64,000 nucleotides of DNA, taken from contig CAVSGI010000010.1 in NCBI GenBank assembly GCA_963727445.1, positions 1,440,001 through 1,504,000 on the forward strand. Direction: 5' to 3'. The position numbers were made by a program, and so were the translations under genes. Numbering within the stretch: the stretch's first letter is position 1; each line of letters opens with the position of its first letter. This document shows positions 1 to 64,000 of this stretch, piece by piece. The notes below the pieces were generated by a model. The model was given only the letters and a program-made list of their open reading frames with translations, was not told the origin of the DNA and searched no databases. The stretch comes from an uncultured delta proteobacterium (GTDB taxonomy: Bacteria > Myxococcota_A > Polyangia > Polyangiales > B10-G4).

Positions 1-9
1 TGGGGTCTC

Positions 10-873
10 GTGGGCTTGCTTCTATTCGCGAGCACTGCGTTCGCGTGCGGGGGCGATCGGCTGACGCTCTCGGTCGACGCGCGCTCGGATCTGAGCCCTG
101 GGATGGAGTTCAACTCGGTGGTGGTGGAGGTCTTCAACGCGACCGCGCTCGACGGGCCCGCCCAGAGGACCACGCTGGCCAGCGCCGCGGACGACTTCGT
201 GACAGGCGTGCGTGTGGCGGAGTTCGACGGGCTGGCGTCGGGGAGCGTCGTGGTCCACGTCGAGCTGAGGTCACCGGATGGTCCGGTCGTCGTCGAGCGT
301 GACGTCCGCATCAGCGTCGAGGAAGACACCGGCGTCGTCGTGGTGCTGACGCGCGAGTGTGGCGGCGTCACCTGTCCGAACGCGAGCTCGGCTCCCGCCG
401 CGACCGAATGTCTCGGAGGCGTCTGTGTCGAGCCCGATTGCAGCTCGCTGAACCGCGAGGCCTGCGGCGGCGCCGCTGGAGGCTGCACCACCGACGGGGA
501 CTGCACGGTGTGTACCGCTGGGCAGTGTGTCGAGGGCGTCTGCTTCTGCACCACGACGCCGCCCCCGGGCACCTGCGGAGGCCTCGCCATGGATTGCGAC
601 GGCAACCCGGACAACGGCTGCGAAACCGTGGTGGACACCATCGATCACTGCGGTGCCTGCGACAACGCTTGCGAGGTCCTGAGAGGGACGCCCGCCTGCA
701 CCGACGGCGCCTGCACCGTCGAGAGCTGCGACACCGGCTGGGGCGACTGCAACGGCGACGGCAACTGCACCACCAACCTCACCTCCTCCACCACCGACTG
801 CGGCCGCTGCGGCGACGAGTGCGGCCTCGGTGAGCGATGCTGCGACGGCAGCTGCAACGTGGCCTGTATTTGA
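10..873 (+). CDS. Cys-rich secreted lipoprotein (myxobacterial type); true start may lie at or before the window edge
   Basis: Hydrophobic N-terminus with AFAC lipobox-like motif; C-terminal half with DCDGNPDNGCE / HCGACDNAC disulfide-rich motifs; GC3-rich codon usage. Confidence 0.75.
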   Translation: MGLLLFASTAFACGGDRLTLSVDARSDLSPGMEFNSVVVEVFNATALDGPAQRTTLASAADDFVTGVRVAEFDGLASGSVVVHVELRSPDGPVVVERDVRISVEEDTGVVVVLTRECGGVTCPNASSAPAATECLGGVCVEPDCSSLNREACGGAAGGCTTDGDCTVCTAGQCVEGVCFCTTTPPPGTCGGLAMDCDGNPDNGCETVVDTIDHCGACDNACEVLRGTPACTDGACTVESCDTGWGDCNGDGNCTTNLTSSTTDCGRCGDECGLGERCCDGSCNVACI

Positions 874-1039
874 GGCCCAGGGCGGTGCCCTAGGCAGGGC
901 TGCCGACACACGGTCCGCCCAAAGCCGCGCGCACGTCCGCGCGCCATCGTGCGTCTCCAGACACACACGTCGTGGCCGTCGATAGACGCACTCCCGCGAC
1001 GCGTCGCGAATTCTCCAACTGTTTCGTCCTCGATCCCCG

Positions 1040-1060
1040 CGGCACGGCACTCGCTTTGCG
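1040..1060 (+). promoter_or_regulatory. Putative sigma-54 (-24/-12) promoter of the VIT-vWA operon
   Basis: CGGCACGGCACTCGCTTTGC contains two overlapping GG-N10-GC spacings resembling TGGCAC-N5-TTGC; about 55 bp upstream of an ATG with GAGGAG SD. Confidence 0.45.
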
Positions 1061-1113
1061 TGGGGACACGTCTCGTCCGCGCCCATGTCGCGTCGAGGCT
1101 TTGAGGAGGAACG

Positions 1114-4100
1114 ATGACGAAGCGCAGGCAGCGGTCCGAGGGGGCCGGAGGCGGGCGAGTAGCGCCCCGTTACCGAAGGGTCCGACTGGGGTGGGCGGGT
1201 GCGCCCTTCGGGATCATGGCGGCGGTGATCGGCTGGTCCATGATCGTCAACGGCTGTCCTTCGTCGGTGTCGGAGTCGCGCACGGCGCACGAGACCACGG
1301 CCGAGCGCGAGGTCGGGACGTTCCAGCCCGTCGCCGACGCGGAGAGGGCGCAGACACCGAGCGCCGCAGAGCTCCTCGAGGAGGCGCTCGCCGGGATCGA
1401 CGGCGAAGGAGACGGCGCGCTCGGCTCGCGCATGCAGGTGCGCGAGATCCGCGTGCCCAGCCCGCCCCGCGGCGCCACCTCGCGCTTCAATTTCGACGGC
1501 GGAAAGCGCGGCTGGGTCACGGCGCTGCCCTCCGAGCAGCTCCTGGCCACGCCCGCGTTCACGGGCGGCAAGGTCTACCTCGGCGGCGGCTTCGCCTCGC
1601 ACCGCTTCTTCGCCTTCGACGCCTACAACGGCGAGATGCAGTGGACCGTGGGCGCCCCCGACGGCGGCCCCACCGCGGCCATCGTCTACAAGGACCGCGT
1701 CATCTTCAACACCGAGAGCTGCACCATCTTCGTCGCCGACGCGGAGACCGGCGAGCTCCTCTGGAAGCGCTGGCTCGGCGACCCGCTGATGAGCCAGGCC
1801 GCCGCCGCCGAAGACCTGGTGATGAGCGCCTACCCGAAGGACGGCAGCCACGAGTTCGGCGCCTTCCGCATCGCCGACGGCGAGCCCGTGTGGTCGATCG
1901 ACATCCCCGCCGACGTGATCCAGGCGCCGCAGGTCTACGGCAACGACGTCTTCTTCACGACGATGGACGGCACTGCCCATCGTGTCCGCGTCCGCGACGG
2001 ACACGTCCTGTGGCAGAAGGACGTCGGCGCCTCGAGCGCGGTCTGGGTCGACGGCGAGAGCGTGCTGCTCTCGACGCGTGTCGACCGCGGGGGCCGCCCT
2101 CACGAGCAGCCGGTGGTCCTCGACATCCGCAGCGGGCGCATCACCAACCGCGGCGAGATCGCCCTGGCGCCCTACCTCGGCGGCGGCAGCCGCGATCGCC
2201 AGATGACCCAGACTCAGATGGGCGCCTGGGGCGGCGTGCCCCACGGCGAGCACCTCGGCCTCACCAACGTCGCCGCCGGCTGGGCCTTCCAGGGCAGCAC
2301 GCCGGCCGTCGCGGACGGACGCGCCTACTTCGCCGTCGCGGGCGAGATCCGCGCCCGCGACATCGCCACCGGCGACGACGTCTGGACGCGCAGCTACGGC
2401 GCCGCCGAGGGCGCGCAGGCCATCAGCCCGCCGGCCGTCGTCGGCAGCCAGCTCTTCTTCGGCACCCTCGAGGGCCAGGTCTACGCCGCCGACATCGACA
2501 CCGGCATGATCCAGTGGGCCTACGACATCGGCGAGCCGGTCGTCTTCCAGCCCATCGTCGCCCAGGGCTGGCTCTACGTCGCCACCGGCCGCGGCAATCT
2601 CATCGGCCTCGAGATCGGCGACCACATGGTCGACGGCTGGCACATGTGGGGTGGCAACGCCCAGCACGCGGGCCTCGTCGAGACCGCGGGCACCCTCGAC
2701 CCGCACCTGCTCGCGAGCCTCGACCGCCCCGGCCAGGGCACGATGCGTGTCGGCCGCTTCGAGGAGCGCACGGGTGCATCGCCCGAAGAGATCGCAGCCG
2801 AAGCGCGCGCCGCCGCGGAAGCCGCAGAGGCGACCGACGCGACGCCTGCGCCGCCCGAAGACCCGCACCCCGATCTCCCCCTCGTCTCCACCAACGTCGA
2901 GGCCACGGTCTCCGGGATGGTCGCGCGGGTGAACGTCACCCAGAGCTTCACCAACGACAACGACCGCCCCATCGAGGCGCTCTATCTCTTCCCGCTCCCC
3001 GCCGACTCGGCGGTGGACGACATGGAGATGATCATCGGCGATCGCGTCGTCCGCGGTCAGATCAAGCGCCGCGCCCAGGCCCGTCAGACCTACGAGGCCG
3101 CCCGCGCCGAGGGCCGACGCGCGGCGCTCCTCGAGCAGCAACGCCCGAACCTCTTCGCCCAGCGCGTCGCCAACATCGCCCCCGGCGAGCGCATCGACGT
3201 GCGCCTGAGCTACGTCCAGGCCCTGCCTTTCGAGGACGGCGCTTACGAGCTCGTCTACCCGATGGTCGCCCCGAACCGATACGACCCGAGCGATCCCAGC
3301 GCGGCGCTCGGCGAGGTTGGCGAGGTCCGCCAGGCGAACGGCATCTCGATCGCCCTCGACATCGACGCGGGCCTGCCCCTCGGCGCCATCGAATCCCCCA
3401 CCCACGACATCGCCATCGAGCGCGAAGGCAGCCAGGGCGCGAAGGTGCGCCTCGAAGACGCCGGCCAGATCGCCAACCGCGACTTCGTCCTTCGATACGA
3501 CGTCTCCGGCGAGACGCCGCGGGCGAGCGTCATGGCGCATCGCGCCGCCGGCGCTGACGAGGCCGGACACTTCTCCCTCGTGGTGCAGCCACCCGCTGCT
3601 CCCGCCGACGACACCGTCACCCCGCGCGAGATCGTCTTCGTCGTCGACACCAGCTCCTCGATGAAGGGGAGACCGATGGAGCACGCCCGCGCGGTGATGC
3701 GCCGCGCCCTCGGCACGGTGCGCGCGAGCGACACCTTCCAGGTCCTCGCCTTCAGCGACCGCGTCGTCTCCCTCGGCAGCCGCCCCCTCGCCTGGTCCGA
3801 GGAGAACATCACCCGCGCCGAGAGCTTCGTCGACGGCATCCGCGCCACCGGCTCCACCGAGATGATCCCCGCCATCGAGGCCGCGCTGAACACCGAAGAC
3901 GACGGAGACGATCGCCTGAAGCTCGTGGTCCTCGTCACCGACGGTTTCATCGGCAACGAAGCGGAGGTCCTGCGCAGCATCGCCGAAAACCTCGGCGAGA
4001 CCCGGCTCTACACCTTCGGCGTCGGCAACAACACCAACCGCTTCCTCCTGGAGCGCGCGAGCGAGATCGGCCGCGGCCGCAGCGTCGTCGCGACCCTCTC

Positions 4101-5181
4101 CGAGGATCCCGAAGCGGTCGCGGAGCGCTTCGCGGCGCTGGTCGACAAGCCCGTCTTCACCGACGTGGAGATCGACTGGGGCGGCCTCGAAGTCAGCGAC
4201 GTCTACCCGCGCCGCCTGCCCGACCTCTTCGCCGGAAAGCCCCTCGTCGTCCACGGACGCTTCGCCCGCGGCGGCCGCGCCGAGGTGAAGGTGCGCGGTT
4301 CGGTGAACGGTCGTCGCTTCGAGCGAGTGGTCCCCGTCGAGCTCCCGAACGAGAGCACCGACGACACCAACGCCGCCCACGCGACCCTCTGGGCGCGCGC
4401 CGCGGTGCACGACCGCATGAACCGCATCTTCCTCCGCGACGACCCCGAGCTCATCGAGGAGGTCACCGACCTGGGCCTGCGCTATCGGATGGTCACGCAG
4501 TACACGTCCTTCGTCGCCGTCGAAGAGGTCCGCGAGGAGCCCGAGGCCGAAGAAGGCGAGCCCGAAGCACAGGCCCGCGCCACCGTGAGCCCGGCGCGCT
4601 CGCTGCCAGGCGATCCGGAGATCCGCATCCCCGCACCCGCGAACGCGCGCGCCGTCACCGTCATCCTGCCCTTCGGGGAGACCCTCGACGCGAGCTGGGA
4701 GAGCGATCTCTCGGTCTGGACCGCGCGCTTCTTGATCCCGGCGGACGCCGAGGAGGGGAGCTACCCGATCGAGGTGCTGATCACCCACGCCGACGGGCAC
4801 TCCGAACGCATGCGCGTCTGGTACACGGTCGACGCGTCGGCGGCGCAGCTCGAGGTCGAGGTGGATGGCGAGGTGCGACCGGGCAACACCGTCACCCTCC
4901 GCGCCCGGCAGGTCATCACCGAGCGCGACCTCATCCAGGCCGGCATGAGCGCGAACGCCGAGATCACCGAGGCGCGCGCTCAGTTCCTGAGCGACGCCCG
5001 GGACGTGCAGCTCCGCGCCGCCGAGGGCGACGTGCTCGACTTCACCATCGCGGGCCCTGGCCTGTGGGAAGTCGAGTACGAGGTCCCATCCGACGCCCGC
5101 GGCACGCTCTCCCTCGAGCTCTTCATCGTGGACCTCGCGGCCAACGTCTCCACCCAGAGCGTCGAGCTGGAGGTCCAGTGA
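1114..5181 (+). CDS. PQQ-like beta-propeller + VIT + vWA domain protein with Ig-like C-terminal region
   Basis: N-terminal TM; repeated propeller motifs (DAxTGExxW); VIT signature (VTQSFTN...IEALYLFPLPADSAVDDM); vWA MIDAS DTSSSM and VTDG; SD GAGGAG. Confidence 0.9.
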   Translation: MTKRRQRSEGAGGGRVAPRYRRVRLGWAGAPFGIMAAVIGWSMIVNGCPSSVSESRTAHETTAEREVGTFQPVADAERAQTPSAAELLEEALAGIDGEGDGALGSRMQVREIRVPSPPRGATSRFNFDGGKRGWVTALPSEQLLATPAFTGGKVYLGGGFASHRFFAFDAYNGEMQWTVGAPDGGPTAAIVYKDRVIFNTESCTIFVADAETGELLWKRWLGDPLMSQAAAAEDLVMSAYPKDGSHEFGAFRIADGEPVWSIDIPADVIQAPQVYGNDVFFTTMDGTAHRVRVRDGHVLWQKDVGASSAVWVDGESVLLSTRVDRGGRPHEQPVVLDIRSGRITNRGEIALAPYLGGGSRDRQMTQTQMGAWGGVPHGEHLGLTNVAAGWAFQGSTPAVADGRAYFAVAGEIRARDIATGDDVWTRSYGAAEGAQAISPPAVVGSQLFFGTLEGQVYAADIDTGMIQWAYDIGEPVVFQPIVAQGWLYVATGRGNLIGLEIGDHMVDGWHMWGGNAQHAGLVETAGTLDPHLLASLDRPGQGTMRVGRFEERTGASPEEIAAEARAAAEAAEATDATPAPPEDPHPDLPLVSTNVEATVSGMVARVNVTQSFTNDNDRPIEALYLFPLPADSAVDDMEMIIGDRVVRGQIKRRAQARQTYEAARAEGRRAALLEQQRPNLFAQRVANIAPGERIDVRLSYVQALPFEDGAYELVYPMVAPNRYDPSDPSAALGEVGEVRQANGISIALDIDAGLPLGAIESPTHDIAIEREGSQGAKVRLEDAGQIANRDFVLRYDVSGETPRASVMAHRAAGADEAGHFSLVVQPPAAPADDTVTPREIVFVVDTSSSMKGRPMEHARAVMRRALGTVRASDTFQVLAFSDRVVSLGSRPLAWSEENITRAESFVDGIRATGSTEMIPAIEAALNTEDDGDDRLKLVVLVTDGFIGNEAEVLRSIAENLGETRLYTFGVGNNTNRFLLERASEIGRGRSVVATLSEDPEAVAERFAALVDKPVFTDVEIDWGGLEVSDVYPRRLPDLFAGKPLVVHGRFARGGRAEVKVRGSVNGRRFERVVPVELPNESTDDTNAAHATLWARAAVHDRMNRIFLRDDPELIEEVTDLGLRYRMVTQYTSFVAVEEVREEPEAEEGEPEAQARATVSPARSLPGDPEIRIPAPANARAVTVILPFGETLDASWESDLSVWTARFLIPADAEEGSYPIEVLITHADGHSERMRVWYTVDASAAQLEVEVDGEVRPGNTVTLRARQVITERDLIQAGMSANAEITEARAQFLSDARDVQLRAAEGDVLDFTIAGPGLWEVEYEVPSDARGTLSLELFIVDLAANVSTQSVELEVQ

Positions 5182-7007
5182 TGCGTCTCGCTCTCGCGCC
5201 TTTCGTTCTCACGCTGGCCCTCGCTTCCACGGCGACGGCCCAGCGCGAGGCGCGCGTCGTGGACGTGATCACGGCCACGGGCGACGTCCACGACATCGCC
5301 ATCCTCGGCGATCGCACGCTGGTCGCCACGAGCGGTGGCCTGGTCGTGCGACGCGGGGGCGAGGTGGAGCGCGTCCTCGGCGCGCGCGATGGGCTGCCGG
5401 GTGCGCGCCTTCGCTCGGTGAGCGTGCTCGGCGAAGAGGTGCTCGCGGGCGGCGTCGAGGGCGCGGCGATCCTTCGCCTCGACGCCGACGGAAGCGCCCG
5501 CGTGACCCGGCGTCTTTCGCTTCGCCGCGTTCGCCGCGCGGTGCGCTTCGGCGACGCGATCTGGGCAGGCACGTATGGCACCGGTCTCTATCGCATCCGC
5601 GACGGCGAAGCGCCCGAGCGGATCGATCTCGGCCGCGCGGCCCCGCGCAGCCGCGTCACCGACCTGCTGGTGCGCGGCGACGAGCTCTGGGTCGCCACCG
5701 CCGGCTCGGGGATCCTCCGCGTGGGCGCCGATGGACGGCGCCGCGGCCGCATCGCCGGGGGTCTGAGCGAGCTGATGGTCTGGGACCTCGAGCCCGCCGG
5801 CGACCGCGTCCTCGTCGGAACGCTGAACGGCATCTCGGTGATCGACGGCGAGCGCCGCATCGACGCGCATGCCCGCGAAGCACGCAGCGCGCGATTTCTC
5901 CGCGTCCGCGACGTCCGCGCGCTCCATCGCGCCGGCGAGCAGCTCTTCGTCGCAACCTATGGCGGCGGCGTCTATCGTCTCGACGCCGGCACCGAGCGTC
6001 CGACGCGCCTTCACCATCGCGACGGCGACCTCCGCGCCGTCGCGGTCGCCGGGGCAGAAGGCACCATCCTCGTCGGCCACGATCACGGCCTGGCCCGCAC
6101 CGAGGGCGAGCGCCGCCTCACCTCGCTCAGCACCGGCGGCCTGCCCTCGTCCGACGTCACCGCCGTGACCCGCGCCTTCGGCGCGATGTGGATCGGCACC
6201 TTCGACGGCGGCCTCGCCCGCTACGACGGTCATCGGGTCGAGGCGCAGACGCGCGCAGCGGAGCGCTTCCACGTCGATGGGCGCATCAACGATCTGGCGG
6301 TCACGGGACGGGGCGGGAGCCAACGGCTGTGGATCGCCACCGACCGCGGTCTCTTCGTCCACGACGGCCGCCGCTTCACGCCGGTCGAAGACGCCGCCGC
6401 GCCCGGGCGCGTGCACATTACGTCGCTGGACGTCGCCCCCGACGGCGCGCTGTGGGTCACGAGCTCGCGCCTCTTGTCACGCTACCGACGCGGACAGTGG
6501 CGGAGCTGGTCGGGGGATCCGAGCTTCCCCGTCGTGAACCTGCACGCGGTGACCACCGACCGGCACGGTCGCGTCTGGGTCGGCAGCCTGCACGGGCTCT
6601 ACCAATTCGACGAGGCCACCGGGACCTTCGCTCGGCACACGACCGCGAGCGGCGCGCTTCCGGTCGACTGGGTCACGGCCGTCGAGCCCTGGCACGACGG
6701 CGTGGTGATCGGCACCTATCACGGCGGCCTCTCCTGGACGGACGGAAGCGCGTTCGACGTCGAGCGCGTGAGCCGCGGCGGGCTCCCCGCGGGCTGGGTC
6801 AATCCCCACGCCATGCGCTTCATCGGGGGAAAGCTCTTCGTCGGCACCCTCGAACGGGGTCTGTTGGTCGGAAACCGAGGGCAGTGGACGCAGCTCACCG
6901 CGGCCGATGGGCTCCCGAGCGCGGACGTCACCGACGTCATCCCCGACGGCAGCGGCGCGGCCTGGGTCGCGACCCGCGGCGGCCTGGCGCGGATCGTCTG
7001 GAACTGA
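5181..7007 (+). CDS. Secreted double beta-propeller protein (two-component regulator propeller-like repeats, no kinase domain)
   Basis: ATG overlaps upstream TGA; signal peptide MRLALAPFVLTLALASTATA; repeated WxGTxxGGL and DGLPS motifs. Confidence 0.85.
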   Translation: MRLALAPFVLTLALASTATAQREARVVDVITATGDVHDIAILGDRTLVATSGGLVVRRGGEVERVLGARDGLPGARLRSVSVLGEEVLAGGVEGAAILRLDADGSARVTRRLSLRRVRRAVRFGDAIWAGTYGTGLYRIRDGEAPERIDLGRAAPRSRVTDLLVRGDELWVATAGSGILRVGADGRRRGRIAGGLSELMVWDLEPAGDRVLVGTLNGISVIDGERRIDAHAREARSARFLRVRDVRALHRAGEQLFVATYGGGVYRLDAGTERPTRLHHRDGDLRAVAVAGAEGTILVGHDHGLARTEGERRLTSLSTGGLPSSDVTAVTRAFGAMWIGTFDGGLARYDGHRVEAQTRAAERFHVDGRINDLAVTGRGGSQRLWIATDRGLFVHDGRRFTPVEDAAAPGRVHITSLDVAPDGALWVTSSRLLSRYRRGQWRSWSGDPSFPVVNLHAVTTDRHGRVWVGSLHGLYQFDEATGTFARHTTASGALPVDWVTAVEPWHDGVVIGTYHGGLSWTDGSAFDVERVSRGGLPAGWVNPHAMRFIGGKLFVGTLERGLLVGNRGQWTQLTAADGLPSADVTDVIPDGSGAAWVATRGGLARIVWN

Positions 7008-7051
7008 AGCGCGCCCGAGCGGACCTCGGCAACTTGCGCTACGCTAGGAGG

Positions 7052-7909
7052 GTGCGACGCCTGTTCGCGCTCTTTTCGGCTTTCTTGATGGTTGGATGCG
7101 GTCTGACCCTGGATCCCGACGTTCAAGACGCCGACGCTGACCCCTCACGTCGCATGGACAGCGGTCGTCGCGACGGCGGATCGCGCGACTCGGGTCGACA
7201 GGACTCCACCGCTGATAGTGCACGCGGCGACGCGATGACGGACTCGGGAAGCACGGGAGACGCGACCGTGGTCGACGCCTGCGTCGCCGCCTCCACCGAG
7301 ACCTGCAACAACGCGGACGACGACTGCGACGGCAGGGTCGACGAGGACTTCGACTTCACCTCCGATCTCCTGAACTGCGGCAGCTGCGGGACGGCGTGCT
7401 CGACCGACGGGACGCCTGCGCTCTGCATGGACGGGACGTGTCACGTGAGTTGTTATCTGGGCCGCGCCGACTGCGACACCAACCCGTTGAACGGATGCGA
7501 AGCGGATCTCTCCTCGCCCGCCACGTGCGGCACGTGCATGACGGAGTGCGGAGGAAGCGACCGGTGTGGCAGCAGCGCCGGGGGCAGCTACTCGTGCTCG
7601 GGAGACTGTCCGATGGGGACGACCGACTGCTCGGGCACGTGCATCGACCTCTACACCGACGCCCGCAACTGTGGCGATTGCGGAGCGGCCTGCCCGACCG
7701 GCCAGACATGCAACGACGGATCCTGCGTCACGGCCAGCTGTGGCGGCGGCCTTGGCTGGGCCATCGCGGGAACCGGGGACAGGTGCACCGCGACGTGCGG
7801 CCTGAGGGAGATCCAATGCACATCGGGTGTATGCACCTGCACGACCACCGGCGATGTGTGCATGGCGACCGCATGTGACACCGCGGTCGCCGCAGACTGC
7901 TGCCCCTGA
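7052..7909 (+). CDS. Cys-rich lipoprotein with MopE-like metal-binding repeat
   Basis: GTG start; LMVGC lipobox; D/S/G linker; ETCNNADDDCDGRVDE; NCGxCGxAC motifs. Confidence 0.75.
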   Translation: MRRLFALFSAFLMVGCGLTLDPDVQDADADPSRRMDSGRRDGGSRDSGRQDSTADSARGDAMTDSGSTGDATVVDACVAASTETCNNADDDCDGRVDEDFDFTSDLLNCGSCGTACSTDGTPALCMDGTCHVSCYLGRADCDTNPLNGCEADLSSPATCGTCMTECGGSDRCGSSAGGSYSCSGDCPMGTTDCSGTCIDLYTDARNCGDCGAACPTGQTCNDGSCVTASCGGGLGWAIAGTGDRCTATCGLREIQCTSGVCTCTTTGDVCMATACDTAVAADCCP

Positions 7910-7910
7910 A

Positions 7911-8387
7911 TCAGCCGCGCCGCTTCGCCGAGAAGTGAGCGAGCTGCGCGCGCGCGCCGCTACGCGCCTTCTTCTGGATCACTCCGGTCCAACCGAGCAG
8001 CACCGCCGGCAGCCCGATCGCCTGCCGTGACCACGCCCCGAAGTCGAAGCTGTCCTCGTGCTCGACGATCAGCCCGTCCGCGAAGCGGAAACGGGCATCG
8101 ATCACGTTGTGCACCTTCTTGCCCGTCGCGCTGAAGGTGTACCAGGCCTCCCAATGGGCGGACCCTTTCTCGTCGTCGGCGACCACGTCGCGATGCTCGA
8201 CGCGCAAGTCCGCGGCGCGGCCGCAGAGCATGCGCCACATGTCGCCCGCTTCCTCGCCCTCGAGCCCCACGAAAACCGGATCGCTGAAACGAACGTTCGG
8301 CGCATAGCAGCGTGCCATCGCCTCCGCGTCGTGTGCGGCGAAGGCGCGGTAGAATCCGTCGACCAGCTCGGCGTTGGGATGAGCCAT
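7911..8387 (-). CDS. SnoaL-like / NTF2 family protein
   Basis: FYRAFAAHDAEAMARCY...FSDPVF...WEAWYTFSATGKKVHN...IVEHEDSFDF pattern; 158 aa. Confidence 0.85.
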   Translation of the reverse strand: MAHPNAELVDGFYRAFAAHDAEAMARCYAPNVRFSDPVFVGLEGEEAGDMWRMLCGRAADLRVEHRDVVADDEKGSAHWEAWYTFSATGKKVHNVIDARFRFADGLIVEHEDSFDFGAWSRQAIGLPAVLLGWTGVIQKKARSGARAQLAHFSAKRRG

Positions 8388-8440
8388 GGCGGCAGTATAG
8401 GCGTCCCCCGCTCGTGAACGAAGCCGGCTACCATCGCTGC

Positions 8441-10021
8441 ATGGTCCGAATCGACATGACTCGCCGGGTCTTCGTTCTCGTGTGTCTCCTGGTCGCGGTC
8501 GTACCTTCGCGCGTCCGTGCGCGCGACCTCACCGCCGATCCATCGACCTTCTCCGGAATGCTCGATGCGCTGGTCGCCGGCGACACGCTACATCTCTCCT
8601 CCGGGCACTATGCGCACTTCGCGCTGTCGGGGATCGCGGGGACCGCGGAGATGCCGATCGTCATCACGGGGCCGGACGACGCGAGCGCCACGATCGACGC
8701 TGACGATGGACCGTGCTGCAACACGATCGAGATCCGGAGCGGCGTGAGCTACGTCGTGCTCCGCAACCTCACGGTGGATGGCCGAAACGTGGACGGAGCA
8801 TTCGGATTGAATGCGAGCGGCGACGACATCCACCACATCACGCTCGAAGGCAACGTCTTCATCAACCACGACACGGGCCAGCAGAACGACGCTATCTCCA
8901 CCAAGACCCCGACCTCTGGTTGGGTGATCCGCGGCAACCAGATCCTCGGCGCGGGGACGGGGATGTACCTCGGAAACTCGGATGGCACCGACCCGTTCGT
9001 AGGTGGGCTCATCGAGAACAACCTGTTCTACGACACGATCGGCTACAACACGGAGATCAAGTGGCAACAGCCACACGGTGACGTGCCGGGTGCGGCGGAC
9101 GCCCCGCTCACCACGATCATCCGGCACAACGTGTTCATCAAGACGGATCGTCCATCACCGGACGGCGATCGGCCGAATCTGCTCGTCGGCGGATTTCCCG
9201 AGAGCGGGACCGGGTCCGATCGATACTACGAGATCTACGGAAATCTCTTCGTGCACAACCCGCGCGAGGCGCTGTTTCAGGGATCCGGACGCGTGAGCGT
9301 TCACGACAACGTGTTCGTGGACGTCGCTGGAACGGCGATCGTCGTGCAGGACCACGACCTTCCGCTCCGGCGCGCGTGGATCTACGACAACACGATCTAC
9401 GCAGCGGGGACTGGCATCCACGTCGGAGGGTCGGCGGCCGAGGGTACGTCGGTCGTCGGCAACGTCATCTTCGCGGGAAGTCCGATGAGTGGATCACCGG
9501 ACGTGATGGCGGACAACGTCGTCGACACGGTGGGAAACGCAGGCATGTACGTCGCGTCGCCCTCCACGACGCTCGGGGAGATGGATTTCTATCCGCTCGC
9601 CGGGGCACTCACGGGGAGCGCGCTCGACCTCGCTGCGTTCGCAGGCGATACCGACTACGACCTCGACTTCAACTGCTCGCCGAAAGCTGACTTCACGTTC
9701 CGCGGGGCCTATGCCGGCGAGGGCACGAACCCGGGGTGGCAGCTCGCGATGGAGCAGAAGCCCGGAGGCGTGGCCTGTTCGGGGACGACCCCGCCGCCGG
9801 CCGATGGCGGAACGATGAGCGGGATGGACGGGGGCGGCCCCGCCGACGGCAGCGCGACTCCCGACGCCGACACCGACGCCGGCCCGGGCGGCACGATGGA
9901 CGACGCCGGCGGCTGCGGGTGCCGGATCGCTGGCCACGTGCCCGCCGCACCGCCGTGGGTGCTCTCACTGCTCGTGGCCGTCGCGATGTTCTTCCGGGCG
10001 GCCGCCCTCAGAGGCAGGTGA
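8441..10021 (+). CDS. Right-handed beta-helix (pectin-lyase-like) protein with MYXO-CTERM sorting tail
   Basis: Signal peptide; LVAGDTLHLSSGHY start and repeated IxxNxF/IxxNxI rungs; C-terminal GGCGCR + hydrophobic helix + basic tail. Confidence 0.85.
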   Translation: MVRIDMTRRVFVLVCLLVAVVPSRVRARDLTADPSTFSGMLDALVAGDTLHLSSGHYAHFALSGIAGTAEMPIVITGPDDASATIDADDGPCCNTIEIRSGVSYVVLRNLTVDGRNVDGAFGLNASGDDIHHITLEGNVFINHDTGQQNDAISTKTPTSGWVIRGNQILGAGTGMYLGNSDGTDPFVGGLIENNLFYDTIGYNTEIKWQQPHGDVPGAADAPLTTIIRHNVFIKTDRPSPDGDRPNLLVGGFPESGTGSDRYYEIYGNLFVHNPREALFQGSGRVSVHDNVFVDVAGTAIVVQDHDLPLRRAWIYDNTIYAAGTGIHVGGSAAEGTSVVGNVIFAGSPMSGSPDVMADNVVDTVGNAGMYVASPSTTLGEMDFYPLAGALTGSALDLAAFAGDTDYDLDFNCSPKADFTFRGAYAGEGTNPGWQLAMEQKPGGVACSGTTPPPADGGTMSGMDGGGPADGSATPDADTDAGPGGTMDDAGGCGCRIAGHVPAAPPWVLSLLVAVAMFFRAAALRGR

Positions 10022-11351
10022 AGCCGAGGTAGAACTGGTCGTTGCCGTCGACGCTACCGTCGAGGTTGAGGCCGAAGAGATTCGTCGACTCGCCGCCGAG
10101 GACGTAGGCGCCGCAGACGTTGTCGGCGCCGGCGCCGTCGGTGCAGCTGATCCCGTTGGCGCGGCCCCACTTGGCGGGCGGAGAGGTGCAGCCGTCACAC
10201 ATGTCGCGCCAACCGAAGTAGAGATGACAGCTGCTCCTGAGGTACGTGTCGACCTGGGCACGAACCGGGACACACTGCACGCGCCCTCTGGCATCGACGC
10301 CCGCCGCGAGCTCGCCCTCCGCGCACGAGGTCGCAGTGGTCGGTGCCGCGGAGACGTCCGGACACGAAAGAGACGCGTAGAGCATGTCGTTGCCGTCGAC
10401 GTTTCCATCCGTATTGAGACCGAACATGCGAACGCTCGTCGTGCCTAGAGTGTGCACGGTGCAGTCGCAGTCCATCCCAGTGAAGATGCGGCAGCTCGCG
10501 TCGTCCGAACGCCCCGACTTCGACGGGTCGGTGGTGCATCCGTCGCATCGGTCGCGCCAGCCGAGGTAGGTGGTGCACTCGTTGTTGGCGTAGTCGAGGA
10601 TGGCGGCGTCTGGCGTCGTGCAATCCAGGGTCCCGTCCGCTTCGATGCCCACGACGAACTGGCCGGCCGGACACGCGCCCATCGCCGTCGACGTCCCCGG
10701 CGTCACGTCGTCGCAGTGAAAGCCGATGTTGAACTTGTCGTCGTCGTTGACGCTCCCCTCGGTGTTGAGGCCGTACATGCGCAGCCTGACTCCGCCCAGC
10801 GTGTAGGTCGCGCAGGTGCCGGCGGTGCCGATGGTGGCGCAGCCGGCCGGGCCCGCGTGGCCGTACCTCGTCGGAGTCGTCGTGCACGCGTCGCAGGAGT
10901 CGCTCCAGCCGAAGTACACGGCGCAGTGATCGTTGACCGCGGTCATCGCCTCCGCGTCGAGGCCGGCGCAGACGATGGTGCCGCTCGCGTCGAAGCCGGT
11001 GGCGACCTGACCGGTGGGGCAGGACTGCGCGCCGAAGCTGCAGCGATCGCTGACGCAAGTGGCGCCCGAAGGACAGCCGCTCGGACAGCCACCCGCGTCT
11101 GCGTCGGGCCGGGCGTCCGCCACCGCATCAGGGCGACCAGAATCGATCGTGGCGTCCGGTCGGCCCGAGTCCACGGGCGGAGCGCTGTCTCGGCGCCCTG
11201 TGTCCACGGACGCGCCATCCGTGGCCGCCGAATCCATCGAAGCGCCCGAGTCTCCCGCATCCGACGCGCCGCCTGGTTCGGCGCATCCCGCCGCGAGGAG
11301 CGCGACGAGCGCAGAAGCGGCGATTGGCGCCGTCCGCCCTGGCGTGGTCAT
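10008..11351 (-). CDS. Lipoprotein with three copies of an uncharacterised ~110-aa Cys-rich domain
   Basis: LAAGC lipobox; D/S/G/A linker; three repeats of YxGWxDxCDxCT...GLNxxGxVxxxD. Confidence 0.8.
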   Translation of the reverse strand: MTTPGRTAPIAASALVALLAAGCAEPGGASDAGDSGASMDSAATDGASVDTGRRDSAPPVDSGRPDATIDSGRPDAVADARPDADAGGCPSGCPSGATCVSDRCSFGAQSCPTGQVATGFDASGTIVCAGLDAEAMTAVNDHCAVYFGWSDSCDACTTTPTRYGHAGPAGCATIGTAGTCATYTLGGVRLRMYGLNTEGSVNDDDKFNIGFHCDDVTPGTSTAMGACPAGQFVVGIEADGTLDCTTPDAAILDYANNECTTYLGWRDRCDGCTTDPSKSGRSDDASCRIFTGMDCDCTVHTLGTTSVRMFGLNTDGNVDGNDMLYASLSCPDVSAAPTTATSCAEGELAAGVDARGRVQCVPVRAQVDTYLRSSCHLYFGWRDMCDGCTSPPAKWGRANGISCTDGAGADNVCGAYVLGGESTNLFGLNLDGSVDGNDQFYLGFTCL

Positions 11352-11385
11352 GACGAGGGAAGTCTACGACAGAACGCCGCGGCGA

Positions 11386-12288
11386 TCAGAAGTCTGCGCC
11401 GCCGCTGATCGAGAGCGACCAGACCTTGCCCGTGTCGAACGCGAAGCCGAAGGGGTCGTCGAGGTTCATGTAGAGGCGCGCTTCGAGGAAACCGCCGTCG
11501 AGGTTCAAGCGGGCGAAGGGCACCAGGGCAAGGTAGCCCTCGTCTCCACTGCCGAGCCCACGACCGCCGGTGTTCGACAGGAGAACGGCCTGAAAGCGCA
11601 GGCCGACGGCGAGGAGCGGGATCGGTATGAACGCGCCGTAGCCGCCGAGCTGAAGCGAGATGTAGGGGTCACTGCTCGGACCCATCTTCGGCACCGAGGC
11701 GAGCACGGCGAACGCCGCGTCCGCGCCGACGGTGAACACGCTGGTGCGAAACTGCACGTCGACCGGAACGACGAAGGCAAAGGTCTGAGGAAGGAGCAGC
11801 CACGACTCCCAGACGCCGTGAAGGGCGGCTCCGTAGCCGTATGCACCAAAATCAGTCGAGCCGTCGTCGTAGAGATTGGTGACGGGGAGCGTGACGCCGA
11901 CGCCTGCACGCGCGGTGAACGCGTTGCTGTCGATGCCCGCGCGCGCACCCACGTAGGGATTGCCCATCCGAAAACTACCCTCGTTGTTACCCGCGAGGCC
12001 AACGCCTCGCCACTTCACGTCGAGGTCGAGGACGAAGGCGCCGGCCCCCGACTCCGCGTCGAGGCCGTGTCGCCCGTCCACGAGCCGAAAGCGCCCGTAG
12101 AAGGCGGGGGACAGAACGGCGAAGCCCATCATGCCCGCGCCTTCGTGGAAGAAGTCGAGCTCGCCCGAGATGCGATGGCCACCGGGTCGCGTCGCCGCCT
12201 CGCCGGTCGAGGGCTGAGCGAAAGCAGTGGAGGATGCGCCGGCCGTGAGGAGGAGCGCCAAAACGAAAGCAAACGGTCGGAAAGGCAT
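11386..12288 (-). CDS. Putative outer-membrane beta-barrel protein
   Basis: Signal peptide MPFRPFAFVLALLLTAGASSTAFA; alternating amphipathic strands; MGNPYVG motif; terminal Phe. Confidence 0.65.
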   Translation of the reverse strand: MPFRPFAFVLALLLTAGASSTAFAQPSTGEAATRPGGHRISGELDFFHEGAGMMGFAVLSPAFYGRFRLVDGRHGLDAESGAGAFVLDLDVKWRGVGLAGNNEGSFRMGNPYVGARAGIDSNAFTARAGVGVTLPVTNLYDDGSTDFGAYGYGAALHGVWESWLLLPQTFAFVVPVDVQFRTSVFTVGADAAFAVLASVPKMGPSSDPYISLQLGGYGAFIPIPLLAVGLRFQAVLLSNTGGRGLGSGDEGYLALVPFARLNLDGGFLEARLYMNLDDPFGFAFDTGKVWSLSISGGADF

Positions 12289-12410
12289 GCGCCGATTATC
12301 CTCTTCGGCGCGACGTCCCGACAACAAAGAGAAGGAGCGCTCGGATGGCTGCATCCCCGATAGGGGGTGATCGCTGCCCAGATCGCCGAGGCCTGCTAGG
12401 GTCCCCCTCC

Positions 12411-15400
12411 ATGCTCAGTCGCCGGTTCTCCCCCTCCGCCGTCGTCCTCGCTCTCCTCCTCGTCGCCTGCGGCGCGAAGTCCAGCCGCCCCGACTACCCC
12501 ACGGCGGAGAGCTTTCCGCCGAGCGCACATTTCGAGCCGCACCGCGCCGAGCACGGCCCCGAGATCGACGCGCTCGCCGCGCGCTTCTACGGCGAAGGGG
12601 AGTTCGATCGCGAAGCCCTCGAGCGCGATCTCGCGTCTCTCCTCGAGCGCTATCCCGGCAATGCCACGCTCCACGAGATGGCGGCGGAGCTCGCGCTCTT
12701 GCGCGGCGACGTCGACGAACGCTGGAGCCATCTGATGATGGCGACCGCCGATGTGACCTCTCCTTTCGCCGGCCTGTACCTGCATCAAGCGATGGACCAG
12801 TTTCCGACCGTCTCTCAGCAGATGGCCACGATCGAGCTCCTCGACGAGCTGCGCACGGCGCACCCCGATCCGGCGGCGCGCGAGGTGATCGTCGACAACC
12901 TGATCTGGCTCCTGAAGAAGCAGGGAGAGCTCGAGCGCGCGCGCGCGCTGACCGCGGAGCTCGGACGCATCGACCGGTTCCTGATCGTGGGCGCCTTCGA
13001 CAACGATCAGGGCAAGGGCTTCCTCGAGCGCTACACGCCGGAGGAGGGGATCGACGTGGACGCGCCGATGCAGGGCGTGTTGCGACAGGTCGAATGGCGT
13101 GAAGCCGCGATGGTGGACGATCGCGCGCGCATCGCGCTCGGCGACATGATCACGCCGGCGCGCTTCTCGGTCGCCTATCTCGTCACCTGGGTGCGCTCAC
13201 CCGAGGCGCGCGACGCTCAGCTCCGCCTGTCGACCCAGTGCCCGACGCGCGCGTGGATCAATGGCGCGATGGTGGCCTCGGAGGAGAACCTCGAGGGAGG
13301 CGACGTCGACGACATCGTGGTGCCGGTGCACCTCGAGGCCGGATGGAACGCCCTCCTCATCAAGTCGGCGCAGCGCCGCACGAGCGGCTGGCGCATCGGC
13401 GTCCGCCTGACCGACCATCGCGGCGCGAGCCTCGACGACCTCGAGATCAGCACCACGCCGCATGGCCACACCGGCGAAGCGGCGGAGGGTCCGGCCGAGG
13501 TCGGCGACGACCACTCGCTTCCCTCGGCGCTCTCGGAGGTCCAGCCACTCGTCCGGCGGAAGGTGCTCGAGAGCTATTATCGCGACCGGAGCGGGCGCGA
13601 AGAGCCGGCGCTCGAGGCGGCGCAGGCCGCGCGCGAGGCCGCGCCTCAAAACCCGGTCACCCTCTATCGCGCCGCGATGGCGCACTGGGATCACGGCGAG
13701 ATGGGTCGCGCGGCCGACATCCTCAACGAGGGCGTCGACATCGCCGGCCAGTGGGCCCACGCCTTCCAATGGAAGCGCGGCCGCTTCTACTCGCAGCGCG
13801 ACCGCTACGACCGGGCGACCGAGGATCTGATGGCGGCCATCGAAGGTGAGCCGAATGCGCGACTCGCACGCAGCATGCTCGCGCAGGTTCTGGACCAGCG
13901 TGGATTCTCCGAAGACCGCTGCCGCGTCCTCGAAGAGCTCCTCGAGCGGTGGCCCGACAGCGCGCGCGCCCACCGCTTGCTCGGCGCGTGCATGAACGAC
14001 CGCGGCTACATCGACCAGGCCGAGGAGAGCTTCCGGCGCGCGCACGCGCTCGAACCGGGCGACATCTACACCCTCGGCTGGCTCGCGCACTTCGATCGCC
14101 TCCGCGGTCGTTGGGACCAGGCGATCCAGATGCGCGACCGCGCCCGGGAGATCGCGCCCGAAGAAGGCGTCTTGGTGGTGGACGCAGCCGACACGCGGCG
14201 CGAGGCGGGTCGCCGCGGTGAGGCCAAGCAGCTCTACGCGTCGGTGCTCGAAAACGATCCCGACTGGGCGCGTCCGTGGGAGCGGATCGCGATGATGGCC
14301 TTCGAGGACGGCAACACCGAGAGCGCGGTCGACGCCTGGAAGGAAGCCCTCGAGCGCAACCCCGACGACTCTCTCCTCGCCGAGCGCATCGACTTCTACC
14401 AGGCCGGCGAGGGGGACGGCTTCCGTGACCTGATGCCGTCGGAAGAGGAGATCGAGTCCGCCATCGCCGAGGTCGATCAGATGACGCCGCACCCCGGGGC
14501 GCACACGATCTGGGCCTTCGACGACGAGGTCACGGTGGTGCGCCAGGACGGGAGCGCGCAGCGGATGATCACCCAGGTGATGAAGGCGCTCACGACGGAC
14601 GGCCGCGACGCGCTGATCCGTCAGGAGGTGCCGCCCAACGCCCGGATCCTCTCCGCCTACGTGCGCGCGCCCGACGGCGCGCGTCAGGAGGCCTCGTCCA
14701 TCCGCGGCGGCACCGTGCGCTTCCGCCGCCTCGAGGTTGGGTCGACCGTGGTGCTCTCCTACGTCTACGAGTCGTCGCCGCAGCGCTTTCTCCCGAACCA
14801 GTTCGTCTCGGACTGGTGGTTCAGTGGATTTCACCGTCAGGTGCGCCGGGCGCGCTGGGTCCTGCTCCTGCCGCCCCACCGGAGCCTTTCGACGCACATC
14901 CTCGGCGACATCGCACACGACGCCAGCGAATACGAGGGGATGACCAAGCACGTCTTCGTCGCGGAGAACGTCGACCCCTTCGTTCCCGAGCAGGGGATGC
15001 TCCCTCCGAACGACCTGCTCTGGCACGTCTCGGTGTCGACCCTCGGGAGCTGGGACGAGTACGTCGGCTGGGAGCGGGCGCTCCTGAGCGAGGTCTTCCG
15101 CGGTGACGCTCAGCTCGCTGCTCTCGCAGCACGGCTGACCGAAGGCATGACGGACACGCGCGAGAAGTTCGATGCCCTCTACCGCTTCGTCGCGCAGGAG
15201 ATCCGCTACCAGCAGGACTACGAGAATTCGATCGCCGGCGTGCGGCCGCACTCCTGCCCCATCGTCCTCGAGCGCGGCTACGGTGACTGCAAGGACAAGG
15301 CGGTGCTCCTGATTCGCCTCGCACAGGAAGCGGGCATCGAGGTGAACTTCGCGATCCTCCGCACCCGGCCGCGCGGTCGCGTCGAGCGTGAGGTCCCGAA

Positions 15401-16220
15401 CCAGCAGTTCAACCACGCCATCGTCTACGTCCCGGCACAGGAAGGGATCGCCGAGGGCTTCTTCATGGACCCCACCACCGACGGCCTGGACATGGGCAAC
15501 CTGCGCCAGGACGACCAGGGAGCGACCAGCCTGGTCCTCGATCCCCGAACCGACGCCTGGGAGTTCCGGGAGATCCCCTATCAGTCACCCGAGATGCGCT
15601 ACACCAACCACGAGATCGAGGTGAACGTCACAGGGCGCGACGCCGCGACCGCAGAGGTGACGATCCGTGCCCGCGGCGATCACGCCGCGGCGCTTCGGCG
15701 CGCGATGCGCAACGAAGAAGAGGCGACCATCGTCTACCAGAACATCGGCAACGGCCTCTTCGACGGCTCTCGCGTCACCGAGAGCGGCGCCGAGAACGCG
15801 GCGGACATCGTCTCACCCCTCGAGATCCACCTGAACCTCGACGTCTCCGACAGCATCAGCCCCGAGGGCGAGGCCCAGCGGATGCAGGTGCCGCAGGTCA
15901 CGCCGCTCCGCGGCATGACGCGCCTCGAACGCCGCCGCACGCCGATGTACCTCGGCCCGCCCTTCTCGCGCAGCCTCGACATCACCTACCACCTTCCGGC
16001 AGGAGCGCGCATCGTCCGCGTCCCCGACGACGTCGAGGTCGAGCACGAGTGCTTCGAGGTCACTCAGCACACGCGGCGTCGAGGCCGCAACGTCAACGTC
16101 GTGACGCGCTACGTGCAGCGCTGCCCCGAGGTCTCCATCGAGCAGTATCCCGAGTACCGGCAGCGTGCCCAGCGCGCCGCCGCCGCCCTCGAGTCCGCGG
16201 TGGTCTTCACCGTCCCGTGA
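12411..16220 (+). CDS. TPR + DUF3857 + transglutaminase-like domain lipoprotein
   Basis: LVAC lipobox; multiple TPR-like helical repeats; transglutaminase-like triad GDCKDKA / FNHAI / MDPT. Confidence 0.88.
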   Translation: MLSRRFSPSAVVLALLLVACGAKSSRPDYPTAESFPPSAHFEPHRAEHGPEIDALAARFYGEGEFDREALERDLASLLERYPGNATLHEMAAELALLRGDVDERWSHLMMATADVTSPFAGLYLHQAMDQFPTVSQQMATIELLDELRTAHPDPAAREVIVDNLIWLLKKQGELERARALTAELGRIDRFLIVGAFDNDQGKGFLERYTPEEGIDVDAPMQGVLRQVEWREAAMVDDRARIALGDMITPARFSVAYLVTWVRSPEARDAQLRLSTQCPTRAWINGAMVASEENLEGGDVDDIVVPVHLEAGWNALLIKSAQRRTSGWRIGVRLTDHRGASLDDLEISTTPHGHTGEAAEGPAEVGDDHSLPSALSEVQPLVRRKVLESYYRDRSGREEPALEAAQAAREAAPQNPVTLYRAAMAHWDHGEMGRAADILNEGVDIAGQWAHAFQWKRGRFYSQRDRYDRATEDLMAAIEGEPNARLARSMLAQVLDQRGFSEDRCRVLEELLERWPDSARAHRLLGACMNDRGYIDQAEESFRRAHALEPGDIYTLGWLAHFDRLRGRWDQAIQMRDRAREIAPEEGVLVVDAADTRREAGRRGEAKQLYASVLENDPDWARPWERIAMMAFEDGNTESAVDAWKEALERNPDDSLLAERIDFYQAGEGDGFRDLMPSEEEIESAIAEVDQMTPHPGAHTIWAFDDEVTVVRQDGSAQRMITQVMKALTTDGRDALIRQEVPPNARILSAYVRAPDGARQEASSIRGGTVRFRRLEVGSTVVLSYVYESSPQRFLPNQFVSDWWFSGFHRQVRRARWVLLLPPHRSLSTHILGDIAHDASEYEGMTKHVFVAENVDPFVPEQGMLPPNDLLWHVSVSTLGSWDEYVGWERALLSEVFRGDAQLAALAARLTEGMTDTREKFDALYRFVAQEIRYQQDYENSIAGVRPHSCPIVLERGYGDCKDKAVLLIRLAQEAGIEVNFAILRTRPRGRVEREVPNQQFNHAIVYVPAQEGIAEGFFMDPTTDGLDMGNLRQDDQGATSLVLDPRTDAWEFREIPYQSPEMRYTNHEIEVNVTGRDAATAEVTIRARGDHAAALRRAMRNEEEATIVYQNIGNGLFDGSRVTESGAENAADIVSPLEIHLNLDVSDSISPEGEAQRMQVPQVTPLRGMTRLERRRTPMYLGPPFSRSLDITYHLPAGARIVRVPDDVEVEHECFEVTQHTRRRGRNVNVVTRYVQRCPEVSIEQYPEYRQRAQRAAAALESAVVFTVP

Positions 16221-16227
16221 GCGACGC

Positions 16228-18300
16228 TCAGTTCTCGATGGCGATGCGGTACTGGTTGGTCGCGCCGCGATAGCCGTAGACCTGAACGTAGAAGGTGCCG
16301 GTGCCCGTGACGCTCTCCTGGTCGGAGGTGCCTGCGGAGCTGTCGATGACGGCGCCTGCCTCGTCGTAGGCCTTGACGTCGATGTCGCCCTCGTCGTGCT
16401 CGAAGCTGACGACGACCGTGGCGTCGCCCTCGATTCGGTACCAGTCGCTGGCGTCTCCGTCGCAGAGGACGGCGTCCGTCGCGCCGTCCAACGTCGTCGC
16501 GGTCTCCATGGAGTCGTCGCCACCGTCCGGATCGCAGGCCGGCGGCTCGGGAGGAGGCGCGACGTCGTTGAGGTCGCAGTAGCCCGCGATGTCGCGCCCC
16601 GTGGCGATGGTGTCCTCGGGGACGTCACGCTGATCGCAGCTCTCGTTTTCTTCCCAGGGCCGCCACTCGCCGCCCCTGCCGATGGACTCGGCGTAATCCG
16701 CCCAGCGACCGTAGCCATCCGTCTCGGCGCGGAACACCGTCGGCGCCGCGCACATCCCGGCGGCCTCGGCGTCCGCCATCTCCTGGTCGGCGTAGCTCAT
16801 GATGATGGCGTACATGGCCGCGGTGCTGCGGTTCCAGCAGCACGTGCGCGACGTCTCGTATTCGAGCTCGCCAAAGACGTAGTCCTCGAGGGTGCGGTAC
16901 TCGGCGTCGACCTGCGCGCGGGTGTAGCCGAGCTCGGTGGTCATCACGTCGTAGAGATCGGCGAAGGCGTTCTCGCGGTTGATGCGCGCGGAGCAGCTCG
17001 CGGGGTAGCCGCGGAGGTGCTCGCGCGCGACCTCGACCTGCGCGAGGGCGGTGTCGCGCCGCTCCTCGGGCGTCAGGGTCCGGAGGATCTGGTCGAAGCG
17101 CGCCGGGCGGGCGGCGAGAGCCTCGGTGTCGGAGTCCGAGATGTAGAAGTCGCGATCCGCGGGGCGCACGTCGTTGACCCAGCGGCCGCCGCGGTAGACG
17201 GCGGTTCGCCAGCGACGCAGCCCGCCGCCGAGGCTGACGTAGGTGTCACCGTCCGAGTTCTCGCCGGGACCTCCCCCGTGGTTGGACAGGAAGCTGCTCC
17301 GGGCCGCGTTCGGATCCTGCCAGCGCGGCTCGGCGCGCGGCATGTTGCCGTAGGCGAAGCTCACCTGCAGCGCGTCCGGCGCGAGGCGGTCGACGCGGAA
17401 GATGGGCATGGTGTGGCCGACGCCCTTGCGCTGCCAGCGGTGCATCAGGAGATCGCCCGGCTCGATGGCCTCGGGCTGGATGTGGAAGACGTTGGCGGAG
17501 TCCGCGAGGCTCCCGCTGTAGAAGTAGAGGAGCAGCAGGCGCATGAAGTAGCCCACGCGCTTGTTGAGGAAGAGCTCGTCGAAGTAGGCGCCAGCGCCGA
17601 GCGTCACCTGATCGGTGGAGAGGAACTCGATGCGGTCGTCGTCGCCGAGGCGACGCTTGCGCAGCACGCTGTCCGACGGCCACTCGTCGCCCTCGGACCA
17701 CGAGCCCTCGTAGTCGCGATAGCTCGTGCGGAAGCTCGGGAAGTTCGCCACCCGATTGCCGCGGGCGTCGACGAAGCCGAAGTGACCGGCGTAGATCGGC
17801 TGACGCGTCGCCGAGCTCCACCCGGAGAGATAGAAAGGAAGGTGGTACCAGCTCGCGAAGGTCGCGCGCAGAAGCATCCCCACCTCGGCGCACTCCAGGG
17901 TCGGGGCGTGGAAGGCGCGGTCGCCGAAGGGCGTCGACATGATGAAGGTGTCGCCGAAGCCGTGGGCGCGCGGCTCGAGGGCGAAGCCGGCGATCCAGGC
18001 GTCGTACTTCTGCTCCCAGTCGAGCCCCGAGTTCGCCGCCCAGGCGATCCCTGCCTCGCCTTCGACGTCGTCCCAGTCACGGGTGACGGCCCAGACCTCG
18101 GTGGCGGTCCCGGGCGCGACCCGCGGACCGCGGGCGCTCGGACCGTCCATCTTCGAGTCGGCTTCGGGGATGTTGTCGAAGGGACCATCGAAGCCGGTCT
18201 CGGCGATCGCTTCGTCGAGAGGGGTCGCTTCGGAGGCGCAGGCCGAGAGGAAGCTCGGGATCGCGATGGCGAGGAGGATGGAAATGCGTAGGGATTTCAT
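16228..18300 (-). CDS. Lipoprotein with putative papain-like (NlpC/P60-like) domain and C-terminal PPC domain
   Basis: LSAC lipobox; ECAE and PGDLL...GHT motifs; C-terminal DWYRI...GDIDV...FYVQVYGY PPC pattern; SD GGAGG. Confidence 0.75.
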   Translation of the reverse strand: MKSLRISILLAIAIPSFLSACASEATPLDEAIAETGFDGPFDNIPEADSKMDGPSARGPRVAPGTATEVWAVTRDWDDVEGEAGIAWAANSGLDWEQKYDAWIAGFALEPRAHGFGDTFIMSTPFGDRAFHAPTLECAEVGMLLRATFASWYHLPFYLSGWSSATRQPIYAGHFGFVDARGNRVANFPSFRTSYRDYEGSWSEGDEWPSDSVLRKRRLGDDDRIEFLSTDQVTLGAGAYFDELFLNKRVGYFMRLLLLYFYSGSLADSANVFHIQPEAIEPGDLLMHRWQRKGVGHTMPIFRVDRLAPDALQVSFAYGNMPRAEPRWQDPNAARSSFLSNHGGGPGENSDGDTYVSLGGGLRRWRTAVYRGGRWVNDVRPADRDFYISDSDTEALAARPARFDQILRTLTPEERRDTALAQVEVAREHLRGYPASCSARINRENAFADLYDVMTTELGYTRAQVDAEYRTLEDYVFGELEYETSRTCCWNRSTAAMYAIIMSYADQEMADAEAAGMCAAPTVFRAETDGYGRWADYAESIGRGGEWRPWEENESCDQRDVPEDTIATGRDIAGYCDLNDVAPPPEPPACDPDGGDDSMETATTLDGATDAVLCDGDASDWYRIEGDATVVVSFEHDEGDIDVKAYDEAGAVIDSSAGTSDQESVTGTGTFYVQVYGYRGATNQYRIAIEN

Positions 18301-18321
18301 GGGGAGCTCCTCCAGCCCCTG

Positions 18322-18337
18322 AGCCATGATCGTGCCA
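18322..18337 (-). promoter_or_regulatory. Putative sigma-54 promoter
   Basis: Minus strand TGGCACGATCATGGCT (GG-N10-GC) immediately upstream of the SD of the 18300 gene. Confidence 0.5.
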
Positions 18338-18442
18338 GCCCCGCGGCAACGAAATTGCGCGCATTTTCGCGCAAGTCGATGGCGAGTCTCGGAGCCGGTG
18401 GCGTCTCGAGCCCCGAGAGGAGACTCACACCCCGTCTGACAG

Positions 18443-18814
18443 TCAGTCCTCGGGGAACTCGGCGGCGATCATCTCGTCGAACCAGCCCTCGGGACGAAAG
18501 CCCGCCATGCGGCCGACTTCGTGTCCTGCCTCGAACATGATCAGCGTGGGCGTAGCGCGGACGCCGAGCTGCGACAGGAGCGCGGGCTCGGCCGCGGTGT
18601 TGATCTCGACGACGCGCACGCGGCCTTCGTACTTCGTGGCGACGTTGACGAGCACCGGTACGAGCTGCTTGCAAGGCGCGCAGGTGTCGGACCAGACATC
18701 GACGATCACCGGAATCTCGCTCTTCACGACGTGCGCCTGGAAGTCGGCAACGCTTCGAACCGAGGTGGGCGTGACCTTGGGCCGACCGCCAAAGAGACTT
18801 CCGAGGATACCCAT
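18443..18814 (-). CDS. Thioredoxin family protein
   Basis: PVIVDVWSDTCAPCKQL active site (CxxC); cis-Pro motif GVRATPTL; 123 aa. Confidence 0.9.
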   Translation of the reverse strand: MGILGSLFGGRPKVTPTSVRSVADFQAHVVKSEIPVIVDVWSDTCAPCKQLVPVLVNVATKYEGRVRVVEINTAAEPALLSQLGVRATPTLIMFEAGHEVGRMAGFRPEGWFDEMIAAEFPED

Positions 18815-18887
18815 ATGGCAAGGAATCTGGCGCTCGCGGCGCCGGACGGCAAGGGCTATGTCGGCAACCTGCTAGGGTCCCGGGTCC

Positions 18888-19778
18888 ATGGACCTGCTGT
18901 CGACGACGGATCTCGCGCTGCTCTTCGCCGTGGGCCTGGGGTCGGGATGGCTCGGCGCGTGGATCGGCATCGGGGGCGGCATCGTGCTCGTGCCGACGCT
19001 CTCGCTCTTCTTCGACGTCGATGTGAAGGTGGCGATCGCGAGCTCGCTCGTGTCGGTGATCGTCACCTCGACCGCGACGGGAAGCGTCTACGTCCACCGA
19101 GGTCTGACGAACCCCCGACTCGCGATCGCGCTCGAGGTGGGGACGACGCTCGGCGCGGTCGCGGGGGGCCTCGCCGCCGTCGTCGTCGCCGGAGAGGCGC
19201 TCTACGGTGTGTTCTCGGTGGTGATGGGCGCCACCGCCGTCCTCATGTTCCGAGGGGCGAGCGGACACGTCACGCGAGAGATCGAGAAGGTCTCGTCACC
19301 GCCTCCGGCCGGAGCGCTCGATGCGACCAGGGACGAGAGAGGCAAGCTGGCCAGCGCGTACTTCGACCGGGCGCGCGGGGGGATCGTCCACTACAGTGTG
19401 GAGCGCTTCTCCGGGGGCTTCGGGCTCTCATTCGTCGCCGGTGCGATCTCCGGGCTCCTCGGCGTGGGCGGCGGGTTCCTCAAGGTACCGGCCATGAACC
19501 TCGTGATGAACGTCCCGATCAAGGTCGCGGGAGCCACGAGCAACTTCATGATCGGCGTGACCGCCGCTGCGAGCGTCTTCGTCTACTTCGGGCGCGGCTT
19601 CGTCCACCCGCTCCTCGTCGCGCCGGTGGCGCTCGGCGTGCTCGGCGGGGCGCTCCTCGGAACGCGAACCGCGGCGACGGCGCACCCGGCTCTGATCAAG
19701 CGCATCCTCGCGATCGTGCTCATCGCGGTCGCGGTCCAGATGGGCCTCCGCGCTTTCGGGGTGACCCTTGGCCACTGA
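18888..19778 (+). CDS. Sulfite exporter TauE/SafE family membrane protein
   Basis: Two GxGGG half-repeats (GIGGGIVLVP, GVGGGFLKVP); about 8 TM segments; ATSNFMIG. Confidence 0.92.
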   Translation: MDLLSTTDLALLFAVGLGSGWLGAWIGIGGGIVLVPTLSLFFDVDVKVAIASSLVSVIVTSTATGSVYVHRGLTNPRLAIALEVGTTLGAVAGGLAAVVVAGEALYGVFSVVMGATAVLMFRGASGHVTREIEKVSSPPPAGALDATRDERGKLASAYFDRARGGIVHYSVERFSGGFGLSFVAGAISGLLGVGGGFLKVPAMNLVMNVPIKVAGATSNFMIGVTAAASVFVYFGRGFVHPLLVAPVALGVLGGALLGTRTAATAHPALIKRILAIVLIAVAVQMGLRAFGVTLGH

Positions 19779-20106
19779 AACGCAGCGCTCCCGCACCGTC
19801 TTGGTCGCGGTCGTGCTGCGGGTGGGCCTGGTCGTGGGCGGCCTGCTCGTGGCTATCGGCCTCCTGCTCAGTCTCGGCGAAGGCGACCGCGTGGCCAACG
19901 CGGTCCGACCGTTCGACATCCTCCACACTGGCGTCTCCGCGGACACGCTGATGGCGCTCGGCATGCTCGTCTTCGGCGCGACCCCCGTCGCAGGCGTCGC
20001 CACGCTGATCGTCATCTGGGCCCGCGAGCGCGACTATCGCTTCGCCGCGCTGGCGCTGCTCGTCATGATCATCCTCGTCCTGTCGGCGCTCACGGGCGTG
20101 GGCTGA
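19768..20106 (+). CDS. DUF1634-like small membrane protein
   Basis: Overlaps TauE stop; LRVGLVV...ATPV...ERDYRFA pattern typical of the TauE partner. Confidence 0.8.
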   Translation: MATETQRSRTVLVAVVLRVGLVVGGLLVAIGLLLSLGEGDRVANAVRPFDILHTGVSADTLMALGMLVFGATPVAGVATLIVIWARERDYRFAALALLVMIILVLSALTGVG

Positions 20107-21139
20107 GTGTGCTCCCCATGAGGGCGCCGGCGGCGAAGTAGGCGCCCGAGCTGGACGCAGGGAGGATGTCGTACGTCTCGTCGGCGTCGTAGGGGATCGC
20201 CTCGACCGCCGTGACCTCCTCTTCCCCGAGCTGATCACCAATGGCGACGTCGGCGAGCCGGCGACCGTCCGTGGTCGGGTGGCCCGGGCTCATCTCGAAG
20301 GTCCTGCCGCTCGCGAGGGTGACGCGGACGACGCGGTGGCCGGGCGGGGCGAGCCGCGACCCCGCCGCGAGCAGCGGAACAGCCACGATGGCGCCGTCAT
20401 GAATGGAGTAGACCAGGTCGCCCTGCCGCAGGTCCGCGATCGGCCGATCACCATCGGGCGTCGCGATCGGCGTATCGGGCGCGGCGCAGGCGCACGCGCC
20501 CTGGCACGTGCCCGGCCCGGAGACGCAGAAGCCATTGACGCAGGCCCCACAATCACAATCCGCGGGACCGCCGCACCCTCGGACCACACAGCCGTGGACA
20601 TCCGCGCCGGCCGAACCCGCGGCGCAGTCGTGGTTCTCCGGGCAGGTCCAGTCGCCGGGGCAAGCGAGCGGGACGCAATGTCCCATGTCGTCGCACGTCG
20701 CTTCCGTACAATCGCGGCCGCCCATTCGGCAGTCGGCCACGCACTGGGTCCCGACGCCGGTCACGCAGGCGCCGGAGGGAACGTACTCCTCGCACACCTC
20801 CCCATCGGCGCAGTCGGTGTCGTTCTCGCAGGTACGCGGCGCGATCATCTCCACCGGACAGCAACCAGTGCCCGGCGGGTAGCACGCGCCGAAGGACACG
20901 CACTGGTCGTCGCTCGTGCAGGTCGTGCTCATCGGCCCCGGGGCGGTGTAGTCGCTGCAGGTCATCACCGACGCGTCACCCGTCGACGAGTCCCCGGTCG
21001 ACGAATCACCCACCGACGAATCACCCACAGACGAATCGACGGTGATCGCGTCGCCACCGGCGTCCGACGGAGGTAGCCGGTCACCGCCTCCACAGGCAGC
21101 GACGGTGAAGATGACGGCGAGAGCGGCGCGATATCCCAT
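20090..21139 (-). CDS. Cys-rich lipoprotein with C-terminal Hint (Hedgehog/intein-like) domain
   Basis: VAAC lipobox; GDSS repeats; Cys-rich core; Hint block A CAAPDTPIATPDGDRPIADLRQGDLVYS, block B SPGHP, block F TYDIL, end YFAAGALMGS. Confidence 0.88.
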   Translation of the reverse strand: MGYRAALAVIFTVAACGGGDRLPPSDAGGDAITVDSSVGDSSVGDSSTGDSSTGDASVMTCSDYTAPGPMSTTCTSDDQCVSFGACYPPGTGCCPVEMIAPRTCENDTDCADGEVCEEYVPSGACVTGVGTQCVADCRMGGRDCTEATCDDMGHCVPLACPGDWTCPENHDCAAGSAGADVHGCVVRGCGGPADCDCGACVNGFCVSGPGTCQGACACAAPDTPIATPDGDRPIADLRQGDLVYSIHDGAIVAVPLLAAGSRLAPPGHRVVRVTLASGRTFEMSPGHPTTDGRRLADVAIGDQLGEEEVTAVEAIPYDADETYDILPASSSGAYFAAGALMGSTLSPRP

Positions 21140-21236
21140 GTCGGGATGATGCCATGCTCAGGGAGCCCAATTGCGTGCCGGGAGCTTCAATGCGGGCTTC
21201 GTGATGTCCGATGCACCGGTTTGCTAGGATAGAGCG

Positions 21237-21731
21237 ATGCTCAGCACCTCGCTTCGTTTCCTCCTCGCCCTCCTTCTTTCGCTGACCTGCGGCGTCGCGC
21301 TCGGCTGTAGCGATGACTCCACAGCGTCCGACACCGGAACCGCCGACGGGGGTGGAGACGGGGGCGGAGGGGATGGCAGCGCCGCGGATGGCTCGGCCGG
21401 GGATGCAGCCGCTGACTCGAGCAGCGCGGATGGAGCCGCGGACGGCAGCGCCAGCGACGCGGCCGCCGATGGCAGCACCGGCGATGCGAGCGCGGACGGC
21501 AGCGCCGGCGACGCGAGCGCGGACGGAAGCGCCGGCGACGCGGCGACCGGCCCGTGCTCCGGCATGGCGGCGGGAACGGTCTGCCGCCCTGCGGCAGGGC
21601 CCTGTGACATCGAGGAGGTCTGCGCGGGCGACTCGCCGTTTTGTCCGGCGGATGCCCTGGCGGCGTCCGGAACCTCCTGCGGCGAAGGCAACGTCTGCAA
21701 CGGCACCACCGCCGCCTGCCCGGGCGCCTGA
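21237..21731 (+). CDS. Small lipoprotein with Asp/Gly/Ala/Ser linker and disintegrin-like Cys motif
   Basis: ALGC lipobox; ASADGSAGD repeats; GTVCRPAAGPCDIEEVCAGDSPFCPAD. Confidence 0.75.
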   Translation: MLSTSLRFLLALLLSLTCGVALGCSDDSTASDTGTADGGGDGGGGDGSAADGSAGDAAADSSSADGAADGSASDAAADGSTGDASADGSAGDASADGSAGDAATGPCSGMAAGTVCRPAAGPCDIEEVCAGDSPFCPADALAASGTSCGEGNVCNGTTAACPGA

Positions 21732-21765
21732 ACCGACGCCGCTCTCCTCGTCGAAGTCTTCTCGT

Positions 21766-23831
21766 TCACCCGCCGTCGCCGAGGAGCGCGCGGATCTCGG
21801 CGTGGATGTCGGTGATGGGGTTGTCGATGGACAGCGGCATGTCGCGCGGGTGGAAGGGTGGGATCGCGGGCGGCTCGAAGCGCGACTCCTGAAAGCGGTT
21901 TTCGAGCATGCCGTGTCCACCGTCGTAGAAGGTCGCGGTCGCGCCCCCGCTGACCAGCTCGCCGCTGCGCGCGAGGGTAAGCGGGCGATTCGTGGGTAGA
22001 CCCGCGGCGGCGACCATCGCCTGACTGGCGGAGGGCGCCGCGACCTCGTCGAAGGCGCCGAGCTGGAAGAGGAGAGTCGGCGCAGCGCCGTCCGCGACGC
22101 GATCGCGAAGGAGGTGGGGCGCGAGGGCGAGGGGATCGACGCTCGCGAGCGCGGCGCGGTAGAGGTCGAGGATGGGATCGAAGTAGAGACCGCGCTCGGG
22201 CTCGGTGAAGGGGCCGCGGAAGCCGAGGAGGGGAAGGAAGAGCGTCTCGGTGAGCGGGCGGAACTCGGCGGACTGGACGAGGTTGTCGACGACGTTGCCC
22301 GGTGGGACGTTGAGCACCGCGCCCGCGATGCCGTCTTCGATGGAGACGACGAAGGAGGAGACCTCCGCGCCGAGGGAGTTGCCGACGACGTAGATGCGAA
22401 TCGGGATCGAAGGCGAGGGACGCGAGCTCGGGGACGCCGGCCTTCAGCGCGTCGAGATCGCCTTCGCGCAGGAAGCGCAGCGCGCTCATGGCGTCGGCGG
22501 CGAACTGGGTGAGGGAGCCGAGGGCGTAGCGGGGCGAGAGCTCGGTGCCGCTCTCGACGCCCGAAACGCCGAAGACGCGGCCCGACACGTCCAGCGGCTG
22601 GGTCTCGGCGAAGCCGTCGGGCCCCGCTACGTCGCCGCGCAGGGCGTGGCGCTCGTCGACGGCGGAGGCGGCGCGCTCACCGTGCTGGTAGTAGTCGATG
22701 GAGAGGACGGCGACGCCTTCGGGCCCGGCGGTGTCCGCGAGCACGAAGCCGACGACGCGGCTCGAATTGAAGCCGTGGAGCGACAGGACGACGGGCAGGC
22801 GACCGAGCGTCGCGCCCTCGGGGACGATCAGGACGAAGGGCACCTGCTCGCGCGGGCCGGCCTCGAGGTTCCCCGAGGCGTCGCGCAAGAGAGTGCCGAC
22901 GTCGGTGCCGGCGCCGCTCAAGAGGCGCGGCGCGTCGAAGCTGCCGGTGACGACGAGGGCGGTGGAAGCATGCGGGATGGAACGCGTGCCCTCGGTCGCA
23001 GGGTCGGGGGGCACGTCGTTACCCGGACGCATCTCGGAGGGAACGCCGAGGAGCGTGTCGAGCTCGTCACCGCGGAAGACCGTGTCGAGGGTAGCGGCGG
23101 GAGGAATCGCCGTCGCGGATCAGCGTGCGCACCTGGCGGAGCTCGGCGGTGTCGTCGCCGGTGGTGAAGGGGACGAGCGCGGCGAGTGAGGCGCGCGGCA
23201 CGCCGAGGGCGAGGGCCGCGTCGATGGCGGGGGTGATCACGGAGCGCGCCGCCTCGATCTCGGGGCCAGCGGCGGTGCCGTCTCGTAGGGCGAGGAAGTC
23301 GGGCGCCGCAGAGATCGGCAGGCCATCGGCACCGTGAAGGGAAGTGGTGAGCGCGACCGCGTAGGCGTGATCGCGTGCGAGAACGATCCCGGGCGCCGGC
23401 CGCACCGCGAGCAGTCCCTGCGCATCGAAGGCACGGACCCGCACAGGCAGGAGCGCGCCTGCGTCGACATCGACGAGGAGCATCGGATCGTCCGCCGAGG
23501 GATCGGCGTCGATCCCGTCGCCGGCGGGGAGAGAGGCGGCATCGAGGGAGCCGTCGATCGCGAAGTACGCGCCCGACGTGGTCCCGAAGCCGGGCCTGAG
23601 GGCGAGGATCTCCCGGAGCGCATCGTAGGCAGGCCCCGCGGGATCGCCGGGGAGCGCGCCCAGACGAAGCACCCCGGCTTCGTCGCGATGGAGGTCGCTC
23701 GGATAGGGGACGGCCACCATGTCCTCGCGGATCCGGGAGAGGTCGTAGACGGCGACCGTCGCGCTCGATGTGGGGTCCCCTCCGCAAGCCGGGAGGAGAA
23801 GGAAGCAGGTCAGGAGCAGTCGCCCGATCAC
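21766..23831 (-). CDS. Secreted alpha/beta hydrolase (Pla-1/cef-type lipase-like) lipoprotein, interrupted by two single-base insertions (~23105, ~22400)
   Basis: Three consecutive frames join into one protein: LPAC lipobox, PYPSD/GFGTT N-domain, LHGFNS, restored nucleophile elbow GNSLG, GAFDEV, GGHGML. Confidence 0.78.
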
Positions 23832-23944
23832 GCCCAGAGGTTAGCCCGAGGCAGACCCGATGGCCGACCGAGACCGCTCTCAATTTCTCCCGCGCCCTCG
23901 AATTCGGATAAGATGCGGAGGTCGAGCGCGACAGGAGGCTTGAA

Positions 23945-24643
23945 ATGACTTCGATTCGGCTGGGGCTCGTCCCCTTCCTCACCTTGATCCTGGCTCTCGC
24001 CGGCTGCGGCGATGACGGCGGCGGCGGCGATGGCGGCGGTGACACCGGCACCGTGGACAGCGGCGGCGACGGCGGCGGCGGTGACGGCGGCGGCGGCGAT
24101 GGCGGCGGCGGCGACGGCGGCGGCGGTGACGGCAGCATGGGCGACGGCGGCGGCGGCGATGGCGGCGGCGGTGACGGCGGAAGCGGCGCGACCTGCGTCT
24201 CCCACCTCGACCCCGCCTGCAACGACACCGAGTACTGCGACTTCCCGGACAACCTCTGCGGGATGGGCGAGATGGGCGTGTGCACGCCGCGTCCCACCGA
24301 CTGCGACTCGACCGTCTTCGAGAGCGCCTGCGGCTGCAACATGCTCGTCCGCCAGAACTCCTGCGACGTGATGGCGAACGGTTTCGATCTCGACAACAAC
24401 GGAAGCTGCACGCCGGCCGCCGAGACCTACATCTGCGGAAGCCGCGTCTGCCGCGACGGCATGGAGTACTGCGTGCACAACACCTCCGACGTCGCCGGAA
24501 CCCCCGACACCTACGACTGCGTCGCGCTGCCCGCGAGCTGCATGGGCATGACGACCTGTGACTGCTTCGACACCTCGGTCGCGTGCTCGGACATGTGCGC
24601 CTTCGCGGACGGCAACTTCACGCTGACCTGTCCCGGCGGCTGA
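23945..24643 (+). CDS. Cys-rich lipoprotein with Gly/Asp tandem-repeat linker and Kazal-like segment
   Basis: SD AGGAGG; LAGC lipobox; (GGGGD)n; CTPRPTDC...ACGCN...NSC. Confidence 0.8.
   Translation: MTSIRLGLVPFLTLILALAGCGDDGGGGDGGGDTGTVDSGGDGGGGDGGGGDGGGGDGGGGDGSMGDGGGGDGGGGDGGSGATCVSHLDPACNDTEYCDFPDNLCGMGEMGVCTPRPTDCDSTVFESACGCNMLVRQNSCDVMANGFDLDNNGSCTPAAETYICGSRVCRDGMEYCVHNTSDVAGTPDTYDCVALPASCMGMTTCDCFDTSVACSDMCAFADGNFTLTCPGG
24010..24181 (+). repeat. Coding 15-bp tandem repeat (GGCGGCGGCGGYGAY)n encoding GGGGD
   Basis: Directly visible imperfect tandem array. Confidence 0.85.
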
Positions 24644-24666
24644 ACGCAGCCCGCATCTCGCGAGAG

Positions 24667-24698
24667 AATCGCCGGCGCCCCTCGGGTCGCCGGCGATT
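24667..24698. terminator. Probable bidirectional intrinsic terminator
   Basis: AATCGCCGGCG / CGCCGGCGATT perfect 11-bp stem between two convergent stop codons, short T-tract on plus strand. Confidence 0.7.
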
Positions 24699-24703
24699 TT
24701 CGT

Positions 24704-25207
24704 TCAGAGCTTCTCGAGCCTGAGGCGCGTGATCTTCGCCTGCTCGCCCGCGGCGATGCGAAGCTCGGCCGCTTCGTCGTTGTCGATGCGCGACTCGACG
24801 ATGGCGAGCATCTCTTCGGCCGACTTGCCGCTGGCGCAGACGATGAAGATGTAGCCGAAGCGCTCCTCGTAGCGGAGGTTCATGTCGCGCAGGCGGCGAA
24901 GGACCTCCTCCGAGGCGCCGCTCACGCCGGCCTGCTCGCCGGCCGAGAGCTCCGCGGTCCGGGCGAACTTCTCGCGGAGCTTCTCCACGTCGGCGCCGAT
25001 GCGCGGGTGATGCGAGAAGGCCTCCAGGATGTCGGCCCGCTCCATCGTCGCCCACACCGCGTCCGCCGCCGCGAAGAGCGCCGCGTCCGTGCCGAAGGGG
25101 CGCCGCGCGACCATCCCCTCGGCCCACCGGCGCGCGCCGCAGCAGCGCCCGAGGGCGCCCAGCGCCTCGGCCTCGCTCATCGCGTCGAGCGCCGCGGCGG
25201 CGCTCAA
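24704..25207 (-). CDS. uraD: OHCU decarboxylase
   Basis: CCGARRWAEGMVARRPF, EAFSHHPRIG, EQAGV, YEERFGYIFIVCASGKS, EQAKITRLRL; TTG start overlaps alc stop. Confidence 0.93.
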   Translation of the reverse strand: MSAAAALDAMSEAEALGALGRCCGARRWAEGMVARRPFGTDAALFAAADAVWATMERADILEAFSHHPRIGADVEKLREKFARTAELSAGEQAGVSGASEEVLRRLRDMNLRYEERFGYIFIVCASGKSAEEMLAIVESRIDNDEAAELRIAAGEQAKITRLRLEKL

Positions 25208-26250
25208 CCCTGGGCCTCGTCCCGCAAGCCCCAGACGCGCAGGCGGCTCACGCCGCCGTCCGGGAAGATGCGCAGCATCACGTGGGTGAAGGGTCCGCGC
25301 GTCTCGAGCTCGTCGCGGTAGAAGTGCCGATTGTCCGCCTGGAGCTTCTGATTCGGCAGGATCAGCGACCAGTCGCGGCTGGCGAGGAGATCCGTGATGC
25401 GCGATCCGTCCGCGTCGATGCCGAAGAGCTCCGCGCTGTCGGGGAAGTTGCCCTTGAAGTGGTTGGTGTCGATCTCGACGAGACCCACCGTCCCGCGAAC
25501 GGCGAGACGAATGAGGATCCAGTCGTTGCCGGGACCGCGCCGCCGTCGCGTCTCCCAGCCGCCGCCCATGTTCGCCGCGCGACCCGGCGCGAGGAGGTTG
25601 TTCATCGGGCCGAAGAACATGTCGCTGCACGCGAGGGCGATGCCGCCGTTGCCCACCGCGGCGAGATCGACCTCGCCGTCCTTCAGGCGCGGCTTCGTCT
25701 CTTCGTCGACGTGAAGGCGCTCCCAGTCGCAGATGACGTCGCCGTAGACGCGAAGCCGCGCGACGCCGCCGTCGGGGAAGATGTTGAGGCGGACGTGGGT
25801 GTAGACGCCGTCGTCGCGCACCGCGAAGATGTTCTGCCGCCCGGCGCGGAGCGCCACCTGCGCGCGGATCTCCTTCCACTCGGCCTTCTCGAGCTCCGCG
25901 AGGCTGGCCCCCGGATGGGCGTTGGTCGCCTCCACCGACGCGTACGGCGCGTGGTTGCCGAGGAAATGATTGGTGTCGATGTCGAGCCCGTGGATCACAC
26001 CACGCGCGCCCAGCTCGACGACCGCCCAGTCGTGTCCGTCGCCGCGCTTGCGGCGGCTCTCCCAACCGTCCATCCACTTGCCGCGCTCGGTGTACTCGTC
26101 GGGGAGAAACACGCCCCGTCCGGGCTTCACCAGGTTCTCGACGCCCGCAAAGAAGTCGTCGCTGGTCCCGATCGCGCGGCCGCCCAGGGCCTCGGAGGCG
26201 AGATCGACGAGATGGTTGAAGGCGTCGGCTTCGAAGTCCTGCTGGCTCAT
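25204..26250 (-). CDS. alc: Allantoicase
   Basis: Two repeats: WMDGWESRRKR / GGWETRRRR, IDTNHFxGN, IFPDGGVxRLRVxG. Confidence 0.95.
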   Translation of the reverse strand: MSQQDFEADAFNHLVDLASEALGGRAIGTSDDFFAGVENLVKPGRGVFLPDEYTERGKWMDGWESRRKRGDGHDWAVVELGARGVIHGLDIDTNHFLGNHAPYASVEATNAHPGASLAELEKAEWKEIRAQVALRAGRQNIFAVRDDGVYTHVRLNIFPDGGVARLRVYGDVICDWERLHVDEETKPRLKDGEVDLAAVGNGGIALACSDMFFGPMNNLLAPGRAANMGGGWETRRRRGPGNDWILIRLAVRGTVGLVEIDTNHFKGNFPDSAELFGIDADGSRITDLLASRDWSLILPNQKLQADNRHFYRDELETRGPFTHVMLRIFPDGGVSRLRVWGLRDEAQG

Positions 26251-27597
26251 GCGCTTCCTTTCGCCCCCCCGTCCCCACGGTGAAGAAGTGGACGGCCATG
26301 CGAGGTTTGCACCTCGCCGCCGTCGAAGATCTGCTCCCCGCGCAGCCACGTCGCGCGCACCGCGCCACGCGTCGGCCGGCCCAGGTACGGGGAGATCTTG
26401 TGCTTGAAGCGAAGCGCCTCGGGCCGCACCTCGCCCTGCGCGTCGGGATCGAAGGCCAGGAGGTCCGCGTGATGCCCCTTCACGATCGCGCCCTTGCGAT
26501 CGGCGACGCCGGCGAAGCGCGCCGGGGCGCTGCTCATCCACTGTGCGAGGCGCGGCACGTCGACGCCGCGACTCTCGCCTTCGGTCCAAACACTCGTGAG
26601 CCCCAGCGAGAGCGAGGCGATGCCGCCCCAGGCTCCGCCGAAGTCTCCGACCTCGGGGAGCTTCAGCCCGGGCGTGCACGGCGAGTGATCGCTGATCACG
26701 AAGTCGATGACGCCTTCGAGGAGCGCGTCCCAAAGCGCGTCGCGGTTCGCGGCGTCGCGGATCGGCGGCGCGCACTTGAACTCGGTCGCGCCCTTCGGGA
26801 TCTCTTCGGCCGTGAGGCAGAGATAGTGGGGGCAGGTCTCGACGGTGATCGGCAGGCCCTCGGCTTTGGCGTCGCGGAGGATCGGCACGGCGCTCGCGCT
26901 CGAGAGGTGGACGATGTGCACCGGACAGCCGGTCTCGCGGCAGAGCTTCGACCAGGAGCGTGATCGCCGCGTCCTCCCAGGCGCGCGGCCGGGAAGCGAG
27001 CCACGCGTCGTGGGTGGTGGCGCCGGCGGGACAGGGCTCGCCGCCGAGATCGAGCTCTGCGTGCGCGAGGAGCGGAATGCCCGCATCGCGCAGGCGCGGC
27101 ATCGCCTCGCGCAGGTCGGCTTCGGTGGCGTTGGGGAAGTCGTCGATGCCGGAGTGAACGAGGAAGGCCTTCGCGCCGAGCACGCCCGCCTCCGCGAGGC
27201 GCGGCAGCTCGTCCGCGTTGCCCGGCACCACCCCTCCCCAGAACCCGGTGTCGACGTGGAGCGAGTCGTCGGTGGCGTCGAGCTTGATCTTCAGCGCATC
27301 GAGGGTGGTGGTCACCGGCGTGCAGTTGAGCGGCATGTCGACGATGGTGGTGATCCCGCCCGATGCCGCGGCGCGCGTCGCCGTATCGAATCCCTCCCAC
27401 TCGGTCCGCCCCGGCTCGTTGACGTGCACGTGGCAATCGACGAGCCCCGGCAGGATCCACGCGTCGCCCACGTCCTCCACCACCGCCCCTTCGGGCGCCA
27501 CGGTCATCACGCCCGCGATCCGCTCGCCGACGATCAGCACGCTCCCATCGACGACGCCGTCGGGTGTGACGATCTTCCGCGAGCGAATGGCTTTCAT
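26247..27597 (-). CDS. allB: Allantoinase, with one single-base insertion near 26947
   Basis: PGLVDCHVHVNEPGRTEWEGF, DMPLN, HAE in one frame; VHIVHLSS, ETCPHYL, FKCAPPIR, SDHSPC in the next; removing one base restores VELCRETGC. Confidence 0.92.
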
Positions 27598-28832
27598 TCC
27601 GGGGCTGCCTCCGTCGCCGTGTCCGTCGCCGTCGCCGTCTGCGTCTCCGTTGCCGGCAATGCCGTATCCGCCCCCTGGAAATACCAGGCCCCGATCACGT
27701 CCCGCTCCTCTGGCGTGATGTTCGTCATGTTGCCGAGGGGCATGGTCTCGGCGACGACCGCGACGCTGTTGATCCGCGGCGCGAGCGCGCCGATCTGCGC
27801 GGGCGTGTCGAACATTATTCCCTGCGGGGCGACCTGGAAGGCTTCGTGGGTCGGGGTCGCGCTGTGACAGGGCAGGCAGCGCTGCTCCATGATCGCGCGG
27901 ACCTCGACGAACTCCACCGGCCGAAAGTCTGCGTAGCTCTTCGGCGTGGTCACCAGCGCCAGCGCCACCATGCCGAGCGCGCCGACCGGCAGGATCCAGA
28001 CGTTCTTCTGGCCCATGCCGCGCAGGTTGAACCAGTGGCGCACCAGCGCGCCGACTACGGCGATGCCGGTGAGGATCGCCCAGTTCCACTCGTGCCCGTA
28101 GGTGAAGGGGTAGTGGTTGCTCACCATGATGAAGAGCACGGGGAGCGTGAAGTAGTTGTTGTGCCGCGAGCGGATGGCGCCGTCGATGCCCGCTTCGGCG
28201 TCCGGCTCCTCGCCCCGGGTCATGGCGTCCACCATCACGCGCTGCTTCGGGATGATCACGAAGAAGACGTTCGCCGCCATGATCGTGCCGATCAGCGCGC
28301 CCACGTGGATGTAGGCCGCGCGGCTCCCGAAGAGGTGGGTCAGGCCGAAGGCGACGGCGACGAAGAAGACGAAGATGAGGATCGAGAGCGGGACAGGCTT
28401 ACGACCGAGGGGGCTCTTGCAGAGCAGGTGATAGACGAGCCAGCCGCCCGCGAGGGTGCCGAGGCCGATGGCGATGGCGACCCAAGGGCGGAGGATTTCC
28501 ACCCGCTCGTCGATCAGGAAGGTCGTCGGGTCGAGGTAGTAGACGACCGCGAGGAGCGTGAAGCCGCTCAGCCAGGTCGTGTACGCCTCCCACTTGAACC
28601 AGTGCAGGGTCTTGGGGAGCGTCTCGGGGGCGACCGCGTACTTCACGACGCGGTAGAAGTGCCCGCCATGCACCGACCACAGCTCGCCGCCCACGCCCTC
28701 TTCGGCCTTCTCCGGCGGGCGAACGTTGTTGTTCAGCCAGTTGAAGTAGAAAGACGTGCCGATCCATGCGGCTCCGGCGACGATGTGGAGCCAGCGAAGC
28801 GAGAGCGAAAGCCAATCGGTCGCGTGCTCCAC
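27594..28832 (-). CDS. puuD: Membrane urate hydroxylase with C-terminal cytochrome c domain
   Basis: LRWLHIVAGAAWIGTSFYF, LHWFKWEAYTTWLSG, RSRHNNYFTLPVLFIMVSNHY; heme motif CLPCH with MPLGN; operon context. Confidence 0.93.
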   Translation of the reverse strand: MEHATDWLSLSLRWLHIVAGAAWIGTSFYFNWLNNNVRPPEKAEEGVGGELWSVHGGHFYRVVKYAVAPETLPKTLHWFKWEAYTTWLSGFTLLAVVYYLDPTTFLIDERVEILRPWVAIAIGLGTLAGGWLVYHLLCKSPLGRKPVPLSILIFVFFVAVAFGLTHLFGSRAAYIHVGALIGTIMAANVFFVIIPKQRVMVDAMTRGEEPDAEAGIDGAIRSRHNNYFTLPVLFIMVSNHYPFTYGHEWNWAILTGIAVVGALVRHWFNLRGMGQKNVWILPVGALGMVALALVTTPKSYADFRPVEFVEVRAIMEQRCLPCHSATPTHEAFQVAPQGIMFDTPAQIGALAPRINSVAVVAETMPLGNMTNITPEERDVIGAWYFQGADTALPATETQTATATDTATEAAPE

Positions 28833-28900
28833 GGCGGCCGGGTTGTTCCATGATTTCGCGGGTTCGGCAACTCAGCGACCTTCGGGGGTATCATCGAGAG

Positions 28901-30186
<1,286 letters not shown>

Positions 30187-30190
<4 letters not shown>

Positions 30191-32598
30191 GCCGACGGCC
30201 CTCCGTTCGAGCGCAGGCGCTCCTCTTCCTCGTCGTCCTCGCCTCCTGCGGGGACGACGCGGTCGCCGACGCTGCGCCCGACGCGGCCGCCGACTCGGCC
30301 GCCGACGCCGATGCGGCGGTGGACACCGGGCCACCGCCCCGGCCCATGCCCGATCCGCCCGACGAGCCCTACGATCCGCCGCCGCCCTTCCTGATCGATT
30401 CGCCGCGCGATCTCGTGCGCTACGTCGATCCCTTCATCGGATCAGAGGGCTCGGGCAACGTGATCCCGGGCGCTCTCGTGCCGCACGGGATGGTGCGCGC
30501 GTCGCCCGACAGCGCCGCTCCCGGCGGGAGCATCGACGGCTACGAATACGGCAGCGATCGCATCGAGGGCTTCACCCACCTCCAGCTCGAGGGGCCGGGC
30601 GGCTCGCTCAACGGATACAACTCCATCCGCATGATGCCCGTCGGCGGTCCCCTCGACCTGGCCGACTACTCTTCGGCCTTCTCCCACGACGACGAAGAGG
30701 CGGCGCCCGGCTACTACGCGGTGACCCTGGGCGACACCGGCGTGCGCGTGGAGCTCACGGCGACGGCGCATGCCGCGATGCATCGCTACACCTTCCCCGA
30801 AGGCGACGCGAGCCTGGTGCTCGACCTGATGGCGTCGAACGGCAACACCAAAGGCATGAGCGTCGAGCTGGTCGGCGACCGCGCCATCCGCGGGCGCGCG
30901 AGCTTCAACGTCCACCCGGGCCTCAGCGTGATCCTCTCCGGCGTCGCCCCCGGCACCGCCGACGTCTCCGTCTACTACTACATCGAGATGAGCGAGCCCT
31001 TCGCGAGCTCGGGGATCTGGCGCGCGACCGAGCCTCCGACGATGGACGAAGGCCTGACGCACGACGAAGGCTACGGCCTCGGTGCTTACGGCACCTTCGC
31101 CCGGCCGAGCGACGGCGTGATCGAGGCGCGCGTGGGTATCTCCCTCGTGGACGCGATCCACGCCGAAGCGAACCTCCGGGGCGAGCTCGGCGACCGCGGC
31201 TTCGACGAGGTACGCGCCGCGGCGTCGGACGCGTGGAACCAGAAGCTGAACCGAATCCAGGCCGACGGGAGCGAGGAGTCCCTCGCGACCTTCTACACCG
31301 CGCTCTACCACTCGCTCTTTCAGCCGGCCGACTACACCGAAGCCGAAGGCTGGTATGTGGTGTCCACCAGCGGCGCGCCGGTGGTGAAGGACGGCGGCGG
31401 GCGGCCCTTCTACACCGACGACTGGTGCATGTGGGACACCTTCCGGACCACGCACCCTCTCGGCACCCTCGTCGAGCCCGAGCTGCGCGGGGACGTCGTG
31501 CGCTCGATGCTGGTGATGTACGAGGAGGGCGGCTGGCTGCCGAAGTGCACCTGGAACGCCCAGGGGTACTCGCGGGTCATGACCGCGAACAACGCCATCC
31601 CGATCATCGTCGACGCCTGGTCGAAGGGCCTGCGCGACTTCGACGAGATGCTGGCCTGGGAGGCGATGGCCCACAGCAGCCGCGAGGAGATCACGGGCTT
31701 CGAGGACGCGGGCGGCTGCGGCTACTTCGGTCTCGGCACCCCGCCCGAGTACATGACCCAGGGCTACTTCGGCTACGAGTGCGACACGCACCAGGCGGCG
31801 TCGATGACGCTCGAGTACGCCTACACCGACCATCTGATGGCGCTCTACGCCGCCGGCATGGGGCTCTCGACGGAGGTCGACGAGTTCGTCGCTCGCTCAC
31901 GCAACTTCGAAAACCAGTGGGACGCGACCGCCGGCTTCATGCGGCCGCGCATGCGCGACGGCTCGTGGATGGATCCCTTCGACCCGGCGGACACGAGCGA
32001 CGCCAACGGCTTCGTCGAAGCGAGCGCGTGGATCTTCAGCTTCTTCGTGCCCCAGGACGTGCCCGCGCTCATCGACCTCTACGGCGGCTCCGATCCATTC
32101 CTGTCGCGCCTCGACGCGTTTTACGACGGCGGCCACTTCGACGCCGGCAACGAGCCCAGCTTCCACATCGCCTGGCTCTACAACCGCGCCGGCGCCCCCG
32201 CACGCACCCAGGCACGCGTCGCCCAGATCGTTCGGGACGAGTTCGACCTCAGCCCCGGCGGCCTGCCCGGCAACGACGACTCGGGCGCCATGTCCGCGCT
32301 CATCGTCCTGTCGATGCTCGGCGTCTACCCCATCGCCCCCGGCGTCCCCGAGTACGACCTGTCGACCCCGCTCCTCGACCGCGTGGTGATCCACCTGAAC
32401 CCCGCGCACTACGATGGCGGGACCTTCACCATCGAGGTCACCCGGAGCGACCCCTCCGACATCTACATCCAATCCGCCGAGCTCGACGGCGTGCCCCTCG
32501 ACACGCCCCTTCTGACCCACGATCAGATCGCCGCGGGCGGCACTCTTCACTACGTCGTCGGCCCGACGCCCTCGAGCTGGGGCGAGCCGACTCCCTGA
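30187..32598 (+). CDS. GH92 family glycoside hydrolase (alpha-mannosidase-like) lipoprotein
   Basis: YVDPFIGS, PGALVPHGMVRASPD, FYTALYH, WDTFRT, TLEYAY, GNEPSFH, PGNDDSGAMS. Confidence 0.93.
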
Positions 32599-32610
32599 TC
32601 TCTCGCGGCC

Positions 32611-32829
32611 TCAGGCCCCGAGGCGCACCAGCGTGATCCACGCCACGATGATCGCCACGCCCACGCCCGCCATCCACCATGGGCTCGGGACGAAGTAGGG
32701 GAAGATCATCAGGATCCCACCCGCCGCCATGTGGGGCAGTCGCGACTGCCGCTTGCCGTACACGAAGGCGACGAACCCGATCGAGCTGAGGAGAAGCGAG
32801 ATGAGGATCGAGGCGGGATCGAACGACAT
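32611..32829 (-). CDS. Small conserved membrane protein (72 aa)
   Basis: IGFVAFVYGKRQ...LMIFPYFV, three hydrophobic segments. Confidence 0.75.
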   Translation of the reverse strand: MSFDPASILISLLLSSIGFVAFVYGKRQSRLPHMAAGGILMIFPYFVPSPWWMAGVGVAIIVAWITLVRLGA

Positions 32830-32925
32830 GGTTCTTCCAGTGTAATGCACGAGCGGCAATCGGCATTCCCACATGAGCACACCTGTCGAAAAAGCTTCGG
32901 ATGAATGACATGATCGGCGCGCTCG

Positions 32926-33741
32926 ATGGCCGGCCCGACGCCAAGAGATCTGCTCTACGCGGCATGGGTGCGCGCACGCCCCACCGACTTCCGCGCGATG
33001 AGCCCGACGATGTCGGGCCTGCGCTACGGGCGGCGCCGGCCCGGTGCGATCGATCCCGTCGTCGACGTATACCTGCCCGCCGAAGGAGAGCGTCATCCGT
33101 CGGTGATCATCGTCCATGGCGGAGGCTTCATGTTCGGGAGCCGCGTGATGAAGCCGGTTCGCCTGCTCGCGACGCATCTCTGGCGAAGCGGCTTCGCGGT
33201 GTGCACCGTGGACTACCGCCTCCTCTTCCGCGGAGGCGGCCTCGACGCCCAGCTCGACGACGTCGACGCGGCTGCCGAGTTCTGGCGCGCGCGCTGTGAA
33301 GGGCTCGGATGCGATCCGGCGCGCATCTCGATGTTGGGGCTGTCGTCGGGGGCGAGCCTGATGATGCTCTCGGCCGAACGAGCCACGACGCCCTACCACC
33401 GGCTGGTGAGCCTGTACGGTGTCCTCGACTACAGCCGCGTTCGAGGCCGAACGGCGGAGCTGCTGATCGGGACGGTCCTCGGGACCCATGACCGTCAGAC
33501 GTGGGCGACGCGATCGCCGACCGGCCAGGTGCCCGGAGACCCGCCCCTGCTCCTGATCCACGGCACCGAGGACAAGCTCGTGCCACCGCACCACTCCATA
33601 GACCTGCATGAACGGCGCGCCGAGCTGGGCCTGCCGACCCGCCTCGAGCTCTTCGAGGGGATGCGTCACGGCTGGCTCAACGACGCGTCGCTCCCCGAAA
33701 CCGATCAGGCCGTCAATCTGGTTCTGGAGTTTCTGCGCTAG
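32926..33741 (+). CDS. Alpha/beta hydrolase (HSL-like esterase)
   Basis: HGGGF oxyanion motif, VDYRL, GLSSG nucleophile, HGTEDKLVP, HGW. Confidence 0.9.
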   Translation: MAGPTPRDLLYAAWVRARPTDFRAMSPTMSGLRYGRRRPGAIDPVVDVYLPAEGERHPSVIIVHGGGFMFGSRVMKPVRLLATHLWRSGFAVCTVDYRLLFRGGGLDAQLDDVDAAAEFWRARCEGLGCDPARISMLGLSSGASLMMLSAERATTPYHRLVSLYGVLDYSRVRGRTAELLIGTVLGTHDRQTWATRSPTGQVPGDPPLLLIHGTEDKLVPPHHSIDLHERRAELGLPTRLELFEGMRHGWLNDASLPETDQAVNLVLEFLR

Positions 33742-35572
33742 CGCCGGCGGCGATGTCCTTTCGCCCGGTGACGTAGCGGTTCAGATAGAGCTGGTTGAGG
33801 AGCGCGACCAGGCCCGCCCCGAGCATCGCCCACCCGGTCAGCATCGGGTCGACACATGCCACGACGAACCCGATGGCGAAGGCTGCGGGAGTCAGAAGGC
33901 CGATGGGATGGACGGTCCCGGCGATGCCCGACGCCGCCAGGCTCCAGAGCGCGAGCATGCCGACGAGCACCTGCCGAACCGAGAGCCCGATGGCGGCGCC
34001 GCCGAGACACCAGGCGATGGTCAGGGTCATCAGGAAGACGTTGATGGCGAAGACCGTGCGGTTGAGCCGGGTCTTGAGGAGCCGGCGCATCGAGGGGCCG
34101 ACACCCAGAAGCATCAGCACGAAGGCGACCGCGGTGAAACCGGCGAGCGGATACACGGTGTGCGGTGGATCGAACGCGGACCAGGTCCAGAACACCAGGA
34201 ACACCCCTACGACCAGCGCACCGCCGATGCCGCGCACCCGGTGACCGATCACCGTGTCCGAGTCCGCCGCGAGCTTGCGGAGGCGCGCTTCCTCGCCCTC
34301 CATCTGCCGGACGGTTGCTTCGACGCGCTCACGCAGCTCACCTTCGACCCCGTGCGCTTCCACGAGCGTCAGCGCGTGACGCGGCTCCCCCGACGCGAGC
34401 GCATGCTCGATGCGCATCACGGCGAGCTCGCTCTGACCACGGACGGCGCTCTGGCAATCCTTCCACTCGCTCAGGGCGGTGTTGTAGGCCATCTCCGCCG
34501 CCACCAGGTGACGCAGCGTCGCCGGCTCGTCGGATCGCGCCGACGCTTCTTGCGCGAGCTTTCGCTCCTCGTCACCACGCGCCGCCAGGCGGTTCGCCAC
34601 GCGGTGGGTCGAGAATTCGGCGAGCGCGCGGCGGAAGTCCGCCGCCGTGTCGTAGCGGTCGCCGATCTCGAGCTGCATCGCCTTGTCGACGATCTCGCGC
34701 AGCTCCTCGGCAACGCCGCCCGGCAGAGGGGGATACTCGTGAATGCGGTCGATCATGTCGGCCGTTCGCTGCATGCGCGACTTGCCCTTGTGCGGCTGTT
34801 TCCCCGAGAGCACGTGATAGAGCGTCGCGCCGAGCAAGTAGATGTCGGTCCACGGTCCGATGGTCGCTCCACCCTCGAACTGCTCCGGCGCCATGTACGC
34901 CGAGGTGCCGGCAATCTGGTCGTCCGGGAGCGCGCCGACTCCCGTGTCGGACTCTCGCGTCTCCTGAGCGATGCCCCAGTCGAGCAGATAGACTTCGCCG
35001 AACTTCCCGACCATCACGTTGGTGGGCTTGATGTCGCGGTGGATCACGCCGTGGCTGTGGGCGAACTCGACCGCACGACAGACGTGGCCGAGCACCGAGA
35101 GGTTCCACTCGAGAAGGTCCTCGGCGCCGTAGCCCTCGCGAACCTTCTTCGGGTCCCGCATGAGCTCGGCCCAGGTCTCACCCTCGATGAGCTTGAGCAC
35201 CACCTGCGGCGTTCCGTCTTCCTGGACGAAGATCTCGTGCACCGGCAGGATGTTGGGATGCTCGAGCCGGCTCATCAGCCGCGCCTCTCGGAGCAGATGG
35301 GTGACGTCCTCGGGGTGGTTCGGGGCGATGGTCTTCACAGCGACGGCTCGACCGAGGTTGCGCTGCCTGCCCAGGCGCACCGCCGCCATCCCCCCGCGCG
35401 CGATCTCCGGCCCGAGCTCCACACCGGGCTCGGTCAGGTCCCCTTCGCGCGGATGGTGCGGCCGCTCGAGCGAAGGATTCGTCCAATCCTCGCTGCGCTG
35501 AGCGACCGTCTCGGCGTCCGTCGATCGGACGTGAGCGACCGTCTCCTCGTCCTCGGGCCTCACGGGTCCCAT
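33713..35572 (-). CDS. Ser/Thr protein kinase with C-terminal multi-pass membrane domain
   Basis: ARGGMAAV, VAVK, HRDIKPTN, DWG, GTSAYMAPE; about 5-6 C-terminal TM helices. Confidence 0.92.
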   Translation of the reverse strand: MGPVRPEDEETVAHVRSTDAETVAQRSEDWTNPSLERPHHPREGDLTEPGVELGPEIARGGMAAVRLGRQRNLGRAVAVKTIAPNHPEDVTHLLREARLMSRLEHPNILPVHEIFVQEDGTPQVVLKLIEGETWAELMRDPKKVREGYGAEDLLEWNLSVLGHVCRAVEFAHSHGVIHRDIKPTNVMVGKFGEVYLLDWGIAQETRESDTGVGALPDDQIAGTSAYMAPEQFEGGATIGPWTDIYLLGATLYHVLSGKQPHKGKSRMQRTADMIDRIHEYPPLPGGVAEELREIVDKAMQLEIGDRYDTAADFRRALAEFSTHRVANRLAARGDEERKLAQEASARSDEPATLRHLVAAEMAYNTALSEWKDCQSAVRGQSELAVMRIEHALASGEPRHALTLVEAHGVEGELRERVEATVRQMEGEEARLRKLAADSDTVIGHRVRGIGGALVVGVFLVFWTWSAFDPPHTVYPLAGFTAVAFVLMLLGVGPSMRRLLKTRLNRTVFAINVFLMTLTIAWCLGGAAIGLSVRQVLVGMLALWSLAASGIAGTVHPIGLLTPAAFAIGFVVACVDPMLTGWAMLGAGLVALLNQLYLNRYVTGRKDIAAGASAETPEPD

Positions 35573-35623
35573 TCTATCGCGGAATGGTCGGCACCGTCGT
35601 GGCAGCCGTCGCCATGGCTTCGC

Positions 35624-37600
35624 TCAATGGGCGAGGAGCGCCTCGGCGGCGTCCAGCAGGGCATCGGCGCCGGACCCCGCGTGGGCGTAGGCGCCGCGAT
35701 CGAAGCGCACCAGGGCTGCGTTCCAGCGGGCGCGCGCGAGAGGCGTGTCCGGTTCGCCGCTTCTCGCCTCACCCCGTGAGTCTCCGCCGCCTGTCCGCTC
35801 GAAGACTTCGATGGCGCGGGCGCGAAGCGCGGCCCGTTCAGCGCGAAAGTCTCGGCCCTCGTGGCAGCTTTCGCAAACGACCGGCGACACCGCGAAGGTG
35901 TGCCCGCCGCCTCGCTCGACGTCCGCTTCTGAGCTGCCGTGACAAGCGAGACAGCCCCCCGAAATCTCCGCGTGAGGTGCGGGCGCTCCGAGCGGGTCAC
36001 CGGAGGCATCGAAGCCTCCGCGCCCCACGACCAGCGCGGTGGCGCTCGCCGTCGGAAGATCGAAGCCCTCCATCGGCGCATGGCAGGTGGTGCAGATCCG
36101 CGCCGGATGCTCGCTCAGGCTCGACGACACGCCGGAGAGGAGAGCAGGGAGCGGTCGGCGGCGCAGGAGCGCAGGACCCGAACCGGCGGCGTGCGGCGCG
36201 TGACAGGTCGCGCAGCCCAGCCCCTCGACCGTGACCTCCCGCGGCGTGCCGTCCTCTGCTCGAACGCCGTGAAGGAAGCCATCGGTCGTATGACAACTCA
36301 GGCACCGCGGGTCGGCGTCGAGCCCGTCGGTGCGCGCGGCTCGGGACATGCGGTTGCCGAGAAAGGCGACGACGTGACCGTAGCGCGGGGGCGCGTCGTG
36401 ACAGGTGGCGCAGACGTCGGTGCGCAGGATGCGCGTGCGCGCGCTCGGCTCCGGGATGGCACCCGGACCATGGCAAGCGGTGCAGCCGACGCCGCTCAGG
36501 CGACGGATCTCCCGCGGAAGTGCGTCGTATGCACCGGCATGGCCACGACCCGGAGCCGCCTCGCCCAGCGCGTCGGCGATGGCGACGAAGCCCCCATCGT
36601 CGGTGCCGGGCTCGCCGAGGGTGTGGCAGCCCATCGCGCAGCCCGGCGTGTAGCTCTCGTCCTCGACGAGGCGTGAGAAGACCGTGGTCATGGGGCTCGC
36701 TGACGCATGCTCGGTCGCCGCGGCGTGACACTCGCTGCGTCCGCAGTCGAGGGGGGTCGAGGCGTGGGAGCCTGCGAAGAGGGAGAGCGCGAGCTCGCCG
36801 CTTTCGTTCACGAAGCTGTAGCGACCAGTCCCGCGCGCGACGAAGCGGCGGATCCCCTCCGCCACCTCTTCGAAGATGGGCGGCTCCGCGTTCGGAGGTC
36901 CCTGAACCGAAGCGAGGTCGCTCCCGCGCACATAGAACGCCACGTGGATCGGCACCGAGGGCATCCCGGTCGCGCGCGCCGCGGCGTGAAGCGTCACCTC
37001 GTCCTGTCGGGTCGCGCCATCGGCGAGCGTGATCGCGAGCTTCAGGGTCCAGGTCCCGCGCGTCCGCGGCGAGATCGCGATCACCCCGTCGCCGCGCGGA
37101 AGCATCCCCAGCGCGGAGGCGAGGGGCGGCATCCGTCCGCGGACGGTCGCACCGTCGGCGTTCAGCTCCGGGAGCTCGGGTCCCTCGCTCCGCCATTCGT
37201 AGCGCGCGCCCTCCATCGTTTCGCATTCGCTCTCCACGCGCAGCTCGAAGCTCTCGCCGAAGCCGATCTGGTCGCGCTCGCCCACGATCTCGTAGAGCGG
37301 CTGGAGCGCGAGGATCGGATCCACCGCAGCCGCGCTCCTCTCCATCACAGCCGGGCAGGTGCGATCCGTTTGCACGCGCACCTCGCCCACCGGTCGAATG
37401 GAGAGCGCCCAGCGCCCTGGGCCGCGCGGCTCGGCCGAGACCAGCGCCTCGCTCGGGATCGTCACCGGAGGCTCTGCATCGGCAGCGCCGCGAAACGCCG
37501 GCACGATCACGTCGACCAGCACCGGAGCGGGCAGCGACTCGTCCGCGCACGCCGCTCCGACGACGAGCCCCAGGAGCAGAAGCGCGCGCCGCCCCCTCAC
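35624..37600 (-). CDS. Multiheme c-type cytochrome lipoprotein (7 CxxCH + 2 atypical motifs)
   Basis: GTG overlapping upstream TGA; GAAC lipobox; CTACH, CATCH, CLSCH, CATCH, CTTCH, CLACH, CESCH plus CGRSECH and CAMGCH. Confidence 0.88.
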   Translation of the reverse strand: MRGRRALLLLGLVVGAACADESLPAPVLVDVIVPAFRGAADAEPPVTIPSEALVSAEPRGPGRWALSIRPVGEVRVQTDRTCPAVMERSAAAVDPILALQPLYEIVGERDQIGFGESFELRVESECETMEGARYEWRSEGPELPELNADGATVRGRMPPLASALGMLPRGDGVIAISPRTRGTWTLKLAITLADGATRQDEVTLHAAARATGMPSVPIHVAFYVRGSDLASVQGPPNAEPPIFEEVAEGIRRFVARGTGRYSFVNESGELALSLFAGSHASTPLDCGRSECHAAATEHASASPMTTVFSRLVEDESYTPGCAMGCHTLGEPGTDDGGFVAIADALGEAAPGRGHAGAYDALPREIRRLSGVGCTACHGPGAIPEPSARTRILRTDVCATCHDAPPRYGHVVAFLGNRMSRAARTDGLDADPRCLSCHTTDGFLHGVRAEDGTPREVTVEGLGCATCHAPHAAGSGPALLRRRPLPALLSGVSSSLSEHPARICTTCHAPMEGFDLPTASATALVVGRGGFDASGDPLGAPAPHAEISGGCLACHGSSEADVERGGGHTFAVSPVVCESCHEGRDFRAERAALRARAIEVFERTGGGDSRGEARSGEPDTPLARARWNAALVRFDRGAYAHAGSGADALLDAAEALLAH

Positions 37601-38349
37601 CCGCCCTCCACGCAGCTCGAGAGCACGCACCGCCGCCCTTCGGAGCAATCCGGGGTGGTCCAGCACTCCCCGCGCGGCAGACGCTCGGGAACACACACGC
37701 CGCCCGCGCGCACGAGCCCGTCGTCGCAGGGCCCGGCGCCACCGACCGCGCCATCCGCCCCCTCCGATGGCCGGCAGACCCGATGGATCATCGGCCGATG
37801 CTCGAAGTGGCACTCGCTCGCGGGCAGGTCGGCGGGCCGCTGCGGCGAGAGGTCGACGAAGATCTGGAGCGTCTCGCCCGGCTCCTGGCTCGGCGCCTCC
37901 CCCGACAGCCATCCGATCGCGTCGGGCCCGGGCACCACACCGGCCGGCGCGCTCCGCGTGCGACAGAGCACGACCCCGCTCACCTCGGAGCATTCGGTCG
38001 GCCCATCGCTGGGGAGCGCCGGAAAGCGTTGGACGCACGTGTCCGTGTCGCAGGAGAACGGCCGCACCAGCGTCGCCACGCACCGCCGCTCGCTCCCGGT
38101 GCCAGCGCAGCGCCAGCGGGCGTCCTCGGGGAGCAGAAGCGCAGGGACCGGGCGTTCCACCGGGATCACCGCCTCGTCGCGATAGCAGACGCGATGACCC
38201 GCGCCGATGTCCACGCACGTCGCGTCCGCGACGTCGCTGGCCGCGGGCGCCGGGACGGGCACGCCGAAGGCCACGACCTCGGCGTGCTCGACCGGCGACG
38301 CCGGCCCGTCACACCCGACCACGCCGAGTGTGAAGAGCCCTGCGATCAG
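37597..38349 (-). CDS. Cys-rich putative lipoprotein (start uncertain)
   Basis: LIAGLFTLGVVGC signal; many Cys; fills the gap between two co-directional genes; no canonical start near the signal peptide. Confidence 0.6.
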   Translation of the reverse strand: MIAGLFTLGVVGCDGPASPVEHAEVVAFGVPVPAPAASDVADATCVDIGAGHRVCYRDEAVIPVERPVPALLLPEDARWRCAGTGSERRCVATLVRPFSCDTDTCVQRFPALPSDGPTECSEVSGVVLCRTRSAPAGVVPGPDAIGWLSGEAPSQEPGETLQIFVDLSPQRPADLPASECHFEHRPMIHRVCRPSEGADGAVGGAGPCDDGLVRAGGVCVPERLPRGECWTTPDCSEGRRCVLSSCVEGG

Positions 38350-39254
38350 CGCGGCGAGCAGACGGTTTCGACCGCCGCCGCGCAGTCCCCCACGCTCGCG
38401 TCGACGTCGAGGCTCGGGTCGTGTCCGAAGTTCTGGCAACAGAAGCCGTGAGCCACGCAGCAATCCGAGTCGTAATAGACGGGCACGTCAATCGGCACCG
38501 GGATGGGGATGCCCGGGTCGTCGCAGCCGTCCGGGATCGTCGTGGTCTCGGTGCAGGCGCCCCAGCTTCCGTCGGGCGCGCATTCCTGCCGTCCCCAGTA
38601 GCAATAGACCGGGTCGTCGCAGTAGCGCCACGCGCCGGGGACGCATCGCTCTTCGCAGACGCAATCTGCGCCCGGCGGGCAGGTGTCGTCGCCGCCGCCG
38701 TCGTCGGTCGTGCCTGGACAATCGCAGCCCGCGTCCGTGTCCATGCAGTCGACGTAGCCGTCGCAGTCGTCGTCGATGCCGTTGCCGCAAACCTCGAACT
38801 CGCCGCAGGAGTCGCCGCACCCGGGCATGGTGCCATCACAGTCCTCGTCAGCGCAGTTGTCGGGGATCTCGACGACCGGCTCCACGTAGCCGTAGCAGGG
38901 GCCCCACGTCGAGAACTCGGCCGAGCTGGCCTCGCAGGTCTGCGATCCGTCGCCGCAGAGGCCCATGTTGCGCTTGGCGGGATCGAGGGGCCAACAGCTC
39001 TGGGTCTCGCCCGCCACGCAAGGACAACCGTCATCCACGCGACCGTTGCGGTCATCGTCGAGACCGTTGCCGCAGGTCTCGCTCGCGGCCGCCGGAGGTC
39101 CACCCGCGTCGCCTCCGGTCGCGCCTCGTCCGGAGCCCATGGTGGAGTCGGGCGCACCCGACGCGTTACAGCCGATGAGGACTGACGACATCAGGAGGAG
39201 CGCTCCCCATCCGGCGCGAAAGGACTTAATCGGGGCTTTTTCGGTGATCTGCAT
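38346..39254 (-). CDS. Cys/Asp-rich lipoprotein with MopE-like repeats
   Basis: LIGC lipobox; ETCGNGLDDDRNGRVDDGC, NCADEDCDG, EVCGNGIDDDCDGYVDC. Confidence 0.8.
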   Translation of the reverse strand: MQITEKAPIKSFRAGWGALLLMSSVLIGCNASGAPDSTMGSGRGATGGDAGGPPAAASETCGNGLDDDRNGRVDDGCPCVAGETQSCWPLDPAKRNMGLCGDGSQTCEASSAEFSTWGPCYGYVEPVVEIPDNCADEDCDGTMPGCGDSCGEFEVCGNGIDDDCDGYVDCMDTDAGCDCPGTTDDGGGDDTCPPGADCVCEERCVPGAWRYCDDPVYCYWGRQECAPDGSWGACTETTTIPDGCDDPGIPIPVPIDVPVYYDSDCCVAHGFCCQNFGHDPSLDVDASVGDCAAAVETVCSPR

Positions 39255-39303
39255 ATCCCTCTCTCGTGTTCGAGAGCGGAATACGCACGGATCGAGCCAA
39301 CTC

Positions 39304-39888
39304 TCAGGCGCCGCCGTCGGTCGCGTTCAGGACGAAGTTCCCGGAGTTCGAGCTGTAGCCGTCGACGAAGATGTAATAGCTCTCGCCCGCGGTCGCCGTG
39401 ATGGTGACGCTCGACTGGGTGCTGCTCGAGTCGTCGTTGCAATCGACCTCGGTGCCGCTGCAGGTCCCGCTCCGCACGTAGAGCACGGTGTCGAAGTCGG
39501 AGCCGATGGTGTCGAGGGTCCATGTGCCCGTGGTCGGCGCCGACCAGACGATGATCGCTTCGGGCGCGCCATCGCCGCCACAGCTCCCGCCCTGGTTGTT
39601 CTCCAGGCCGAGCGTGCTGCCCCCAGCGATCGCGCCCGCGCCGGCGGCCATGGTGAAGATCGGGCACGCGCCGGGAAGGCCGGAGTCCACCGCATCGACG
39701 CCCGTGTCGAAGGTCACGCTGGTGTCCGGAGCGGTGCTGTCCACGCTGCCGTCCCCCGGCACCGACGAGTCGACTCTGACGGAACCATCGATGCGGCCAC
39801 GCGTGCGGCCTCGATTGTTACAGCCGGCGATCAGCATCGACGCGAGTAGAAGGCAGACGGAGAGAACGACGGGGTAGAGCTTCTTCAC
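39304..39888 (-). CDS. Lipoprotein with PPC-like beta-sandwich domain
   Basis: IAGC lipobox; DTIGSDFDTVLYVR...CNDD...YYIFVDGY. Confidence 0.8.
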   Translation of the reverse strand: MKKLYPVVLSVCLLLASMLIAGCNNRGRTRGRIDGSVRVDSSVPGDGSVDSTAPDTSVTFDTGVDAVDSGLPGACPIFTMAAGAGAIAGGSTLGLENNQGGSCGGDGAPEAIIVWSAPTTGTWTLDTIGSDFDTVLYVRSGTCSGTEVDCNDDSSSTQSSVTITATAGESYYIFVDGYSSNSGNFVLNATDGGA

Positions 39889-39969
39889 CGGCGCCCATGG
39901 TATCGCGCCCGCCTGGAGGGCCTCAAGCGCTCGCGTTCCTGGTGCCCATCCGGTGGTCTCGAGGCGCTG

Positions 39970-41283
39970 TCAGGCTTCGAGCGCGCCGATGGACGCGGAG
40001 GTCTGCCCCGGACCCGCGCCGAAGCTCGCCGCGGGGACCCCCGCGCCGCGCAGCGCCGTGAGCACGCCTTTGCTCGTGTTCTCGCTGGAGGTCGAGCGGT
40101 AGTGAACGCCCCCACGAAGGCGCCCGTTGCCCTTGCCCGCGATCATGATTGGGAAGTCGGTGTTCTGGTGGGTCTTTCCGTCGGCGAGCTCGGAGGTGCA
40201 GAGGATCGCCATGTGGTCGAGGAGGTTTCCGTCCCCTTCCGGTGTGTCCCGGAGCCGGGTGAGCAGATAGGCGAGCTGCTCCATGGTGTAGGTGGTCGCG
40301 GCGTGGACGATGGGCTGGGCGCCGGCTTCGTCGTGGCAGGTCTGGTGAAGGCTGTTGGTCGCGCCCGCCGGCCAGACGATGACGCCGGAGCCGGAGGGGC
40401 TGAAGAGCACGGAGAAGGCGCGGGTCATGTCGCACGCGAGCGCGAGCGTCAGCAGATCGCTCATCGCGGCGTTCTGCTCGGCGATCTGCTCGTGGCCGCC
40501 GACGTCGGGGAAGTCTCCCGGCGCGTCGGGCGCGGTGCACGCACCCACGCCGGCGGCGAGGCGCGCCTCGAGGGCCCGCACCGAGTCGAAGTGCTGCTCG
40601 AGACGTACGCGATCACGCGCGCCCACACGCGCATTCAGGCGGCGTATCTGTCCGCCCACCGCGTCGAGGACGCTCTGCCGCGCGAGGTCGACGTCGGCGT
40701 CGAGGGGGCGGCCGAAGAGGCGCTCGTAGAGACGCTGGGGCGAGTACTCGGAGGGGTTGGGGTTGTTGGGGCCGTTGTGGCTGAGGTGTTGGAAGGCGGT
40801 GCCCTCGTCGGTGCCGCGAAAGCGCGTGATGCCGATCTCGAGGGAGCGGAAGGGCGCGTCGCCCTCGAAGTGGCGCGCCGCGATCATGTCCACCGTCTCG
40901 CTGGGGCAGGTGGAGATGATGGTGTCGCGGGTGGTGCCCACCTGATAGTAGTGGGCGCCGGTGAGGATGCCGCTGAAACCCGAGTGATGCGGGTGGGTCG
41001 CCGTCTTGATGGCGCAGCCGCTGACGATGCTCACCCAGTCGCGAACACCCGCGAGCGGCACCAGCTCGGGCGACGGCGTGTAACCCGCGCCACGGGTCGC
41101 CGGCACCCAGCGGTCGGGCTTGACGCCGTTACCCCAGAACCAGAGCCCGAAGCGATCGGGCATGGCCGAGCCGTCGGCGAAGGCGGTGCCGTGATCGTTC
41201 AGCGTCAGGTCGAGCACCGGCAGCGCGACGCTCACCGCCGCGCCCCCGAGGATGCCGCGCAAGAAGCCTCGTCGCGTGATCAT
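39970..41283 (-). CDS. DUF1552 domain protein
   Basis: MITRRGFLRG...ALPVL Tat-like N-terminus; SVLDAV, DRVRLEQHFDSVRALE, LALACDMTR; directly downstream of DUF1592-family gene. Confidence 0.88.
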   Translation of the reverse strand: MITRRGFLRGILGGAAVSVALPVLDLTLNDHGTAFADGSAMPDRFGLWFWGNGVKPDRWVPATRGAGYTPSPELVPLAGVRDWVSIVSGCAIKTATHPHHSGFSGILTGAHYYQVGTTRDTIISTCPSETVDMIAARHFEGDAPFRSLEIGITRFRGTDEGTAFQHLSHNGPNNPNPSEYSPQRLYERLFGRPLDADVDLARQSVLDAVGGQIRRLNARVGARDRVRLEQHFDSVRALEARLAAGVGACTAPDAPGDFPDVGGHEQIAEQNAAMSDLLTLALACDMTRAFSVLFSPSGSGVIVWPAGATNSLHQTCHDEAGAQPIVHAATTYTMEQLAYLLTRLRDTPEGDGNLLDHMAILCTSELADGKTHQNTDFPIMIAGKGNGRLRGGVHYRSTSSENTSKGVLTALRGAGVPAASFGAGPGQTSASIGALEA

Positions 41284-43673
41284 GGCGCACCTCCCACGCA
41301 GGTCACGGCGACGCTGTCGCCGCTGTTCTCCACCGGCCCGAAGCCGCTCACGAAGCCCTCCGAAACGCAGTAGCGTTTGATCGCGGCGTTGCATGCCCCG
41401 CCGATCCGCGTCGCGCTGGTACACGACGGGTGGTGGGTCGCGAGGACGCCGTAAGTGATAGAGCGCGTCTCGGCGTCGCGCACGCAGGTCGCCACCGCGA
41501 CGTCACCGCTGTTCTCGGCCGGCCCGAAGCCGCTGACGAAACCGTTGGCCGCGCAGAACCGGTGGAAAGCGGCGTTGCAGTTCGGCCCCATCCGTTCGCG
41601 CGTTCCGTCGCAGACGTCGTGATGGGTCCTCAGCACCGAGTAGGACGTCGTGAAGCTCTGACCGTCGACGCAGGTGAAGTGGGCGACGGTCCCGGAGCTC
41701 TCGACCGGCCCGAAGCCGCCCGCGCTGCAGCCCGTGGCGGTGCAGTAGCGGCTGATGGCGGCGTTGCAGCTCGGGCCGACGACCTCCGTGACCCCGTCAC
41801 AGCCGGGGTGATGAGCGATCAGGTCGGCGAAGGTCCCTTCGATGAGCCGGGTGCCGAGACCTTCGTCCACCATGCCGTCGCAGTCGTCGTCTGCGCCATC
41901 ACAGGTCTCCGCCGCCGGGGCGAAGGTGCACTCGCCCCACGCGCCGCCCGCGCACACCTGTTCGCCGGTGCCGCAGCTCGCGTCACAGGCCCGGCGCTCG
42001 CCGGTGATGCAGGCGCCTCCGCCGGTCGCGCCCGCCGGCGGAAGCGCGTAGCGGAACCCGGGGCTCAGGACGATCGCCTCCACCAGCGCCACGAAGCGGT
42101 GACCGCTGTCGCGGAATGCATCCGTGAGCGAAGCGACCACGACCTCCTCGCCCTCCTCCTCGAGGTGTCCCGTCGCATAGCGGTAGAGCCGCCGGGCCAC
42201 GCACCCCGCGAGGCGGTCGTCCTCCGCGAGCACCGCACCCAGCTCGGCGGCGTCGGCCACGGCCTCGCCGTCGAGATCGGTCGCGGTGTCGATGGGAAGA
42301 CCGCCCTCCGTCTCGCGGTATTCGCCCAGCGGCCCGAAGCGCTCGAGGGCGAAGCCGATGGGATCCATCCGCTCGTGGCAGCTCGCGCACGCGGGATTCG
42401 CCCGGTGCTCCTCGAGTCGCTCGCGGAGCGTCTGAGGCCCGGTCTCCGCGTCTTCGGCGAGGGTTGTGTCGACGCCGGGGGGCGGGGGCGGGATGTCCTC
42501 GCAGAGCAGCCCCATCCGCACGAATCGCCCCCGCTTCGTCGGCGAGGTGAGCGTCGCGTGGGAGAAGAGCGCCAGGATGCCTGCGCGTCCGAGGAGGCCC
42601 CCGCGCTGCGCTTCGGGCGGAAGGATCGTGCGCTCGAAGTCTTCGGTGGGGGGCGGGAGGTCGTAGAGCGCGGCCAGCTCGGCGTCGACGAAGGTGACGT
42701 CGGTGTCGAAGAGATCGCGGAAGTCGGCTCCGTCGTCGAGCGCGATCTCCGCGAAGAGCAGCTCGAGCTCCTGACGCATCGCCGCGCGCAGGGACGGCGT
42801 CCACTCCGGGTAGAGGTCGGGATCCTTGGCGACGGCGTCGAGGCGCTGGAGGCTGATGAGCTCACCGAAGAAGCTCGAGAGCGCAGGCGCCGCGCGGGGA
42901 TCGTCGAGCATGCGCTGGACCTCGCGCCGCAGCCCGTCGTCGGTGACCAGCGCGCCCCGCTCACCCGCGTCGAGGAGCTGCGCGTCGGGCGTCGAACGCC
43001 ACAGGAGGTACGAAAGGCGGCTCGCCATCTCGGTGCTGGTGTAGCGATAGCGGCTCGTGTCCCCCGGGTCCGCTTCGCCGAGCTCCACCCGGAAGAGGAA
43101 GTCGGGCGACTGCAGGATGGCCACCAGCGTCCAGCGCAGCCCTTCCACGGGTGAGCGCAGGCGCGCACCGACATCGGCGGCGAGGGCCGCGAACGCCGCC
43201 TCTTCTTCGGCAGAGAGCGCGCGGCGGAATGCGCGCCGGCCGAAGTCAGCGATGAAACCGGTGGTGCACGCGTCGTCTGCACTTGTCGGCTCGCAGCCGA
43301 GGAGCGCGCCGCGGCGCCCTTCGTCGTCGAAGACCGCGCTGGCCACCGCGATGGCGGCGTTCTCGTACTGCTCGGCGGCGAGAGGGGGGATGGTGAGCTC
43401 GCTGCCGCCGACGGTGGAGAAGCCGTGGATGAAGGTGTCGACCTCGAGCGCGTCGGGGATGGGCGTCCCCTCGGGCATCAGATCGCGAAGTGTGTTCCGG
43501 TATTCCTCGCGGGTCAGCCGGTGGAGGGTAGCGGGCGCTGGGACGAAGACCTCCCCCTCTGCGGGCCCGGGTTCATCGGGTTCACGACCGGTCCCTGGCC
43601 CCGCGCCGGGGTCGCCCACGTACCCCTTGCAGCCGGTGAGGAGGAGGACGGAGAGGAGGACTGGCGCACGCAT
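41280..43673 (-). CDS. DUF1592-family protein (DUF1587/1595/1592/1588/1585) with CxxCH and extra Cys/His-rich C-terminal repeats
   Basis: RLTREEYRNTLRDL, AFRRAL, LQSPDFLFR, ASRLSYLLW, TSPTKRG, CASCH, MDPIGFALE; C-terminal MopE-like motif and three repeats. Confidence 0.9.
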   Translation of the reverse strand: MRAPVLLSVLLLTGCKGYVGDPGAGPGTGREPDEPGPAEGEVFVPAPATLHRLTREEYRNTLRDLMPEGTPIPDALEVDTFIHGFSTVGGSELTIPPLAAEQYENAAIAVASAVFDDEGRRGALLGCEPTSADDACTTGFIADFGRRAFRRALSAEEEAAFAALAADVGARLRSPVEGLRWTLVAILQSPDFLFRVELGEADPGDTSRYRYTSTEMASRLSYLLWRSTPDAQLLDAGERGALVTDDGLRREVQRMLDDPRAAPALSSFFGELISLQRLDAVAKDPDLYPEWTPSLRAAMRQELELLFAEIALDDGADFRDLFDTDVTFVDAELAALYDLPPPTEDFERTILPPEAQRGGLLGRAGILALFSHATLTSPTKRGRFVRMGLLCEDIPPPPPGVDTTLAEDAETGPQTLRERLEEHRANPACASCHERMDPIGFALERFGPLGEYRETEGGLPIDTATDLDGEAVADAAELGAVLAEDDRLAGCVARRLYRYATGHLEEEGEEVVVASLTDAFRDSGHRFVALVEAIVLSPGFRYALPPAGATGGGACITGERRACDASCGTGEQVCAGGAWGECTFAPAAETCDGADDDCDGMVDEGLGTRLIEGTFADLIAHHPGCDGVTEVVGPSCNAAISRYCTATGCSAGGFGPVESSGTVAHFTCVDGQSFTTSYSVLRTHHDVCDGTRERMGPNCNAAFHRFCAANGFVSGFGPAENSGDVAVATCVRDAETRSITYGVLATHHPSCTSATRIGGACNAAIKRYCVSEGFVSGFGPVENSGDSVAVTCVGGAP

Positions 43674-43829
43674 CTCCCCCCGTTCACTGCAGGCTGCGTG
43701 CCGCGCCGGAAGCGGCGAGAAGTCCCGATTAAGCGGATCGGAAGCCGCGTTCGCGCCCGCGACGACCCCAGTCGCGCGAAGCCGCGTCCAGGGCCTGAAC
43801 GCCTCAGAGCGCCTTCGATCCCACGACCG

Positions 43830-44468
43830 TCACTCCGTATCGGACACGCCGAGGAGCTCGACGTCGAAGAGCAGCATCCCGCCCGGGCGGCCGGGCCGGC
43901 CCTGGTAGGCGAGGTACTCGGGGATGAAGAAGCGACGCACCTCGCCCGGCACCATGAGCTGCATTCCCTCGGTCCAGCCGTCGATGACCTGGTCGAGGCG
44001 GAAGCGCAGGGGAGAGCCGCGATTCACGCTCGCGTCGAAGACGCCGTCCGCGGAGTTCCAACCCAGGTAGTGCACCTCGACGTAGTCGTTCGCGGTGGGA
44101 TGCTGGGAGCCGGTCCCGGCGCGGACCACGCAGGTGCCGAGACCCGAGTCGGTGATGTGGACCCCTTCGGGCATCTCGCTCGCGGGAACCGGCGCTTCGG
44201 GGAAAGAATAGGTGCCTGGGACCTCCTGCATCTCGGCCCCGCTCGGACACAGCTGACCGGCGCGCCCCCGCATCGTCTGGTCTTCGGGACAGCTCCAGCC
44301 GGGATCGGCGGAGATGGTGGCGCACACCACGTCGACAGGCGGATTCGATGCCTCTCGTTCGTCGCCCGCACCCTCGTGCGACTCCGACGCGGTCTCGGGC
44401 TCACGACCGGGAGGCGAGGAGCACGCGAGGAGGAGGATGCCCAAGGTGGGGAGGAGGAGCTTGGTCAT
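43830..44468 (-). CDS. FKBP-type peptidyl-prolyl isomerase lipoprotein
   Basis: LLAC lipobox; VEVHYLGW...FDAS...VIDGWTEGMQLM...IPEYLAY...LLFDVELL. Confidence 0.93.
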   Translation of the reverse strand: MTKLLLPTLGILLLACSSPPGREPETASESHEGAGDEREASNPPVDVVCATISADPGWSCPEDQTMRGRAGQLCPSGAEMQEVPGTYSFPEAPVPASEMPEGVHITDSGLGTCVVRAGTGSQHPTANDYVEVHYLGWNSADGVFDASVNRGSPLRFRLDQVIDGWTEGMQLMVPGEVRRFFIPEYLAYQGRPGRPGGMLLFDVELLGVSDTE

Positions 44469-44527
44469 GACGCTTGGTACGCGGAGTTGGCGCCGAGCAC
44501 AAGATGGGCGAAGGCGACGAGAGGTGG

Positions 44528-46111
44528 TCACTCGGCGACGTCGCCGAGGCTCAAGACCCGGTACTCCCCCGGCCGGAGCACGATCTCCTCGGTGCGCTGA
44601 CGCAGCGGCCCGTAGACCACCGCGATGCTGTGCGGTCCGGCCGCGACCCACTCGGTGAGCGGCGTGACCCCGACGCGCTCTCCGTCGATGAAACACTCGC
44701 CGGATGGGTCGGCGCGAACCTCCAGCTGCGCCCTGCCCTCCACCTCTTCGGGGCCGGCGGTGTTGGGCGCAGGATCTCCGCGCACCGGGACCTGGCTGGG
44801 TTCCATGGGCGCGCCCGCGTCCAGCGGATCCTCGGCGGGAGGTGGGTCGGTGGTCGGGGTGACGACGCTCGGGGGATCGGCGGCAGGCGTCTCTTTTGGC
44901 GAAAGGACGAAGAGCCAGAGGCCGAGCGCCGCGAGGGTCCCGAAGCCGAGGAGGGCCACGCCCGCAAGCGCTCCCACGAGCCACCGGCGATCCTTCGACG
45001 GAGCCCTCCGCTCGAACACCTCGCCACCGCGCGAGGATTGCGGAGGCTCGGACGCGGGCGCTGCCGTCCCCCGACGCGTGGGGACTGGCGAAGGGGGCTC
45101 GGACGCGGGCGCCACGGGGACGTAGCGTGTGGGCGGCGGCTGTGGCTGTGCCGGCGATGACACTTCCGACCCCCACGCCAGGAACTCCGTCTTCTGCTCG
45201 TCTGCCACGGCGGACGCGCCGGATGCGGCCTGGTCGAGTCCTTCGAGGAGCGCGAGCGCCGTTTGTGGGCGATCGCCCGGACGATGCGCGAGGCAACGCT
45301 GGATCACCTCAGAGACCGCTGGCGGGATGTCCGGAGCAACGGCGGCGAGCGAACGCGGCCCTTCCGAGAACATCTTGCCGATCAGCTCGGGAAACGACGC
45401 GGCTTCGTAAGGGGTCGTTCCGGAGAGGCAATGAAAGAGGGTGACGCCGACCGAGTAGATGTCGGCGCGGTGATCGACCCCGGTCTCACTCTGCACCTGC
45501 TCCGGGGCGAGATAGAGCGGGGTGCCGATCACGGAGCCGGTCCCCGTGAGGCGGTCGAAGAAGGGATTGCCCATGTGCTTCGCGATCCCGAAGTCGAGGA
45601 GCTTCGGCGTGACGATGCCGTCGGCCCGCTTCGCGAGAAAGATGTTCGGTGGCTTGATGTCGCGGTGGACCACACCGGCGCGGTGGGCTGCGTCGAGCGC
45701 GGAGAGGATGGGCCGCGCCATCAGCAACGTCTCCTCGAGCGAGAGCCTCTGCTCCCGCTCGAGCCGCTGGCTCAGGTCCTCACCGTGGAGGAGCTCCATC
45801 ACCATGAACGGCGACCCCTCGTGCACGCCCGCGTCGAAGACCTGGGTGATCGCCGGGTGATCGACCTTGCCCGCCGCCACCGCCTCGCGGAAGAAGCGCT
45901 CCACCAGGTCGTTGCTCACGCGGAAGCGCTCCTCCATCACCTTGAGGGCGACCTGCTTGCGGAGCACGCCGTGGGTCGCCACCCACACCCGCCCCATGCG
46001 GCCCTCGCCGAGCGGCTTTTCGATGCGGTATTTGTCCGCGATCACGTCCCCCGGTGCGAGCGGCACGACAGCAGGGTACGCGCCGCGAGCGGTCCGTGTC
46101 AGCCAGCGCAA
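44528..46111 (-). CDS. Ser/Thr protein kinase with TM helix and C-terminal PEGA-like domain (start may be slightly downstream)
   Basis: LGEGRMGRV, VALK, HRDIKPPN, DFG, GTPLYLAPE; TM; FIDGERVGVTPL. Confidence 0.92.
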   Translation of the reverse strand: MRWLTRTARGAYPAVVPLAPGDVIADKYRIEKPLGEGRMGRVWVATHGVLRKQVALKVMEERFRVSNDLVERFFREAVAAGKVDHPAITQVFDAGVHEGSPFMVMELLHGEDLSQRLEREQRLSLEETLLMARPILSALDAAHRAGVVHRDIKPPNIFLAKRADGIVTPKLLDFGIAKHMGNPFFDRLTGTGSVIGTPLYLAPEQVQSETGVDHRADIYSVGVTLFHCLSGTTPYEAASFPELIGKMFSEGPRSLAAVAPDIPPAVSEVIQRCLAHRPGDRPQTALALLEGLDQAASGASAVADEQKTEFLAWGSEVSSPAQPQPPPTRYVPVAPASEPPSPVPTRRGTAAPASEPPQSSRGGEVFERRAPSKDRRWLVGALAGVALLGFGTLAALGLWLFVLSPKETPAADPPSVVTPTTDPPPAEDPLDAGAPMEPSQVPVRGDPAPNTAGPEEVEGRAQLEVRADPSGECFIDGERVGVTPLTEWVAAGPHSIAVVYGPLRQRTEEIVLRPGEYRVLSLGDVAE

Positions 46112-46139
46112 GCCCGTCAGGTCGCGCTATCATCGCGGC

Positions 46140-46868
46140 GTGCGAGCTCGATGCGCCGCGACTCTCCTGGTCCTCGTGTGGGGATGCGCCGACCGAGGCC
46201 TCGAGTGGGATCTCGCCTTCGACTCGCCGGACCTCGAAGCGCAGGCGGTGCGCCTCGACGCCCGGATCCTCGCGGGCCCCTGCCCCGGCACCGACGTGCT
46301 CTGGGACGAGGTGGTGCATCCGACCACCCCGGACACGTTGCCGCCATCCCTGCCGCCAGGGTCCTATTGCTTCGGCGCTCGGGCCGGCAACGCCGCCTGC
46401 GAGTGGTTCGCCTCTGGCGAGCGCACCCTCGAGCTCCCCACCGAAGAGAGGGTGACAATCACCCTCTCCGCGCAGATGGCCACGAGCATCTGCCCGGGGA
46501 CGATGTGCAGCGAGGGGATGTGCGCGAACGTCTCGGGCACCCCGCAAACCTGCATTGGCGGCGGCTGCGTACAGACCTGCGACTCCGACTGCGTGGCGAG
46601 CTGCGCAGGGGGCGGCTGCACGCAGGTCTGCACCGGCGGCGCCGCCACCGACTGCTCCTTCAGCTGTGCCGGTGGCGATTGCACCGTTCGCTGCGAGGAC
46701 TCGACCGATTGCACCGCGTCCTGCACGACCGGCAACTGCGGGATGGAATGCACGGGCGCGATCACCGGCTGCACCTTCCAGTGCCTCGGCGGGGGATGCA
46801 GCTACACCTGCGAAGACCCCACCAACTGCACGACCAGCTGCCTGCCCATGGACTGCAGCGGGCCCTGA
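46140..46868 (+). CDS. Cys-rich lipoprotein with periodic Cx3C repeat region
   Basis: VWGC lipobox-like; CxGGxCxxxC repeats. Confidence 0.72.
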   Translation: MRARCAATLLVLVWGCADRGLEWDLAFDSPDLEAQAVRLDARILAGPCPGTDVLWDEVVHPTTPDTLPPSLPPGSYCFGARAGNAACEWFASGERTLELPTEERVTITLSAQMATSICPGTMCSEGMCANVSGTPQTCIGGGCVQTCDSDCVASCAGGGCTQVCTGGAATDCSFSCAGGDCTVRCEDSTDCTASCTTGNCGMECTGAITGCTFQCLGGGCSYTCEDPTNCTTSCLPMDCSGP

Positions 46869-46943
46869 CCAAATGGACGAGCCCGATTCCGCGACGTTCC
46901 TCGCTCGTCTGCGATCCTCCGTTCGGGAATCGTGATCGCAGAT

Positions 46944-47879
46944 TCAGGTTTGGAGCGCGCCCAGCTCTCGTGTGCGTTCGAGGATGAAGTCCCAGACCAC
47001 CGCGATCCGCGGCACGTGACGAAGCGCGCGATGCCCGACGAGCCATAACTGCTGGCTCTCGAAGGGCACGAGGGCGCGGCGGAGCGCGGGGCTGAGCTTC
47101 GCCTTCACGAGACCGTGGACGCCTTCGTAGATCGTGGGCGCCACCAACAACCCCACGCCACGCTCCGCTGCTTCGACCTGCGCGCCCATGTGACTGGTGC
47201 GGAGCCAGATCGAGTCGGGATGCACCTGCGACTCGAGCCAGCGTGCCGTCGAGAAATGCGCGAGGTCGCGATCCCACTGGATCCAGCGGGCGTCATCCAG
47301 ACGCCGAAGCGTGCCGAGCTCTTCGACGTAGGTCTTCGAGCCCAGGACGGTGTCCTCCACTTCGCCGATCTTGACGGAGACCAGGTCACCCTGAGTCGGG
47401 CGAAAGGCGCGCAGGGCGATGTCCGCCTCGCGTCGCGTCAGGTCGGCGTAGCCGATACGGCCCTCGAGCTCGAGACGGATGCCCGGATGAAGCGCCCGCA
47501 GCTCGCGCACCCAGGTCGCCACGAAGTGCTCGGCCACACCGGGAGGCGCGGTGACGCGGACGGTGCCTTCGGCCTCGCGCTCGAAGCCTGCGACGCTTCG
47601 AACGAAGGCCTCCACCGAGCCCTCCACCGCCTCGGCGTGGGGCAGCAGTGCTTCGAGGGCGGCGGTGGGCGCGAGCCCCGAGGGCAGGCGATCGAAGAGC
47701 CGAGCGCCGATCGCCTCCTCGAGAGCCTCGAGGCGCCGGCTGACGGTGGAGGCGTTCACGCCGAGGAGCGCCCCCGCTCCCTTGAGCCGCTGCTCGCGTG
47801 CGAGGGCCAGGAGATAGCGCAGGTCGTCCCACCGGAGGTCGGCGAAGGTGGCCGCCAAGGGCGGTGGATGGTCTTGCAT
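46944..47879 (-). CDS. LysR family transcriptional regulator
   Basis: WDDLRYLLAL...LGVNASTVSRRLEALEEAIGARLFDR; READIALR; divergent from target gene. Confidence 0.93.
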   Translation of the reverse strand: MQDHPPPLAATFADLRWDDLRYLLALAREQRLKGAGALLGVNASTVSRRLEALEEAIGARLFDRLPSGLAPTAALEALLPHAEAVEGSVEAFVRSVAGFEREAEGTVRVTAPPGVAEHFVATWVRELRALHPGIRLELEGRIGYADLTRREADIALRAFRPTQGDLVSVKIGEVEDTVLGSKTYVEELGTLRRLDDARWIQWDRDLAHFSTARWLESQVHPDSIWLRTSHMGAQVEAAERGVGLLVAPTIYEGVHGLVKAKLSPALRRALVPFESQQLWLVGHRALRHVPRIAVVWDFILERTRELGALQT

Positions 47880-47887
47880 TTCTGCAA
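47874..47887. promoter_or_regulatory. Putative LysR binding site
   Basis: TTGCA-TTTC-TGCAA inverted repeat containing T-N11-A at the LysR start, between divergent genes. Confidence 0.6.
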
Positions 47888-47961
47888 CCAAGAGTCCCGA
47901 TATTGGCGGTTGTTGGCAATCCACGCAACACCCAGATTCGAGGAGAAGGGAGCGAGACGAC

Positions 47962-48933
47962 ATGACCAACGAAAACGACACCACCCGCATCCACACCATC
48001 TTCGGCGCCGGCCAGGTAGGCCGCCTCCTCGCAGACGAGCTGCTGGCCAAGGGGATCGAGGTCCGCATCGTCCGTCGCGGCGAGCCGGGATCGGCCAAGG
48101 CCGGCCTCACCTGGCTTCGGGGCGACATCACGGACGGCGACTTCGCCAAGCGCGCCGCGGAGGGCGCAGAGGTCGTCTACAACTGCACCAACCCGGCCGC
48201 CTACCACAGGTGGGAGACGCTCCTGCCGCCGCTCTATCGGGCGGTCGCGGACGCGGCACAGCACGCGGGCGCCCGACTCGTCACTCTCGACAACGTCTAC
48301 ATGTACGGCGACCGGAAGGGCGCACCCATGACGGAGGAGAGCGAGATGAGCGCCGAGACGAAGAAGGGGCGCCTCCGGGCGAAGCTCTACGCGGAGCTTC
48401 GCGCGCGGGCGGATCGCGGGGACTTTCACTTCACCTCCGGGCGGGCGTCCGACTTCTTCGGACCCGAGGCCAGCCTCGGCGCGGTCTTCTCGGAGCGCGC
48501 GTACGAGCGACTCGCCGAGGGCAAGGCGGTGGAGGTGATCGGCGACCCGGACGTGGTGCACAGCTACAGCTACGTTCCGGACGTGGCGCGCGGGCTTGCC
48601 ATCCTGGGCACGGAGCCGACACCCGAAGGCGGCGTCTTTCATCTGCCCGTCGCCTGGCAGGGCACCACGCGCGCGCTCCTCGACCGCGTGTCCGAGGCGC
48701 TCGGCCACGGCGACGCGAAGATCCGCAAGCTCCCGAGCTGGTTTCTGAGCGGCGCCGGCACCTTCGTCCCCCTCCTCGCGGCGGTGGCGGAGATGACCTA
48801 CCAGTGGGAGAGCGACTTCATCGTCGACGACGCGCGCTTTCGCGAGACCTTCGGCGTCGAGGCCACGCCGGTGGAGGAGGCGGTGAAGCAGACGGCAGCG
48901 TGGGTGAAGGCGCGCGAGGAGAAGGCGGCGTAG
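47962..48933 (+). CDS. NAD-dependent epimerase/dehydratase family (atypical SDR) protein
   Basis: IFGAGQVG Rossmann motif; DNVYMYG, KGRLR, RASDFFGP, HSYSYVPD. Confidence 0.9.
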   Translation: MTNENDTTRIHTIFGAGQVGRLLADELLAKGIEVRIVRRGEPGSAKAGLTWLRGDITDGDFAKRAAEGAEVVYNCTNPAAYHRWETLLPPLYRAVADAAQHAGARLVTLDNVYMYGDRKGAPMTEESEMSAETKKGRLRAKLYAELRARADRGDFHFTSGRASDFFGPEASLGAVFSERAYERLAEGKAVEVIGDPDVVHSYSYVPDVARGLAILGTEPTPEGGVFHLPVAWQGTTRALLDRVSEALGHGDAKIRKLPSWFLSGAGTFVPLLAAVAEMTYQWESDFIVDDARFRETFGVEATPVEEAVKQTAAWVKAREEKAA

Positions 48934-48951
48934 GGCGGAGACGGACTGAGC

Positions 48952-49452
48952 CTACGTCCCGCACATGCCCATGCGACAGCTGAACCCACAATCGCCGCAC
49001 ATCATGCATGTCTCCGTGCCGCAGTCGACGTCGCACGTTGCGCCGAGATCACAGTAGATCATGCAACGCACCATCGTGCGGTTGATGTGGCACTCGGAGG
49101 TGTCCGCGCAGTGATAGCTGCAGGGTGGGGTGGTGCAGGTGAAGTCGCAGATGTCGGAGCCGCTACACGTGATGAGTCCGCCATCCCCAGGGCCCACGTC
49201 GATAGGGCCCTCGTCGGGGCCCACGTCGAACGAGGTCGAGTCCGGCATGAGGGTGTCCATCGCAGTATCTGCCCCCGTATCCGATGGTGCGGTCTCCGTG
49301 AGCGCGGTGTCCATCGCCCCGGTATCGCTCGGCGAGGTGTCTGGGAGCATGGCGTCCAGTCCGGTGTCCGGCGCTTCGTGACTGAACCCGACCCGACACC
49401 CATCCATGCCCAAGACACATGCGAGGAAAACGCGTACGGGGAAGCGGGTCAT
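48952..49452 (-). CDS. Small Cys-rich putative lipoprotein
   Basis: Hydrophobic N-terminus with GC; DT-rich linker; periodic Cys C-terminus. Confidence 0.65.
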   Translation of the reverse strand: MTRFPVRVFLACVLGMDGCRVGFSHEAPDTGLDAMLPDTSPSDTGAMDTALTETAPSDTGADTAMDTLMPDSTSFDVGPDEGPIDVGPGDGGLITCSGSDICDFTCTTPPCSYHCADTSECHINRTMVRCMIYCDLGATCDVDCGTETCMMCGDCGFSCRMGMCGT

Positions 49453-49565
49453 GAGCGCCTCATCGTAAACCATCCCGGGCAGCCGCACCCCGATGGGTGG
49501 GGTGCGAGCCGGGGACGGCGACGGATCCCCAATGGTACGGTAGTCGCGCCTGGGGAGGCGTGACG

Positions 49566-51617
49566 ATGAGTGAGTGGAAGGGACGGGTCGACGGGGAGGA
49601 CGTGCTCGCCGACTCGAGTGCGGATGAAAGCGAGCTACGGCTGCGCCTCTTGCGCGCCGAAGAATCGTTGAGTGAGCAGGCTGCCCGGTGGCTGTTCGCC
49701 ATCGAGGGCACCGGGGTCGGCGTGCTCGACTGGGATATCCCCACCGGCGCGATGGAGTTCTCGGATCGCTGGCTCGAGATCACCGGCTACTCCCGTGATG
49801 AGATCGCAAACCGCTTCGAGACCCTCACGTCGCTGGTTCACCCCGACGACCTTCCGGCGGCTCTGGCCGACGCCGAGGAAGTCCTCGCCGGGCGCAAGGC
49901 CGTCCATGCGGTCGAGCACCGCCTCAAGCACCGCGAGGGTCATTGGATCTGGGTGCAGTCGCGCAGCCTGGTCACTGCGTGGACCGACGACCGACAGCCG
50001 CTCCGGATGATCGGCACCCACGTCGACATCACCGACCGGAAACGCGCGGAGGAAGCCCTCAGGGAGAGTGAGTCGCGTTTCCGTGCGCTCGCCGACGGCG
50101 CACCGATCGTCCTCTTCGTCGACGACGTGAAGAGCGGCACCCAGTTCGTGAACCGCACCTACTGCGAATATTTCGGCGTCACCTCGGCGCAGGTCGAGTC
50201 GGAAGGTTGGCGCCCGCTGGTGCACCCGGAGGACGAGGCAGCGTACGTCGCGCAGGTGATGAAGGCCGTTCGAGAGCGACTCCCCTTCCGCGCGGAGGTT
50301 CGCGTTCGCAGAGCGGACGGGCAGTGGCGGGTCGCCGAGACGGTCGCCGAGCCCCGCCTGGCGCCGAGCGGCGAGTACGTCGGCCACGTCGGCATCCTCA
50401 TCGACATCACCGATCGCAAACGCGCAGAGCGGGAGCACGCGCAAATGCAGCAACAGCTGCTCGAGTCCCAGAAGATCGAGTCGATCGGCCGCCTGGCGGG
50501 CGGCGTGGCGCACGACTTCAACAACATGCTCGGAGTGATCCTCGGGCACGTGGACCTCGCGCTGGCCAAGGCCGCCGGCACGGAGCTGGAAGACGACTTG
50601 ATCTACGTTCGCGCAGCGGCCGAGCGGTCCGCCAGCCTCACCCGACAGCTCCTGGCTTTCGCGCGCCAGCAGCCGATCTCACCTTTGGCCATCGACTTGC
50701 GTGAAACGGTCCCGCGGACCCTCATGATGCTCGGGCCGCTCATCGGAGAGAACATCGACCTGCAATGGCAGCCGGCCCTGGACCTGTGGTCGCTGAAGAT
50801 GGACCCGAGCCAGGTGGACCAGATCCTCACGAACCTCTGCGCAAATGCCCGCGATGCGATCGACGGAGTCGGAACGATCACGATCGAAGCGCGAAACGTG
50901 TCCATCGACGCCGCGGACTCCGCGGAGCTGGGGGCACCCCCCGGCGAATACGTGCGTCTCACCGTGAGAGACGATGGCTGCGGCATGACCCAGGAGACGC
51001 AGGCGCACCTCTTCGAGCCCTTCTACACCACCAAGGGCGTCGGCCGCGGCACCGGCCTCGGGCTCGCGACGGTCTATGGCATCGTCAAACAGAATGACGG
51101 GTTGTTGCACGTGGAGAGCGCGGAAGGAGCCGGAGCGAAGTTCGACATCTATCTGCCGCGCACGCACGAGGGGGCATCGCCCACGTGGATGCCCGAGCGA
51201 ACGGCAGTCCGAGCGAAGAACGGGGATGCGACGATCCTGTTGGTAGAGGATGAGCCGGCCTTCTTGCGGGTGAGCAAGAAGATGCTCGAATCCTCGGGCT
51301 ACCGGGTTCTCTCGGCCCCTTCTCCGAGCGTGGCGCTCCGACTGGCAGAGCAGCATCGCAGCACGATTCAACTGATCATCACCGATGTCGTCATGCCCGA
51401 GATGGACGGCCGACAGTTGGCTGACCAGCTCAGGCCGATCGTCCCCGAGGCCCCAGTGCTCTTCATCTCCGGTTACGCGGAGGATCACATCGCGCGGCAC
51501 GGCGTGACCGGTAACGCGCTGAACTTCCTGCAAAAGCCGTTCACGAGCACCCAGCTCGCCGCGAAAGTGCGAGCGGCGCTGGCGGAGACCGCGGGCACGC
51601 CAGCTGCACCGACCTAG
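49566..51617 (+). CDS. Cytoplasmic hybrid sensor kinase (PAS-PAS-HisKA-HATPase-REC)
   Basis: Two VHPxD PAS/PAC units; GGVAHDFNN H-box; NARDA, DDGCGM, FEPFYTTK, GTGLGL; receiver LLVEDE, TDVVMP, KPF; SD GGAGG. Confidence 0.95.
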   Translation: MSEWKGRVDGEDVLADSSADESELRLRLLRAEESLSEQAARWLFAIEGTGVGVLDWDIPTGAMEFSDRWLEITGYSRDEIANRFETLTSLVHPDDLPAALADAEEVLAGRKAVHAVEHRLKHREGHWIWVQSRSLVTAWTDDRQPLRMIGTHVDITDRKRAEEALRESESRFRALADGAPIVLFVDDVKSGTQFVNRTYCEYFGVTSAQVESEGWRPLVHPEDEAAYVAQVMKAVRERLPFRAEVRVRRADGQWRVAETVAEPRLAPSGEYVGHVGILIDITDRKRAEREHAQMQQQLLESQKIESIGRLAGGVAHDFNNMLGVILGHVDLALAKAAGTELEDDLIYVRAAAERSASLTRQLLAFARQQPISPLAIDLRETVPRTLMMLGPLIGENIDLQWQPALDLWSLKMDPSQVDQILTNLCANARDAIDGVGTITIEARNVSIDAADSAELGAPPGEYVRLTVRDDGCGMTQETQAHLFEPFYTTKGVGRGTGLGLATVYGIVKQNDGLLHVESAEGAGAKFDIYLPRTHEGASPTWMPERTAVRAKNGDATILLVEDEPAFLRVSKKMLESSGYRVLSAPSPSVALRLAEQHRSTIQLIITDVVMPEMDGRQLADQLRPIVPEAPVLFISGYAEDHIARHGVTGNALNFLQKPFTSTQLAAKVRAALAETAGTPAAPT

Positions 51618-52495
51618 CGGCAGCGGAAGAGCTCGGGCCGGTACTCGAAGTGGAAGGTGTCGTAGTGGTACCAGCGCCCGCCCCAGGCGAAGCCATGGGA
51701 CTCGAAGAGGTCGACGAGGGAGCGCGGCATGTGACTCTGCCACCGTCCCTCGAAAGGCCGCTGCCACCGCCAGTACTCCCCACAGGAGGTGTTGAGGTCG
51801 ACCGCGATGCCGAAGGCATGGGGCGAGAGGCGCTCGGTGCCGCGAATGGTGCGGTGGAAGAACGAGCCGATGGGTGGTTCGACGCAGGGGCGCGCCTCGG
51901 CGGGCAGGCCTGACAGCTCGCCGATGATCTGGCGGAGCGCATCCGCCGCGCCATTGCGCGACGAGAAGCGCACGCTGCCGCCGCCCGGCCAGGGGATGCG
52001 CGTGAGATGCGCGCGAACCGCCCGCTCGCTCGCGCCGTATGCGTTCTCGAGGAGCATCGCGTGTCGAACGCGGCCGGGCTCGACGTTTTCACCAGGCGGG
52101 CTCGGATCGCTGCCCGCCGGATAGGGCTGCGCGAGGGTGTCTTCGAGGTCGGGATCGTCGAGTCGCGTCTCGTAGTCCTTTTCGCGACCGTCGTCCCACG
52201 GCGCCTCACGCCCGTCGGCGAAGACCGCCACCCAAACTCCGTCGCGCTGGACCACCTCTCGGATCGCGTCTGGGTAGCTCTCGGCGAGGCAGGTGAGCGC
52301 GGCGGGCGCCTGAGAGCCCTCTGCGGGAACCTCCTCCGGCTCGCGCGGCCGCGTAGCCGGCTCCACGGACGCGACGGATCTCTCAGGCCGGGGATCGGAG
52401 GTCAGAGGGCCGGGCGGCGCCGTCTCCGCGCATCCCCAGGCAAAGAGCGCCAGGAGCACCGAGAGTCTGACAAACGAGCCTCGCCACCTCAGCAC
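51614..52495 (-). CDS. M15 family zinc metallopeptidase lipoprotein (start approximate)
   Basis: SPHAFGIAVD (SxHxxGxAxD) and YDTFHFEYRPEL; AWGC lipobox-like. Confidence 0.88.
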   Translation of the reverse strand: MLRWRGSFVRLSVLLALFAWGCAETAPPGPLTSDPRPERSVASVEPATRPREPEEVPAEGSQAPAALTCLAESYPDAIREVVQRDGVWVAVFADGREAPWDDGREKDYETRLDDPDLEDTLAQPYPAGSDPSPPGENVEPGRVRHAMLLENAYGASERAVRAHLTRIPWPGGGSVRFSSRNGAADALRQIIGELSGLPAEARPCVEPPIGSFFHRTIRGTERLSPHAFGIAVDLNTSCGEYWRWQRPFEGRWQSHMPRSLVDLFESHGFAWGGRWYHYDTFHFEYRPELFRCR

Positions 52496-52525
52496 GGATT
52501 CGGTAGCCTCCGCGACGAGGAGAAA

Positions 52526-53020
52526 ATGCGCATGTCTTCGAGGCTCGTCGTCATCGTCATCGCCGCCCTTTTCGCGGCTTCTGGATGCTCCACCGCGATC
52601 GCGCTCACCGACAAGGGGCAGCTGGTCCACGTGGCCAACGACGCCGATCTTCCCATGGGGTGCAACCTCATCGGCGACATCCCCATCGGCCTGCAGGCCG
52701 ACGCCGCGCGGCCACGCACCGAGGACGAGCTGGTCATCCTCATGCGGAACAAGACCGGCGAGCAGGGGGGGACCCACGTGGTCGTCGACTCCAAGGAGCA
52801 GCGCGGCCAGACCGAAGAGGGACGCCGCTGGGTCGGACGTGGCCGGGGATACCGGTGTCCGGCGTCCACGGCCCAGGTGACGCCCTCGGAGGAAGGCGAC
52901 GACGACACCGTGCTCGAAGAGGAGACCTCGGGTGGTGAAGAAGAGGGCGCAGAAGGTGAAGGTGACGGTGACGGCGAAGAAGGCGGCGGCGACACGCTGA
53001 ACGACGAAGACCTTCTCTGA
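52526..53020 (+). CDS. DUF4156-like lipoprotein with acidic tail
   Basis: SD GAGGAG; ASGC lipobox; LTDKGQLV...GCNLIG...MRNKTGEQGGTHVV...YRC. Confidence 0.7.
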   Translation: MRMSSRLVVIVIAALFAASGCSTAIALTDKGQLVHVANDADLPMGCNLIGDIPIGLQADAARPRTEDELVILMRNKTGEQGGTHVVVDSKEQRGQTEEGRRWVGRGRGYRCPASTAQVTPSEEGDDDTVLEEETSGGEEEGAEGEGDGDGEEGGGDTLNDEDLL

Positions 53021-53027
53021 GCCGCGC

Positions 53028-53942
53028 TCACTCCTTCGCGAGGGCGTCCAGGATCGACTCGAGGTCGGCCGGGATCCCCATCGCGTGGTAGCCCTTGTCG
53101 ACGTGCACCACCGTTCCGGTGATCCCGCGCGCGAGCGGGCTCGAGAGGAACGCCGCCGTCGCCCCGACCTCGAAGGCCTCGAGCGCCTCCGGCAGCGGTG
53201 ATGCGAGCTTATAGAAGTCGATCACCCGCTTGATGAAGCCGATGGCGGAGGCCGCGCGCGACGCGTAAGGCCCCGCGCTGATCGAATTGACGCGGACGCC
53301 CCACTTGCGCCCCGCCTCGAAGGCGAGGGTGCGGGTGTCGCTCTCGAGGGCGGCCTTCGCGGAGCTCATGCCGCCGCCGTAGCCCGGCACCACGCGCTCG
53401 CCCGCGAGGTAGGTGAGGTTGAGGAAGCTGCCGCCGGGACGCATCAGCGGCCCGAGGTGCTGCACGAGCGAGACGAACGAATAGGCGCTCGCGCCGAGGG
53501 CGCCGAGGTAGCCGTTTCGGCTCGTCTCGAGGAGCGGATTCTTCACCTCGGGCCCGTTGGCGAGGCTGTGCACGACGACGTCGATGCAGGCGTCGCCGAA
53601 GTCGCCCTTCATCGCGCTGGCGAGGCCCTCGATGCTGAAGTCCCCGCGGTCGCGGTAGCGCTTGGACTCACGCAGCTCCGCGGGCGCGTCCTCGAGGCGG
53701 TCGAAGTCGGCGTCGAGGGGGTAGATCTTCTCGAAGCTCATGTCCTCGCCGGAGGCGAGCTTCATGTCCATCTTCCCGCGCCGGAGCAGCGTCTCGAAGA
53801 TGGTCATCGCCGGCGGCCAGGTCCCGACGCAGACCGTCGCCCCCGCCTCGATCATCGCCTTGGCGATGGCGAATCCGAACCCGCCGTCGTCGGCCACGCC
53901 GGCGACGAGCACACGCTTACCCGAAAGGTCGATTCCCAGCAT
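53028..53942 (-). CDS. fabI: Enoyl-ACP reductase, plant/chlamydial type
   Basis: AGVADDGGFGFAIAK, VGTWPP, VHSLANGPEV, YGGGMSSAKAALESDTRTLAFEAG. Confidence 0.93.
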   Translation of the reverse strand: MLGIDLSGKRVLVAGVADDGGFGFAIAKAMIEAGATVCVGTWPPAMTIFETLLRRGKMDMKLASGEDMSFEKIYPLDADFDRLEDAPAELRESKRYRDRGDFSIEGLASAMKGDFGDACIDVVVHSLANGPEVKNPLLETSRNGYLGALGASAYSFVSLVQHLGPLMRPGGSFLNLTYLAGERVVPGYGGGMSSAKAALESDTRTLAFEAGRKWGVRVNSISAGPYASRAASAIGFIKRVIDFYKLASPLPEALEAFEVGATAAFLSSPLARGITGTVVHVDKGYHAMGIPADLESILDALAKE

Positions 53943-54014
53943 TTCGGGCGAACCCTCGACGACGCCGGAGGCGCCGTCAAGCCCGACGGCGCCCCCCGAC
54001 GCAGCGGGCGCCCC

Positions 54015-54386
54015 TCACCGCCCGTAGAAGAACTCTTCTTTCACGATCTTCCCGTCTTCGACGGTGAAGAGCCCGACCTCGTCCATCTGCATCCGCTGCC
54101 CGGTGGGACGGTTGGTGACGTCGTAATCGAAGCGGACTGCGAAGCGGTCCTCACCGTGGGGATAAGGCCCCTGGACGCCGGCGGAATGCACCTCGTGGAT
54201 CTCGGCCCACATCTCGTTCTTGCCGCGCACGGCGTCGATGCCCTTGGTGACGCGATCGCCCCCGTTCGGCGGAGGTGCCGCCTCGATGCTCACCACGTCC
54301 TTCGCGTAGAAGGTGTTCACGCACTCGACGTTCTTGCCCTCGCGGCACAGCTCGACCAGGCGCTTTCCGATCTCGTTCGCGTTCAT
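54015..54386 (-). CDS. SnoaL-like domain protein
   Basis: RLVELCREG...YAKDVVSIE...MDEVGLFTVEDGKIVKEEFFY; ATG overlaps upstream TGA. Confidence 0.85.
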   Translation of the reverse strand: MNANEIGKRLVELCREGKNVECVNTFYAKDVVSIEAAPPPNGGDRVTKGIDAVRGKNEMWAEIHEVHSAGVQGPYPHGEDRFAVRFDYDVTNRPTGQRMQMDEVGLFTVEDGKIVKEEFFYGR

Positions 54387-56679
54387 GTCTGAAGTCCCTC
54401 CTCGCCGGCGGTCGTCGCCGGCTCCATGGAGGTATGCGACAGTGCTCCTGTCAGCGTCGTGTCAGGAGCCTGTCGTGGGGCGACGAGGAGCTTCGAGAGG
54501 CCCTCGGCGAAGCGCAGCATCTCCTCGATCTCGTCGACCGTGGCGCGGCGCATCAGGGTCTTGAAGACCACCAGCTCGTCGCCGTTGCTCTCGACGTGAT
54601 AGACGGGCTCCTCCTCGAAGAACGAAACCAGCGCTGGGCTCATGAGCGCGACGATGGCTCGTTCGTCCGGACCCTTGAGCGAGTACTTCCGCGAAAACGC
54701 AGGGCTGCCTTCGAGCTCGATGTCGTGAAGGCCAGCCAGCTCGAGGGCGCGTTCGAGCAGTCCCTCCTTCTCCATCACCAGCTCCGGGAGCACGAAGGGC
54801 AAGCGGATCACCTGCACCGTGGTGTGATAGACCTCCGGGATCAGCGCACCCTCGTCGAAGGTCACGTCGCAGAGCATGACCTCGAGCTCGTGCTCGCCGA
54901 TGGCGTGGCTGCCGGTCACGACGGTGTCGCGGTACTCGATGGGGTGCATCCGGAAGAACTCGAAGTAGTCGAGGTGCTCCGGGTCCCAGTCACGCCGGGC
55001 ATCGAACTCCCATCCCCGCGCCTTCGCGAGCTCCGCGATCTTCCGCTGCCGCGCGGTGAGCCGGCGCTCGTGCTTGGCGCGCTGCTGCGCGTGCAGAGCG
55101 TCCGGATGATCGGAGATCGCGGTGTGTGATTCGAGCCCGATGAGCTCGAAAGACGCGTCCTTGAACGCCATCAGCTGCCGGCGCCGGAGCTCGTGGCAGT
55201 ACTCGAGGAAGGTCGTGTCGACCAGCGTGGCTGAGTGGAAGTCGAGGACGATCCGCTCCCCCTTGGGCACCTCGGCATAGGCGCGCTTGAGCCGCGGAAT
55301 GGCCAGACAGCTCGCGATACCGCGGATGCGAAGAAGATACGGACCGTCGCCCTCGTGCTTGATCTCGATCTCGGTCTCGCGGAGCAGCCGCCACGCTTCG
55401 CGCGGGGGCAGGCCCACGATGAGGAAGTGGCCCAGCATCTCGGCGAGGAAGCCCACCACAATCCCCCACAGGAGCCCCCAGCTCATGGTGGCCACGACGG
55501 TGACGCCATAGACGATGAAGTGATCAGGCCCCTTGTGAATCGTGTCCCGCACGACGTGGGGCGCGGCCAGCTTGTAGCCCGTGTAGACCAGGATCGCGGC
55601 CAGGGCCGAGAGCGCGATCTCCTCGATCGCAGATTCGAGCAGAACCACGAAGGCGAGGACGATCATGCCGTGGAAGAAGTTCGACCACCCCGTCTTGGCG
55701 CCGTGGTTCGCGTTGACGGAGCTGCGCGCGATCACCGTCAGCACCGGTAGACCGCCGAGCATCCCGGAGACCATCGAGGAGAGGCCCATCGCCACCAGGT
55801 CGCGATCGAGGCCCGAGCGGCGCCGGTGGGGGTCGAGCTTGTCGACGGCCTTGACGCTCACCACGTTCTCGATGGAGGTGACGAGGGTCATCGTCATCAC
55901 GACGAACCAGAACCGCGGCTCACCGATGCGGGAGAAGTCCGGGTGAACGAGGCTCCCCAGGAGATCGTCGGGAATGTGCACCAGGAGCGAATCCGACAAG
56001 CCCGCATGTCGCGTGAACGCCAGGGCCAGGGGCGCGCTGATGATCACCACCCAGAGAGGCGCCGGCACGTAGTGGACGACCTTCGCCTTGATGCGTGGGT
56101 GAACGATCATGACGGTCAGGCTCACGAAGCCGATCGAGCGCGGCCAGCGGCTCGAGCCCCACCACCGTCTCCGGGAAGCGCTCGAAAGACGTCGATGGGG
56201 CTCGCGTGCGGGGCGCTGCCGCCGAAGAGCACGTGCGCCTGCTTGCCGACGATCATGAGGCCGATGGCGGACAACAGCCCCTGCACCACCGCAGCCGGGA
56301 TGAGATCGCCCAGCTTGCCGAGGCGGAAGAGGCCGAGCGCCACCTGCAGCCCACCCGCCACCACCACGGCGCCCAGGACGTGAGCGAAGGCCCCGCGGTC
56401 GTCGCCGAAGGTCGCGAGCCCCACCGCGACGACCACGATGAGGCTGTTGCCGGGTCCGTTGATGGCGAGGTGGCTGCCGCGCAGGAACGTGGCGAGGACG
56501 CCGGCTATCACCACCGAGACCAGGCCCGAGATCGGCGGCGCGCCCGCCGCCGTCGCGATGCCGAGGGCGAGCGGGAGCGCGACCAACGCGACGCTGAAAC
56601 CGGCGATCAGATCGTCGCGCCAGAAACGGGCGAGGCCCCGGAGATCGGTGCGGGGCGGATCCTTGGATGACGGCTTCAA
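54383..56679 (-). CDS. SulP/SLC26 anion transporter with long C-terminal extension; two single-base insertions near 56171 and 56134
   Basis: DDLIAGFSVALVALPLALGIA, GPGN, GGLPVLTVIARSSVN, LAAILVYTGYKL; removing two bases restores ALPETVVGLEPLAALIGFVSL. Confidence 0.85.
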
Positions 56680-56700
56680 CGCGCTTCCTCTTCGTCCTGA

Positions 56701-58272
56701 CTACGTCGCTCGGGCCGGCTTGTCTGGAGCTGGGGGGCGCTCGGTCAAGGGCTTGGGCGCCATCCGGGCGCGGGGCGTGTGCTTTCCCTGCAGATGCTCC
56801 CACTGGAGTAGGACGGTGCCGCCGCTCGCCTCGTAGGTGTCGCTCCAGCTCTTCATCTGCTCGAGGCACGCGAAGTCGACGTGCACCAGTCGGTCGAGCT
56901 GGACGTGGACGCGCTGACCTCGCGGAAGCGCCTCCAGGGCCTCGGCCAGACGCGGGAGGCTGAGGAAGGTCGCCGCGCCCTCGAGGTGCACGTCGATGCG
57001 ATCCTCGTGGACCTCGGTCTCCACCGAGAGATGACTGAAGGTGTAGATCAGGTGCCCAAAGGACAACACGATGCCGACGATCACGCCGGTGAGCAGGTCG
57101 GTCGCCACGATGGCCGACAGAGTGATCACGGTGATCGCGAAATCGAGCCGGCTACGCCGCCAAACGGCGCGCAGGCCCTCGAGGTCGAGGAGCTTGTAGC
57201 CGGTGTAGACGAGGATGGCGGCGAGCGCCGATCGCGGGATCGTCTCCAGGACGAAGGGGAAGGCGACGACCAGGAGGAGCAGCCACACGCCGTGGAAGAT
57301 GGCGCTCGAACGGGTCTTGGCGCCCGCGTCCACGTTGGCCGACGAGCGCACGATGACGCCAGTCATCGGTAGCGCGCCCACCGCGCCGCAGAGCACGTTG
57401 CCCACGCCCTGCGCGATCAGCTCCTTGTCGTAGCGGGTCCGCGGTCCATCGTGCATGCGATCGACCGCCGATGCACAGAGGAGGGTCTCCGCGCTCGCGA
57501 TGAGCCCGACCGCGAAGCACTCCTCGAGGAACTTTGGATCGCCCAGGAGCGCGAAGCTCTCGGCGGTGGGGATGTTGAAGCCGGCCGTGAGGTCCGCGGG
57601 GATCGCGACGTACACGATGGGGAGCGCGTAGAGGGCGGCGCCAGCGGTGCCCACCACGACGCCGATCAGCGGGCCGGGGACCGCCTTGAGCCTGTCGGGC
57701 TTGAATTGATTCCAGGCGACGAGCGAGGCGATGGTCGCGATGCCCACCATGGCCGCGTGCTGATGGATCCCGGAGGCCGTCGCGAACAGCCCCTCCTTCA
57801 CAGCCGCGGGAATGGTGAACAGGTTCGACAGACCGCTCGCCTTGGGCTCGTCGTCCAACATCACGTGGAACTGGCTCCCCAGGATCAGCGCGCCGATCCC
57901 GGCGAGCATCCCCTTGATGACGGCGGGCGAGACCGCGCGGAACCAGCGCCCGATCCGGAAGAGGCCGGCCAGGATCTGAAGGCCGCCTCCCACCAGGACG
58001 GCGACGCCTAGGGCCGGCAGCCCGTAGTCCTGCACCAGCTGGTAGACGAGCACGGCCAGACCGGCGGCGGGTCCACTCACCTGCAGGGGCGAGCCAGCGA
58101 TGAAGCCGACGACCAGACCACCCACGATCCCGGTGATGAGACCGAGAGCTGGGGGCACGCCGGAGGCGATGGCGATGCCCATGCACAGGGGCAGGGCCAC
58201 CAGAAATACGACGACCGACGCGAGTAGGTCGCGTGGGAAGTTCGCGCGGATGTCTCTTAGCTCTTCGAGCAT
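56701..58272 (-). CDS. SulP/SLC26 anion transporter with STAS-like domain
   Basis: DLLASVVVFLVALPLCMGIA, VSGPAAGL, ASAETLL, LPMTGVIVRSSAN; SD AGGAG. Confidence 0.95.
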   Translation of the reverse strand: MLEELRDIRANFPRDLLASVVVFLVALPLCMGIAIASGVPPALGLITGIVGGLVVGFIAGSPLQVSGPAAGLAVLVYQLVQDYGLPALGVAVLVGGGLQILAGLFRIGRWFRAVSPAVIKGMLAGIGALILGSQFHVMLDDEPKASGLSNLFTIPAAVKEGLFATASGIHQHAAMVGIATIASLVAWNQFKPDRLKAVPGPLIGVVVGTAGAALYALPIVYVAIPADLTAGFNIPTAESFALLGDPKFLEECFAVGLIASAETLLCASAVDRMHDGPRTRYDKELIAQGVGNVLCGAVGALPMTGVIVRSSANVDAGAKTRSSAIFHGVWLLLLVVAFPFVLETIPRSALAAILVYTGYKLLDLEGLRAVWRRSRLDFAITVITLSAIVATDLLTGVIVGIVLSFGHLIYTFSHLSVETEVHEDRIDVHLEGAATFLSLPRLAEALEALPRGQRVHVQLDRLVHVDFACLEQMKSWSDTYEASGGTVLLQWEHLQGKHTPRARMAPKPLTERPPAPDKPARAT

Positions 58273-58432
58273 GGTCGAACGTTCTCCTGTTCACGGTTGT
58301 CGACGTCGATGCACCGCCGGCGAATACCGGCGGCGATCGGCAGGCCGAGCCGAGGCCCTTCGCCGACCGAGGTCAGCGAAGGGTGGGCGTGCGGCTCGGA
58401 CCGACTACGCGCGTGGAGGTCGTTCGAACTCG
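58268..58432 (-). promoter_or_regulatory. Structured leader that could sequester the sulP Shine-Dalgarno sequence
   Basis: Nested inverted repeats: TCGAACG-AC-CTCC (58427-58415) vs GGAG-AA-CGTTCGA (58287-58275); internal hairpins at 58356-58383 and 58314-58333. Confidence 0.65.
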
Positions 58433-58728
58433 TCTGGTGGAGCGTGCGCCGGGCTGTCGCTCACCGAGGCCAGGATCGGCCGGGAGGAGAGCGCGAAGGC
58501 CGCGGCGACCATCACCGAGGCTTCGTCATCCTCGACCTCGAGGAGGTCGACGGCGTCGGGGCCCGGCTGTTCGAAGTGAGCTCCGTCGGGCTGGTCGTGC
58601 TCGATCGACGCCTCGTCGACGTCGAGGACGCTCTGCGCCGCCACGGCCCCACCGATTTCGAGGGGGAAGAGCGCGACCAGGAGGAGCGCTGCCACGAGCC
58701 GTGACGAGGACGATTGCACCGGCTTCAT
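58405..58728 (-). CDS. Small secretory leader protein ending ERPPRA, candidate ribosome-arrest peptide
   Basis: 107 aa; N-terminal hydrophobic signal (RLVAALLLVALFPL...AVAA); acidic spacer; C-terminal HAPPDEFERPPRA. Confidence 0.65.
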   Translation of the reverse strand: MKPVQSSSSRLVAALLLVALFPLEIGGAVAAQSVLDVDEASIEHDQPDGAHFEQPGPDAVDLLEVEDDEASVMVAAAFALSSRPILASVSDSPAHAPPDEFERPPRA

Positions 58729-58752
58729 GTTAACGCCGGCATGGCCAGATAG

Positions 58753-59691
58753 CTAGTCGTCGAAGTGGGCCGCTGTTTGGGGACGGCGATCGACCTCGAA
58801 GCTGAAGACGTCGGGTCTGTTGTAATGGCCGGCGACATCGAGGCTGCGGCGCGATGCGCGCGCTCGATCGGCGTCCACCTCCGCGTAGAGGATGCCCGGC
58901 TCTCCGTCGAGAGGGCCGGCGATGATCCTGCCCCCCGGCTCTGCGACCAGGCTCATCCCGCGGTTGATTCGCTCGTCCGGGTCGGCGAAGAGCTGGTCGC
59001 GCCCCGGAAACCCGCTGGGGACGTCGGATCCGCGCATCGCGCTACAGCAACTGGCCACGTAGCAGCGGCCCTCCCGCGCGATGTGCTGCATCGTGCCGAC
59101 CCAACCGTCGCTGCTGTCCCAGGTCGGCGCGAGGTAGAGATCGATGCCCTGGGCGTACAGGGCCATGCGCGCGAGGGGCATGAAGTTTTCCCAGCAGATG
59201 AGCGAGCCGACGCGCCCTACAGGTGTCTGAACTACGCGAAGGCCCCGCGCATCGCCGAAGCCCCAGACCATCCGCTCGGGATTGGTGGGCATGAGCTTGC
59301 GATGGACGTTGGCGATCGCGCCGTCGTTCTCGATGTGCACGTAGCTGTTGAAGAGCGTCGAGCGACTCTGGGCAGAGTCGATCTCGTCGATGCCGACGAG
59401 GATGTCGACGCCGTGCTTCTCGGCGACGGCCGTGAGTGGTCGCAGGTGACCGGCCGTGAGGTCGACGGCGCTCTTCAGCATCCACGCGTGGATCTCGTTG
59501 GACAGGCCCATGTCGCCGCCGGGACGCAGGCGCCACGCGTAGGTGGGATATCCGGGAACGTATGCCTCGGGGAAGACCACCAGCGCCGCGCCACCAGCGA
59601 CGGCCTCCTCGGCGAGGGAAGCGGCGCGGTCGAGGGTGGCGTCGCGATCTCCGAGAACGGAAGGATGTTGGACGAGCGCGATCTTCGGCAT
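58753..59691 (-). CDS. Nitrilase (carbon-nitrogen hydrolase family)
   Basis: Triad FPEAYVPGYP / HRKLMPT / ICWENFMP; DVAGHYNRPDVF. Confidence 0.93.
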   Translation of the reverse strand: MPKIALVQHPSVLGDRDATLDRAASLAEEAVAGGAALVVFPEAYVPGYPTYAWRLRPGGDMGLSNEIHAWMLKSAVDLTAGHLRPLTAVAEKHGVDILVGIDEIDSAQSRSTLFNSYVHIENDGAIANVHRKLMPTNPERMVWGFGDARGLRVVQTPVGRVGSLICWENFMPLARMALYAQGIDLYLAPTWDSSDGWVGTMQHIAREGRCYVASCCSAMRGSDVPSGFPGRDQLFADPDERINRGMSLVAEPGGRIIAGPLDGEPGILYAEVDADRARASRRSLDVAGHYNRPDVFSFEVDRRPQTAAHFDD

Positions 59692-59733
59692 GCCGCCTTC
59701 TACCATGGGTGACGGAACCCGTATCCTCTGGTC

Positions 59734-60249
59734 GTGAGCCGCGGTTCCTATCGCTTGTTGGCGCTCCTCACGCTGCCCCTGCCGCTGCTGGCGGCCCACC
59801 TGAGCTACGACGCGATCCCCGAATGGCTCCCCGAGGACGTGCTCGTGCCCGCGGCGCTCCTTCGTATTCTCGGGTACCTGCTTCTGGTGCTGCTCTTCGT
59901 GTTGATCTGGGCCTCTCTTCTGGCGCCGCTACGCCGGCGCGCGGGCTTCAGGACGTTGGCGGAGCAGCTTTCCGACCGCAATCTCTCGACGGCGGTCGCC
60001 CGAGCGCAGGTGGCGCAGAAGGAGCGCGCCTCATCGAGCGATCCGAAGGTGCGCGCAGAGCATCACTTCACCTTCGCGCTGGTCAGCGGCCTGATGGGGA
60101 TCGCTGCCGTGGGGATCGGATATGCGCTGTGGCAGGAGGGCTACGTGATGGCCTTCGCCATCGCCGGAATCCTCGTGTGCCCGCCGCTCGCTCTCTACCA
60201 CGGCGTCCAGTGGCTGAGGGCGCTCAGTGCTTCACGACCCCGCTCATGA
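59734..60249 (+). CDS. Hypothetical membrane protein (about 4 TM)
   Basis: Four hydrophobic segments; fills the gap between flanking genes. Confidence 0.6.
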   Translation: MSRGSYRLLALLTLPLPLLAAHLSYDAIPEWLPEDVLVPAALLRILGYLLLVLLFVLIWASLLAPLRRRAGFRTLAEQLSDRNLSTAVARAQVAQKERASSSDPKVRAEHHFTFALVSGLMGIAAVGIGYALWQEGYVMAFAIAGILVCPPLALYHGVQWLRALSASRPRS

Positions 60250-60577
60250 ATGCGGCGACGAGCGGGATCATCCACACGATGATCAACGACAGAAGCGTGG
60301 TGTCGAGCCGCCCGAGACGACGCGCGAGCGCGTGGGCGACCGGACGCGCTTCTTGGGGCGCCGACGCTCGGTGCTGGACGCCGAGCTCGTTCGCTACCGC
60401 GACCCGGAGCACCGCGAGGGATAGAAGCGCGATCGCGCCCGCGACCAGCAGCCAGGTCCAGATGCTGGCTGCAGCCGCCCCGAGCGCGAAGACGCTCGTC
60501 GTGACGGACCAGAGGATGAATGCGATGGCGATGTAGACGGGGGCGCTCATCACCTTGTTGTCGAGGGATCGTTGCAT
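60224..60577 (-). CDS. Hypothetical small membrane protein (start 60577 or 60550)
   Basis: Three hydrophobic segments; non-shadow amino-acid composition. Confidence 0.5.
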   Translation of the reverse strand: MQRSLDNKVMSAPVYIAIAFILWSVTTSVFALGAAAASIWTWLLVAGAIALLSLAVLRVAVANELGVQHRASAPQEARPVAHALARRLGRLDTTLLSLIIVWMIPLVAAFMSGVVKH

Positions 60578-60810
60578 CGTGAGCGCGCCCTCCAGCAATC
60601 CACGTGCCCTCGCGAGTCGCAAAATGCGCGTGCTTCGATCTCGCCGGAACTTTCAACGGGCTCGTGGCGAGAAGAGCAGCGATGCCGCGCCTCGCGGTCG
60701 GGTGTGCATGTCGCGGACGTTCACGAATAGCGGCGCGCTACACGACGAAAAGCGAACCCACGTTCACGCGACTATCTGGCGCGGAGCACCACTCGTTCCG
60801 CCACCTCCTA

Positions 60811-61033
60811 GGGGACGCTAGATTGACAATTGACTTCCGCCTTCTGCAAGGCGCGTTGATCTTCCAGAATCCGGGGTGGCGGAAGTCAATTGTCAACCTA
60901 GCGTCCCCGCACTTCGAGGCTCACGACACGGGGCCCAGGGGACGCTAGGTTGACAATTGACTTTCGCCTTCTGCAAGGGGTCGGCCTTCCTGAATCCGGA
61001 GGGGCGAAAGTCAATTGTCAATCTAGCGTCCCC
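60811..61033. repeat. Two tandem ~97-bp elements with 31-bp terminal inverted repeats (REPIN/MITE-like)
   Basis: GGGGACGCTAGRTTGACAATTGACTTYCGCC at 60811 and 60938, near-perfect reverse complements at 60878-60908 and 61003-61033. Confidence 0.9.
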
Positions 61034-61176
61034 TCTGTCGCCCCCTCTGTCGAGCAAGGGCGGTGCCGAGAATTAATCGCCGAGATCGTTTCGGATCCGG
61101 GTGTGCGGACACGCAACGTTTGCTCGTTCACGCATCCTCGCTGGCCCGTCGCCGGCCGTGCGCTACGGTGCCCGCG

Positions 61177-62193
61177 ATGCGCCTCGCGGTGATCTCTCTG
61201 ACTCTGCTCTGGGCCTGTGGTGGTGACTCGGAACCCGACCCAGCCACGGATGCGAGCACGACGACCGACACGTCGGTCTCGGCGGATGGCGGCGCAGGTG
61301 CGTCGGATGGCGCGCCGTCCGACGGAAGCGCGGCCGACGCCGGCGATGCGTCGGTGACCGATGCGGCCGTGGACACCACGCCCGCGCCCACGTGCAGCTC
61401 GGACCTCGCACCCGGCGCAAGCACCGAGACCATCGACTTCGACGGGCAGACGCGAACGTACAACCTGATGATCCCGACGGCGCACGATGGGACCACTCCG
61501 CTACCGCTGGTCTTCGACATCCACGGCTACACCGAAAGCGCCGAACGCGAGGAGTCGCGCAGCCACATGCAGGAGCTCGGCGAGGCCGAAGGCTTCATCG
61601 TGGTGCAACCCGAGGGCAGCGGTATCCTGCAATCCTGGAACGCGGGGCTCTGCTGCGGAACGGCCGAGGCCGAAGGCATCGACGACGTCGGCCTCATCCG
61701 CGCCATCGCCTCGGACGTCGCGTCGCGCGCCTGCGTGGACCTCGCCCGCGTCTACGCGACCGGCCTGTCGAACGGCGGCTTCCTCTCACACCGCCTCGCC
61801 TGCGAGGCCTCCGACCTGTTCGCCGCCGTGGCGCCGGTGGCCGCCGTCCTCGGCGTGCCGATGGAGACCTGCACACCGGACCACGGCGTCGGCGTGATGG
61901 AGGTCAACGGCACCAGCGACCCGCTCGTTCCCTACGACGGGAACGCCTTCCTCGGCTATCCGAGCGCCATGGCCACCATCGACCACTGGCTCGACCAGAA
62001 CGACTGCACGATGGGTCCCGACGAGACCCTCGCCGTGCGACGCGCCACCTGCCAGACCTGGTCCGGCTGCCGCGACGACGTGAACGTGGTCCTGTGCACC
62101 ATCGAGCGCGGCGGACACGAGTGGCCGCCGGATTCATCCGGCCTGTCCACCAGCGCCGAGATCTGGCGCTTCTTTCAGCGCCACTCGCGCTGA
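61177..62193 (+). CDS. PHB depolymerase / LpqC-type esterase lipoprotein
   Basis: LWAC lipobox; PLVFDIHG, SWNAGLCCG, DDVGLI, TGLSNGG, GTSDPLVPY, GGHEWP. Confidence 0.9.
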   Translation: MRLAVISLTLLWACGGDSEPDPATDASTTTDTSVSADGGAGASDGAPSDGSAADAGDASVTDAAVDTTPAPTCSSDLAPGASTETIDFDGQTRTYNLMIPTAHDGTTPLPLVFDIHGYTESAEREESRSHMQELGEAEGFIVVQPEGSGILQSWNAGLCCGTAEAEGIDDVGLIRAIASDVASRACVDLARVYATGLSNGGFLSHRLACEASDLFAAVAPVAAVLGVPMETCTPDHGVGVMEVNGTSDPLVPYDGNAFLGYPSAMATIDHWLDQNDCTMGPDETLAVRRATCQTWSGCRDDVNVVLCTIERGGHEWPPDSSGLSTSAEIWRFFQRHSR

Positions 62194-62203
62194 GCGCTGC
62201 GCC

Positions 62204-64000
62204 TCACATCGGCGGCTCGGGCGCGGATTCACCCTGCACGGGAACGGGGAGCGTGGTCGAGTCGAGGTTGGTCCCGTTGTCGTGGAACGTGACGCCCTCG
62301 TTCACGCGGTCGAGCGCGTATCCGTCCACCTGGATGCAGACGCCGATCGCGCAGCCGCTGACATCGCCGAAGGCGAGATCGAGCTCGGAGCCTTCGGCCA
62401 CCAGTGCGCCGCAGAGATCCGCGTCTTCCACCACGAAGCGGCGCACGTTCGTGGCGCCGCCGAGCCCGGCCACGATGGCGGTCCCGCCGCCTTCTGCTGC
62501 GCATCCCGACGCAGCGCACACTGCAGGCCGCGTTCGTGCGAGCCTGATCTCGCTTCCTTCGAAGGTCGCGCCTGCGCCCAATGCGCCGATGGCGTAATCG
62601 CGGGTGTCCTCCACCACCAGACGGGTGACCATCGCCGAGCCTCCGTCGTCCACCTCGATGCCGCGGCCGTACTTGCCGAGCGCCTCCTGTCCGGTGACGC
62701 CGCGGATCGCCACGTCTTCTGCGACCAGCGAGGACCCGAAGACGATGATCCCGAAGTCGCGGCTGTTCGAGAGCGTGGCGCGCGCGAGCGTGAGCGACGC
62801 GCCCCCTTCGATGCCGATGGACCGGCCGAAGAAGCCGCTCACGGCGTCGGCTTCCGTGTCGATCACCACGATGTCCTGCGCGTCGACCATCGCACCGGTG
62901 GAGACGAAGAGCCCGACGGCGCGGCTCCGCGCTATGTAGGTGCGAACGATGTCTGCGGTGGCGCTCTCGCGAACGATGATGCCGTTGCCGAAGCTTCCGA
63001 TGGCGGGATCGCCGAGGGTGTCGCGTACCACGGCGTCGGCGAGGGTGAGCCGGGCGCCTTCCCCGCTCGCGAAGATCGCCGTCGCGCCGCTGCGCTCCAC
63101 CAGGAGCTGAGAGAGCTCCGCCCGCGCGCCGGACTGGATGTTGATCGCGCGGCCGCGCATTCCGTCGGAATCGCGCGGCCCGGAGTCGCGGATCACCAAC
63201 TGCGAGGCGTGGACGAAGGTGTCGGCGCCGGTGAGAGCCAACGTGACGTCGCGGTTGTCCTCGAAGATCACGCGCTGGATGTCGACCGACGCGCCGTCGC
63301 CGGCCTCGAGGGCGCGTCCGCCGAGGCCGTCCGTCGGCTGGCTCCGCGTGCCCCGCACGGCCACGTCGGCGAGGGTCAGGGTCGTCCCAGCGCCGCCCGC
63401 GTAGAGCCCGAGGTCGAGGTTGTCCTCGATGACCGCGCGCGTGACGGTCGCCTCGCCGTCGCTCACGTTGATGCCTCGTCCGTACTGGCCGTCGGTGGTG
63501 GCCGCTGTGTTGCGCACCACCAGCGCGTGAGCGTCGAGGATGCCACCTCCGTCGATGTAGATGCCGGTGATCGTCGCGCCGTCGACCACCACGCCTTCGA
63601 GGGTCAGCTCGGCGTTTCGCCCCACGTGAACGCCGAAGCGGGGGCTCGCCCCGATGGTCACGTTCTTGATGGTGACGGCGCCGGGCCCGGTGTCGACCAC
63701 GCCCTCCGTGGTGCTGGGCGCGCTCACGGTGAGCACCGTCGCCTCCGCACAAGCGCCCCAAAGTGTCACGCCCGCGCGCGGCCGGACCACCTCGTCGTAG
63801 GTGCCGCGCCCCACCGCGACCACGTCGCCGTCGCCCGCGACCGCGAGCGCGGCCGAGATGGTGTCGAAGGGAGTGGTGACGCTGCCGTCACCGCCCGCCG
63901 CCGCGGAGGCCAGGACGTAGAAGACGCGGCCAGTGAGCGGAAGATCGTCGGCGTAGTCACCGGAAGGACACGCGCCGCCGACCGTCGTGCAGAGCTCCTC
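62204..64000 (-). CDS. Right-handed beta-helix repeat protein, 5' end outside the window
   Basis: Frame is open to the window edge (…GDGSVTTPFDTISAALAVAGDGDVVAVGRGTY); ~60-aa repeats GRxIxxxxGA. Confidence 0.85.
   Translation of the reverse strand, partial: EELCTTVGGACPSGDYADDLPLTGRVFYVLASAAAGGDGSVTTPFDTISAALAVAGDGDVVAVGRGTYDEVVRPRAGVTLWGACAEATVLTVSAPSTTEGVVDTGPGAVTIKNVTIGASPRFGVHVGRNAELTLEGVVVDGATITGIYIDGGGILDAHALVVRNTAATTDGQYGRGINVSDGEATVTRAVIEDNLDLGLYAGGAGTTLTLADVAVRGTRSQPTDGLGGRALEAGDGASVDIQRVIFEDNRDVTLALTGADTFVHASQLVIRDSGPRDSDGMRGRAINIQSGARAELSQLLVERSGATAIFASGEGARLTLADAVVRDTLGDPAIGSFGNGIIVRESATADIVRTYIARSRAVGLFVSTGAMVDAQDIVVIDTEADAVSGFFGRSIGIEGGASLTLARATLSNSRDFGIIVFGSSLVAEDVAIRGVTGQEALGKYGRGIEVDDGGSAMVTRLVVEDTRDYAIGALGAGATFEGSEIRLARTRPAVCAASGCAAEGGGTAIVAGLGGATNVRRFVVEDADLCGALVAEGSELDLAFGDVSGCAIGVCIQVDGYALDRVNEGVTFHDNGTNLDSTTLPVPVQGESAPEPPM

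Follow-up and report, generated by a model that had tools for sequence, protein, structure and literature searches.

A gene for a SulP permease (sulP1) is located on the minus strand of the window, the whole 64,000-nucleotide stretch of DNA, and is preceded by a small open reading frame, here called the leader, and by a gene for a nitrilase-like carbon-nitrogen hydrolase. The features of the locus, including two genes further described below and a predicted RNA helix between the leader end and the sulP1 ribosome binding site (RBS), are as follows.

54383 to 56679, minus strand: sulP2, starting 22 nt after sulP1, frame-split between 56134 and 56173, with a long C-terminal extension
56701 to 58272, minus strand: sulP1, 523 aa, SulP permease with STAS domain (PF00916 at 1.4e-65)
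58266 to 58301, minus strand: predicted closing helix, 3′ arm, made up of the Shine-Dalgarno sequence (SD) GGAG (58287-58284), the CGUUCGA spacer and, from codons 1-3, GCUCG, with the AUG lying in a bulge of 4 nt
58307 to 58339, minus strand: predicted intergenic hairpin 2, G+C-rich stem of 10-14 bp, no U tract
58345 to 58399, minus strand: predicted intergenic hairpin 1, extended stem of ~21 bp, no U tract
58401 to 58432, minus strand: predicted closing helix, 5′ arm CGAGUUCGAACG..CUCC.CGCG.GU.GUCGG, comprising the last 9 leader codons, the stop and 4 nt beyond (MFE structure)
58405 to 58425, minus strand: proposed pause site, codons E102 R103 P104 P105 R106 A107 and TAG, of which Pro-Pro-Arg-small-stop is kept in the homologue P0008
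58405 to 58728, minus strand: leader ORF (P0001), 107 codons and TAG, with the C-terminal end HAPPDEFERPPRA
58414 to 58443, minus strand: rare-codon stretch, codons 96-105 (A P P D E F E R P P; GCT CCA CCA .. GAA CGA CCT CCA)
58519 to 58560, minus strand: acidic block, leader residues 57-70 PDAVDLLEVEDDEA, the best conserved stretch (alignment A4 with P0008)
58636 to 58728, minus strand: putative export signal, leader residues 1-31, with basic N-end, hydrophobic core LVAALLLVALFPL and AVA-AQ site, assigned by inspection
58753 to 59706, minus strand: gene of a nitrilase-like carbon-nitrogen hydrolase (PF00795 at 9.6e-45), with a putative start and with 24 nt between its end and the leader ATG

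In the sulP1 protein PF00916 covers residues 13-384 and STAS_2 was matched at 1e-4, under its cut-off; on these domain matches the protein has the SulP make-up of Sulfate_transp and a C-terminal STAS domain, and its scores lie under the NCBIfam cut-offs of DauA, sulP and BicA. The nitrilase-like gene matched TIGR04048 at 2.6e-50, likewise under the cut-off. The tandem SulP operon described in the first-pass annotation was found in so far as a second sulP is present, but sulP2 is split over two frames in the assembly. No sigma-70-style promoter was found within 58000-60200, and no terminator-like site on the minus strand of this region; one terminator-like site is located on the plus strand, inside sulP. 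None of the listed RNA runs contains the stretch.

The 107-aa ORF, its C-terminus and the 132-nt spacer between its stop and the sulP1 ATG (58272) on the same strand are all present as originally annotated. With a GC3 of 0.84 and a GC2 of 0.45, the leader ORF reaches a codon-usage score of 0.49. Among real genes this score ranks at the 9th percentile, and no more than 0.7% of off-frame windows attain it; the ORF is a real gene, coding-like beyond chance. The protein contains no cysteine and is likely exported, as judged by inspection and a simple hydrophobic-segment filter, with K2/R10 followed by a hydrophobic core (residues 11-23) and the AVA-AQ site. Neither the Pfam search (E ≤ 0.01) nor the NCBIfam search assigned the protein to a family, and a language-model look-up gave DUF2946 (0.93) and CzcI (0.92) as the nearest named clusters, which is a weak lead.

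A single metagenomic homologue of the leader, P0008, was found, with 55% identity over 86 aa (E 2e-29); it is encoded on two JGI contigs, the longest of 4308 nt. The signal, EQPxPDAVDxLEVEDDEAS, RPxxAxVxDSPAH and PP-R-[AG]-stop are kept in it with the same spacing and there are no frame breaks. The C-terminus reads DPPPRG in P0008 versus ERPPRA in the leader; therefore Arg103 is not conserved, and only Pro-Pro-Arg-small-stop is conserved at the pause site. Further relatives were sought with little return. A word-indexed protein search with the leader gave only the self-match, a search in 40 relatives gave weak matches inside long ORFs only, and the A4 profile, applied to 401 genomes of the order, matched G000 and eight further sites inside long ORFs (E 0.001-0.008), which were taken as spurious; no homologue was found in the other 400 genomes.

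The homologue bears on the possibility that the ORF is untranslated or a decaying remnant and that the two hairpins separate the nitrilase-like gene from sulP, either as a processing site or as an attenuator or terminator lacking a U tract. An SD was not recognisable before the leader ATG, a strain variant (96.6% identity) carries 7 amino-acid changes versus 3 silent ones within the ORF according to our own codon reading, the order genomes lack a homologue and the hairpins are very stable, all of which fits such a remnant. However, the codon usage is coding-like, P0008 has conserved blocks and no frame breaks and the minus strand of 58000-60200 is devoid of terminator-like sites, and this possibility is considered very unlikely.

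The end of the leader is distinguished by its codons. Seven of the last 13 leader codons end in A or T (P = 4e-4 under genome codon usage), a level reached by only 0.33% of the 13-codon windows in 800 long ORFs, and both Pro-Pro pairs and their neighbours are encoded by the rarest codons of the genome. The Pro-Pro motif lies two residues from the stop, and the protein is well below the 300 aa that bound the published upstream ORFs (uORFs). The first-pass annotation had likened the end to Arg-Pro-rich, RAPP-like stall motifs, while noting that RPP is not the canonical RAPP; this likeness was not upheld, since the homologue reads DPPPRG and ERPP is not depleted in the proteome while RAPP is. Within 3188 long ORFs of the genome, RAPP was observed 17 times versus 37 expected (ratio 0.46), and the ratios for RSPP and RGPP were 0.48 and 0.59, whereas ERPP was observed 25 times versus 21.4 expected (ratio 1.17). 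Because ERPP is not avoided, it is not a strong stand-alone staller. The arrest-site pattern [R/Q/H]-[A/G]-P-P (or RAGP/RAPG) is absent from this position, which reads ERPP in the leader and DPPP in P0008. HAPP at residues 95-98 was also considered as arrest site and rejected, as the homologue has HVHL there and a ribosome modelled at this position leaves the SD helix intact.

These observations have to be weighed against the reading that the leader encodes an ordinary small secreted acidic protein, for example a transporter partner or a cation binder, which has a periplasmic role of its own and is merely co-transcribed with sulP, and whose Pro-Pro end and helix are incidental, the helix being no more than the fold to be expected of any G+C-rich spacer. 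In the comparison with P0008, conservation is lowest over the last 12 residues and highest in the middle, with its acidic block, and this central rather than terminal conservation is also compatible with a job of the protein's own. The absence of ERPP avoidance points in the same direction, as does the frequency of a terminal Pro-Pro: of the 985 small exported-looking ORFs of this genome, about 4-5% have one among their last 10 residues (45 xPP counts). Yet the rare-codon cluster is left unexplained, and so is a second ORF of the type ERPPxx-stop in the same genome, namely a 148-aa exported ORF ending in ERPPQR-stop 158 nt before a DsbA-like gene. A protein with its own role is regarded as somewhat unlikely.

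The pairing between leader codons and the sulP SD noted in the first-pass annotation was recovered: TTCGAACGACCTCC is located at 58428-58415 and GGAG-AA-CGTTCGA at 58287-58275, and RNAfold of 58250-58450 (minus strand) makes exactly this pairing its closing helix, extended across the AUG by CGAGU:GCUCG. The MFE of this segment is -97.3 kcal/mol (z = -4.62 versus 200 shuffles), and folding within 389 nt of context gives each of the four CUCC:GGAG pairs a probability of 0.99. With respect to pairing with the RBS arm, the native codons beat 96.7% of 3000 synonymous recodings (test value 3.3%). The duplex energy is ordinary for this genome of 69% G+C, being matched at the same distance by 71% of 1500 control genes, and 12.4 kcal/mol is needed to open the RBS, versus 12.75 ± 3.7 kcal/mol in 400 control genes, 52% of which need at least as much as sulP1. 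The stem exceeds chance expectation only weakly, and the ordinary duplex energy and RBS masking are again in line with an independent function of the secreted protein. No Rfam family matched 58000-59000 in a search with all families at E ≤ 10, and repeats of the spacer were not found elsewhere in the genome.

The proposed step in which ribosome stalling melts the stem and frees the SD was not borne out by the model. When the footprint of a ribosome is placed on Pro104 or on the stop codon, the SD re-pairs elsewhere in the thermodynamic model and stays paired, with P(unpaired) of 0.05-0.1 at three of the four SD bases. Analogous Myxococcota loci also lack the pairing: it was sought between uORF end and SD at L045, L049 and the C21 locus and not found, and the spacers of the Myxococcota analogues without it are 120, 215 and 158 nt long. 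At the Acidobacteriota loci uORF-end pairing is barely locus-specific (permutation p = 0.056), and RNAalifold of nine Acidobacteriota spacers gave no consensus structure.

A comparison of sulP upstream regions, which had been suggested along with the original annotation, was productive: in three phyla, namely in Acidobacteriota, in one cyanobacterium and in three other Myxococcota, SulP relatives are preceded by small exported ORFs with R[AG]PP or xRPP 2-5 residues from the stop. At the loci of SulP relatives, 51 ORFs lie upstream on the same strand and have a hydrophobic segment near the N-terminus, and 14 of them have Pro-Pro in the last 14 residues; without duplicates these are 11 distinct ORFs, and all 14 read R[AG]PP or [ES]RPP. 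This presence of Arg beside the Pro-Pro or one residue before it in every Pro-Pro-tailed SulP uORF is not explained if the secreted protein simply has its own role. In the Acidobacteriota uORF family (~125 aa) R-x-P-P is invariant and is separated from the stop by four to five residues (alignment A1); hhalign compared this family with the leader at a probability of 0.3%, and therefore there is no detectable homology between them. The Myxococcota uORFs end in SRPPRR, ERPPRPASA and FRPPIA, each directly before the stop, and each contains a signal and an acidic block; as in the leader, acidic blocks occur in the uORFs of L045, L049 and L280 (alignment A2). In the L045 uORF the CCT CCA pair of the leader recurs, and 7 of its last 13 codons likewise end in A or T. 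Counts of transmembrane-type ORFs with an R..PP tail (12 of 95 in sense versus 3 of 57 in the antisense control) are crude and unconvincing alone. Carbonic anhydrase genes are situated directly 5′ of some SulP relatives, which hints at inorganic carbon as SulP cargo.

One further candidate was left out as support after having first been read as a conserved leader end. In L024 (G020) a frame ending in FERPPFV-stop lies at -157, but it spans 45 codons from stop to stop, overlaps a divergent FHA-like ORF and has the promoter-like TTGACA..TAAGAAT next to it, with a fold at z = -1.5. The pattern TTYGARCGACCTCC has ~128 matches in the 401 genomes, of which only the L024 copy precedes a SulP relative; it is rare by chance.

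The published arrest peptides provide the frame for these findings. RAPP or RGPP near the C-terminus of small secretory proteins encoded upstream of functionally diverse genes was reported by Fujiwara et al. (EMBO J 2025, PMC12992588), where DsbA is named among the downstream gene classes and where RAPP-like is defined by an irreplaceable Arg three residues before the A-site Pro. The file uORF_List_RAPP.csv in the source data of that paper holds 15 rows with a SulP gene downstream, including Haliangium ochraceum, and some of these uORFs have acidic blocks and ends such as RAPPRA; for a secreted protein acting on its own account these 15 RAPP uORFs would remain unexplained. Main texts linking SulP with arrest peptides were not found in the literature search. 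The novelty of arrest-peptide control of SulP genes that had been claimed for this locus is weakened by these source data and by the published RAPP/RGPP leaders before diverse genes. The RAPP/RGPP uORFs, the RQH family (PMC10987492) and ApdA/ApdP resemble the leader in their size of less than 300 aa, N-terminal localisation signal, near-C-terminal Pro-Pro and upstream position on the same strand; they differ from it in that their defining [R/Q/H]-[A/G]-P-P is absent from the conserved site of the leader, and the motif of the RAPP-like class is avoided proteome-wide, in contrast to the ERPP of the leader.

Further likenesses are found in CutF and CruR. CutF of the Rhodobacter capsulatus cutFOG operon is described as having a Sec signal, a sensing motif and a C-terminus that is rich in Pro, has positive charges close by and stalls only weakly when alone; the SD of the following gene is covered by a stem-loop, which a paused ribosome is proposed to unfold (PMC9973294). 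The leader is also small, exported-looking and directly upstream, with a stem predicted over the SD whose masking is ordinary for this genome, and a Pro-rich end with flanking positive charges is present as R-P-P-R-A-stop in the leader and P-P-P-R-G-stop in P0008. CutF senses copper via CxxxC, belongs with DUF2946 (PF11162) and precedes a multicopper oxidase gene, whereas the leader has neither cysteine nor a DUF2946 match and precedes the gene of a SulP anion permease. For CruR (Bp2923, DUF2946) of Bordetella pertussis, an arrest at RAPP has been reported to block Rho-dependent termination in a 162-nt spacer (PMC9426467). CruR shares with the leader an exported small protein, a C-terminal Pro-Pro (in CruR three residues from the terminus), a transporter gene that follows after a long, G+C-rich spacer and a constant distance between the pause site and the sensing motif, which in the leader is a candidate one; it differs in having RAPP, CxxC and the Rho route, while the leader has no RAPP and no cysteine and its spacer is fully structured. 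The architecture is also like that of SecM-secA, with a signal peptide, a C-terminal arrest and an SD-sequestering stem disrupted by the stalled ribosome (summarised in PMC10987492), but the leader has no FxxxxWIxxxxGIRAGP-like motif. SecM, MifM and VemP precede genes of the export or insertion machinery; the leader precedes a SulP permease instead.

Taken with the analogous uORFs, the homologue, the rare codons and the second ERPP ORF, the best reading of the locus is that of an exported cis-leader with a C-terminal Pro-Pro pause, so that the original proposal stands in its core without the RAPP-like motif and the modelled SD exposure. We give a cis-acting regulatory pause leader for the sulP genes a little less than an even chance. 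The ribosome would pause at the rare-codon Pro-Pro site near the stop, and sulP expression would rise. Peptide-bond formation at Pro104-Pro105 may be slow, with a flanking Arg and the rare codons CGA, CCU and CCA, and the length of the pause would be set by the pulling of the nascent chain through SecYEG. The acidic block ends 36 residues N-terminal of Pro105, and with Pro105 being decoded it would be located roughly at the tunnel exit or the translocon. Because the held ribosome would cover the 5′ arm, the sulP RBS could be loaded, as in the CutF/SecM route; given a regulatory pause leader, this unmasking of the SD is probably the coupling device.

Alternatively, the pause could be coupled to sulP via transcription or mRNA survival as in CruR, with the held ribosome keeping Rho or nucleases off the structured 132-nt spacer, in which case the SD helix would not be decisive. 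The precedent of CruR, the long spacers of the Myxococcota analogues without pairing and the modelled footprint that leaves the SD paired are consistent with this coupling. Its Rho component is disfavoured by the spacer itself, which is poor Rho loading ground because it is almost wholly base-paired, and the preference of the native codons for pairing with the RBS arm and the closing helix with its predicted probability of 0.99 speak against it as well. As an explanation of the locus, coupling through Rho or mRNA survival is quite unlikely.

The pause-leader reading can be taken further. Myxococcota SulP genes may be gated by non-RAPP exported leaders, in which Arg, a small residue and the stop come after x-R-P-P or P-P-P and whose acidic block 36-43 residues behind the Pro-Pro would be pulled electrophoretically through SecYEG; pause length and anion uptake, possibly of bicarbonate, would then read membrane potential or periplasmic pH, and the ERPP device would have been reused before the DsbA-like gene. 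This extended scheme is decidedly speculative and improbable as it stands.

The leader is likely a proline-pause leader in the style of CutF and CruR, and as such a variant of a recently catalogued switch type and not wholly new. A profile built from four such leaders found one further protein among 1.84 billion representatives, and therefore motif-plus-context searches are needed; in annotations, most leaders of this kind are orphan ORFs or have not been called. Should the pause leader be real, nascent-chain-mediated control would reach anion transport, beyond the export machinery and metal homeostasis, and lineages could replace a strong RAPP by a weak rare-codon Pro-Pro site with a flanking Arg. 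Because this Pro-Pro site would be weak, the switch would lean more on the sensing part of the chain, and the conserved acidic block, with its constant spacing to the pause site, would be a concrete candidate to test as a naturally occurring sensor of voltage or pH.

On the minus strand of the window, a run of five genes surrounds the leader ORF and the SulP gene downstream of it (sulP1):

58753 to ~59706, minus strand, carbon-nitrogen hydrolase (nitrilase-like) gene (PF00795, 9.6e-45)
58405-58728, minus strand, leader ORF of 107 codons, beginning 24 nt past the hydrolase gene
56701-58272, minus strand, sulP1 (PF00916, 1.4e-65, and a STAS domain), 132 nt past the leader ORF
54383-56679, minus strand, second SulP gene, 22 nt past sulP1
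minus strand, last in the run, SnoaL-like and short-chain dehydrogenase genes

sulP1 scores under the NCBIfam cut-offs of DauA, sulP and BicA. The second SulP gene occupies two reading frames in the assembly, with a switch between 56134 and 56173 attributable to a frameshift or to an assembly error, and its ~330 additional C-terminal residues past the STAS-like region are without a Pfam match. Ahead of the nitrilase-like gene, a stretch of ~1.3 kb (59700-61060) contains only ORFs without Pfam matches (59562-60536, plus strand; 60195-60656, minus strand), and a promoter of the cluster may be located there. Beta-carbonic anhydrase genes were found directly upstream of SulP relatives of the same clade, at the upstream loci L139 (412-1182), L109 (470-1144) and L203 (17-697) (PF00484, E 1e-47 to 1e-52), which hints that bicarbonate may be a cargo of this SulP clade.

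The leader ORF is most likely a real gene. It has a GC3 of 0.84 and a GC2 of 0.45, and with a codon-usage log-odds of 0.49 (trained on the genome's 3188 long ORFs) it ranks at the 9th percentile among real genes, a score that only 0.7% of off-frame windows reach. A word-indexed search of 5.8 billion proteins with its product P0001 returned only P0001 itself, and no credible match was found in 40 relatives. A profile of four look-alike uORFs, searched against 1.84 billion representatives, yielded a single new protein, P0008, encoded on metagenome contigs, which shares 55% identity with P0001 across 86 residues (E 2e-29). Common to both are a signal-like N-terminus, the segments EQPxPDAVDxLEVEDDEAS and RPxxAxVxDSPAH, and a Pro-Pro-Arg-(Ala/Gly)-stop end, with no indels from the acidic block to the Pro-Pro site. 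The HAPP of P0001 is lost in P0008 (HVHL), and the Glu-Arg preceding Pro-Pro is replaced by Asp-Pro (DPPPRG). A strain variant on a 408-nt metagenome contig (96.6% identity, spanning 58411-58818) shows seven amino-acid changes (P3A, S6P, V12L, A28V, V37A, A77T, A87R) and three silent ones, as read by hand from the codons, and none in the last 20 codons, numbers too small to carry weight. The positions changed mostly differ also between P0001 and P0008.

Upstream regions of SulP relatives were collected from 401 genomes of the order (58 matches, E <= 1e-120) and 401 of the phylum (44 matches, E <= 1e-90), together with 80 loci from species genomes and 80 from metagenomes. The closest relative with upstream DNA shares ~64% identity, so that a true orthologous spacer for comparison is lacking. 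Among 51 same-strand upstream ORFs with an N-terminal hydrophobic segment, 14 carry Pro-Pro within their last 14 residues, and all 14 read R[AG]PP or [ES]RPP; they reduce to 11 distinct ORFs, L166 and L218 being one contig and L224 and L225 near-identical. These uORFs fall into three groups. The first is an Acidobacteriota family (L144, L165, L166/L218, L171, L175, L183, L223, L224, L225, L226) of ~125 aa, located 74-141 nt before the SulP relatives, with a basic hydrophobic N-terminus, RRGRI..AHH..R, FVFE and an end of the form [F/T]x-R-[G/A]-P-P plus 3-4 residues; R, P and P are invariant in all seven sequences aligned (A1), and the family has no Pfam match. The second is a 116-aa membrane-anchored ORF of a cyanobacterial MAG (L142, 770-1120; own start-codon reckoning), which ends in NPRAPPIPLC-stop 53 nt before the SulP relative. 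The third comprises Myxococcota ORFs ending in SRPPRR (L045), ERPPRPASA (L049) and FRPPIA (L280, found by motif scan), all of which carry a signal as well as an acidic block (alignment A2). Homology of P0001 to these groups was not demonstrable (hhalign 0.3%; BLASTP against the L049 ORF, E 0.015). In a crude strand control, R..PP tails occurred in 12/95 sense versus 3/57 antisense ORFs with a transmembrane segment, which is not decisive; it is the coherence of the uORF families that carries the case. A peptide end ..QFERPPFV-stop is encoded by CAGTTTGAGCGACCTCCGTTTGTTTGA at L024 (G020:C7), positions 1320-1346, a site that precedes a SulP relative by 133 nt and equals the window's leader end in 13/15 bases and in distance; it lies within a frame of 45 codons that overlaps a divergent FHA-like ORF and could be a remnant, a mini-uORF or a coincidence.

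Within the source genome, 985 small coding-like ORFs have an N-terminal hydrophobic segment, and five of these show R[AGSP]?PP among their final ten residues, in no case as RAPP or RGPP. Two of the five end in ERPPxx-stop, namely the leader ORF and the following:

contig C21 369440-369886 (locus L297 2641-3087), minus strand, ORF of 148 aa with several Cys, ending in ...ARVERPPQR-stop

The C21 ORF precedes by 158 nt a gene with three DsbA-like thioredoxin domains (PF13462, 3.3e-83), a downstream class also named by Fujiwara et al. (EMBO J 2025, PMC12992588). In the 3188 long ORFs, RAPP is depleted (17 observed, 37 expected; 0.46), as are RSPP (0.48) and RGPP (0.59), in agreement with the published avoidance of RAPP-like motifs. 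PPP is 3.7-fold over-represented, and the genome has an EF-P gene. ERPP is not depleted (25 observed, 21.4 expected) and is therefore no strong intrinsic staller in this genome.

Seven of the 13 final leader codons have A or T as their third base (GCT, CCA, CCA, GAA, CGA, CCT, CCA; 4-18% of synonymous use apiece), among them every Pro codon of both Pro-Pro pairs. Under genome codon usage this has a probability of 4e-4, and as many are seen in only 0.33% of the 13-codon windows taken from 800 long ORFs. The L045 uORF has the identical CCT CCA pair and likewise 7/13, the L049 uORF has 5/13, and no such cluster was seen in the L280 and C21 ORFs. Pairing with the sulP RBS alone is insufficient to explain the rare codons, because the third bases of CGA and CCA are unpaired within the helix; slow decoding is a plausible second reason.

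The first-pass annotation had given the ORF, the spacer and a pairing between the leader end and the sulP SD, and its coordinates and sequence letters were all correct. RNAfold of 58250-58450 (minus strand) returned this pairing as the closing helix of a three-way structure around two very stable hairpins (MFE -97.3 kcal/mol, z = -4.62), in which the leader's nine final codons plus its stop oppose the SD, spacer and AUG flank; the CUCC:GGAG pair probability is 0.99 in a 389-nt context. No Rfam family matched the leader/spacer region, and the spacer occurs just once in the genome. Leader codon choice favours pairing with the RBS arm, as the native duplex, at -22.6 kcal/mol, is stronger than the average over 3000 synonymous recodings (-18.5, sd 2.1), 3.3% of which are equally good. 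Masked RBSs are, however, predicted for genes of this genome in general: opening of -16..+3 costs 12.4 kcal/mol at sulP1 versus 12.75 +/- 3.7 at 400 control genes, and the leader-end:SD duplex energy is unexceptional against control genes. It had also been proposed that a stalled ribosome opens the stem. The stable pairing held, but release of the SD was not reproduced, since the SD stays paired, with other partners, when the footprint of a ribosome holding Pro104 or Ala107 in its P site is blocked in the model (P(unpaired) 0.05-0.1 for three of four SD bases; mean over -16..+3 from 0.354 to 0.325 and 0.36, respectively). uORF-end:SD pairing is absent at L045, L049 and the C21 locus. At the Acidobacteriota loci, most MFE folds join the C/U-rich codons after RGPP to the purine-rich SD, with cognate pairs only marginally better than non-cognate ones (p = 0.056). 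As thermodynamic folding is a poor discriminator for RNA this G+C-rich, SD unmasking by a paused ribosome is plausible but unproven.

RAPP and RGPP are reported to be avoided in proteomes and to cluster close to the C-terminal end of small secretory or membrane proteins encoded ahead of functionally diverse genes (TonB receptors, YcnI, PCu(A)C, PepSY, DsbA-like proteins), for which arrest-based regulation was proposed (PMC12992588). SulP is never mentioned in the main text of that paper, and none of the papers in the library searched mentions SulP, or a bicarbonate transporter, together with an arrest peptide. The source file uORF_List_RAPP.csv nevertheless contains at least 15 rows with a downstream 'SulP family inorganic anion transporter', including Haliangium ochraceum and MAG proteins ending in RAPPRA, RAPPQD and RAPPSR, so the earlier remark that no described arrest-peptide control of SulP transporters was known is weakened: these published source data already include SulP-linked leaders of this kind.

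The leader fails the sequence definitions of both RAPP-like peptides and DUF2946. The closest worked mechanism is CutF (PMC9973294), in which a Sec signal is combined with a CxxxC sensor, the SD of cutO is shielded by a stem-loop, and the Pro-rich end, with positive charges nearby, does not stall by itself; in CruR, RAPP arrest prevents Rho termination in a 162-nt spacer (PMC9426467). The first-pass observation stands, and its core idea, an arrest-type leader governing sulP, remains the best reading. On this view the leader, translated and exported, would govern sulP through a proline pause site at its C-terminus and would belong by function with the CutF/CruR/RAPP-uORF kind of switch.
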